Shown: piece after piece, positions 1 through 11,508 of the stretch | How the letters are laid out: each line of letters begins with the position of its first letter | How positions within the stretch are numbered: the stretch's first letter is position 1 | Source of the DNA: a virus | Strand: one strand, 5' to 3' | Virus genome (UHGV): UHGV-0111509 | Length of the DNA stretch: 11,508 bases | Made by a program: the position numbers and the translations under genes | Notes under the pieces: generated by a model | What the model was told of the DNA's origin: nothing | The model's database searches: none | What the model saw: the letters and a program-made list of their open reading frames with translations, nothing else

Positions 1-9
1 TTAGCAAGG

Positions 10-29
10 TTGTGTACATTTGTACACAA
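10..29. promoter_or_regulatory. Perfect 9-bp inverted repeat TTGTGTACA-tt-TGTACACAA immediately upstream of the TetR-family gene; candidate operator for autoregulation
   Basis: Read directly: positions 10-18 and 21-29 are exact reverse complements separated by 2 nt. The location just 5' of the regulator start is typical of TetR-family operators (inference). Confidence 0.4.
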
Positions 30-49
30 TTGCAGAGAGAGGAAATGAC

Positions 50-586
50 ATGCGTCGCGCTAACGATCCGCAACGGCGAGAAAAAATTATCCAGGCCACG
101 CTGGAGGCGGTGAAACTTTACGGAATACATGCTGTTACGCACCGCAAAATTGCTACCCTTGCCGGGGTACCGTTGGGATCGATGACCTACTATTTTTCAG
201 GAATTGATGAGTTGTTACTGGAGGCGTTCAGCAGTTTTACTGAGATCATGTCCCGGCAATATCAGGCATTTTTTAGCGATGTTAGTGATGCTCCGGGCGC
301 ATGCCAGGCTATCACCGATATGATCTACAGCTCACAGGTTGCAACGCCGGATAACATGGAGCTGATGTACCAGCTCTACGCGCTGGCTAGCCGAAAACCG
401 CTATTAAAAACGGTAATGCAAAACTGGATGCAGCGCAGTCAGCAAACGCTCGAACAATGGTTTGAACCCGGAACCGCCCGCGCGCTTGATGCGTTTATTG
501 AGGGGATGACGCTGCATTTTGTCATCGACCGTAAGCCGCTATCGCGCGAGGAGATTTTGAGGATGGTTGAGAGGGTTGCAGGGTAG
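50..586 (+). CDS. TetR/AcrR-family transcriptional regulator, probably a host gene flanking the prophage
   Basis: The ORF track gives 20..586, but codon 20-22 is TTG. The first ATG is at 50, preceded by a GAGAGAGGA RBS-like stretch. The N-terminal region ([48 protein letters not shown]) has the spacing and residues of a TetR HTH signature. GC looks higher than the AT-rich islands. Confidence 0.8.
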
Positions 587-605
587 TAGATAAGTTTTAG
601 ATAAC

Positions 606-630
606 AAAAAACCCATTTATGTAAACGGGT
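606..630 (-). terminator. Possible intrinsic terminator for leftward (int-operon) transcripts: imperfect hairpin ACCCATTTA/TAAACGGGT followed on the minus strand by a T-run
   Basis: Arms 611-619 and 622-630 pair with one mismatch. On the minus strand the stem is followed by TTTTTTGTTAT (complement of 601-610). The stem is weak, so confidence is low. Confidence 0.3.
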
Positions 631-635
631 TAATG

Positions 636-673
636 AAAACAATAAGTTAGATTAAAAACAATAAGTTAGGTTG
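636..673. repeat. Tandem direct repeat, two 19-bp units (AAAACAATAAGTTAGATTA / AAAACAATAAGTTAGGTTG), between the host-like gene and the int-side genes; candidate integrase arm-binding sites or att-region repeats
   Basis: Read directly: 636-650 equals 655-669 exactly (AAAACAATAAGTTAG). It is followed by GGTGGTcaGTGGTGG. The position at the prophage/host junction suggests an att-associated function (inference). Confidence 0.45.
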
Positions 674-736
674 GTGGTCAGTGGTGGTTATTACGGGGTA
701 ATGCCAACCGCTGCCGCCACTTTGTCGCCACTTGTT

Positions 737-1006
737 TTACCTTAGACGCCAGGGGCCTCTATCTTCAATCTGTTCGACTAACCCCTCCTCTTCTAGTTCA
801 CGCAATAGTGCAACAACCCAATATTGTTGGTTCGAACTTGTTGCTTTCCGTTTTTCTCCCCAATCGAGGCCGCTTAGACGAAATACCTCAGCTTGCTTAA
901 CGCCGTTGCCGTTTTTTTGGGCATCTGGGTGAGTTTTAAGTACGGATAAAGCCAATTCTTTGGCTCTGTTGCGCAATTCCGCTCCCTGATGCTGAAACTT
1001 ATTCAT
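737..1006 (-). CDS. Hypothetical small protein (89 aa) encoded just downstream of int on the same strand; possible winged-helix-like DNA-binding protein
   Basis: ATG at 1006-1004 preceded by GGAG at 8-nt spacing (complement of 1015-1018). It lies 58 bp downstream of the int stop, so is likely co-transcribed. The C-terminal segment (QQYWVVALLRELEEEGLVEQIEDRGPWRLR) resembles a winged-helix recognition helix plus wing, but I do not recognise the family. Confidence 0.55.
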   Translation of the reverse strand: MNKFQHQGAELRNRAKELALSVLKTHPDAQKNGNGVKQAEVFRLSGLDWGEKRKATSSNQQYWVVALLRELEEEGLVEQIEDRGPWRLR

Positions 1007-1064
1007 TGATAGTGCTCCATGTGAAAAAAAAGAATATTAGCTCAACAGGGCAAAATACGCATTT

Positions 1065-2096
1065 TCAAAAAATTGCTATTGATGTTGGTAGTGTTGCCAG
1101 CGGATTAAACCGTAATGCAGTTTCCAGGTGATCCGGTGCCAGATGTGCGTAACGCATAGTCATTTTTATATCGTGATGCCCGAGAATTTTTTGTAAGGCC
1201 AGGATATTTCCACCCGACATCATGAAGTGCGCCGCAAACGTATGGCGCAGAACGTGTGTCAGTTGACCGCGAGGGAGCACGATAGACGTTTTTTCCATCA
1301 CGGATAAAAATTGAAAATAGCAGTCTGTAAAGAAATTGAACCCATCAAGCGCCATGATCTCTTCGTAAAGCTCTTTACTGATAGGGATGCTTCTGTTTTT
1401 CTTCCCCTTCGTTCTTACAAAGGTAATTCGGTATTTGGTCACCTGTGAGCGGGTAAGATTTACGGCTTCACGCCAACGTGCGCCTGTGCTTAAGCATATC
1501 TTAACTACCAGTGCCAGAATTGGGTCCTGACGTTTGCAATCAGCCAGCAATTCAACAATCTGCTCATGGGTAAGCCATGCCATCTCTTTTTCTGCGATGG
1601 TGAATTTTCGCATGTTCTCCAGTGGGTTCGGATACGACCATTCGCCCAGGCGGGATAGTTCGCTAAAAACACTACTTAGATAGCTTTGCTCCAGGTTAAT
1701 GGTGACCGGGCTTGCTCCTTTCTTCCATTTCTCGCTGAAGTAGATCTCACCTGTCAGGCGTTTATCTCGATAGTGGGCAAACATTTTAGAGGTTAGATCA
1801 GTTGCAAGGGGATTGCCCAGAGCGTCAACCATCAGCAGCAATTTGTCATAGACATGCTGCCCAGCAGTCAGTGATTTACCATGTAGTTTGAACCATAGCT
1901 CAACCACGTCTTTCAGTGTTCGACGATCCACTGATTCACCTAGCCAGGGCTTTGCTTCGGTTTCTTCCATCGTGTGACGCTCAAAAGCCAGTGCTTCACC
2001 TTTGGTGGCGAATTGTTTACGCACACGACGTCCACTACGTCCGGCGGGGTAACATTCGCAAAGCCATTTTCCTGTGGTGAGTTTTCGTACTGCCAT
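1065..2096 (-). CDS. int: Site-specific tyrosine recombinase, P2/186-family phage integrase
   Basis: The translation from the ATG at 2096-2094 begins MAVRKLTTGKW, which matches how P2-family integrases start (P2 Int begins MAIKKL...). Box I TGARWREA is present, as are the HxxR pair and catalytic Tyr in HVLRHTFAAHFMMSGGNILALQKILGHHDIKMTMRYAHL. GGAGGG RBS 8 nt upstream. The 26-codon N-terminal extension in the ORF track (to 2174) is rejected. Confidence 0.9.
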   Translation of the reverse strand: MAVRKLTTGKWLCECYPAGRSGRRVRKQFATKGEALAFERHTMEETEAKPWLGESVDRRTLKDVVELWFKLHGKSLTAGQHVYDKLLLMVDALGNPLATDLTSKMFAHYRDKRLTGEIYFSEKWKKGASPVTINLEQSYLSSVFSELSRLGEWSYPNPLENMRKFTIAEKEMAWLTHEQIVELLADCKRQDPILALVVKICLSTGARWREAVNLTRSQVTKYRITFVRTKGKKNRSIPISKELYEEIMALDGFNFFTDCYFQFLSVMEKTSIVLPRGQLTHVLRHTFAAHFMMSGGNILALQKILGHHDIKMTMRYAHLAPDHLETALRFNPLATLPTSIAIF

Positions 2097-2097
2097 A

Positions 2098-2126
2098 AAA
2101 AATGCCCTCCAGTGGAGAGCATTTTT
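2098..2126 (-). promoter_or_regulatory. Hairpin (about 13-bp stem, one mismatch) immediately 5' of the int start codon whose 3' arm contains the int RBS; possible terminator/attenuator separating the upstream operon from int
   Basis: AAAAATGCCCTCC-agt-GGAGAGCATTTTT read directly at 2098-2126, with A/T runs on both sides. A candidate int promoter (-35 TTGACA at complement of 2144-2149, -10 TAAAAA at complement of 2122-2127, 16-nt spacer) overlaps it. Confidence 0.3.
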
Positions 2127-2186
2127 ACTGTATATATAACCAGTGTCAATGTATATTAATTGAGATTCATACATTGAGGTTAATTT

Positions 2187-2792
2187 TTATCTTTCTACTT
2201 CCCAGCGTAGAGATTGCATTAACATAGCATAAATATTGAACAGGAAAGTTTTTAAAGTTAATACAAGGAATACTGCACTGCTTCCTACGAGTATATATAG
2301 AATTTGAACTCCAACAACTTTTGTGCAATGAGAAAACATTAAGGCTCTGAGTAATTTTGTAGCCAATCCATTTTCTTGCCCGAAAAGAAGGATTAAAAGA
2401 TAGATAACAGACCAAAATATGAAATATATAAATACTCTCATAAATACGCCATAAACATATTTTAAGTAACTTATCCCATATAATGGATGCTTATACTCCA
2501 TTAATGAAAGGAAAAGTTCAGGTTTATTTATGGTTGCAAATATTGTGAATCCAGTAATTAAAAAACCTAATGTTGTTGTAGTGAACCCGAATACTAAAGG
2601 TGTCCATTGTCTAATAGATGAAATTAACTCTGGTGATGAAGATAGACAAAAAGCATTAATAGATAACAATATCACTAACAATAATGTGAAATAAAAGTCA
2701 AATGAATTGACTTTTATTTTTTTAGTTAATTTGTAAACATCATACAAAGATCGCTCTTTGGTCAGATCTTCTGGGTTGAATGTATATTTCAT
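2187..2792 (-). CDS. Integral membrane protein, about four predicted transmembrane helices (201 aa); third gene of the repressor-linked operon; candidate RexB-like membrane effector
   Basis: Four long hydrophobic stretches (FYFTLLLVILLSINAFCL; WTPLVFGFTTTTLGFLITGFTIFATI; VYGVFMRVFIYFIFWSVIYLLILLFG; VVGVQILYILVGSSAVFLVLTL). The start ATG (2792-2790) is 1 nt from the TAG stop of the upstream gene (2796-2794). Strongly AT-rich. Confidence 0.75.
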   Translation of the reverse strand: MKYTFNPEDLTKERSLYDVYKLTKKIKVNSFDFYFTLLLVILLSINAFCLSSSPELISSIRQWTPLVFGFTTTTLGFLITGFTIFATINKPELFLSLMEYKHPLYGISYLKYVYGVFMRVFIYFIFWSVIYLLILLFGQENGLATKLLRALMFSHCTKVVGVQILYILVGSSAVFLVLTLKTFLFNIYAMLMQSLRWEVER

Positions 2793-2793
2793 A

Positions 2794-3843
2794 CTATAGC
2801 CACCTAGAAATTATTGATGTTAACTTGGAAAAAATTTTAGCATAATCTTCACGTTCTGGAATAATAATATTTCCTTCATCCTTTAATTCTGTGAATGCAG
2901 AATACGCCTCTTGAGCAGCTCTTTCCAAATCAGAACTAAGTTGTGGCCTTGATGCTTTTAGAGTAAAACTATCATTATTCCCTGATAGCCTTGCTCCGTG
3001 TTCATCTTTACCACTTATAATTACTTTAGAGTTGGCCATTTGGGTTGCACTTGTTGTTTTTTGAATGACGGCCTCAGAATTTAGACCATCTTCATTTTTA
3101 TTTGTGTATACTAATTGAGCTTTACTACTATTAAGTTCTTCTTTTTCTTGTTCAATTTTTCTCCAGAAGCCATCAAGAGATATATTTTCACTATTTGTTG
3201 GCAATAACTCAATTGATAATCTATTCACAACAGAAAAGAGTTCAACAAAATTGCTCAATGATCTTGGGTCTGTTAAGGGGGTAACCCGTAATTTTGGGGC
3301 TCCTAGTTTACGATAAATATCTTTTTTATATAGTCGATCAATGTATGATTTTTTCTTTCTAATTCTTTTATTTTTTTTTACTTCGTAATCCACAAAAGAA
3401 TTATATCGCTTTGCAAGGCAATACTTGCTAGTATTTTCAAATTCTTCTAGGGTAGGGGCTCCAGAAACCTCTTTACAAAGCATTAATCTGTGCTCATTAA
3501 GCATAAGGATAAAAATAGAGCTGGGGTGACTTTCTAGCGTCCTGTGATCTCGAATTAATTGACCATCTTGAAATATTTGATCTCGTTTAAATATGGTCTT
3601 TTTAATAATACGCCCACACAATGCAATTGTTGGAACTATAGGACCAATAAAATCTGAATCTGTAGTATCTAACGTAATTATTTTTGTGTCAGTAAAGAAA
3701 TATTCTGTATCTTTAAATTTTCTAACGTATTTTTGTGCGAAAAATGAAGGAAAAACAATGCAGTCAAAGGCATCTAAGAGAACTTTGTCCTCTCCAAAAT
3801 TTAAGGTATAGTTTGCAAATTCAATAGTTTTCGTAAAGCTCAT
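2794..3843 (-). CDS. Hypothetical cytoplasmic protein (349 aa) with no motif I recognise; middle gene of the repressor-linked operon; candidate sensor/effector partner of the membrane protein
   Basis: Long uninterrupted ORF in an AT-rich region. Its ATG (3843-3841) lies 2 nt after the TAA stop of the repressor gene (3848-3846), indicating translational coupling. It has a lysine-rich basic patch (KKNKRIRKKKSYIDRLYKK). No Walker A or nuclease signature was seen. Confidence 0.7.
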   Translation of the reverse strand: MSFTKTIEFANYTLNFGEDKVLLDAFDCIVFPSFFAQKYVRKFKDTEYFFTDTKIITLDTTDSDFIGPIVPTIALCGRIIKKTIFKRDQIFQDGQLIRDHRTLESHPSSIFILMLNEHRLMLCKEVSGAPTLEEFENTSKYCLAKRYNSFVDYEVKKNKRIRKKKSYIDRLYKKDIYRKLGAPKLRVTPLTDPRSLSNFVELFSVVNRLSIELLPTNSENISLDGFWRKIEQEKEELNSSKAQLVYTNKNEDGLNSEAVIQKTTSATQMANSKVIISGKDEHGARLSGNNDSFTLKASRPQLSSDLERAAQEAYSAFTELKDEGNIIIPEREDYAKIFSKLTSIISRWL

Positions 3844-3845
3844 TG

Positions 3846-4787
3846 TTAAACCCTTTTTCTAATTATTCCTTTAACTTTATTATTAAATTCCAAATCTTCT
3901 TTGTCGCATTCAAAGCTATATTTTGTGTTTTCAACGCGGATGCGATTGTTTGGAAGTTTAAATATATCTCTAAAAGTAAATTCTCCGTTAATAGATACTA
4001 ACCATAGACCATCGCTAAGATACTCCTCTTTGCTAATGATGTATGAATCATTTGCGGAATTAACTATATAGGGATGTTTTAAATTTTGAGGTAAAATTTC
4101 GCTCGAAACGATTAATTCTCTTTGATCAGTAAGTTTGCCGTCACGTAGATCATAGCAGTCTAATGTAAGCAACCCACTTAGCTTTGTTTGATTGGAACGC
4201 CCCTTACCAAAAGATAACCACTCGAGAGACACTCCTGTTTCTAAACAGCATTGGATGATCCAGTCTGCAGGAAAAATGTCTCGCATGTATCGTGTAGCTA
4301 ACGTGCTTTTTGAGATACCAAGGTGATCGGCTAAGGCTTGGCGCGTTTTGTAACCGTAAGCCTCAACAATTCGCTCTATTGCTGCTTTACCCCCTCGAGT
4401 GAAATCCATGTGGTTTTCATTATCGAACTTTATAGTGGGGGTGTGAACTTCATTGCAAAATTCATCTCCAGACTGTTTTTCAGCATGCCATTCTGGCGAA
4501 GGAGATGGCATTCCTTCTTCGGCATCTAAACCAAATGCTAGCCATTCGATTGATGCACCAGTTTCCATTGAACATATAACAACCCAATCAGCAGGGAAGG
4601 TATCGCGTGCATATCTGTTAGCCATTGTACTTTGTGAAATACCAAGGTGGTTACAGAATGCTTGGCGTGATTTGAAACCATAGGCCATGAGTATTCTCTC
4701 AATGACTTTTTGCCCTCCTCGATTCTGCATGACCATGGCTTTCAGATGATCTTCAATATGGCGAAATGTGATTTTATTAGTTGACAT
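3846..4787 (-). CDS. CI-type phage immunity repressor candidate with a tandemly duplicated 186-CI-like HTH domain plus a C-terminal domain (313 aa)
   Basis: Two about 64-aa segments (residues about 23-86 and 130-193) are roughly 60% identical to each other: RGGQKVIERILMAYGFKSRQAFCNHLGISQSTMANRYARDTFPADWVVICSMETGASIEWLAFG versus RGGKAAIERIVEAYGYKTRQALADHLGISKSTLATRYMRDIFPADWIIQCCLETGVSLEWLSFG. Both resemble the phage-186-type CI repressor HTH domain (from memory). The gene is divergent from the apl/cox-like gene, which is the canonical repressor position. Confidence 0.8.
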   Translation of the reverse strand: MSTNKITFRHIEDHLKAMVMQNRGGQKVIERILMAYGFKSRQAFCNHLGISQSTMANRYARDTFPADWVVICSMETGASIEWLAFGLDAEEGMPSPSPEWHAEKQSGDEFCNEVHTPTIKFDNENHMDFTRGGKAAIERIVEAYGYKTRQALADHLGISKSTLATRYMRDIFPADWIIQCCLETGVSLEWLSFGKGRSNQTKLSGLLTLDCYDLRDGKLTDQRELIVSSEILPQNLKHPYIVNSANDSYIISKEEYLSDGLWLVSINGEFTFRDIFKLPNNRIRVENTKYSFECDKEDLEFNNKVKGIIRKRV

Positions 4788-4875
4788 ATTCTTTATGCGA
4801 ACCTATTCTCCGTTTTGTGAAGTTTTCGTCACGATTAATACCGGCTCACCACAAGCCAATAGGAGATGTTGCATC
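4788..4875. promoter_or_regulatory. Divergent switch region between the repressor operon and the apl/cox-cII operon; expected to hold face-to-face lysogenic and lytic promoters and operators
   Basis: An 88-bp intergenic spacer between divergent starts 4787 (-) and 4876 (+). Contains a TTGTGA -35-like hexamer (4815-4820) and a GTTTTG/GTTTTC direct repeat. Exact promoter hexamers could not be assigned confidently. Confidence 0.4.
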
Positions 4876-5097
4876 ATGACCCCTAACATTTCAATAACTC
4901 TGAATACGCCGCACGTCACAATTGAGCGTTATAGCGAACTTACTGGTCTTTCTATCGACACAATCAACGATATGCTGGCTGATGGTCGCATCCCTCGTCA
5001 TCGCCTTCGGAAAGACAAGAAAAGAGAAAAGGTAATGATCAACCTTGCTGCTCTTACCGTTGATGCACTTACTGATTGCAATGTTGTATTCAACTAG
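4876..5097 (+). CDS. Apl/Cox-like excisionase and transcriptional regulator (small HTH protein, 73 aa)
   Basis: ATG at 4876 preceded by AGGAG (4861-4865). HTH-like segment [27 protein letters not shown]. First gene divergent from the repressor, which is the apl (186) / cox (P2) position. The upstream in-frame extension to 4768 is rejected. Confidence 0.7.
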
Positions 5098-5129
5098 TTC
5101 CATTTTGGGATACATCAGGAGTGTCGACT

Positions 5130-5639
5130 ATGTTTGATTACCAAGTTTCCAAACATCCACATTTTGATGAAGCCTGTCGTACATTCGCGCTGCGCCACAA
5201 CCTGGTGCAACTGGCAGAACGTGCTGGCATGAATGTGCAGATTCTGCGTAACAAGCTGAACCCAGCTCAACCTCATTTATTAACCGCACCAGAAATCTGG
5301 CTGCTTACCGATCTGACTGAAGATTCAACGCTGGTAGATGGTTTTCTGGCTCAGATTCACTGCCTGCCATGCGTACCGATTAATGAGGTGGCAAAAGAGA
5401 AACTGCCACATTACGTCATGAGTGCAACCGCAGAGATCGGGCGTGTTGCTGCAGGTGCGGTATCTGGCGATGTAAAAACCAGTGCAGGTCGTCGTGATGC
5501 TATCAGCAGCATTAACTCTGTAACACGACTGATGGCGCTGGCGGCTGTTTCATTGCAGGCCCGTTTACAGGCTAATCCTGCGATGGCGAGTGCAGTTGAT
5601 ACCGTGACTGGCCTCGGTGCTTCATTCGGTTTGCTGTGA
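5130..5639 (+). CDS. cII: Phage 186 CII-like lysogeny-establishment transcriptional activator (169 aa)
   Basis: ATG at 5130 with AGGAG RBS at 5117-5121. The 169-aa length and the position immediately after apl match phage 186 CII as I remember it. HTH-like region [19 protein letters not shown]. Needs BLASTP confirmation. Confidence 0.75.
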
Positions 5640-5646
5640 GGTGCTT

Positions 5647-5847
5647 ATGCTGACGAAAGAACCATCATTTGCATCGCTGCTGGTAAAACAAAGCCCGGCA
5701 ATGCACTACGGTCACGGCTGGATCATGGGTGAGGATGGTAAACGCTGGCATCCATGCCATTCACAAGATGAATTGCTGGCAGAACTATCAACGAAAAAAC
5801 GGGGGAACAAATGGCTATTGAAGGCGCTGCGGCGACTGTTCCATTAA
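5647..5847 (+). CDS. Hypothetical small early protein (66 aa), in the position of 186 fil/dhr-type early genes
   Basis: ATG at 5647 with GAGGTG 5 nt upstream. Overlaps the next ORF by 37 nt in another frame, so the call is tentative. Confidence 0.4.
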   Translation: MLTKEPSFASLLVKQSPAMHYGHGWIMGEDGKRWHPCHSQDELLAELSTKKRGNKWLLKALRRLFH

Positions 5848-6152
5848 GCCCCGGTGAACGCCTGAATGGACTCAATCACATTGCGGAATTAAGGGCGAAA
5901 GTTTTTGGCCTGAATATTGACTCAGAGCTTGAGCGGTTTATTAAAGATATGCGTGATCCACGGGATATCAATAATGAACAAAATAAACGGGCACTGGCTG
6001 CCATATTCTTTATAGCAAAAATTCCAGCTGACCGTCATAGCATCAGCATTAATGAGCTGACCACTGACGAAAAGCGGGAGTTGATTAAAGTAATGAATCA
6101 TCTTCGTGCAGTGGTGAGCTTATTTCCCAGACGGCTAGCCATGCCGAATTAA
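5811..6152 (+). CDS. Hypothetical early protein (113 aa)
   Basis: ATG at 5811 preceded by GGGGGAA. Codon usage looks similar to the neighbouring phage genes. No recognisable motif. Confidence 0.55.
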   Translation: MAIEGAAATVPLSPGERLNGLNHIAELRAKVFGLNIDSELERFIKDMRDPRDINNEQNKRALAAIFFIAKIPADRHSISINELTTDEKRELIKVMNHLRAVVSLFPRRLAMPN

Positions 6153-6219
6153 CCAAATAATGAAATTAATGGCGTAAACCCGCCGGGCATCCCTTTATCT
6201 AAATTCAGGAGAATTGATT

Positions 6220-6453
6220 ATGCGTAATATTGAAACCCGCACCACTAAAACCGGACCGGATGACGCAGGGCTTAATATTTTACTGACAGAGGCTCGTCTG
6301 GAAGAACGCCGGGCAAGGGCTGAAGCAATGGCCGCTCGCCTTGATAGGCTGGCGTGTCATATCTCATCCCGCCAGCTAAACCACGTCGAAGCAGCAGAAC
6401 TGCTGCGTGTGACCGCTGAAGCAATCCAGAACGAAGCGCAGGAAATCCACTAA
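6220..6453 (+). CDS. Hypothetical small protein (77 aa), translationally coupled to the TraR-like gene
   Basis: ATG at 6220 with CAGGAG at 6205-6210. The ORF-track start at 6214 is TTG. Its stop TAA (6451-6453) overlaps the next start in a TAATG junction. Confidence 0.55.
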   Translation: MRNIETRTTKTGPDDAGLNILLTEARLEERRARAEAMAARLDRLACHISSRQLNHVEAAELLRVTAEAIQNEAQEIH

Positions 6454-6680
6454 TGGCTGATGCAATGGATCTCGTACAGCAGCGCGTTGAAGAAGAACGC
6501 CAGCGCCACATCCGTGCTGCCCGTGCCAAAACGCCGGGCGTGTCCCGCGTGCTTTGCATTGAGTGTGAAGCGCCAATTCCGCCAGCACGCCGCCGCGCCA
6601 TTCCGGGAGTGCAGCTTTGCATTACCTGTCAGGAAATCGCAGAGCTGAAAGGTAAACATTACAACGGAGGTGTTGTATGA
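6453..6680 (+). CDS. TraR/DksA-family C4 zinc-finger protein (75 aa)
   Basis: Two Cys pairs, CIECEAPIP...CITCQ, with spacing typical of the TraR/DksA zinc finger. P2-family phages carry such a gene upstream of A (established knowledge). Confidence 0.75.
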   Translation: MADAMDLVQQRVEEERQRHIRAARAKTPGVSRVLCIECEAPIPPARRRAIPGVQLCITCQEIAELKGKHYNGGVV

Positions 6681-7534
6681 GCACCATCCTGAAATGGGCG
6701 GGAAATAAAACCGCCATTATGCCAGAACTGAAAAAACACCTTCCTGCTGGCCCGCGACTGGTTGAACCTTTCGCGGGTTCCTGTGCAGTGATGATGGAGA
6801 CGGATTACCCCAGCTATCTGGTTGCGGATATTAATCCTGATTTAATCAACCTCTATAAAAAGGTTGCCGCTGATTGTGAATTGTTTATATCTCGCGCCAG
6901 GGTTTTATTTGAGGAAGCAAACAGGGATGTGGCTTATTACAACATAAGGCAGGAGTTTAACTACTCAACTGAAATTACTGATTTCATGAAAGCGGTATAT
7001 TTCCTGTATCTCAATCGTCATGGTTACCGTGGGTTATGTCGCTATAACAAGAGCGGGCATTTCAACATTCCCTACGGTAATTATAAAAATCCGTATTTCC
7101 CTGAAAAAGAAATTCGTGCATTTGCAGTAAAAGCCCTGCGGGCAACGTTTATCTGCGCCAGCTTTGATGAAACGCTGGCGATGTTGAAGGCGGGGGATGT
7201 GGTGTATTGCGATCCGCCGTATGACGGCACGTTTTCCGGTTATCACACTGACGGCTTCACTGAAGATGACCAGTATCACCTGGCATCCGTTCTTGAACAT
7301 CGATCATCTGAAGGTCATCCGGTCATTGTTTCTAACAGTGACACATCCCTGATTCGTTCGCTGTATCGCAATTTCACTCACCACTACATCAAGGCAAAAC
7401 GCAGCATCGGTGTGTCGGCTGGCGAGAGTAAATCTGCAACAGAAATCATTGCTGTTTCCGGGGCGCGCTGCTGGGTGGGATTTGATCCTTCGCGTGGCGT
7501 GGATAGTTCTGCTGTGTACGAGGTGCGTGTATGA
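6677..7534 (+). CDS. dam: Dam-family (D12 class) N6-adenine DNA methyltransferase, orphan phage methyltransferase (285 aa)
   Basis: N-terminal LKWAGNK and [11 protein letters not shown] (AdoMet-binding motif I), catalytic DPPY (VYCDPPYDG), and the conserved [16 protein letters not shown] block closely parallel E. coli Dam. The start overlaps the TraR-like stop (ATGA), and its stop overlaps the A start. Confidence 0.9.
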
Positions 7535-9945
7535 CTCATGACGATATGAGCAACTCTAGCGGCTTTAACGAGGTCGCTGTAGCATTTTCATGGAACGGCC
7601 CGAAAAAGGCCATTAACCCTTATCTGGAACCGGCGGAAGTTGCGCCGGAGTCTGCACTTTCAAACATGATCACTCTGTACGCTGCCGATAACGAGCAGGA
7701 ACAGCAGCGCCGCGAGGCACTGAGTGATCAGGTCTGGGAACGTTATTTCTTTAATGAATCCCGTGATCCTGTCCAGCGCGAAATGGAGCAGGATAAGCTC
7801 ATTAGCCGGGCAAAACTGGCGCATGAACAGCAGCGTTTTAACCCGGACATGGTCATTCTGGCAGATGTCAGCGCCCAGCCTTCTCATATCAGCAAGCCGC
7901 TGATGCAACGTATCGAATACTTCAGCAGCCTGGGCAGGCCAAAGGCTTATTCCCGCTATTTGCGTGAGACGATTAAGCCATGTCTGGAGCGACTGGATTG
8001 TGTACGTGACAGTCAGCTATCTGTTTCTTTCCGTTTTATGGCAAGCCATCAAGGGCTGGAGGGTCTGCTGATCCTGCCTGAAATGAGCCAGGATCAGGTG
8101 AAACGCCTGTCCACCCTGGTAGCAGCGCATATGAGCATGTGTCTTGAGGCCGCTTGTGGTGATTTGTACGCCACCGATGACGTTAAGCCAGAAGAAATCC
8201 GCAAGACATGGCAAAAGGTGGCTGCGGAAACCCTGCGTCTGGATGTTATCCCGCCTGCGTTTGAGAAACTTCGTCGGAAAAGAAACCGCCGCAAACCCGT
8301 GCCCTATGAACTCATACCGGGTTCGCTGGCGCGTATGTTGTGCGCCGACTGGTGGTATCGAAAATTATGGAGGATGCGTTGCGAATGGCGGGAAGAGCAG
8401 TTGCGTGCTGTCTGTCTGGTCAGCAAAAAAGCATCTCCCTATGTCAGCTATGAAGCCGTGACGCATAAACGTGAGCAGCGCCGCAAGTCGCTGGAGTTTT
8501 TCCGTTCTCATGAACTGGTGAACGAAGACGGAGACACGCTGGATATGGAAGATGTGGTAAACGCCAGCAGCAGCAACCCGGCACATCGCCGCAATGAGAT
8601 GATGGCCTGCGTTAAAGGTCTGGAGCTTATCGCGGAAATGCGTGGTGACTGCGCCGTTTTCTACACTATCACCTGTCCGTCACGTTTCCATTCCACGCTC
8701 AACAACGGCAGACCCAACCCGACCTGGACAAACGCGACGGTAAGACAAAGCAGCGATTATCTGGTCGGCATGTTTGCTGCATTTCGTAAGGCAATGCATA
8801 AAACCGGGCTGCGCTGGTATGGCGTGCGGGTGGCTGAGCCGCACCATGACGGTACTGTGCACTGGCATCTTATGTGCTTCATGCGTAAAAAAGACCGCCG
8901 CGCCATCACTGCATTACTGCGTAAGTTTGCCATCCGTGAAGACCGCGAGGAGCTGGGTAATAACACTGGTCCGCGCTTTAAGTCTGAGCTGATTAACCCG
9001 CGCAAAGGAACGCCGACAAGCTACATCGCGAAATATATCAGTAAAAATATTGACGGACGTGGTCTGGCTGGCGAGATCAGCAAGGAAACGGGTAAATCCC
9101 TGCGTGATAACGCCGAATACGTTAATGCCTGGGCGTCTCTGCATCGTGTTCAGCAGTTCCGCTTCTTTGGTATTCCGGGACGTCAGGCTTACCGTGAACT
9201 TCGCTTGCTGGCTGGTCAGGCGGCAAGGCAACAGGGTGACAAAAAAGCAGGTGCGCCGGTACTGGATGACCCGCGTCTTGATGCCATCCTGGCTGCTGCT
9301 GATGCTGGTTGTTTTGCCACCTACATCATGAAGCAGGGCGGCGTACTGGTTCCCCGCAAATATCACCTTATCAGAACCGCTTATGAAATTAACGAAGAGC
9401 CGACCGCCTATGGCGATCACGGTATTCGTATTTATGGCATCTGGTCACCCATTTCAGAGGGCAAGATCTGCACTCATGCAGTGAAGTGGAAAATGGTTCG
9501 TAAGGCCGTTGACGTTCAGGAGGCGGTAGCCGACCAGGGCGCTTGCGCCCCTTGGACTCGTGGCAATAACTGTCCCCTTGCTGAAAATTTGAACCAACAT
9601 GAGAAAGATGAATCAGCAGATGGGGATACCAGAACGGACATTACCTGCATGGATGACAAGGAATTGCACGATTACCTGCACAGTATGAGCAAAAAAGAGC
9701 GCCGGGAACTGGCAGCAAGATTGCGCCTGGTTAAACCGAAACGGCGTAAAGACTACAAACAGCGAATTACAGAGTATCAGCGTCAGCAGCTCGTCTATGA
9801 ACTGAAGTCCAGAGGATTTGATGGCAGCGAGAAAGAGGTCGATTTGCTCCTTTGCGGTGGCAGTATTCCGTCAGGAGCAGGCCTGCGTATCTTCTATCGG
9901 AACCAGCGTTTGCAGGAAGATGATAAGTGGCGGAACCTGTATTAA
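7531..9945 (+). CDS. A: P2/186 gpA-type rolling-circle replication initiation endonuclease (804 aa)
   Basis: HUH motif ([10 protein letters not shown]) and paired active-site tyrosines ([10 protein letters not shown]) are characteristic of the gpA/phiX174 gpA family. Its size and its position after the early genes match P2 gene A. Confidence 0.9.
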
Positions 9946-10037
9946 TCACGCGGGTTAACAATTCGTGCTCTTAATAATACCAGGCATATCAGGCTGATGA
10001 ACGTAAAAAAACGTTTTACATCAGTACGATTATTATA

Positions 10038-10057
10038 TACTGTAAATATAAACAGTG
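10038..10057. promoter_or_regulatory. LexA operator (SOS box) taCTGTaaatataaACAGtg in a promoter-like AT-rich region upstream of the 62-aa ORF
   Basis: Read directly: CTGT (10040-10043), 8 A/T-only nucleotides, ACAG (10052-10055). This matches the LexA consensus CTGT-N8-ACAG with an AT-rich spacer. Possible -35 TTTACA (10015-10020) and -10 TATACT (10036-10041) overlap it. Confidence 0.7.
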
Positions 10058-10098
10058 GTTATATGTACAGTATTGCGTATGGTGTTATAGGAGGAAAG

Positions 10099-10287
10099 AT
10101 GCAGGACTATTTTTTGGAGTCTTTGAAGCTCCAGCGCATTGATTTTTTTCTTAAGCTTGTAGCGGCTAGTGAGTGTAGTGATGAAGAGAAGGGGCTAGCT
10201 CTGCAGTGGGTTTCTGAATTGACTGATGAGTTGATGGCGAAAATTCGAAGCCATGAATACAGTAGGTCGATGGATGTAATCAGTTGA
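10099..10287 (+). CDS. Hypothetical 62-aa protein under putative LexA control; candidate Tum-like SOS-inducible antirepressor
   Basis: ATG at 10099 with TAGGAGGA RBS at 10088-10095. The LexA box is about 45 bp upstream and a terminator follows. The longer ORF-track start (9997) would run through the promoter and LexA box and is rejected. The functional call is by analogy to 186 tum. Confidence 0.5.
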   Translation: MQDYFLESLKLQRIDFFLKLVAASECSDEEKGLALQWVSELTDELMAKIRSHEYSRSMDVIS

Positions 10288-10320
10288 GCTTGTTTCGTTA
10301 GGACTTGATAAGGGAACCGA

Positions 10321-10341
10321 AAAGGGGCATTAAGCCCCTTT
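10321..10341. terminator. Bidirectional intrinsic terminator between convergent genes (stem AAAGGGGC / GCCCCTTT, loop ATTAA)
   Basis: GC-rich 8-bp stem read directly. Followed by TTTCTC on the plus strand and by TTTTCGG on the minus strand. It lies between the plus-strand gene ending at 10287 and the minus-strand gene ending at 10355. Confidence 0.55.
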
Positions 10342-10354
10342 CTCATAAGTTGAT

Positions 10355-10654
10355 TTAGTTGTTACCCAAAGAGCCGGCCATGGCTGCATATTTAATTTCT
10401 TCGCTGGGTATTTCAGGATGTAGTTGAATTTGCCTGATGATATAGCCAGGAACTTCTTCACTCCACAGTTTCGCCGCGTCCTTACAGACCTTATACGCGA
10501 AGTCTCTATTCTCAAAGGCATAGGATTTTCCGTATGCATATTGCTGACAGGCATGAACATAAGCTCCGAAGTCGCCGTCTTTATCTGGCAAAGCACATCC
10601 AGCTAAGGCTATGATGATTGCTACTAACGTAAAGGAGAAAGTTATACGTTTCAT
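10355..10654 (-). CDS. Small lipoprotein (99 aa): signal peptide with lipobox LAGC
   Basis: N-terminus MKRITFSFTLVAIIIALAGCALP has a basic n-region, a hydrophobic core and a L-A-G-C lipobox. The mature part is rich in Tyr and Cys. Located in the AT-rich cargo region downstream of gene A. Confidence 0.75.
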   Translation of the reverse strand: MKRITFSFTLVAIIIALAGCALPDKDGDFGAYVHACQQYAYGKSYAFENRDFAYKVCKDAAKLWSEEVPGYIIRQIQLHPEIPSEEIKYAAMAGSLGNN

Positions 10655-10709
10655 GGTCTCTTTCTAAGCGTTTAGCATTATTTAACTAAGGGGTATCTGC
10701 CGTGATTTG

Positions 10710-10738
10710 GTAGTCCCTGATATATATTCTCAGGGACT
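10710..10738. promoter_or_regulatory. Perfect 10-bp inverted repeat TAGTCCCTGA-(9 nt AT-rich)-TCAGGGACTA between two same-strand cargo genes; candidate operator or RNA hairpin
   Basis: Read directly: 10710-10719 and 10729-10738 are exact reverse complements with spacer TATATATTC. No T-run follows on the minus strand, so it is not a classical terminator. Confidence 0.4.
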
Positions 10739-10762
10739 ATGCTGAAGTAGCTTTAATTTTGA

Positions 10763-11508
10763 TTATTTAGAAAGGTACTTATCTCTAAGTTGATTCAGTC
10801 TGTCAGCATCGCGTTCTGAAAACTCGGCGTCACCATAGATCGATTTCCCATCTGCGTCTTCAAGGCCAATGACTGTGACGGTAAATATAGCATCAGCCGG
10901 AACTTTAAGTTTTCCCCAATCAGAGTATCTATTAGGGGCTAATTTCCAGTTGGCTTTCTCACCTGGTTCCAGACCTCCAGAAATTTTATAGTTGAAGACG
11001 TCAGAGAACCAAGGGACGCTTCTTCCTGGGCTGGCAATAACTCCTTTGAAGAATACTCTGGCAACCGCTTTGTCTGTTCCGTTTTCAACGCTAATATCCA
11101 GAATTGGCTGATCATTGCCGTAATCCTCTTTCTGGAAATAAAAACGGGAACGTTCGACCTTGAAGGCTTTCATTTTTTCCGCAGCCTGTGTTGCAGAGGT
11201 TTGTTTGGCTTCCAGTTCTTTTATTTCTTGCAGAGCCTGTTCTTTCTCTCTCTTCTCACGCTCAAGGCGAATAGTTTGTGCGTAATTTATAACCTCATCA
11301 CCAGTTTTACCTTCCAACGCTGACTTAATTTTTGTTTCGTAGACGTCCCCAGAAGACGTTCCAGCCTGCATTAGCTCTCTCATGTTGATTTGGCTAAAGG
11401 CAACGACTTTAACTGCATCATCAAACTGAGCTTTTTTATCTGCAGGTAAGGACTCTCGGTGATGCTGCCAACTTACTGATTTAGTGTATGATGGTGTTTT
11501 TGAGGTGC
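10763..11508 (-). CDS. Hypothetical protein, 5' end outside the window (at least 248 codons); contains a predicted coiled-coil segment
   Basis: The ORF track starts it at the Met at 11383, but the same frame stays open without a stop to the window edge (checked codon by codon, 11384-11506), so the gene probably starts beyond 11508. Charged heptad-like segment EREKREKEQALQEIKELEAKQ. AT-rich. Confidence 0.6.
   Translation of the reverse strand, partial: TSKTPSYTKSVSWQHHRESLPADKKAQFDDAVKVVAFSQINMRELMQAGTSSGDVYETKIKSALEGKTGDEVINYAQTIRLEREKREKEQALQEIKELEAKQTSATQAAEKMKAFKVERSRFYFQKEDYGNDQPILDISVENGTDKAVARVFFKGVIASPGRSVPWFSDVFNYKISGGLEPGEKANWKLAPNRYSDWGKLKVPADAIFTVTVIGLEDADGKSIYGDAEFSERDADRLNQLRDKYLSK

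Follow-up and report, generated by a model that had tools for sequence, protein, structure and literature searches.

The two genes downstream of the repressor gene in the 11,508-nucleotide viral genome UHGV-0111509 (the window) probably encode a RexAB-type two-component abortive infection or exclusion system, which would be one of several exchangeable cargoes of the cI-int hotspot in a P2/186-like prophage. A first-pass annotation had proposed a RexAB-like module at this position, a reading now supported by a conserved and co-diverging membrane partner, by restriction-modification (R-M) neighbours at related loci, and by a cargo slot whose content varies between prophages.

The open reading frame listing and the sequence confirmed that three minus-strand genes lie back to back with spacings of 1-2 nt, as initially described. 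The TAA of cI (3848-3846) is followed after 2 nt by the ATG of the 349-aa gene at 3843, and the TAG of the latter (2796-2794) is followed after 1 nt by the ATG of the 201-aa gene at 2792. As the RefSeq annotation contains the same three genes and the downstream pair recurs in all 16 loci examined, this arrangement is not a chance pattern of open reading frames. Coordinates of these genes and of the features that surround them are collected in Table 1, where int follows the RefSeq CDS (7966-8997 in locus L029) and the mechanical open reading frame runs to 2174.

Table 1. Features of the cI-int region, in coordinates of the window.
Feature	Position	Strand	Basis
cI immunity repressor, 313 aa, first gene of the putative lysogenic operon	3846..4787	-	Pfam, PHROG, RefSeq
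Predicted RexA-fold cytoplasmic protein, 349 aa, proposed infection sensor/activator	2794..3843	-	
Four-helix inner-membrane protein, 201 aa, proposed RexB-like effector	2187..2792	-	hydropathy, AF2, family alignment
Swapped low-GC cargo block: two candidate defence genes and the part of cI for the CI C-terminal domain	2155..4200	.	blastn, G+C
Tyrosine integrase, downstream end of the putative lysogenic operon	1065..2096	-	Pfam Int_N + Phage_integrase
Lysis-lysogeny switch and first rightward genes	4788..5639	+	RefSeq features mapped from L029
apl-like gene	4876-5097	+	RefSeq, mapped from L029
cII	5130-5639	+	RefSeq, mapped from L029

The repressor contains two Phage_CI_repr helix-turn-helix domains (about residues 21-97 and 135-197), which are 64% identical to each other, together with a Phage_CI_C domain, matching the dual-HTH CI-like description given to it at first. 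It matches PF07022 (E 3.4e-57, in two stretches) and PF16452 (E 1.3e-19), belongs to PHROG 4 (transcriptional repressor) and carries the RefSeq name 'phage repressor protein CI'. In phage 186 (NC_001317), cI (22433-23011) abuts int (21423-22433) with no gene between them, and both belong to the annotated pL lysogenic operon. From this layout, and from genes lying only 1-2 nt apart, we infer that cI, the 349-aa gene, the 201-aa gene and int may share one lysogenic transcript, as in lambda cI-rexA-rexB and CarolAnn 45-44-43, where repressor and pair are transcribed together (PMC6426606). By analogy with the annotated pR, pL and pE of 186, the lysogenic promoter would be located in the switch region, which matches Pfam Phage_CP76 (E 7.8e-42). 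The plus strand has a promoter-like site at 4781-4809, and a scan of the minus strand from 1900 to 5200 found no terminator-like site. Promoter-like sites were at the level expected by chance in AT-rich DNA (14 versus 11.7 +/- 2.7 expected), so that these scans neither support nor exclude an internal promoter such as lambda P_LIT. Like lambda RexA, the 349-aa protein is encoded between an immunity repressor gene and a gene for a small membrane protein.

The cassette is more AT-rich than its flanks, as had been judged by eye. The G+C fraction is 0.295 in the 201-aa gene, 0.326 in the 349-aa gene and 0.391 in cI, versus 0.459 in int, 0.506 in cII and 0.525 in gpA; overall, the low-GC block lies at 0.30-0.33 and its flanks at 0.43-0.53. 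One refinement is that the block reaches into the repressor gene, since the 3' third of cI (3846-4199) has a G+C of 0.322 versus 0.432 for its 5' part. Comparison by blastn with sister E. coli prophages integrated at the same rcdA site revealed that homology stops at 2154 and restarts at 4201, placing breakpoints at 2154/2155 and 4200/4201, the second of which is inside cI. In these prophages, whose CI N-termini are 84-86% identical, the slot holds either GmrSD_N and RiboL-PSP HEPN genes (L021) or a 325-aa gene (L022). The replacement of the AT-rich block in sister prophages supports the horizontal acquisition suggested earlier, and the presence of GmrSD and HEPN or of another gene in the same slot identifies the cI-int interval as a defence-cargo hotspot. 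In 186 itself the slot holds only cI, as stated earlier. The cI-int defence hotspot of P2-related phages is already published, having been described for Vibrio K139-like P2 relatives, and 8% of P2 defence systems sit between int and the primase (PMC9122126, PMC13586616).

As the exchange boundary falls inside cI, the C-terminal domain of the repressor has been swapped along with the cargo. CI_C shares 59% identity with its counterpart in a Silvania prophage with the same cargo, and 28-34% with those of prophages carrying other cargo. In an Enterobacter prophage, by contrast, the cassette is 43% identical and CI_C 36%, no closer than in prophages with unrelated cargo. Functional co-variation of the CI C-terminal domain with the cargo was accordingly downgraded, because the resemblance is confined to the closely related Silvania cassette and absent from the Enterobacter one, and simple linkage accounts for the co-inheritance. 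These data bear on whether the main role of the pair is in the lysis-lysogeny switch of the prophage that carries it, with defence being secondary. Lambda RexA binds CI and DNA, biases the switch and stabilises the lytic state (10.1101/2021.04.19.439022, PMC11077077), and here the 349-aa gene starts 2 nt after cI and is co-inherited with the CI C-terminal domain. We nevertheless regard a primary role in the switch as very unlikely, given the Enterobacter comparison and the fact that at most related loci the pair lies without any CI-like gene, beside R-M systems or IS elements or on a relaxase-bearing element.

Assignment of the 349-aa protein to the RexA type rests on its predicted structure, which has the two-domain RexA fold, with a split globular beta-sheet domain and an inserted dimerisation domain, and is RdgC-like. 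In both fold searches RexA scored clearly above other folds; the structure predictions used were of monomers. Profile methods did not recover this relation. Neither the 349-aa nor the 201-aa protein could be assigned to a family with Pfam (E<=10), NCBIfam or PADLOC, the last being one of the checks for a defence family proposed at the outset, and PHROGs yielded only a family of unknown function. Pfam models of RexA and RexB (PF15969 and PF15968) and the corresponding PADLOC models matched neither protein, whereas the Pfam RexA model and the PADLOC RexA and RexB models did detect the lambda proteins (9e-110 for lambda RexA with the PADLOC RexA model), and the RexA profile matched 0 of 50 members of the 349-aa family. 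Searching PDB sequences by hmmsearch with profiles of the 349-aa family found nothing, and hhalign against lambda RexA alone gave no significant link. When a 50-sequence family profile was aligned by hhalign with a 22-sequence RexA profile, the probability was 3%, with a weak collinear C-terminal match (residues 244-322 to RexA 188-264) that was set aside as evidence because it is not significant. The first-pass annotation had recognised no described defence family in the two proteins; this stands for the Pfam, NCBIfam and PADLOC models, but not for the kind of system, as earlier publications describe RexAB-like systems that structure alone reveals (Sucellos, RexABpp, CarolAnn/Sbash). The relation of the family to DUF4747 appears borderline at the sequence level: the DUF4747 model (PF15931) did not match the 349-aa protein at E<=10 and, of 50 members of the family, matched one (E 0.0085), while it is precomputed on five of the 25 closest homologues and RefSeq WP_040038354.1 is named 'DUF4747 family protein'.

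The 201-aa protein has four hydropathy peaks, at residues 33-51, 66-84, 120-138 and 159-177, the same number that the same method gives for lambda RexB. Its AF2 model (pLDDT 80.7) contains long helices at 30-50, 53-88, 109-137 and 155-200, so that the four transmembrane segments called in the initial reading are borne out by two approaches. Family alignment A2 revealed conserved motifs in the N-terminal cytoplasmic segment (E-K-S-L-W-D-V-Y), in the second transmembrane helix (LGFLIxGFTIFAT) and at the C-terminus (LRWE). The protein gave 0.1% probability against RexB by hhalign, and a Foldseek search of its model against BFVD viral models was uninformative, with no match at E<=0.001. Four-helix bundles are generic.

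Related loci were retrieved with an alignment of closer homologues (A1). At each of the 16 loci examined, the next gene downstream of the RexA-fold gene encodes a four-helix membrane protein, the two being separated by -14 to +8 nt (mostly -4 to +5), and the membrane-protein homologues were recovered by HMM with E values of 5e-65 to 2e-105 across ten genome loci. Pairwise identities in one protein correlate strongly with those in the other (r = 0.93; Mantel test, 0 of 5000 permutations), indicating co-divergence. The constancy of the pair bears on superinfection exclusion of the Sie/Sim type, where DNA entry or other early steps would be blocked at the membrane without killing or arrest. A small polytopic membrane protein from a prophage would suit such a role and genes of this sort often lie beside repressors, but entry blockers are usually single membrane proteins, whereas the protein studied here is obligatorily linked to a cytoplasmic RexA-fold partner, and the characterised relatives act after DNA entry, making entry exclusion highly improbable.

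The family comprises about 700 clusters at 50% identity and extends from Gamma- and Betaproteobacteria to one member in Verrucomicrobiota; Vibrio members are present, and Vibrio provides the best profile match. The order cI, RexA-fold gene, membrane gene, int recurs in P2-like prophages of Enterobacter and Silvania, and the sequenced Klebsiella phage 4LV2017 carries the cassette. Elsewhere, the pair adjoins type I R-M systems in four loci (L007, L011, L014 and L025), and its neighbours at others are RE_endonuc together with a HATPase_c_3 protein (L016), SNF2 and NOV_C (L019) and a WYL regulator (L012). Two further copies are carried by an integrative mobilisable element (L026) and by a Salinivibrio chromid, there in a stretch rich in IS elements and with attC-like repeats (L030). 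The RexA/RdgC-like fold is present also in non-defence proteins. The pair could be a mobile two-gene module unrelated to defence, such as an addiction or toxin-antitoxin-like unit or one acting in membrane stress, with the fold being a generic DNA-binding scaffold shared with RdgC. We consider such a module distinctly unlikely given the clear lead of RexA in both fold searches, the repeated placement beside R-M systems and the GmrSD and HEPN genes held by the same slot in sister prophages.

For a RexAB-type system, the following mechanism can be proposed. The lysogenic promoter would drive all four genes from cI to int in the lysogen, and the cytoplasmic RexA-fold protein, which by analogy with RexA is probably a dimer able to clamp DNA, would sense a product of a superinfecting phage, be it one of the phage's proteins or an intermediate made of DNA and protein. 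It would then activate its four-helix partner, which would permeabilise or depolarise the inner membrane, leading ATP to fall, growth to stop and the infection to abort. What we infer comprises expression in the lysogen, physical coupling between the RexA-fold protein and its partner, the action on the membrane and phage resistance. The direction of signalling is not secure, since the protein roles are reversed in the system of mycobacteriophage Butters, gp30/gp31, where the effector is the cytosolic protein and defence does not need the membrane protein (PMC7542560, PMC12894663). If the present pair were wired in this way, the antiviral or toxic action would come from the RexA-fold protein itself, which the membrane protein would sequester or restrain until infection releases it. 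N11, H118, E125 and N217, invariant polar residues in the 349-aa family for which RexA has no known equivalent, could then point to an activity specific to this protein. Against an effector role, no enzymatic domain was detected in the 349-aa protein, and the membrane protein or both genes are required in lambda, CarolAnn, Sbash, RexABpp and Sucellos; Butters-type wiring is therefore judged unlikely. The invariable pairing and the correlated identities are, as observations, compatible with RexA-to-RexB and Butters wiring alike.

If defensive, the family would add a large proteobacterial branch to the Rex-type abortive infection systems, only five of which had been described according to a paper of January 2026. 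This branch could then be added to defence-annotation tools, as the models of PADLOC 2.0, Pfam and NCBIfam miss the family. The cassette also provides an example from E. coli and Klebsiella, in a P2/186-like phage that is amenable to genetics and for which standard coliphage panels are usable, and could be used to ask what RexA-type sensors detect and how the membrane partner is opened. The exchange boundary within cI lets defence cargo be swapped while the lysogenic operon remains undisrupted.

Compared with lambda RexA/RexB (cI-rexA-rexB; RexA PDB 8TWQ), to which sequence similarity is not detectable by Pfam, PADLOC or hhalign, both proteins are longer (349 versus 279 aa for RexA; 201 versus 144 aa for RexB), and the 201-aa protein has a conserved cytoplasmic N-terminal segment of about 30 residues that RexB lacks; the carrier is a P2/186-like phage here and a lambdoid phage for the lambda pair. 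Sucellos (SclA/SclB), from the chromosomal integron of Vibrio cholerae, is RexAB-like in structure, is missed by Pfam models and needs both genes; it occurs in Vibrio integrons, enterobacterial prophages and satellites, is reportedly common in Salmonella (10.1101/2024.07.02.601686), and is now in DefenseFinder. As far as its published description allows comparison, the present family shares with Sucellos an adjacent gene pair that is RexAB-like by predicted structure and missed by the RexA and RexB Pfam models, together with Vibrio members and the copy among attC-like repeats in Salinivibrio; on the other side, the 25 closest homologues include no Salmonella member. In RexABpp of Pseudomonas putida prophage P1 (PP_5643/PP_5644), PP_5643 was linked to RexA by HHpred with 98% probability (PMC12894663), whereas the present family showed no such link by hhalign (3%). 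The RexABpp termini, compared only as deduced from primers (MHRTATFV... for RexApp; MLIGQLAKPL...LYYLGYKLQE for RexBpp), lack the motifs of the present family, and a primer-derived 26-mer of PP_5643 had no match in viral and metagenome collections.

The actinophage 'DUF4747/CarolAnn' systems, CarolAnn gp44/gp43 and Sbash gp30/gp31 (PMC6426606, PMC6426596), likewise combine a cytoplasmic protein (370 aa there) with a four-helix membrane protein, the CarolAnn pair being co-transcribed with the repressor, and 'DUF4747 family protein' is the NCBI name for some copies of the 349-aa protein; hhalign found no relation to CarolAnn gp44 or gp43. That the family is a distinct, unnamed RexAB-type clade with its own trigger specificity, rather than of the Sucellos, RexABpp or actinophage type, is a tentative proposition that we hold to be somewhat doubtful. 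The swapping of the cassette with the CI C-terminal domain in P2-like prophages would allow the RexA-fold protein to be functionally tied to CI, in the manner of lambda RexA, which binds CI. As in the hotspots described for P2-like phages, variable anti-phage cargo lies between conserved core genes; unlike in those hotspots, the boundary here lies within cI, and the C-terminal domain of the repressor is exchanged as well.

The window holds the host gene rcdA and, integrated next to it, the left portion of a P2/186-like (Peduoviridae) prophage. The first-pass annotation had described three packed minus-strand genes between the lytic/lysogenic switch and int, and the open reading frames of cI, the 349-aa gene and the 201-aa gene are indeed separated by spacers of 2 nt and 1 nt, respectively. 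The repressor contains two Phage_CI_repr HTH domains followed by a CI C-terminal domain, as proposed, while the 201-aa product, described as a four-transmembrane protein, has four hydrophobic segments and four long helices in its AlphaFold model (pLDDT 80.7). The AT-richness noted by eye was also borne out, with a G+C content of 0.295 for the 201-aa gene and 0.326 for the 349-aa gene, whereas int has 0.46 and cII and A have 0.51-0.53. As cI abuts int within the annotated pL lysogenic operon of phage 186, in line with the claim that this slot holds only cI there, the two extra genes of the window represent an insertion into that operon.

Features of the prophage end and the adjoining host gene in the window
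Feature	Coordinates	Strand	Remark
rcdA	20-586	+	host gene
89-aa ORF	737-1006	-	no Pfam support beyond weak winged-helix-like hints
int	1065-2096	-	
201-aa gene	2187-2792	-	start 2792
349-aa gene	2794-3843	-	start 3843
cI	3846-4787	-	start 4787
apl-like switch gene	4876-5097		
cII switch gene	5130-5639		
fil, DUF5347, DUF2732, TraR/DksA-like gene			between cII and dam, in that order
dam	6677-7534		
replication gene A	7531-9945		overlaps dam

When 1.84 billion representative proteins were searched with a family profile, 704 clusters of the 349-aa family scored E<=1e-3 and 350 scored E<=1e-30; almost all are 325-350 aa in length. Members with a named source include numerous Vibrio species and a single Verrucomicrobiota genome. 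We examined the neighbouring DNA of 15 loci besides the window (16 in all) from Enterobacter, Silvania, Photobacterium, Vibrio, Pseudidiomarina, Colwelliaceae, Denitromonas, a Rhodocyclales MAG, Halioglobus, Marinomonas, Salinivibrio and several metagenomes. The 349-aa and 201-aa genes form one module: a homologue of the membrane protein lies directly downstream of the 349-aa homologue in all 15 loci, with a gap of -14 to +8 nt, and the pairwise identities of the two proteins over the 16 loci are correlated with r = 0.93, a value reached by none of 5,000 Mantel permutations.

The module recurs in three settings. The first is the order cI, 349-aa gene, 201-aa gene, int, shared by the window prophage and the P2-like prophages of Enterobacter cloacae (L004) and Silvania confinis (L010). 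In the second, it immediately adjoins type I restriction-modification operons (L007, L011, L014 and L025). The third comprises other surroundings of a defence-like or mobile kind: near RE_endonuc and a HATPase_c_3 protein (L016), near SNF2+NOV_C (L019), beside a WYL regulator (L012), on a Zot-encoding element (L013), on an integrase-relaxase element (L026) and, on a Salinivibrio chromid (L030), in an IS-rich region that has attC-like repeats. Plasmid copies are scarce (two records). This distribution is as expected for an anti-phage system and is independent of any CI repressor. A switch-modulating role in the style of lambda RexA (10.1101/2021.04.19.439022) is possible for the prophage copies, but cannot be what the module chiefly does, since in most of the family no CI gene lies nearby. 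The type I neighbours occur in four unrelated genomes or contigs, with the module starting ~45-85 nt downstream of hsdR in L007 and L014, which hints at a recurrent pairing of restriction-modification with abortive infection.

The 349-aa protein has no Pfam match even at E<=10, none in NCBIfam or PADLOC, and matches only a family of unknown function in PHROGs. Some copies are named 'DUF4747 family protein' in RefSeq, and a precomputed DUF4747 match is present on five of the 25 closest homologues; the current Pfam DUF4747 model misses the window protein and matches one of 50 family members (E 0.0085). DUF4747 has been described as a weak HHpred motif common to lambda RexA, Sbash gp30, CarolAnn gp44 and Butters gp30 (PMC6426606, PMC6426596), and the label thus points to the literature on RexA and actinophage defence proteins. 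Searching PDB sequences with the family profiles (hmmsearch) returned nothing. Comparing a family profile built from 50 sequences with a RexA profile built from 22, hhalign gave only a 3%-probability match, which, though collinear (aa 244-322 versus RexA 188-264), we discounted as evidence. As sequence methods fail to confirm the link, the 349-aa protein is placed outside the RexA sequence family as a fold-level relative of RexA, on the strength of its predicted model compared with known folds, and the RexAB-like interpretation is raised from analogy to predicted fold homology.

Across 50 family members with 27-46% identity to the window protein, N11, G77, F111, H118, E125, P130, N217 and G278 are invariant, and a conserved block runs from H118 and R119 via E125 to A129 and P130. 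As RexA is not known to have catalytic activity, the eight invariant residues may belong to an interface or point to an activity that has gone unrecognised.

The 201-aa protein has no family match in Pfam, NCBIfam, PADLOC or PHROGs, no significant match among viral structure models, and no relation to RexB or CarolAnn gp43 by hhalign. It has a lysine/arginine-rich N-terminal segment of ~30 residues, and its family strongly conserves three motifs: E-K-S-L-W-D-V-Y (N-terminus), LGFLIxGFTIFAT (TM2) and LRWE (C-terminus). As RexB likewise has four transmembrane helices, architecture and linkage suggest a RexB-like membrane partner.

The slot between cI and int is a cargo hotspot. In sister E. coli prophages at the rcdA site, whose CI N-termini are 84-86% identical to that of the window, the cassette is replaced by genes for a GmrSD_N protein and a RiboL-PSP HEPN protein (L021, strain 504239) or by a single 325-aa gene (L022). 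With blastn breakpoints at 2154/2155 and 4200/4201, the replaced block takes in the two cargo genes together with the cI sequence for the CI C-terminal domain, a boundary with which the drop in G+C inside cI agrees; such an exchange joint inside the repressor gene is unusual. The C-terminal domain of the window CI shares 59% identity with that of the Silvania prophage, whose cassette is 78% identical, and only 28-34% with those of L021 and L022, which carry other cargo at the same site. As the CI C-domain is no closer (36%) in the prophage of Enterobacter, whose cassette is 43% identical, we read this co-inheritance as physical linkage rather than as a sign of a functional CI-cassette interaction.

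The breakpoint at 4200/4201 coincides with the junction of HTH2 and the CI C-terminal domain, and each cargo type is accompanied by its own CI oligomerisation domain. The HTH domains of the window CI (aa 23-86 and 131-194; 4197-4727) form a tandem duplication, are 64% identical and precede one CI_C domain; the CI proteins of phage 186 (192 aa) and the Silvania (216 aa) and Enterobacter (203 aa) prophages have a single HTH, and those of L021 and L022 are 314-316 aa long.

Over 2100-4900, E. coli EC20-72C-1 (L029) matches the window with 100% identity. At ~98% identity this segment also occurs in ten further E. coli chromosomes, in Klebsiella phage 4LV2017 and in a dozen near-identical Klebsiella phage records. 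Only 11 complete E. coli genomes out of 5,426 have it in full; the 5' portion of cI and its flank have matches in about 500.

Other intervals of the prophage also vary. A 350-bp segment (735-1084) holding the 89-aa ORF, between the prophage end and int, is present in EC20-72C-1 and missing in phage 4LV2017 and in the E. coli and Silvania relatives compared (L001, which is E. coli CAVP766, L002, L010, L021 and L022). Its place corresponds to that of Orf69 in phage 186, in the att-int interval, which has been reported as a minor P2 hotspot. CAVP766, with the same cassette, has a PAPS-reductase-domain gene (L001 9422-10432) between dam and A, a gene absent from the window, where dam and A overlap. 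From about 10290 to 11508, beyond gene A, the window no longer resembles EC20-72C-1 at all: there EC20-72C-1 has a DinI-like gene, DUF262 and HEPN genes and then the portal gene, whereas the window has two minus-strand ORFs. One is 99 aa long (10355-10654), and its N-terminus MKRITFSFTLVAIIIALAGC resembles a lipoprotein signal; the other is 206 aa long (10763-11383). Neither matches Pfam or PADLOC. In P2-like phages the gpA-portal interval is the classical defence hotspot, so both ORFs may encode additional, uncharacterised cargo. DUF262/GmrSD_N and HEPN pairs occupy the cI-int slot in strain 504239 (L021 2365-4135) and the gpA-portal slot in EC20-72C-1 (L029 17722-19705), suggesting that, within this prophage lineage, cargo passes from one hotspot to another.

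Taken together, the gene order behind the repressor, the predicted RexA fold, the modelled four-helix partner, the obligatory pairing and co-divergence, the defence-type neighbourhoods and the hotspot behaviour make a Rex-type two-component abortive-infection system the best-supported reading of the cassette. The cI-349-aa-201-aa coding strand has no terminator-like site and, given the 1-2 nt spacing and the examples of 186, lambda and CarolAnn, the cassette would be transcribed with cI in the lysogen. By analogy with lambda, CarolAnn, Sbash, RexABpp and Sucellos, the cytoplasmic 349-aa protein would sense a phage product and activate the 201-aa membrane protein, which would permeabilise or depolarise the membrane, whereupon growth would stop. 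The main uncertainty in this wiring is whether the cytosolic RexA-fold protein is itself the effector, as in Butters (PMC7542560, summarised in PMC12894663).

A Rex-type cassette behind a prophage repressor is unsurprising to a specialist; the family is large, is missed by PADLOC 2.0, Pfam and NCBIfam, and is available here in a tractable coliphage background. The earlier remark that the two proteins were not recognised as members of any described defence family holds for Pfam, NCBIfam and PADLOC, but not for their kind, which is known and possibly Sucellos. Compared by description only, the family may already bear that name: the shared description, Vibrio members and an integron-like copy speak for identity, whereas the lack of a Salmonella homologue among the 25 closest clusters speaks against it. 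From RexABpp of Pseudomonas putida it seems, tentatively, distinct, as the primer-derived termini differ and HHpred behaviour is very different. Judged at the level of predicted fold, the cassette would be a further member of the known Rex-type systems.

Follow-up and report, generated by a model that had tools for sequence, protein, structure and literature searches.

The window analysed here is the whole stretch of 11,508 nucleotides from the virus genome UHGV-0111509, and it is a 186/P2-like prophage integrated beside rcdA in Escherichia coli. On its minus strand the genes are transcribed in the order cI, a gene for a 349-aa protein, a gene for a 201-aa protein and int. The plus strand carries apl/cox-like, cII, fil, dam and gpA genes. 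The 201-aa protein is the subject of this analysis and is called the target below, and the 349-aa protein is called its partner. The features to be discussed are as follows.

1065 to 2096, minus strand: P2-type tyrosine integrase gene, int (Int_N and Phage_integrase domains, RefSeq start at 2096), which is conserved and bounds the cargo slot on the right.
2098 to 2126, minus strand: hairpin of 13 bp followed by a U-run, directly upstream of the int ATG (2096) and holding the GGAGGG ribosome binding site of int.
2155 to 4200, no strand assigned: low-GC swapped block with the target gene, the partner gene and the 3' part of cI (~118 codons, for the CI C-terminal domain), delimited by GC content and comparison with sister prophages.
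2187 to 2792, minus strand: target gene for a predicted 201-aa inner-membrane protein with four transmembrane (TM) helices, N-in/C-in, in the position of RexB (ORF, hydropathy, AlphaFold2 and family HMM).
2794 to 3843, minus strand: partner gene for a 349-aa soluble protein, predicted to fold like lambda RexA and bordering on DUF4747 (AlphaFold2 and Foldseek).
2800 to 2805, minus strand: Shine-Dalgarno sequence AGGTGG of the target, inside the partner gene at its 3' end and separated from the target ATG by 7 nt.
3846 to 4787, minus strand: CI repressor gene, 313 aa, with two tandem Phage_CI_repr HTH domains and Phage_CI_C (Pfam), the first gene of the leftward lysogenic operon.

The ORF list gives the target gene an ATG start, a length of 201 aa and a stop at 2187, which is the extent that a first-pass annotation of this DNA had assigned to it. 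The same ORF coincides with a RefSeq CDS of a near-identical prophage (WP_157922678.1, hypothetical protein). In the records of Klebsiella phage 4LV2017 the target ORF carries no annotation. Is the product really a membrane protein with four helices, as had been proposed? The Kyte-Doolittle profile has hydrophobic peaks at residues 33-51, 66-84, 120-138 and 159-177, and the first peak is preceded by a charged stretch of about 29 residues, in good agreement with the hydrophilic N-terminus of roughly 30 residues that had been described. Four segments are in themselves unremarkable for a protein of this composition, since at least four are also reached in 38 of 500 composition-matched shuffles. 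The four peaks are kept in the family-average hydropathy of 97 homologues (25-77% identity), and the AlphaFold2 model of the target is confident (pLDDT 83.5, pTM 0.77), with long helices at 30-50, 53-88, 109-137 and 155-200. Across the family, the mean numbers of K+R are 4.9 in the N-terminus, 3.8 in the central loop and 3.5 in the C-terminus, while those in the other two loops are 1.5 and 1.2. Because the family-average peaks, the confident model and the positive-inside rule agree, the predicted topology, with four TM helices, N-in/C-in, and a cytoplasmic central TM2-TM3 loop, is regarded as real. The first-pass annotation had set fewer than two confident TM helices as the result that would speak against it; both the model and the family hydropathy have four. 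In comparison with its relatives the target has dN of 0.16-0.5 with synonymous sites saturated, a pattern of low dN and saturated dS that indicates purifying selection on the gene.

The arrangement of the genes is very tight. Only 2 nt separate the TAA of cI from the ATG of the partner gene, and 1 nt separates the TAG of the partner gene from the ATG of the target gene. The 1-nt junction, together with the Shine-Dalgarno sequence lying inside the partner gene, indicates translational coupling of the target to its partner, and the partner appears to be coupled to cI in the same way. No minus-strand terminator-like site was found inside cI, the partner gene or the target gene. The gene order, the 2-nt and 1-nt junctions and this lack of internal terminator-like sites argue for co-transcription of the three genes in the lysogen. 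The hairpin at 2098-2126 has a folding energy of -19.2 kcal/mol (z = -5.1), and none of 200 shuffles folds as well. It looks like a terminator, and it probably marks the end of the cI-partner-target transcript, acts as a translational control element of int, or both. Since this element separates the target stop from the int ATG, the target is the last gene before it, and the view of the target as the terminal gene of the repressor operon, immediately before int, holds. A pLit-like internal promoter for the target gene was also considered, at 2895-2866 (minus strand) in the 3' end of the partner gene, and was rejected: in this AT-rich DNA matches occur at chance level (15 against 12.6 expected).

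An exhaustive HMM search shows how broad the target family is. At E <= 1e-3 it comprises at least 520 clusters at 50% identity, and 165 of these reach E <= 1e-30; it occurs across Proteobacteria, Cyanobacteria, Verrucomicrobiota, Armatimonadota and others. The most conserved parts include an N-terminal motif, LT-E-SL (target residues 10-16), the TM2 motif LGFLIAGFTIFAT (75-87), LSYLKY..F.FM.VF at the start of TM3 (108-121) and K.F.FN.Y..M...RWE in the C-terminal helix (181-198). N186 is near-invariant in the family, and E13 and K111 also lie within conserved motifs. By region, conservation is 0.65 for TM2, 0.55 for the C-terminal helix, 0.47 for the TM3 segment, 0.46 for the central loop and 0.45 for the N-terminal region, and the periplasmic loops are the least conserved parts (0.29 and 0.26). 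Thus nearly all conserved residues fall in TM2 and in the elements predicted to be cytoplasmic. The family has no model in the collections that were searched: the target matches no family model of Pfam, PADLOC, NCBIfam or PHROGs, and 97 diverse family members searched against Pfam and PADLOC gave only scattered noise. PDC-M53B was hit by 2 of the 97 members at E 0.002; the match was judged not meaningful and was rejected.

The linkage of target and partner was followed in 29 genomic loci and 36 viral contigs, retrieved with an alignment of 24 target-family sequences, the genomic loci spanning Gamma-, Beta- and Alphaproteobacteria, Cyanobacteria, Desulfuromonadota, Verrucomicrobiota, Armatimonadota and Abditibacteriota. 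A gene of the partner family lies directly upstream on the same strand in all 65 loci (29/29 genomic, 36/36 viral), with matches from E 1e-22 to E 1e-146, and the two reading frames usually overlap or abut. The pairwise identities of partner and target are strongly correlated (r = 0.954 over 63 loci), a value reached by none of 2000 Mantel permutations, and for pairs under 60% identity r still amounts to 0.86. In addition, one representative of 531 aa (P0065) is a fusion or read-through of partner and target in the same order. This linkage, co-divergence and single fusion or read-through bear out the first-pass suggestion that the 349-aa gene is the partner of the target. As far as genomic evidence goes, the two behave as a single evolutionary unit and, we infer, as a functional one.

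What kind of protein is the partner? Family models are silent on it: the 349-aa protein matches nothing in Pfam, PADLOC or NCBIfam, and PADLOC v2 recognises neither partner nor target. Its AlphaFold2 model is confident (pLDDT 81.7, pTM 0.83), and a Foldseek search of the PDB with this model finds lambda RexA (8TWQ_B) over the whole chain with E 6.5e-6 and probability 1.00. This is the sole significant match, the next being at about E 0.1. The global TM-scores to 8TWQ_B are low (0.32/0.38), as is expected because RexA is a hinged two-domain protein (PMC11077077). The model thus points to a lambda RexA fold for the partner, by local 3Di and fold similarity that falls short of proof. There are further signals from the sequence side. 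DUF4747 is matched by 2 of 29 diverse partner-family members (Pfam, best E 6e-5), faint precomputed DUF4747 matches exist for some partner homologues, and some RefSeq and UniRef records of the family are named DUF4747 family protein. The partner of the window itself does not match the Pfam model of DUF4747 (PF15931) even at E <= 10, and lambda RexA matches PF15969, not DUF4747. When partner and RexA were aligned by hhalign (E ~0.03), a C-terminal G-D-x-x-G-D-like strand motif, RexA 212-231, was repeatedly aligned. DUF4747 is the weak signature by which the Hatfull and Mageeney groups connected Sbash gp30, CarolAnn gp44 and Butters gp30 with RexA (PMC6426596, PMC6426606, PMC7542560), and "DUF4747/CarolAnn prophage system" is the current name of a class of immune operons (PMC13373217). 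The DUF4747 matches and names and the alignment of the strand motif give weak independent support for the RexA link. Sequence profiles of the partner did not recover RexA by hhalign or in a profile search of the PDB, and hhalign found no similarity between the partner and CarolAnn gp44.

For the target itself, the first-pass annotation had drawn a likeness to RexB. This stands for position, size class and topology, and it does not extend to detectable homology. The Pfam RexB model (PF15968) is matched by none of the 97 target-family members at E <= 1, while lambda RexB scores 305 bits against it. In hhalign the target profile (97 sequences) against the RexB family profile (17 sequences) gives a probability of 0.26% and E 0.23, and the comparisons of the target family with the single sequence of lambda RexB and with CarolAnn gp43 are not significant either. 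Each time, the best local alignment paired TM2 of the target with TM2 of RexB, which is suggestive only. A PDB search with the sequence profile of the target family (97 sequences) gave no match; the PDB holds no RexB structure. Structure searches turned up nothing specific for the target: Foldseek of its model against BFVD gave no significant match, and RexB was outside the top 50. The one hint, at rank 6 of this search, is a Sbash protein of 165 aa (the length of gp31), with a non-significant E of 2.4. We thus call the target a RexB analogue in the three respects named above, with no homology to RexB detected by these searches. Such a missing sequence link is normal for this class of four-TM proteins. 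HHpred likewise found no homologue of RexBpp of P. putida (PMC12894663), and the CarolAnn proteins have no match in Pfam.

How did the pair come to lie between cI and int? E. coli EC20-72C-1 matches the window with 99.5% identity over 1-10288 (100% over 2100-4850), but beyond 10288 the two diverge, which shows that the window derives from a sister prophage. Of 5426 complete E. coli genomes, 11 carry the cI-partner-target segment at 98% identity, and the segment is also found in Klebsiella phage 4LV2017 and its relatives. GC content is 0.30-0.33 in the block 2155-4200 against 0.43-0.50 in the flanks. Sister prophages at this rcdA site share the flanks (1085-2154 and 4201-5200) with the window at 86-97% identity and have other cargo in place of the block, GmrSD+HEPN in strain 504239 (L034) and a single 325-aa gene in SA53-3 (L035). 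In the window the partner/target module is thus cargo of the cI-int hotspot of this 186/P2-like prophage, apparently gained by horizontal transfer. A cI-int defence hotspot is known in the P2-related K139-like phages of Vibrionaceae (PMC9122126), and the window resembles this K139/186-like hotspot in having variable cargo between a conserved cI and int, but differs in that its swapped block also takes in the CI C-terminal domain. Rex-like cargo is mentioned neither in that paper nor in a 2026 survey of P2/P4 hotspots. The setting is only one of several for the pair. In a Pfam census of neighbours made after removal of near-duplicates, 8 of 53 non-redundant loci have a CI repressor upstream and 8-10 of 47 have a P2-type integrase downstream; therefore the full layout of the window recurs elsewhere, with target proteins 37-47% identical. 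Outside prophages the pair has among its neighbours recombinases, resolvases and transposases, an Mrr-type nuclease and subunits of type I restriction-modification systems (two loci with HsdR, one with HsdM), which are typical of mobile or defence neighbourhoods.

The combination of genes resembles several known systems. The window has the gene order of lambda cI-rexA-rexB, with cI followed by the RexA-fold gene and the four-TM gene. Lambda RexB, like the target, is prophage-borne and encoded by the last gene of the repressor operon, after a RexA-fold gene (PMC11077077). It is likewise small and spans the inner membrane with four TM helices, its two termini lying in the cytoplasm. It differs in having 144 aa, not 201, and in lacking the conserved cytoplasmic N-terminus of ~29 residues and the long conserved C-terminal helix that the target has in addition. 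The phages also differ, one being lambdoid and the other of 186/P2 type, and the target family is far broader, with 520 clusters by exhaustive HMM search, against 23 matches for RexB in a less sensitive word-indexed search, all of them enterobacterial where named. Another comparison is offered by RexABpp of the P. putida prophage P1 (PP_5643/PP_5644; PMC12894663). Like the window pair it is from a Gram-negative host, lies downstream of a CI-like repressor and consists of a RexA-fold protein (8TWQ being its top structural match) and a four-TM protein, though two extra genes stand between the pair and the repressor, whereas none stands between cI and the partner in the window. In that system the RexA-fold component binds DNA, defence needs both genes, and overexpression of RexA leads to RexB-dependent membrane permeabilisation (PMC12894663). 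The termini of PP_5644, read from published primers (MLIGQLANP... and ...LYYLGYKLQE), occur in no fetched member of the target family, and its N-terminus is without the N-terminal motif of that family. Judged from the termini alone, PP_5644 probably belongs to a different four-TM family.

More distant are the systems of actinobacteriophages. CarolAnn gp44/gp43 (Gordonia phage) and Sbash gp30/gp31 (Mycobacterium phage) each pair a weakly DUF4747-like cytoplasmic protein of ~370 aa with a following four-TM protein of 165-178 aa, and the CarolAnn genes 45-44-43 have the order of the window, the pair being co-transcribed with the repressor (PMC6426606). No similarity in sequence was detected between the CarolAnn proteins and the two proteins of the window pair. 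In CarolAnn and Sbash the triggers are specific phage proteins. In the Sbash membrane protein the invariant positions lie in the central cytoplasmic region, and substitutions in the loop kill the defence (PMC6426596). In the Mycobacterium phage Butters, gp30/gp31 again form a module of two genes, for a DUF4747-like cytoplasmic protein and a four-TM protein (PMC7542560).

We therefore come to the function of the target. The reading that we favour, with a probability of about 0.6, is that it forms the membrane half of a two-component module of RexAB type, by which the prophage would exclude other phages (abortive infection). The first-pass annotation had called it a RexB-type effector or modulator acting with the 349-aa protein, and this proposal gains support from the RexA fold of the partner, the gene order, the linkage in 65 of 65 loci and the variable slot. 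The hallmarks of RexAB-type systems, a RexA-fold/DUF4747-like cytoplasmic component and an adjacent four-TM protein in a conserved pair, are both present, as far as the structural models tell. Following the known systems, the scenario would be as follows. In the lysogen, the cI promoter would drive expression of cI, the RexA-fold protein and the four-TM protein, as suggested by the 1-2 nt junctions and the lack of internal terminators. The target would be an inner-membrane protein whose N-terminus, TM2-TM3 loop and amphipathic C-terminal helix are predicted to face the cytoplasm, and it would presumably be inert as long as the lysogen is undisturbed. On superinfection the RexA-like partner, the presumed sensor or activator, would act as a dimer and sense either a DNA-protein intermediate of replication or recombination or a specific phage protein. 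The activated partner would then engage the cytoplasmic face of the target, which may oligomerise or open so that the membrane would be permeabilised or depolarised. ATP and macromolecular synthesis would collapse, growth would stop and the infection would abort. The whole sequence from sensing to abortion is modelled on lambda RexAB, Sbash 30/31, CarolAnn 44/43 and RexABpp of P. putida, and we infer depolarisation or permeabilisation of the membrane as the output of the target from studies of such systems (PMC6426596, PMC6426606, PMC12894663).

Could the roles of the two proteins be the other way round? In Butters it is chiefly the cytoplasmic gp30 that antagonises phages as the effector, whereas gp31 in the membrane modulates it (PMC7542560, as summarised in PMC12894663). 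By analogy, the 349-aa RexA-like protein would be the antiviral or toxic effector, and the target would tether, sequester or modulate it in the manner of an antitoxin or anchor. The strict pairing, the co-divergence and the conservation of the cytoplasmic face fit binding equally well with or without a pore, and RexA-like proteins bind DNA (PMC11077077, PMC12894663). However, the membrane protein is the effector in four of the five characterised Rex-like systems (PMC12894663), and no element of the target is as conserved as TM2, whose conservation exceeds what a passive anchor should need. We consider such an inversion unlikely. Very improbable is a membrane protein that works on its own, without the 349-aa protein, by a Sie/Imm-type block of DNA entry or as a holin or transport protein. 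One might think of this for any small polytopic inner-membrane protein from the lysogenic operon of a prophage, the more so for one that the family collections leave unassigned. But a RexA-fold gene is kept directly upstream in every locus with overlapping or abutting frames, and the two proteins co-diverge, with one fused example; it is this strict pairing that makes a stand-alone function of the Sie or holin type unlikely. Moreover, the periplasmic loops are the least conserved parts, unlike what a protein meeting the incoming phage at the periplasmic face would have, and the gene lies outside the lysis cassette.

It is also conceivable that the pair mainly serves the lysis-lysogeny decision of the prophage itself, with a bias to lytic growth like that given by lambda RexA, and that exclusion is a by-product. 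In lambda, RexA has an effect on the bistable switch that does not need RexB, and CI and Cro are among the interaction partners of the Rex proteins (PMC11077077). The swapped block of the window takes in the CI C-terminal domain, and among nine CI-linked loci the identity of CI_C tracks that of the partner with r = 0.89, against r = 0.69 for the adjacent HTH, although this sample is small and partly redundant. Yet a CI repressor is upstream in only the 8 of 53 loci counted above, type I restriction-modification subunits, recombinases and transposases being found elsewhere, and the unrelated GmrSD+HEPN cargo occupies the same slot in sister prophages with yet another CI_C. Because the sister cargo brings its own version of this domain, the junction inside cI may simply be the recombination point. 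A role mainly in the lysis-lysogeny decision seems quite unlikely to us, and exclusion through a RexAB-type module remains the reading that we prefer.

What is new in this locus? RexAB is the oldest known abortive-infection system, and the architecture and probable mechanism, those of RexAB-type two-component exclusion, are already known. The family identity of both components, the breadth of the target family and the residence in the cI-int hotspot of 186/P2-like coliphages are new. One further idea, possible but doubtful on present evidence, is that RexA-fold sensors are modular and have been joined to several mutually unrecognisable families of four-TM effectors, among which the target family would be the most widespread RexB analogue, distinct and undescribed. 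By the count of a 2026 paper only five Rex-like systems are known (PMC12894663), and the locus would add an E. coli-native example carried by a P2/186-type prophage. How RexA activates RexB and what RexB does in the membrane are standing questions, and the target family offers a tractable and diverse handle on the first of them. Since only 23 close homologues of RexB were found, the target family offers targets for covariation analysis and mutagenesis that lambda RexB cannot. Finally, PADLOC v2, Pfam and NCBIfam miss both genes of the pair, and therefore Rex-type systems are probably under-counted in Gram-negative genomes and in surveys of P2-like hotspots.

Does the cargo between cI and int move alone, or does part of the neighbouring repressor gene move with it? 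The features on the two sides of the cargo are as follows.

3846-4787, minus strand: CI repressor, 313 aa, with two tandem Phage_CI_repr HTH domains
3846-4200, minus strand: the 3' third of cI, lying inside the swapped block 2155-4200
2098-2126, minus strand: strong hairpin followed by a U-run, just upstream of the int ATG (2096)

A mosaic junction falls inside cI, at the place where the HTH domains meet the C-terminal domain. Residues 1-195 of CI share 78-80% identity with sister prophages carrying other cargo, and residues 196-313 share just 28-34% with them; to the CI of the Silvania prophage that has the closest Rex-like cassette, these latter residues are 57% identical. Over nine CI-linked loci, the identity of the 349-aa RexA-like partner correlates with that of the CI C-terminal domain at r = 0.89, against r = 0.69 for the adjacent HTH part. 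Judged from these sequence comparisons, the cargo and the CI C-terminal domain seem to move together. The number of HTH domains also differs among relatives, and CI in some related prophages has a single Phage_CI_repr HTH, for example in the Silvania prophage L003 (216 aa).

At the int side of the cargo, the hairpin (AAAAAUGCUCUCC-ACU-GGAGGGCAUUUUU, with the U-run after it) belongs to the backbone kept among the sister prophages. Its folding energy is -19.2 kcal/mol (z = -5.1), and the Shine-Dalgarno motif of int, GGAGGG, is sequestered within it. The consensus terminator scan did not pick up this hairpin. It could serve as terminator of the cI-cargo transcript, as a control of int translation, or as both.

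The cargo site is not the only place where gene content varies. A second slot with variable content lies at 10288-11508, to the right of gpA, the replication gene. At the other end there is a small patch, 735-1084, between the 3' end of int and the host flank (1-734, with rcdA); sister prophages L034, L035 and L041 lack it. The genes found in these places are listed below.

10355-10654, minus strand: DUF6694-family lipoprotein, in the slot right of gpA
10763-11383, minus strand: 206-aa hypothetical protein, in the slot right of gpA
737-1006, minus strand: 89-aa ORF in the patch 735-1084, with no Pfam or PHROG match

The prophage of strain EC20-72C-1, otherwise 99.5% identical, holds DinI-like, DUF262 and HEPN genes in the slot right of gpA instead. 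Since the query 9900-11508 matches 73,389 places in 5093 of the 5426 E. coli genomes, it must include a multi-copy element. The full-length best matches to this query end at about 11457, and the multi-copy part is probably the last ~50 nt (~11458-11508), for example a repeat or the end of an IS. The patch 735-1084, at one end of the prophage, may represent a small third locus of the variable or moron type.

The 201-aa four-TM gene of the cassette is also present in Klebsiella phage 4LV2017, at 98.5% amino-acid identity, where positions 1247-1849 have no annotated feature in the records (KY271398 / NC_047818). In a 531-aa relative from the representative library (P0065), a partner-like N-terminal part and a complete four-TM domain (320-518) are joined in one polypeptide by a low-complexity linker; it is a true fusion or else the product of a frameshift read-through.

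What accompanies the RexA-like/four-TM pair outside prophages? In several non-prophage loci, including L010, L018 and L019, HsdR or HsdM of a type I restriction-modification system is encoded just upstream of the pair, in some loci about 1 kb away. Such a placement recalls the reported arrangement of R-M, capK-capS and DUF4747/CarolAnn (PMC13373217).

Follow-up and report, generated by a model that had tools for sequence, protein, structure and literature searches.

A predicted RexA-like protein and its membrane partner between repressor and integrase of an Escherichia coli P2-like prophage: a candidate RexAB-type exclusion module

What is the role of a 349-residue protein of unobvious function that is encoded between the immunity repressor and a membrane protein of a temperate phage? 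The question is raised by the window analysed here (the whole 11,508-nucleotide stretch of UHGV virus genome UHGV-0111509), which represents the left arm of a 186/P2-like (Peduoviridae) prophage beside rcdA in Escherichia coli. While its plus strand carries backbone genes (CII/CP76, DUF5347, DUF2732, TraR/DksA zinc finger, Dam methylase and gpA), the minus strand holds the repressor cI, two cargo genes (hereafter A and B) and the integrase (Table 1). Gene A, which in the window's list of open reading frames runs from ATG to TAG, lies in an AT-rich stretch (approximately 2250-4250; GC 0.28-0.34 versus 0.43-0.55 in the flanks), and its description in the first-pass annotation as the largest protein of the AT-rich island holds for the open reading frames found entirely within it. 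The region 2100-4800 is 100% identical to that of E. coli EC20-72C-1 and about 98% identical to that of ten other complete genomes, and protein A shares 97.7% identity with its counterpart in Klebsiella phage 4LV2017 and the related Kp48xx phages.

Table 1. Features of the leftward unit discussed in the text (positions refer to the window).
Feature	Coordinates	Strand	Basis or remark
P2/186-type tyrosine integrase, last gene of the leftward unit	1065..2174	-	Int_N 3.6e-32, Phage_integrase 8.5e-22
Protein B, putative RexB-like membrane component, 201 aa	2187..2792	-	hydropathy; B homologue after A in 29/29 loci
Spacer between A stop and B start, 1 nt	2793..2793	-	...CTA TAG T ATG AAA
Protein A, putative RexA-like cytoplasmic component, 349 aa	2794..3843	-	labelled DUF4747 in some public records
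Lysine-rich patch of protein A, KKNKRIRKKKSYIDRLYKK, residues 156-174	3322..3378	-	sequence; end of long predicted helix
Spacer between cI stop and A start, 2 nt	3844..3845	-	...GTT TAA CA ATG AGC
cI-type immunity repressor, 313 aa, at the head of the leftward lysogenic operon	3846..4787	-	Pfam, PGAP

The label of orphan, initially given to protein A, had to be abandoned. An exhaustive profile search recovered 703 representative clusters (at 50% identity) that match its family at E<=1e-3, 351 of them at E<=1e-30; nearly all of these relatives are 320-350 aa long and match from end to end, and a word-indexed search recovered 25 homologues with identities down to 39%. Since it is conserved across such a large family, we consider the gene to be real. 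In a wider sequence collection, 43 contigs encoded the identical protein and 555 a near-identical variant from Klebsiella/Enterobacteriaceae. As first noted, the protein has no recognisable catalytic motif: searches of Pfam, PADLOC v2 and NCBIfam yielded neither an enzymatic nor any other curated domain, and the search against PHROGs gave a single weak match, to a family whose function is not assigned. We rejected both a toxin-antitoxin pair and a nuclease effector, as no catalytic domain was found. The lysine-rich patch, formerly proposed to bind nucleic acid, is present, but it is peculiar to the enterobacterial clade rather than a family-wide feature (net charge of residues 150-180: +9 in protein A, the family as a whole ranging from -4 to +10 with a median of +2).

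The structure of protein A was predicted as a monomer from a 26-sequence alignment (pLDDT 80.7, pTM 0.82). The model consists of an N-terminal antiparallel sheet domain, a long helix (residues 132-164, pLDDT above 90), a second alpha/beta domain and C-terminal helices, and matches the two-domain (RdgC/IML3/CHL4-type) fold of lambda RexA (PDB 8TWQ), with only 163 residues superposing. A Foldseek search of the model against the PDB returned no matches, while in BFVD it retrieved four uncharacterised phage proteins (E~1e-9), followed by phage RdgC.

At the sequence level, significant similarity to lambda RexA and RexB was absent for both A and B. Neither the query nor any of the 26+75 family members matched the Pfam RexA model (PF15969), to which lambda RexA itself, as a positive control, scored 1e-97. 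Two profiles of the protein A family (A1 and A3) gave nothing significant against all PDB chains, nor did hhalign comparisons of protein A with lambda RexA or CarolAnn gp44 as single sequences. Between families, hhalign produced a faint signal for RexA (P=0.018, probability 2.5%, 75 columns) that is collinear (protein A residues 243-321 with RexA 188-263), and no detectable similarity for CarolAnn gp44 (P=0.28). In a control, the families of lambda RexA and CarolAnn gp44, both accepted as Rex-like, were mutually undetectable too (P=0.29), so that the missing sequence similarity provides no argument against kinship with Rex.

A further, tentative connection is given by the DUF4747 label, which is common to homologues of protein A and to the actinobacteriophage Rex-like systems. 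In the papers on Sbash, CarolAnn and Butters this domain was assigned to RexA, Sbash gp30 and CarolAnn gp44, and some close homologues of protein A are named 'DUF4747 family protein' by PGAP and UniRef. Precomputed annotations (PF15931.11) mark P0001, 99% identical to protein A, along with four other close homologues; in our local search with PF15931.10 the query was unmatched and single members were retrieved from the sets of 26 (E 0.015) and 75 (2.6e-4). The pair is no sequence member of the lambda RexA/RexB families; it may be placed in the broader 'DUF4747/CarolAnn' class, listed in a 2026 survey among the known or predicted bacterial immune operons (PMC13373217).

Protein A could alternatively modulate recombination or DNA metabolism in the manner of RdgC, with a membrane anchor as its partner and no link to defence. 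We deem this very improbable: the Pfam RdgC model (PF04381) has no match in protein A, the predicted structure scores higher with RexA than with RdgC, and the contexts in which the family occurs are prophage cargo slots and restriction-modification neighbourhoods. Moreover, RdgC is a stand-alone chromosomal gene, with neither a dedicated membrane partner nor a prophage cargo context.

The partner of protein A, in turn, has a basic N-terminus and four hydrophobic helices, placed by hydropathy (query and family average) at about 31-52, 66-88, 114-136 and 160-190, and by single-sequence structure prediction at 30-51, 64-89, 109-137 and 144-200 (a low-confidence model, pLDDT 62.6, used solely for helix positions). 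No match was found between protein B and Pfam RexB (PF15968; hhalign of the B family with RexB, P=0.16), and similarity to CarolAnn gp43 was undetectable by hhalign. A small membrane protein with four helices could also act as a holin-like or superinfection-exclusion factor that blocks DNA entry or lyses the cell, protein A being a mere chaperone or regulator, and weak holin-like HHpred matches were indeed reported for Butters gp31. Such a role seems to us barely credible, since protein B matched no holin or Sie family in Pfam or PHROGs, and protein A possesses a specific RexA-type predicted fold and is strictly co-inherited with B.

The strength of this co-inheritance was evaluated in 29 related loci recovered from species-representative genomes, viral contigs and metagenomes (the genomes being those of Silvania, Photobacterium, Vibrio, Pseudidiomarina, Colwelliaceae, Denitromonas, Rhodocyclales, Halioglobus, Marinomonas, Alcanivorax and Enterobacter). 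In all 29, a B homologue (37-99% identity) starts between -14 and +6 nt from the stop of A, and we consequently regard the two genes as an obligate module. The tight placement between repressor and membrane gene, which had earlier been read as translational coupling, was borne out: the cI stop codon (TAA, 3846-3848) is 2 nt before the ATG of protein A, and plausible Shine-Dalgarno motifs (AAGGG and AGGTGG) precede the starts of A and B, respectively.

The repressor at the head of this unit has a tandemly duplicated Phage_CI_repr helix-turn-helix followed by a CI_C domain (PF07022, 3.4e-57 in two stretches; PF16452, 1.3e-19), and PGAP names its homologue 'phage repressor protein CI'. The repressors found in the same slot of related prophages are about 190-225 aa (single helix-turn-helix) or about 310 aa (L039 and L041) in length. 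In phage 186, the lysogenic promoter pL drives the leftward transcription of cI and int, and by this arrangement the A-B pair would be expected to be expressed in lysogens. No terminator-like sites were found on the minus strand between 1000 and 5200, and the promoter-like sites inside the cassette (15, versus 12.8 expected by chance) are uninformative. The AT-rich cassette reaches into the 3' third of cI, and other E. coli prophages match just the 5' part of the gene (4237-4800, about 81% identity). A recombination joint thus seems, judging by the sequence, to lie inside the repressor gene, in which case an exchange of cargo would swap the C-terminal domain of the repressor as well.

The position after the repressor is recurrent. 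Of 25 loci with examined neighbours, 10 (identity of A 39-99%) have a cI homologue directly upstream of A-B, and in nine of these the order is cI, A, B and int, the contig of the tenth (L030) stopping after B. The same slot may be filled otherwise: a sibling prophage of E. coli, likewise inserted at this rcdA site and having the 5' part of cI in common with the window, encodes there a 589-aa homologue of P2 Old (L045, 2300-4069; PADLOC Old, 5.6e-234), which indicates that the cI-int interval is an exchangeable site for defence cargo. In published work, the cI-int interval has been recorded as a defence hotspot of P2-related Vibrio phages (PMC9122126), and the integrase-primase region contains about 8% of the P2-borne systems (PMC13586616).

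The cI-int slot also houses a second variant of the module, at about 42% identity, with an A protein of 342 aa and a B protein of 226 aa (L032, 5001-6706, IMG/VR). In the wider collection this variant was present on at least 1,000 contigs, which derive from E. coli, Klebsiella aerogenes, Cronobacter and Salmonella. Among 5,426 complete E. coli genomes the two variants are found in 11 and 13 (the latter number belonging to the second variant), that is, in approximately 0.2% each, and identical module proteins recur on hundreds to more than 1,000 contigs of the wider collection.

Outside prophages, the pair adjoins type I restriction-modification genes in three loci (L007, L009 and L012), and matches to PrrC and to PADLOC candidates (PDC) were recovered among the non-prophage neighbours, with the other neighbourhoods being unremarkable. 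In the one Vibrio locus checked for it (L011, Vibrio sp. Of7-15), a single 50-nt repeat pair was present, with no sign of an integron cassette array. In the same locus (3044-4414 and 4986-6643), a 456-aa open reading frame situated two genes upstream of A-B may be the Zot-domain neighbour seen in a pooled Pfam scan; should this identity be true, the pair may be located on or beside a filamentous prophage.

These contexts also bear on the possibility that the main role of the pair is in the lysis-lysogeny switch of its own prophage, with A binding DNA, cI or Apl/Cro-like proteins, B antagonising it, and exclusion being a by-product. It draws on lambda RexA, which shifts the balance of the CI-Cro switch to the lytic side without the need for RexB; for repressor-adjacent RexA homologues, the authors of that work raised the same possibility (PMC11077077). 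The placement of A directly after cI and the cassette boundary inside cI would agree with it. Nevertheless, the pair also occurs away from repressors (both beside type I restriction-modification genes and in other non-prophage contexts) and its slot is interchangeable with Old, so that we think it improbable as the principal function, while noting that a role in the switch does not exclude one in defence.

How far, then, does the module resemble the known Rex systems? As in lambda RexAB, the gene of a small four-helix membrane protein is located directly downstream of A, the two genes lie behind the immunity repressor and are co-oriented with it, and the pair is prophage cargo for which, by analogy, an abortive-infection logic would be expected. 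The differences from lambda are in size (349 aa, with the long basic helix 132-164, versus 279 aa, i.e. 70 fewer, in RexA; 201 versus 144 aa in RexB), in spacing (1-2 nt here, as opposed to 15 nt between rexA and rexB and 112 nt from cI to rexA) and in the host phage, which is P2/186-like rather than lambdoid.

The actinobacteriophage Rex-like systems (CarolAnn gp44/gp43, Sbash gp30/gp31 and Butters gp30/gp31) and RexABpp of Pseudomonas putida likewise combine a cytoplasmic protein of 300-370 aa with a four-helix membrane protein and reveal their likeness to RexA by structure or HHpred only; these systems are expressed in lysogens, as would be expected of A-B. In CarolAnn the pair is co-transcribed with the repressor, and the gene order 45-44-43 equals the order cI, A and B observed here. 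In contrast to CarolAnn, Sbash and Butters, the hosts of the present family are Proteobacteria and the backbone is P2-like, and the triggers of these systems (Kita gp53, Crossroads gp132 and gp141) have no obvious coliphage counterpart. Kiwa (KwaA/KwaB, DUF4868) was rejected as a candidate, its models giving no match and its gene order being reversed (membrane gene first).

Sucellos (SclA/SclB), described from a Vibrio cholerae superintegron cassette and now included in DefenseFinder, is RexAB-like by structure and unmatched by the Rex Pfam models; both of its genes are needed for defence, SclB is a predicted pore-former, and the system is mostly found in prophages, 'often in Salmonella'. With hosts that include Vibrio, Photobacterium, E. 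coli, Klebsiella, Cronobacter and Salmonella, the A-B family has a comparable range, and the pair may well belong to Sucellos, judging by description and host range.

The division of labour between the two proteins could be inverted, as in Butters, with A as the antiviral effector that B tethers or silences at the membrane until infection. Butters gp30 (RexA-like) alone blocks some phages and is attenuated by gp31 (PMC7542560), and protein A, having a basic helix (net +9) and a DNA-binding-type predicted fold, could act directly on phage DNA. Against such an inversion, which we consider doubtful at best, stand the requirement for both genes in four of the five described Rex-like systems (where the membrane protein is the effector) and in Sucellos, the conservation of B, as good as that of A and without exception, and the lack of a catalytic domain in protein A.

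Taken together, we propose, with a probability of roughly 70%, that A and B constitute a two-component exclusion (abortive-infection) module of RexAB type, carried as cargo between cI and int of a 186/P2-like prophage near rcdA. The parts of this model that we consider established are the predicted fold, the pairing of A with B, their position and the fact that the slot can be exchanged. In a lysogen, the two genes would be transcribed together with cI and int from a lysogenic promoter (similar to 186 pL and parallel to PRM-cI-rexA-rexB of lambda). Protein A would be a cytoplasmic, probably dimeric, DNA-binding sensor of a cue from the infecting phage, either a phage protein or a DNA-protein complex of replication or recombination, and would activate protein B. 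The latter would then permeabilise or depolarise the inner membrane, after which ATP levels would drop, macromolecular synthesis would halt and the infection would be aborted. In addition, A may sway the lysis-lysogeny switch of the prophage that carries it, an effect that has been reported for lambda RexA. For sensing, the interaction of A with B, depolarisation and the phenotype, the model leans on the analogy with lambda Rex, Sbash, CarolAnn, RexABpp and Sucellos. The suggestion of the first-pass annotation that protein A is the sensor or trigger partner of the membrane protein gains support from the RexA-like predicted fold, the obligate partner and the position after cI, and remains of an analogical kind.

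A variation on the RexAB-type reading, unlikely but worth considering, is that the family forms a third, separate proteobacterial Rex-like lineage (distinct from lambda Rex and from Sucellos) in which A both tunes its own switch and senses invaders. On this reading, the recurrent location behind cI in P2/186-like phages, as in lambda and CarolAnn, may reflect a functional link. If true, the 'repressor-rexA-rexB' arrangement would represent an ancient immunity-region module, convergently retained across unrelated temperate phages.

RexAB is the oldest known abortive-infection system, and a 2026 paper counts only five described Rex-like systems (PMC12894663), after which Sucellos would be the sixth. 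We came across no description of a Rex-like pair in P2/186-like coliphages or in Klebsiella phage 4LV2017, in which the two genes are unnamed. What we present is a solid re-annotation of the pair, whose function we infer. It brings forward a large family of Proteobacteria, comprising at least 700 clusters (at 50% identity), that combines a predicted Rex fold with a partner gene and repressor-adjacent members, in a tractable P2-like prophage of E. coli and Klebsiella. The module could offer a convenient second coliphage model for the cues of Rex-type sensors, the gating of their membrane partners and the tuning of lysogeny. Because the pair is missed by PADLOC v2, Pfam and NCBIfam (and called 'hypothetical protein' by PGAP in most genomes), it goes uncounted in many defence inventories, among them inventories of the Klebsiella prophages that matter for phage therapy.

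Other parts of the prophage arm vary as well. At the prophage end, the interval from the integrase to rcdA contains an 89-aa open reading frame (737-1006, minus strand). One of the same length also follows int in Enterobacter (L004), whereas none is present in a sibling prophage (L001) in which int abuts rcdA. In this sibling, whose cassette is 98% identical, dam and gpA are separated by an additional gene that encodes a PAPS-reductase domain (L001, 11422-12432); the window is without it, and there dam and gpA overlap directly at 7531-7534. Just past gpA (9997-11383) three open reading frames with no Pfam or PADLOC match encode proteins of 96 aa (plus strand), 99 aa and 206 aa (both minus strand), the 99-aa one having a lipoprotein-type signal that ends in LAGC. 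As they are situated within the published GpA-GpQ defence hotspot of P2-like phages, these three may represent further cargo.

Follow-up and report, generated by a model that had tools for sequence, protein, structure and literature searches.

A predicted two-headed variant of the 186-type CI repressor in a 186-like prophage

The 11,508-nucleotide stretch of viral DNA analyzed here (the window) carries a 313-aa open reading frame that occupies the canonical cI position of a 186-like (Peduoviridae) prophage as its sole repressor gene, and its product has two helix-turn-helix (HTH) domains in one chain. The favored reading, to which a probability of roughly 0.55 is assigned on comparative grounds, is that this product is a two-headed CI in which the first domain (HTH1) would be the reader of the lytic promoter pR and the second (HTH2), together with the C-terminal domain, would be the body. 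Residues 127–313 correspond to a complete 186-type CI, in which a short hinge links HTH2 with the C-terminal domain (the part that forms dimers and a 14-mer wheel in phage 186), and they are preceded by an extra N-terminal module comprising a 20-residue extension and HTH1 from another immunity class on a disordered tether of ∼40 residues. The tethered HTH1 would read the phage's own pR operators and set immunity, and HTH2 with the C-terminal domain would provide oligomerization and a second DNA-reading head whose specificity differs from that of HTH1. Every operator assignment given here is comparative, and the binding and immunity roles are predictions. Coordinates are collected in Table 1.

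Table 1. Features of the cI gene and the adjoining switch region, numbered from the first letter of the window.
Feature	Position	Strand	Basis or remark
cI gene	3846..4787	-	313 aa; predicted immunity repressor with two HTH domains
N-terminal extension, aa 1–22, MSTNKITFRHIEDHLKAMVMQN	4722..4787	-	common to the 207-aa single-HTH class
HTH1, aa 23–86, recognition helix SQSTMANRYAR	4530..4721	-	Pfam PF07022 stretch; AF2 helices 25–85
Inter-HTH tether, aa 87–130, acidic/Pro/Ser-rich, predicted disordered	4398..4529	-	pLDDT, alignment
HTH2, aa 131–194, recognition helix SKSTLATRYMR	4206..4397	-	Pfam PF07022, 2FJR alignment
C-terminal oligomerization-type domain, aa 206–310, 186 CI fold	3858..4172	-	PF16452, 2FKD, Foldseek
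pR-like lytic promoter, TTGACA-17 nt-TATTCT	4781..4809	+	promoter scan 10/12; -35 overlaps cI start codon
Candidate HTH1-type operator words, one orientation	4767..4821	+	TGTGA[AT] comparison
Inverted repeat GTGAAG-TTTT-CGTCAC at pR start region	4817..4832		arm spacing 7–10 nt among relatives
Subgroup-conserved 16-mer GTTTTCATTATCGAAC before HTH2	4413..4428		conserved in window, L006, L007, L093, L139
Putative internal promoter and start	4407..4447	-	TTCACA 4447–4442, 17 nt, GATAAT 4424–4419, 9 nt, ATG 4409–4407
73-aa gene in the apl position, divergent from cI	4876..5097	+	ORF with strong RBS; position of 186 apl
cII (Phage_CP76)	5130..5639	+	PF06892, E 5.7e-42

The cI product is 100% identical to WP_097499987.1, annotated as "phage repressor protein CI" in NZ_AP026961, and its counterpart in Klebsiella phage 4LV2017 is 97% identical. 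The first-pass annotation had proposed a CI-type repressor with two HTHs and a separate C-terminal domain, to be checked by a search against the 186 CI domain families and by a monomer model, and both analyses agree with it. The Pfam search of the 313-aa protein matched both repeats and the C-terminal domain, returning two stretches of PF07022 (Phage_CI_repr; whole-protein E 3.4e-57), the strongest at aa 135–197 in HTH2, and one of PF16452 (Phage_CI_C; E 1.3e-19), with no match to PF00717 (Peptidase_S24). HTH2 can be aligned to the N-terminal domain of 186 CI in 2FJR, and aa 136–309 align to 2FJR with E 6e-29. The C-terminal domain matches 2FKD by sequence (E 3.6e-12) and in Foldseek (TM 0.90, rmsd 1.6 Å over 109 columns), and its resemblance to the C-domains of LexA is distant (12–15% identity). 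At the position occupied by E in 2FKD and by K in 2FJR, the 14-mer and dimer-limited sequences, respectively, the window protein has Asn267; formation of a wheel is not to be assumed. The AF2 monomer model comprises two five-helix bundles (residues 25–85 and 133–193) and a beta-rich C-terminal domain (206–310). Its pTM is 0.38, the heads have no fixed packing against each other, and pLDDT is below 50 for residues 90–128; in the alignment of tandem proteins the tether differs in length from protein to protein, and its sequence is hypervariable. A fixed two-head geometry is not expected from such a tether, ∼40 aa long and disordered. A 186-type CI has one HTH per monomer and this chain has two, and the protein is therefore filed as a variant of 186-type CI.

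The two similar HTH repeats that had been noticed from the sequence are real. Residues 23–86 and 131–194 align without gaps over 64 aa with 41 identities (64%), the second copy beginning one residue later than the 130–193 originally given, and the BLOSUM62 local score of 240 compares with 26 ± 4 (maximum 49) in 500 shuffles. The repeat is likewise visible in the DNA, although its offset is 324 bp rather than the ∼321 bp first reported and the copy placed at 4209–4400 lies at 4206–4397; this copy matches the one at 4530–4721 in 125 of 192 nt (65%), against 68 ± 2.4 nt (maximum 77) in shuffles. The two copies are just 42% identical at third codon positions and are therefore old. The description "tandemly duplicated" has to be amended, as the heads come from different immunity classes. 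Residues 1–86, which include the N-terminal extension and HTH1, are 83% identical to the 207-aa single-HTH class (P0053), and residues 127–313 are 61–65% identical to whole 187-aa single-HTH CIs, with which they are colinear from Met1. A neighbor-joining tree places HTH1 among the 207-aa singles and HTH2 among the 186–189-aa singles. Throughout the tandem family the N-terminal part always resembles the 207–209-aa class, and the body formed by HTH2 and the C-terminal domain is nearest to differing single-HTH classes, that of L093 being 89% identical to P0080. By these comparisons the gene is a mosaic or fusion and not a simple in-situ local duplication.

Across tandem genes HTH1 has a dN/dS of 0.05, HTH2 one of 0.08, and the tether, whose mean amino acid identity is 22%, one of 0.73. 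By these values purifying selection acts strongly on each HTH and the tether drifts near-neutrally; the low ratio for HTH2 could partly reflect repeated replacement of HTH2 and the C-terminal domain from single-HTH phages instead of selection on the domain within tandem genes. Recognition-helix residues are invariant in both heads in the tandem alignment, with the HTH1 helix nearly invariant at S51, S53, T54, A56, R58, and R61. The N-terminal extension has a dS of 0.62 compared with 1.4–2.0 elsewhere in the gene, which suggests constraint at the DNA level; ATGTCAACT is the antisense of AGTTGACAT, and codons 1–3 are antisense to the pR -35 hexamer. The shared MSTxK N-terminus was considered to show that the 198-aa singles arose from tandem genes by deletion, an argument that is weakened because MST is merely the antisense of the pR -35.

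The canonical repressor position that had been assigned to the gene is borne out by its surroundings, with int, two cargo ORFs, and cI directed leftward and apl, cII, and fil rightward. cI heads the leftward lysogenic operon in the window and in L001, with apl–cII divergent from it and int downstream, and the 186 record and complete phage 4LV2017 have the same cI–apl–cII–int order; no second repressor is annotated in complete 4LV2017. The apl-position ORF has no Pfam match. The two cargo ORFs (2794–3843 and 2187–2792), which are unannotated, follow cI in the same orientation and match nothing in Pfam or PADLOC; the first is also found after cI in 4LV2017. Where 186 and PSP3 have their antirepressor gene, the window has a perfect LexA box (10040–10055) and, after it, a 62-aa ORF that shows no similarity to 186 Tum.

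The pR-like promoter of the window has the same position relative to cI as pR in phage 186 and is kept in all tandem-group switch regions. Around it stand the words TGTGAT at 4767–4772 (−20), TGCGAA at 4796–4801 (+9, one mismatch), and TGTGAA at 4816–4821 (+29), with the conserved block TCTCCGTTTTGTGAA at 4807–4821 inside their span. TGTGA[AT] words at −20/+9/+29 occur 1.6–3.0 times per locus in tandem and 207-aa-class phages, against a background of 0.07–0.09, and none is present in the 198-aa-class phages that have the same apl/cII backbone. The pR block TCTCCGNNNTGTGAA at +20 is likewise found solely in tandem and 207-aa-class phages, which have the HTH1-type domain, and in the whole 4LV2017 genome (33.5 kb) pR is the single cluster of at least three such words. 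Over its full extent the pR region of the window is 68% identical to that of 207-class phages versus 46–52% for 187-class phages, a whole-region measure that gives no clear-cut class match for two rarer HTH1 types (L026 and L027). The candidate operator words around pR track the HTH1 type. HTH1 adjoins pR on the DNA, however, and their co-inheritance could be linkage rather than function; in addition, the −20 word and the intragenic word of the 207 class fall in conserved KIT codons, where coding constraint is a confounding factor. The right arm of the inverted repeat at the pR start region, GTCACGATT, is common to 198-aa-class phages with the same apl type and may be backbone or Apl-site sequence. 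A CRP site (TGTGA...TCAC) was rejected for this element, the spacing being 7–10 nt and variable rather than 6. No palindromes of the 186 A or B type were found in the window.

Candidate sites for HTH2 are found in sister lineages. The core TCYCAWTTGGGR, which phage 186 has as its central pR operator and which flanks pR in 198-aa singles, occurs once inside cI, at −312 to −375, in 11 of the 13 tandem loci with a 198-like HTH2; elsewhere there is a single match in 143 kb, and the encoded peptide varies at the intragenic site. The intragenic palindrome of sister lineages such as L022 and L027 reads TCTCAATTGGGA. These lineages have an HTH2-type palindrome within cI ∼310–375 bp away, roughly at the 186 FL position, suggesting a DNA loop from pR to the intragenic site held by the two kinds of head; retained ancestral sequence or a peptide constraint on the N-terminal arm could also account for the palindrome. 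A search of the window's own subgroup gave no site of the HTH2 type. TCCAAAAG, the operator word of the HTH2-like 187/189-aa class, is missing from the window, L093, and all of 4LV2017; neither it nor ATTCCAAAAGCGATC was found near the switch in any of the three, and the window has 6 matches at up to 4 mismatches versus 3.3 expected. The 16-mer GTTTTCATTATCGAAC lies within the hypervariable linker at the position of the sister-lineage palindrome TCYCAWTTGGGR and includes a -10-like GATAAT on the cI strand. The element TAGTTCCATTTTGGGATA at the FR position (5095–5112) was rejected as an HTH2 site, since all classes conserve it, the 207 class among them, and it is located where 186 has pE; such conservation makes it uninformative on distal sites. 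No 186-type FL or FR palindromes were found in the window.

Several other arrangements were weighed against the two-headed reading. It is unlikely that both heads occupy the halves of one operator, a monomer replacing the dimer, as the first-pass annotation had suggested. Two homologous heads in one chain would permit this, engineered single-chain 434 and Cro repressors prove the principle (cited in PMC10096509), a monomeric mycobacteriophage repressor sets two domains on an asymmetric site (PMC9283540), and the pR block can be read as two unlike half-sites, TTCTC-N6-GTGAA. However, the identical block stands at the identical position, +20, in 207-class phages, whose CI has a single, HTH1-type HTH, and because of this TTCTC-N6-GTGAA was also rejected as a hybrid of 186 A-type and B-type half-sites that needs both heads. 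The variable and disordered tether of ∼40 aa, the pTM of 0.38, the retention of the full 186-type oligomerization domain, and the absence of any HTH2-like-class word at pR likewise argue against it. A division of labor in which HTH2 is the working head, as in 186, and HTH1 is an accessory, acting as an antirepressor decoy or docking site or as a modulator of induction, appears very unlikely. HTH2 and the C-terminal domain are colinear with 186 CI, and the LexA box and small ORF lie where 186 and PSP3 have the antirepressor, control by which is the rule in the group (PMC3121763); yet the pR words follow the HTH1 type, HTH2-class words are absent, the HTH1 recognition helix is nearly invariant with a dN/dS of 0.05, and single-HTH 207-class phages depend on an HTH1-type head alone. 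Scarcely credible is the earlier suggestion that the cI product regulates the downstream cargo and is not the immunity repressor. Two unannotated ORFs do lie behind cI and point the same way, and the first of them also stands there in 4LV2017, but the cargo behind tandem cI is highly diverse (at least 10 different ORF sets), single-HTH cI genes also have cargo, the full 186-type switch context is present, and complete 4LV2017 has no other repressor.

Further proposals concern the part that the second head might play. The two-headed CI might be a natural dual-specificity repressor, HTH1 silencing its own pR and HTH2 with the C-terminal domain binding operators of a second class. If so, these operators could be either the intragenic looping site or those of heteroimmune competitors, in which latter case the lysogen would obtain two immunities from one gene, and an "HTH1 + pR operator" cassette would be shuffled onto CI bodies to give new P2/186-like immunity specificities. 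The narrower proposal that HTH2 and the C-terminal domain act on operators of the class from which they originate, conferring immunity to two 186-like classes or cross-talk with co-resident prophages, is conceivable but doubtful. It is consistent with aa 127–313 being a complete single-HTH CI, with the 89% identity of the L093 body to an extant 189-aa CI whose recognition helix differs by one conservative residue, with the identity of the HTH2 helix between 198-like tandems and 198-aa singles, with the repeated origin of two-HTH forms, and with the strong conservation of an HTH2 whose cognate words are nevertheless absent from the window and all of 4LV2017. Nevertheless, HTH2 of the window is just ∼75–80% identical to the nearest single-HTH heads and its specificity may differ, and the candidate own-genome site for HTH2 in sister lineages provides a reason other than defence to keep this domain. 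Finally, two isoforms might be made, a 187-aa single-HTH CI from an internal promoter and Met127 beside the 313-aa form, with mixed oligomers tuning repression, although we consider this improbable. Only 9 nt separate TTCACA-17-GATAAT from ATG127, this start codon and a 9–10/12 promoter match occur together in four subgroup lineages and are absent elsewhere, the alignment with the 187-aa class puts Met127 at its Met1, and phage 186 tum has nested in-frame starts. On the other hand, the number of promoter-like sequences in the region does not exceed chance (2, with 2.2 expected), no Shine-Dalgarno sequence precedes Met127, the four lineages are related and their co-occurrence is not independent, and most tandem lineages are without Met127.

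The two-HTH architecture is found in about 49 clusters and in 41 of 5,426 E. coli genomes. Independent two-HTH lineages exist among Shewanella-type and S24-type repressors, a recurrence that suggests a general advantage, and one separate two-HTH lineage, P0239, carries PF00717. A 2011 survey of 18 CI proteins includes single-HTH forms only, and no description of a two-HTH 186-type CI was found in the literature. The protein is thus a variant within the known CI family whose architecture is widespread and apparently undescribed. A two-headed relative of 186 CI touches on both the encoding and the evolution of immunity specificity, since modules seem to be shuffled along with their operators. 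With it come the questions of whether two kinds of site can be bound in one complex by a single repressor and whether the immunity of a prophage can be extended to competitor phages, and a CI of this kind could serve synthetic biology as a ready-made scaffold for a repressor with two specificities.

Two HTHs in one polypeptide are known from engineered single-chain repressors (434 RR69 and single-chain lambda Cro), in which heterologous heads can yield asymmetric specificity. These proteins are artificial, have short designed linkers and no oligomerization domain, and read one operator per chain, whereas the window CI has a long disordered tether and a full oligomerization domain; it does not appear to belong to this type, in which both heads sit on one operator. 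The Cluster A mycobacteriophage TipsytheTRex repressor also carries two independent DNA-binding domains in one chain (PMC9283540), but it is monomeric, belongs to an unrelated family, and combines two different folds on a single asymmetric site, unlike the two homologous HTHs on an oligomerizing 186-type body described here. The P2 C repressor is a single domain of ∼99 aa that binds direct repeats, in contrast to the 313-aa PF07022/PF16452 protein of the window, and no alignment between P2 C and CI is possible (PMC3448106).

The nearest relatives are single-HTH CIs of two classes. The 207–209-aa class (P0053 from Salmonella enterica diarizonae; L083–L086) shares with the window the N-terminal extension and HTH1 (83%), TCTCCGNNNTGTGAA, and the −20/+9/+29 words, but its one HTH is joined directly to its own C-terminal domain, which is 38–44% identical to the C-terminal part of the window protein; its apl and downstream genes differ from those of the window, and a fourth word is present at +47. 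The 187–189-aa class (P0037 from Kluyvera, P0035, and P0080 from E. coli; L037 and L147) is colinear with aa 127–313 at 61–65% identity and has TCCAAAAG operator repeats at ∼20-bp spacing around pR, which are absent from the window and 4LV2017. In phage 186 itself, CI represents an alternative to lambda CI, with one head per monomer and dimers that assemble into a 14-mer wheel around which the DNA wraps and loops. The likeness of the window to 186 extends from the protein, through the PF07022 and PF16452 families, the folds of 2FJR and 2FKD, the C-terminal TM of 0.90, and the lack of an S24 protease domain, to the locus, where pR overlaps the cI start, apl–cII–fil are divergent, int is downstream, and a small gene with a LexA box stands where tum sits. 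The two systems differ in that 186 CI has one HTH whereas the window CI has two, together with an extra 20-aa N-terminal extension and a 40-aa disordered tether, and in that pR of 186 has an A-type palindrome where the window has TGTGA[AT] words in one orientation.

The minus-strand ORF annotated as the cI gene is present as a coding frame of 313 amino acids, and its internal helix-turn-helix (HTH) repeat is confirmed: residues 23–86 (HTH1) and 131–194 (HTH2) align without gaps with 41 of 64 positions identical (BLOSUM62 score 240, versus 26 ± 4 for shuffled sequences), and the repeat DNA, offset by 324 bp, matches at 125 of 192 positions (shuffles, 68 ± 2.4). Third codon positions of the two copies are only 42% identical, indicating that the copies are old. 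As anticipated in the first-pass annotation, Pfam recognizes both repeats, as two PF07022 (Phage_CI_repr) stretches (E 3.4e-57), together with one PF16452 (Phage_CI_C; E 1.3e-19), and PHROGs assigns the protein to 'transcriptional repressor' families. Residues 136–309 align by sequence to full-length phage 186 CI (2FJR; E 6e-29). The AlphaFold2 model, based on 45 homologues, shows two five-helix bundles, both predicted with confidence, and a C-terminal domain (CTD) rich in beta structure; the bundles are separated by residues 90–128, where pLDDT is below 50, and pTM is 0.38; the modeled CTD superimposes on the CTD of 186 CI (2FKD) with a TM score of 0.90 and an rmsd of 1.6 Å.

The window is a 186-like (Peduoviridae) prophage adjoining rcdA in E. 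coli, and its gene layout agrees with the annotated phage 186 switch; rightward after the apl-position gene lie cII (PF06892), fil, DUF5347, DUF2732, a TraR-like gene, dam, and the replication endonuclease gene. NZ_AP026961 carries an identical protein annotated 'phage repressor protein CI', 10 further complete genomes of E. coli have 98%-identical alleles, another 30 have related alleles of 312 aa, and in the complete Klebsiella phage 4LV2017 the sole annotated repressor is a 97%-identical protein. The alternative that this gene is a regulator dedicated to the downstream cargo is not supported, since two-HTH and single-HTH phages alike carry variable cargo in the slot from cI to int. Across related loci this slot holds at least 10 different gene sets, one including an 'ATP-dependent nuclease'. 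Neither cargo ORF of the window has a match in Pfam or PADLOC, and homologues of the pair (41–47% identity) lie behind other tandem cI lineages (loci L023 and L031–L034); the two are candidates for lysogen-expressed defense or exclusion genes. The 89-aa ORF at the prophage end, between rcdA and the integrase gene, has no family match and is a 'hypothetical protein' in NZ_AP026961.

Coordinates of features in the prophage and its switch region
Feature	Position	Strand or direction	Remark
rcdA	20–586	+	host TetR-family gene
89-aa ORF	737–1006	−	
Integrase gene	1065–2174	leftward	
Cargo ORF	2187–2792	leftward (−)	201 aa, predicted membrane protein
Cargo ORF	2794–3843	leftward (−)	349 aa
cI	3846–4787	leftward (−)	313 aa
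HTH repeat DNA	4206–4397 and 4530–4721		
Internal promoter match	4407–4447	−	TTCACA-17-GATAAT
GTTTTCATTATCGAAC	4413–4428		16-mer
First 22 cI codons	4722–4787		
pR-like promoter	4781–4809		TTGACA-17-TATTCT, overlaps cI start
TCTCCGNNNTGTGAA	4807–4821		
apl-position gene	4876–5097	rightward	
TAGTTCCATTTTGGGATA	5095–5112		overlaps apl stop codon
LexA box CTGTAAATATAAACAG	10040–10055		perfect match
62-aa ORF	10099–10287	+	strong RBS

Two HTH domains are found in 49 protein clusters among the best 120. A tree of the domains places HTH1 of most tandem clusters with the HTH of the single-HTH class of 207 aa, and HTH2 with singles of 186–189 aa. Residues 1–86 of the window's protein, comprising a 20-residue extension and HTH1, share 83% identity with the N-terminal part of the 208-aa P0053, and residues 127–313 are 61–65% identical to whole 187-aa CI proteins, starting exactly at their Met1 (MDFNSGGK, aligned with M127-DFTRGGK). 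Throughout the tandem family the N-terminal part is closest to the 207–209-aa class, and the HTH2+CTD bodies are closest to differing single-HTH classes; locus L093, from the window's subgroup, has a body that shares 89% identity with P0080, a CI of 189 aa. With a head of constant class and bodies of different ones, the two-HTH architecture is, as read from these alignments, a mosaic of one immunity class's head tethered to another's complete repressor. The earlier description as 'tandemly duplicated' is to be amended accordingly, the heads matching different single-HTH classes. A shared N-terminal MST gives no clue to fusion versus loss, since it is no more than the pR −35 hexamer read on the opposite strand.

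The spacer between cI and apl is 88 bp, and TCTCCGNNNTGTGAA is the most conserved block of the switch region. One-headed phages of the 207-aa class carry this block too, in the identical position, for which reason its reading as a hybrid of two 186 operator types was abandoned, and the first-pass proposal of one monomer reading a two-half-site operator is likewise disfavored. Around the lytic promoter pR, TGTGA[A/T] is fixed in one orientation at −20, +9, and +29 (and +47 in some loci). These positions hold in every class with an HTH1-type domain (1.6–3.0 words per locus versus a background of 0.07–0.09), and the words are absent around pR in 198-aa single-HTH phages with the same apl/cII backbone; in the 33.5-kb 4LV2017 genome the sole cluster of three words lies at the switch. 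The class resembling HTH2 has TCCAAAAG repeats at ∼20-bp spacing as operator words, none of which was found in the window, L093, or all of 4LV2017. Over positions +1 to +50, the window shares 68% identity with 207-class phages versus 46–52% with 187-class phages; applied to two rarer HTH1 types, this comparison gave no clear preference. The simplest reading of these patterns is that HTH1 reads pR, with linkage as a confounder because the DNA coding HTH1 is contiguous with pR. The first 22 cI codons have a dS of 0.62, versus 1.4–2.0 in the remaining gene, in keeping with an overlap between these codons and regulatory DNA, namely the pR −35 and the upstream −20 operator word.

For HTH2, a candidate site is found in sister lineages. 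The HTH of the 198-aa single class matches HTH2 of many tandem proteins, and in that class pR is flanked by a palindrome with the 12-nt core TCYCAWTTGGGR. In phage 186 this core is that of the central pR operator (TCTCAATTGGGA), which was defined by experiment; in loci L038–L081 the core lies at −27 and +32, counted from the cI start, the TCTCAATTGGGA-like core falling within the KYPNEIK codons of the CI N-terminus. In 11 of the 13 tandem loci with a 198-type HTH2 (L011–L027, L140, L144) the core occurs once each at −312 to −375, in DNA coding the HTH1-HTH2 junction before HTH2, a position similar to the intragenic FL site of 186; other matches number one in 143 kb. The peptide coded there varies (SPIGN, SPIEI, YPNEI, NPNEN) and the DNA core persists, which hints at selection on DNA, although the core could possibly be kept for an N-terminal arm function of the peptide. 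An operator thus appears to lie inside the coding sequence of the 198-aa and junction-core tandem cI genes. In the subgroup of the window itself the HTH2 helix differs (SKSTLATRYMR) and the TCYCAWTTGGGR core is absent; at the homologous position this subgroup conserves the 16-mer GTTTTCATTATCGAAC.

Both heads are under strong constraint, with dN/dS among 12 diverged tandem genes of 0.05 for HTH1 and 0.08 for HTH2, versus 0.73 for the tether (22% amino acid identity) and 0.69 for the hinge, and the residues of the recognition helices SQSTMANRYAR (HTH1) and SKSTLA[T/N]RY[M/L]R (HTH2) are invariant or nearly so. Part of the HTH2 conservation may be imported, if bodies were repeatedly replaced from single-HTH phages. 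The 313-aa protein is very probably the prophage's immunity repressor, a conserved but uncharacterized two-headed form of mosaic origin. In the reading we prefer, to which we assign a probability of roughly 0.55 as a whole, HTH1 on a flexible leash would read the pR operators of its own phage, oligomerization would fall to the HTH2+CTD body, and HTH2 would offer a second specificity, for which the sister lineages have a candidate intragenic site. That the protein is a dual-immunity repressor we consider rather unlikely. A minority possibility is that an internal start yields a 187-aa single-HTH CI: Met127 aligns with Met1 of the 187-aa proteins, the internal promoter match ends 9 nt before its ATG, and the combination of this Met with a 9–10/12 promoter match is confined to four lineages within the subgroup of the window. 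Promoter matches, however, are no more numerous than chance predicts, a Shine-Dalgarno sequence is absent, and the four lineages are related to each other.

Phage 186 CI represses the promoter of its late activator. In 4LV2017 (∼33035–33105, outside the window) two inverted HTH1-type words ∼50 bp apart (CTTCACAATGG and TTATTGTGAATTT) lie upstream of the ogr-like late activator gene, and by analogy with 186 the two-headed repressor may have a second target here. TAGTTCCATTTTGGGATA lies where phage 186 has its FR site and pE region. Its conservation extends over the tandem, 198-aa, and 207-aa classes and some of the 187-aa class, and the cII start that comes after it, ATGTTTGATTACCAAGTTTCCAAACATC, is conserved as well; TAGTTCCATTTTGGGATA probably belongs to a CII-dependent promoter and is not an immunity-specific operator. 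Phage 186 tum is an antirepressor gene under LexA control. In the window a LexA box directly follows the replication gene, with the 62-aa ORF downstream, in the position of the LexA-controlled tum of 186 and the split tum of Fels-2/PSP3 (PMC3121763). Comparison of this ORF with 186 Tum shows no detectable similarity, and Pfam and PADLOC give no match; the ORF is kept at >95% identity in 46 phage records with different CI types.

An exhaustive HMMER search with HTH1 over 1.84 billion representatives returned only 170 relatives, and ∼27 of the 147 representatives new relative to the first search have two heads. Outside the enterobacterial family, two PF07022 heads occur in Edwardsiella-type (P0177, Edwardsiella tarda), Shewanella (P0191/P0273, Shewanella algae), and Peptidase_S24-C-terminus (P0239, metagenomic) lineages and in a Desulfosarcina protein (P0252, Desulfosarcina widdelii). 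Within single proteins of the Shewanella and S24 lineages, the two heads share 66–71% identity with each other, whereas identity to any other lineage does not exceed 49%; by this measure, heads of one kind were duplicated independently in these lineages. Databases name all two-head proteins 'phage repressor protein CI' or 'helix-turn-helix domain-containing protein'. No published description of a two-HTH 186-type CI was found in the literature, and a 2011 survey of 18 CI proteins of P2-like phages contains single-HTH forms only. Functional analogues of the two-headed protein, not relatives, are the engineered single-chain 434 and Cro repressors (cited in PMC10096509) and, in cluster A mycobacteriophages, a monomeric repressor with two domains (PMC9283540).

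Follow-up and report, generated by a model that had tools for sequence, protein, structure and literature searches.

The window, by which we mean the whole analyzed stretch of 11,508 nucleotides (UHGV virus genome UHGV-0111509), represents the left end of an E. coli prophage that resembles Fels-2 (Felsduovirus; 186/P2 family). The prophage is integrated adjoining the E. coli gene rcdA (20–586). Its minus-strand genes are int (1065–2096), two cargo genes for proteins of 201 aa (2187–2792) and 349 aa (2794–3843), to which no function was assigned, and the gene for a 313-aa CI repressor (3846–4787), in which Pfam recognizes two Phage_CI_repr helix-turn-helix (HTH) domains and a Phage_CI_C domain. 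On the plus strand follow cII (5076–5639), then fil, a DUF5347 gene, a DUF2732 gene and a gene of the DksA zinc-finger type, then dam (6677–7534), and the replication gene A (gpA, PF05840; 7531–9945). Rfam and tRNA scans over the window found nothing. E. coli EC20-72C-1 matches the left 2.3 kb at 100% identity, and the region discussed below is 99.8% identical to E. coli ECONIH4; we therefore regard the window as a mosaic of a left arm matching the former and a right arm matching the latter genome.

Directly downstream of gene A, and on the same strand, lies a compact unit that extends from a promoter to a hairpin (10015–10341) and contains a gene of 62 codons plus stop (10099–10287), which we call tum (tumA-type). 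This position, in an early region of the P2/186 type, corresponds to the gene order in 186, PsP3, Fels-2 and DuoHS, the latter being a prophage of E. coli HS. A preliminary description of this DNA had placed a promoter, a LexA box, a 62-aa ORF and a terminator here, and all of these elements were found in the sequence.

Promoter and LexA operator of tum

The tum promoter, the counterpart of p95 in phage 186, was recognized from its sequence and conservation and has the layout TTTACA-17 nt-TACTGT on the plus strand, with the −35 hexamer at 10015–10020 and a −10 hexamer at 10038–10043 that was assigned by analogy with p95 and doubles as the left arm of a LexA box. An alternative −10 hexamer, TATACT at 10036–10041 (plus strand), would leave a spacer of 15 nt. 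Consensus promoter and terminator scans of positions 9700–10800 returned zero sites. The consensus scan overlooked the promoter since TACTGT and TATAAT agree at just three of six positions, and we retained it on the grounds of the p95 precedent and its conservation. The 186 record annotates p95 as TTCACA-18-TACTGT, where the left arm of the LexA box likewise provides the −10 hexamer. The −35 hexamer, the 17-nt spacing and the −10 hexamer are invariant in six relatives, and the sequence of the spacer diverges. Across the same alignment the invariant columns cluster at the −35 hexamer, the operator, the Shine-Dalgarno sequence and the ATG, and spacer and leader vary. The Shine-Dalgarno sequence itself (AGGAGG, 10089–10094, plus strand) is located 4 nt before the ATG and is invariant.

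The first LexA box (TACTGTAAATATAAACAGTG, 10038–10057, strandless) has the perfect core CTGT-AAATATAA-ACAG (10040–10055), with a spacer made up entirely of A and T, and overlaps the promoter hexamer, as the preliminary description had reported. The CTGT-N8-ACAG core pattern occurs a single time in the window; by itself it is weak evidence, with 0.13 matches expected and at least one match in 25 of 200 shuffles. The full 20-mer was therefore judged with a matrix derived from 18 E. coli sites that PMC3009722 lists for LexA and whose heterology indices (HI) range from 0.27 to 9.29. This scoring, which had been proposed as a check of the site, gave an HI of 4.34 and 22.5 bits, a value within the range of the real sites and reached by none of 200 shuffles of the window (best 20-mer HI per shuffle: minimum 5.91, median 12.6). 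Box 1 was found in all close relatives.

A second box, missing from the preliminary description, overlaps the first (CAGTGGTTATATGTACAGTA, 10053–10072, strandless; HI 8.56, 16 bits), so that the 16-bp cores of the two boxes (10040–10055 and 10055–10070) have one base pair in common. Taken alone it is a weak site, as approximately 5% of the shuffles reach its HI, and its score resembles those of the weak genuine sites of polB, dinG, dinB and ftsK. Box 2 is conserved in SopEPhi, Yersinia phage MLG42 and Klebsiella phage phi4.1, where the double box is kept at a spacing of 15 nt despite diverged flanks. Four diverged phage lineages retain this spacing. One stronger LexA box each was found in 186, PsP3, Escherichia phage ESSI2_ev015 and Cronobacter phage ESSI-2. 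Judged by sequence, boxes 1 and 2 form a double operator of the colicin type and are a candidate for occupancy by two LexA dimers. At this level the gene has what is expected of an SOS-controlled member of the Tum family, namely a conserved LexA operator that overlaps the −10 region.

The 62-aa protein and the region downstream of tum

The substitution pattern of the 62-aa ORF relative to six relatives (pN/pS 0.06–0.18) indicates that it is coding and under purifying selection. A longer reading of 96 aa, starting from an ATG at 9997, was rejected: it begins upstream of the promoter, and stop codons break the extension in diverged relatives. Since the upstream extension is not conserved, the start at 10099 is taken as the real one. 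Some database records give a product of 96 aa (or 84–101 aa) with a wrong start, ahead of the promoter, or label it with the spurious name 'levan regulatory protein'. An antisense ORF of 79 aa (10107–10346, minus strand) is located almost wholly inside tum, and the substitutions fit selection on the tum frame.

The encoded protein is identical at 61 of 62 positions (98%) to ECHS_RS04495 of DuoHS, which is the locus deleted as 'tum' in that prophage (supplement of PMC12055606). Following mitomycin C treatment, neither the DuoHS tum deletion strain nor a lexA(Ind-) strain showed lysis, viral foci or lytic replication, and the need for cleavable LexA in damage induction of the DuoHS orthologue is thereby established genetically (PMC12055606). 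Identity amounts to 95% with STM2728 of Fels-2 and to 90% with orf10 of SopEPhi, whose Tum is reported to be SOS-induced according to the account of Diard 2017 cited in PMC9827884.

The relationship to the Tum protein of 186 was recovered by profile methods, on which the homology to 186 Tum and to TumA of PsP3 rests; pairwise BLASTP of the ORF against these two proteins gave no match. The 62-aa ORF matches phrog_698, a family of unknown function, with an E-value of 1e-37 and phrog_1993 at 0.002, and residues 1–70 of 186 Tum match phrog_698 at 5.9e-6. Both the window protein and 186 Tum match phrog_8554 (1.6e-8 and 3.4e-12). An hhalign comparison of a diverse alignment of the window family with the family comprising the N-terminal part of 186 Tum (Tum-N) and PsP3 TumA yielded a probability of 96.4% and an E-value of 1.1e-9, with a colinear match from Met1 to residue 51 on both sides; a first comparison, based on a shallow alignment of close relatives, had given a probability of 20.8%, and the result became decisive after diverse representatives were added. 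The core common to the families reads M-D-x3-E-x3-(L/I)(Q/E)R(I/V)-x2-(hydrophobic)x(R/K)L(V/T)A-x3-C-x3-(D/E)(K/R)x(L/I)A-x2-(W/L)-x2-E(L/I). Among the conserved positions of the window protein are Cys26, Trp37 and Glu40-Leu41. On the strength of these sequence relationships, the 62-aa protein is a member of the Tum antirepressor family. The suggestion that so small a protein may belong to a different antirepressor family is contradicted by the hhalign match over residues 1–51, with which the PHROG cross-matches agree.

Searches of Pfam, NCBIfam and PADLOC with the 62-aa ORF gave no match. An AlphaFold2 model of the protein (pLDDT 86.8) is a helical hairpin with helices spanning residues 2–23 and 28–61. 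As no PDB sequence was found by profile search and a Foldseek comparison of the model with the PDB yielded generic helical hairpins only (best E-value 1.4), the protein is without structural precedent in the PDB.

The small size of the window protein is explained by the lack of the C-terminal, DinI-like half that 186 Tum has. No match to the DinI domain was obtained with it, its alignment with 186 Tum is limited to the half that is not DinI-like, and PF06183, the DinI family, is absent from every window ORF tested. In Fels-2 and PSP3 tum is split by a stop codon, such that the upstream gene codes for the antirepressor and the downstream gene for a DinI homologue (PMC3121763). In the window, the resemblance to Fels-2 and DuoHS extends no further than the tum stop codon, beyond which the genes are convergent: the place of tumB is taken by the hairpin and two cargo genes on the minus strand. 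Compared with DuoHS, tum has one nucleotide difference in its first 126 nt and 14 differences, mostly synonymous, in its last 63 nt. This uneven distribution points to a recombination junction inside tum at about codon 44, just past the conserved core (window approximately 10225–10287). The form lacking the DinI gene was found in approximately 22 of 1105 matching E. coli records, and Escherichia phage ESSI2_ev015 and Cronobacter phage ESSI-2 are also devoid of a DinI gene after their tum homologue.

The GC-rich hairpin of 8 bp at 10321–10341 (strandless) is a candidate intrinsic terminator. Its z-score is −1.96 on the plus strand and −2.85 on the minus strand, and the T tail on the plus strand is weak (TTTCTCAT). 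The same arrangement of hairpin and convergent gene exists in E. coli ECONIH4, and the hairpin probably is a bidirectional terminator that serves both tum and the convergent gene ending at 10355.

The two convergent genes that stand in the position of tumB (DinI) and orf97 encode proteins of 99 aa (phrog_7666; 10355–10654) and 206 aa (phrog_7468; 10763–11383). ECONIH4 annotates the phrog_7468 gene as a DUF6694 lipoprotein, and there it is interrupted by IS1. In EC20-72C-1, DUF262 and HEPN genes occupy the position between tum and the portal gene, which corresponds to the variable cargo or defence hotspot of P2-like phages.

CI, integrase and the induction of the prophage

The window CI (3846–4787) aligns with CI of 186 and of PsP3. 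Pfam matches it to PF07022 twice and to PF16452; all further matches are weak and to families of the HTH type, none being to a peptidase family. By these sequence features CI is a repressor of the 186 type rather than one that cleaves itself in the manner of LexA or lambda CI, and we presume it to be the target of Tum. The preliminary description had proposed an antirepressor like Tum, repressed by LexA, encoded to the right of gene A and acting on a non-cleavable CI, and this proposal is supported by the 61 residues shared with DuoHS tum and by the profile match to Tum-N. The dual-HTH architecture of CI, which had been called unusual, also exists elsewhere: an additional N-terminal HTH domain of the same kind is present in PsP3 CI, and CI (97%) together with Tum (96.8%) recurs in 13 phage records, among them Klebsiella phage 4LV2017.

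We therefore read window positions 10015–10341 as an SOS operon of one gene, tum, whose product, once released from LexA control, would inactivate the 186-type CI and induce the prophage, and we assign this reading a probability of roughly 90%. In the lysogen, LexA would occupy the two overlapping operators across the −10 region and the start of the promoter, keeping tum off. Upon DNA damage, activated RecA would trigger self-cleavage of LexA, and the 62-aa Tum would be made. Tum from 186 is described as binding and sequestering CI in the work of Shearwin 1998 as cited in PMC3121763 and PMC7708051. The window protein may likewise bind or sequester its 186-type CI reversibly, and cleavage of CI is not expected to take place on induction. 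With CI removed from the lytic promoter, the early operon (an apl-like gene, cII, fil and the genes up to A) would be switched on.

The step from Tum to the resident CI is an extrapolation, since the experiments were carried out on other prophages and since DuoHS and ECONIH4, which have a near-identical Tum, encode CI proteins that share only about 50% identity with the window CI over the 190 aa in common. A genuine, LexA-controlled tum might thus be mismatched to the resident dual-HTH CI and either be inert or act in trans on other 186-type prophages. The mosaic structure adds to this concern, as the window joins arms seen separately in two E. coli genomes and the pairing of CI and Tum could be recent; cross-talk of antirepressors with non-cognate repressors has moreover been documented in Salmonella (PMC3121763). 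We nevertheless consider a mismatch improbable. The recurrence of the CI-Tum pair in the 13 phage records, and of the same pair in EC20-72C-1, argues that Tum acts on the window CI; the occurrence of near-identical Tum proteins with several CI immunity types suggests that Tum recognizes a conserved surface of CI; and the strong purifying selection on tum also speaks against an inert gene. That the 62-aa protein is instead an SOS-induced accessory factor (a DinI-like modulator of RecA and the SOS response, a toxin or an exclusion factor) is very unlikely, even though it lacks a Pfam or NCBIfam family and a curated functional name and is listed as 'hypothetical protein' in databases, and even though the 186 SOS operon also encodes products other than the antirepressor. 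Deletion of the 98% identical DuoHS gene alone abolishes induction, the homology is to the N-terminal part of 186 Tum, the 186 record credits only the full-length product with inhibiting the DNA binding of CI and annotates the N-terminally truncated products as modulators of SOS induction, and the protein has no similarity to DinI.

The strongest LexA box of the window (TACTGTATATATAACCAGTG, 2126–2145, minus strand; HI 2.55) is located outside the tum unit, 30 nt upstream of the ATG of int (2096). The box takes up the spacer of a good promoter, TTGACA-N16/17-TAAAAA(T), within a minus-strand module at 2097–2149, and the promoter is followed by a hairpin (GCTCTCC-ACT-GGAGGGC) and T6, the hairpin covering the Shine-Dalgarno site of int. 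This module is conserved in DuoHS, ECONIH4, EC20-72C-1 and Klebsiella phage 4LV2017, where the sequences upstream of it differ, and is absent from Fels-2, 186 and PsP3, in which int directly follows cI. The arrangement suggests that expression of the integrase may also be under SOS control.

The two cargo genes between CI and int (2187–2792 and 2794–3843) had no match in Pfam or PADLOC. Both genes also occur in E. coli EC20-72C-1; the record of Klebsiella phage 4LV2017 annotates the one for 349 aa and leaves the place of the other without annotation. These genes could represent a defence or moron module.

A more far-reaching and still tentative idea concerns the sensitivity of the switch. If two LexA dimers bind cooperatively to the colicin-like double operator of this Felsduovirus-type tum promoter, which shares 22 identical nucleotides with operators of Col plasmids, the induction threshold may be higher, or be passed later, than at the single-box p95 promoters of 186 and PsP3. 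Together with the int box (2126–2145), this would give the prophage two connections to the SOS response that differ in sensitivity, with the DinI-type modulator lost in the window variant. In the literature searched, we found no published description of a double-operator threshold, of such two-point SOS wiring or of the loss of DinI.

Comparison with known systems

A LexA-repressed tum gene in a prophage of the Fels-2/186 type is already known and ordinary, and the main value of the present analysis is in annotation. The tum gene is present in 1101 of 5426 complete E. coli genomes, and its homologues form part of 484 protein clusters (E ≤ 0.001), in which they are almost always named 'hypothetical protein'. 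Once the gene is recognized as Tum, the P2-like prophages that carry it are predicted to be inducible by the SOS response, in contrast to P2 itself. To the 186 induction model, the double operator, the form without DinI and the int-proximal LexA box add small refinements that can be tested, and not new biology.

The 'split' Tum systems of Felsduovirus (DuoHS ECHS_RS04495, Fels-2 STM2728 and SopEPhi orf10, with the protein identities of 98%, 95% and 90% given above) are the closest to the window and share the position after gene A, the promoter, the double LexA operator and the Shine-Dalgarno sequence. They differ in that a DinI-like tumB follows 10–12 nt downstream, where the window has the terminator and convergent cargo. 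In addition, the window CI is of another immunity type than that of its Felsduovirus relatives and has the extra HTH domain.

Tum of 186 (146 aa, transcribed from p95) is homologous over its approximately 50 N-terminal residues, is likewise encoded after A and has a 186-type CI as its target. In contrast to the window protein, it is fused to a DinI-like C-terminal half, and internal starts give rise to DinI-like products. Its promoter has one very strong LexA box (HI 1.37 with the matrix of 18 sites) instead of two overlapping ones, and orf97 is the next gene in the same operon. TumA of the Salmonella phage PsP3 (60 aa) is, like the window protein, a short stand-alone antirepressor homologous to Tum-N, but it belongs to phrog_1993 rather than phrog_698, has a single LexA box, is followed by tumB (DinI), and shows no similarity detectable by BLASTP.

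GfoA and GfhA of the Gifsy phages and AntC of N15 are small LexA-repressed antirepressors that are encoded outside the immunity region and inactivate a non-cleavable repressor (PMC3121763). They follow the same logic as the window gene but belong to lambdoid phages or N15 and act on different repressor families.

The operator, finally, resembles those of colicin and cloacin operons, which also contain two LexA boxes, offset by 15 nt from start to start. Together with its 3' flank (CAGTGGTTATATGTACAGTATT), box 2 is identical to the promoter-proximal box of a cloacin-type bacteriocin gene on pIGMS32, and the 42-nt operator (10033–10074) matches more than 1000 small Col-type plasmids at approximately 90% identity, including the identical 22-nt stretch. 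In colicin operators, two LexA dimers at overlapping boxes bring about tight repression (PMC2994835). The resemblance may reflect either shared ancestry or convergence, and the functional settings are distinct: the operator in the window controls a prophage antirepressor, whereas its colicin-type counterpart controls a lethal bacteriocin or lysis operon.
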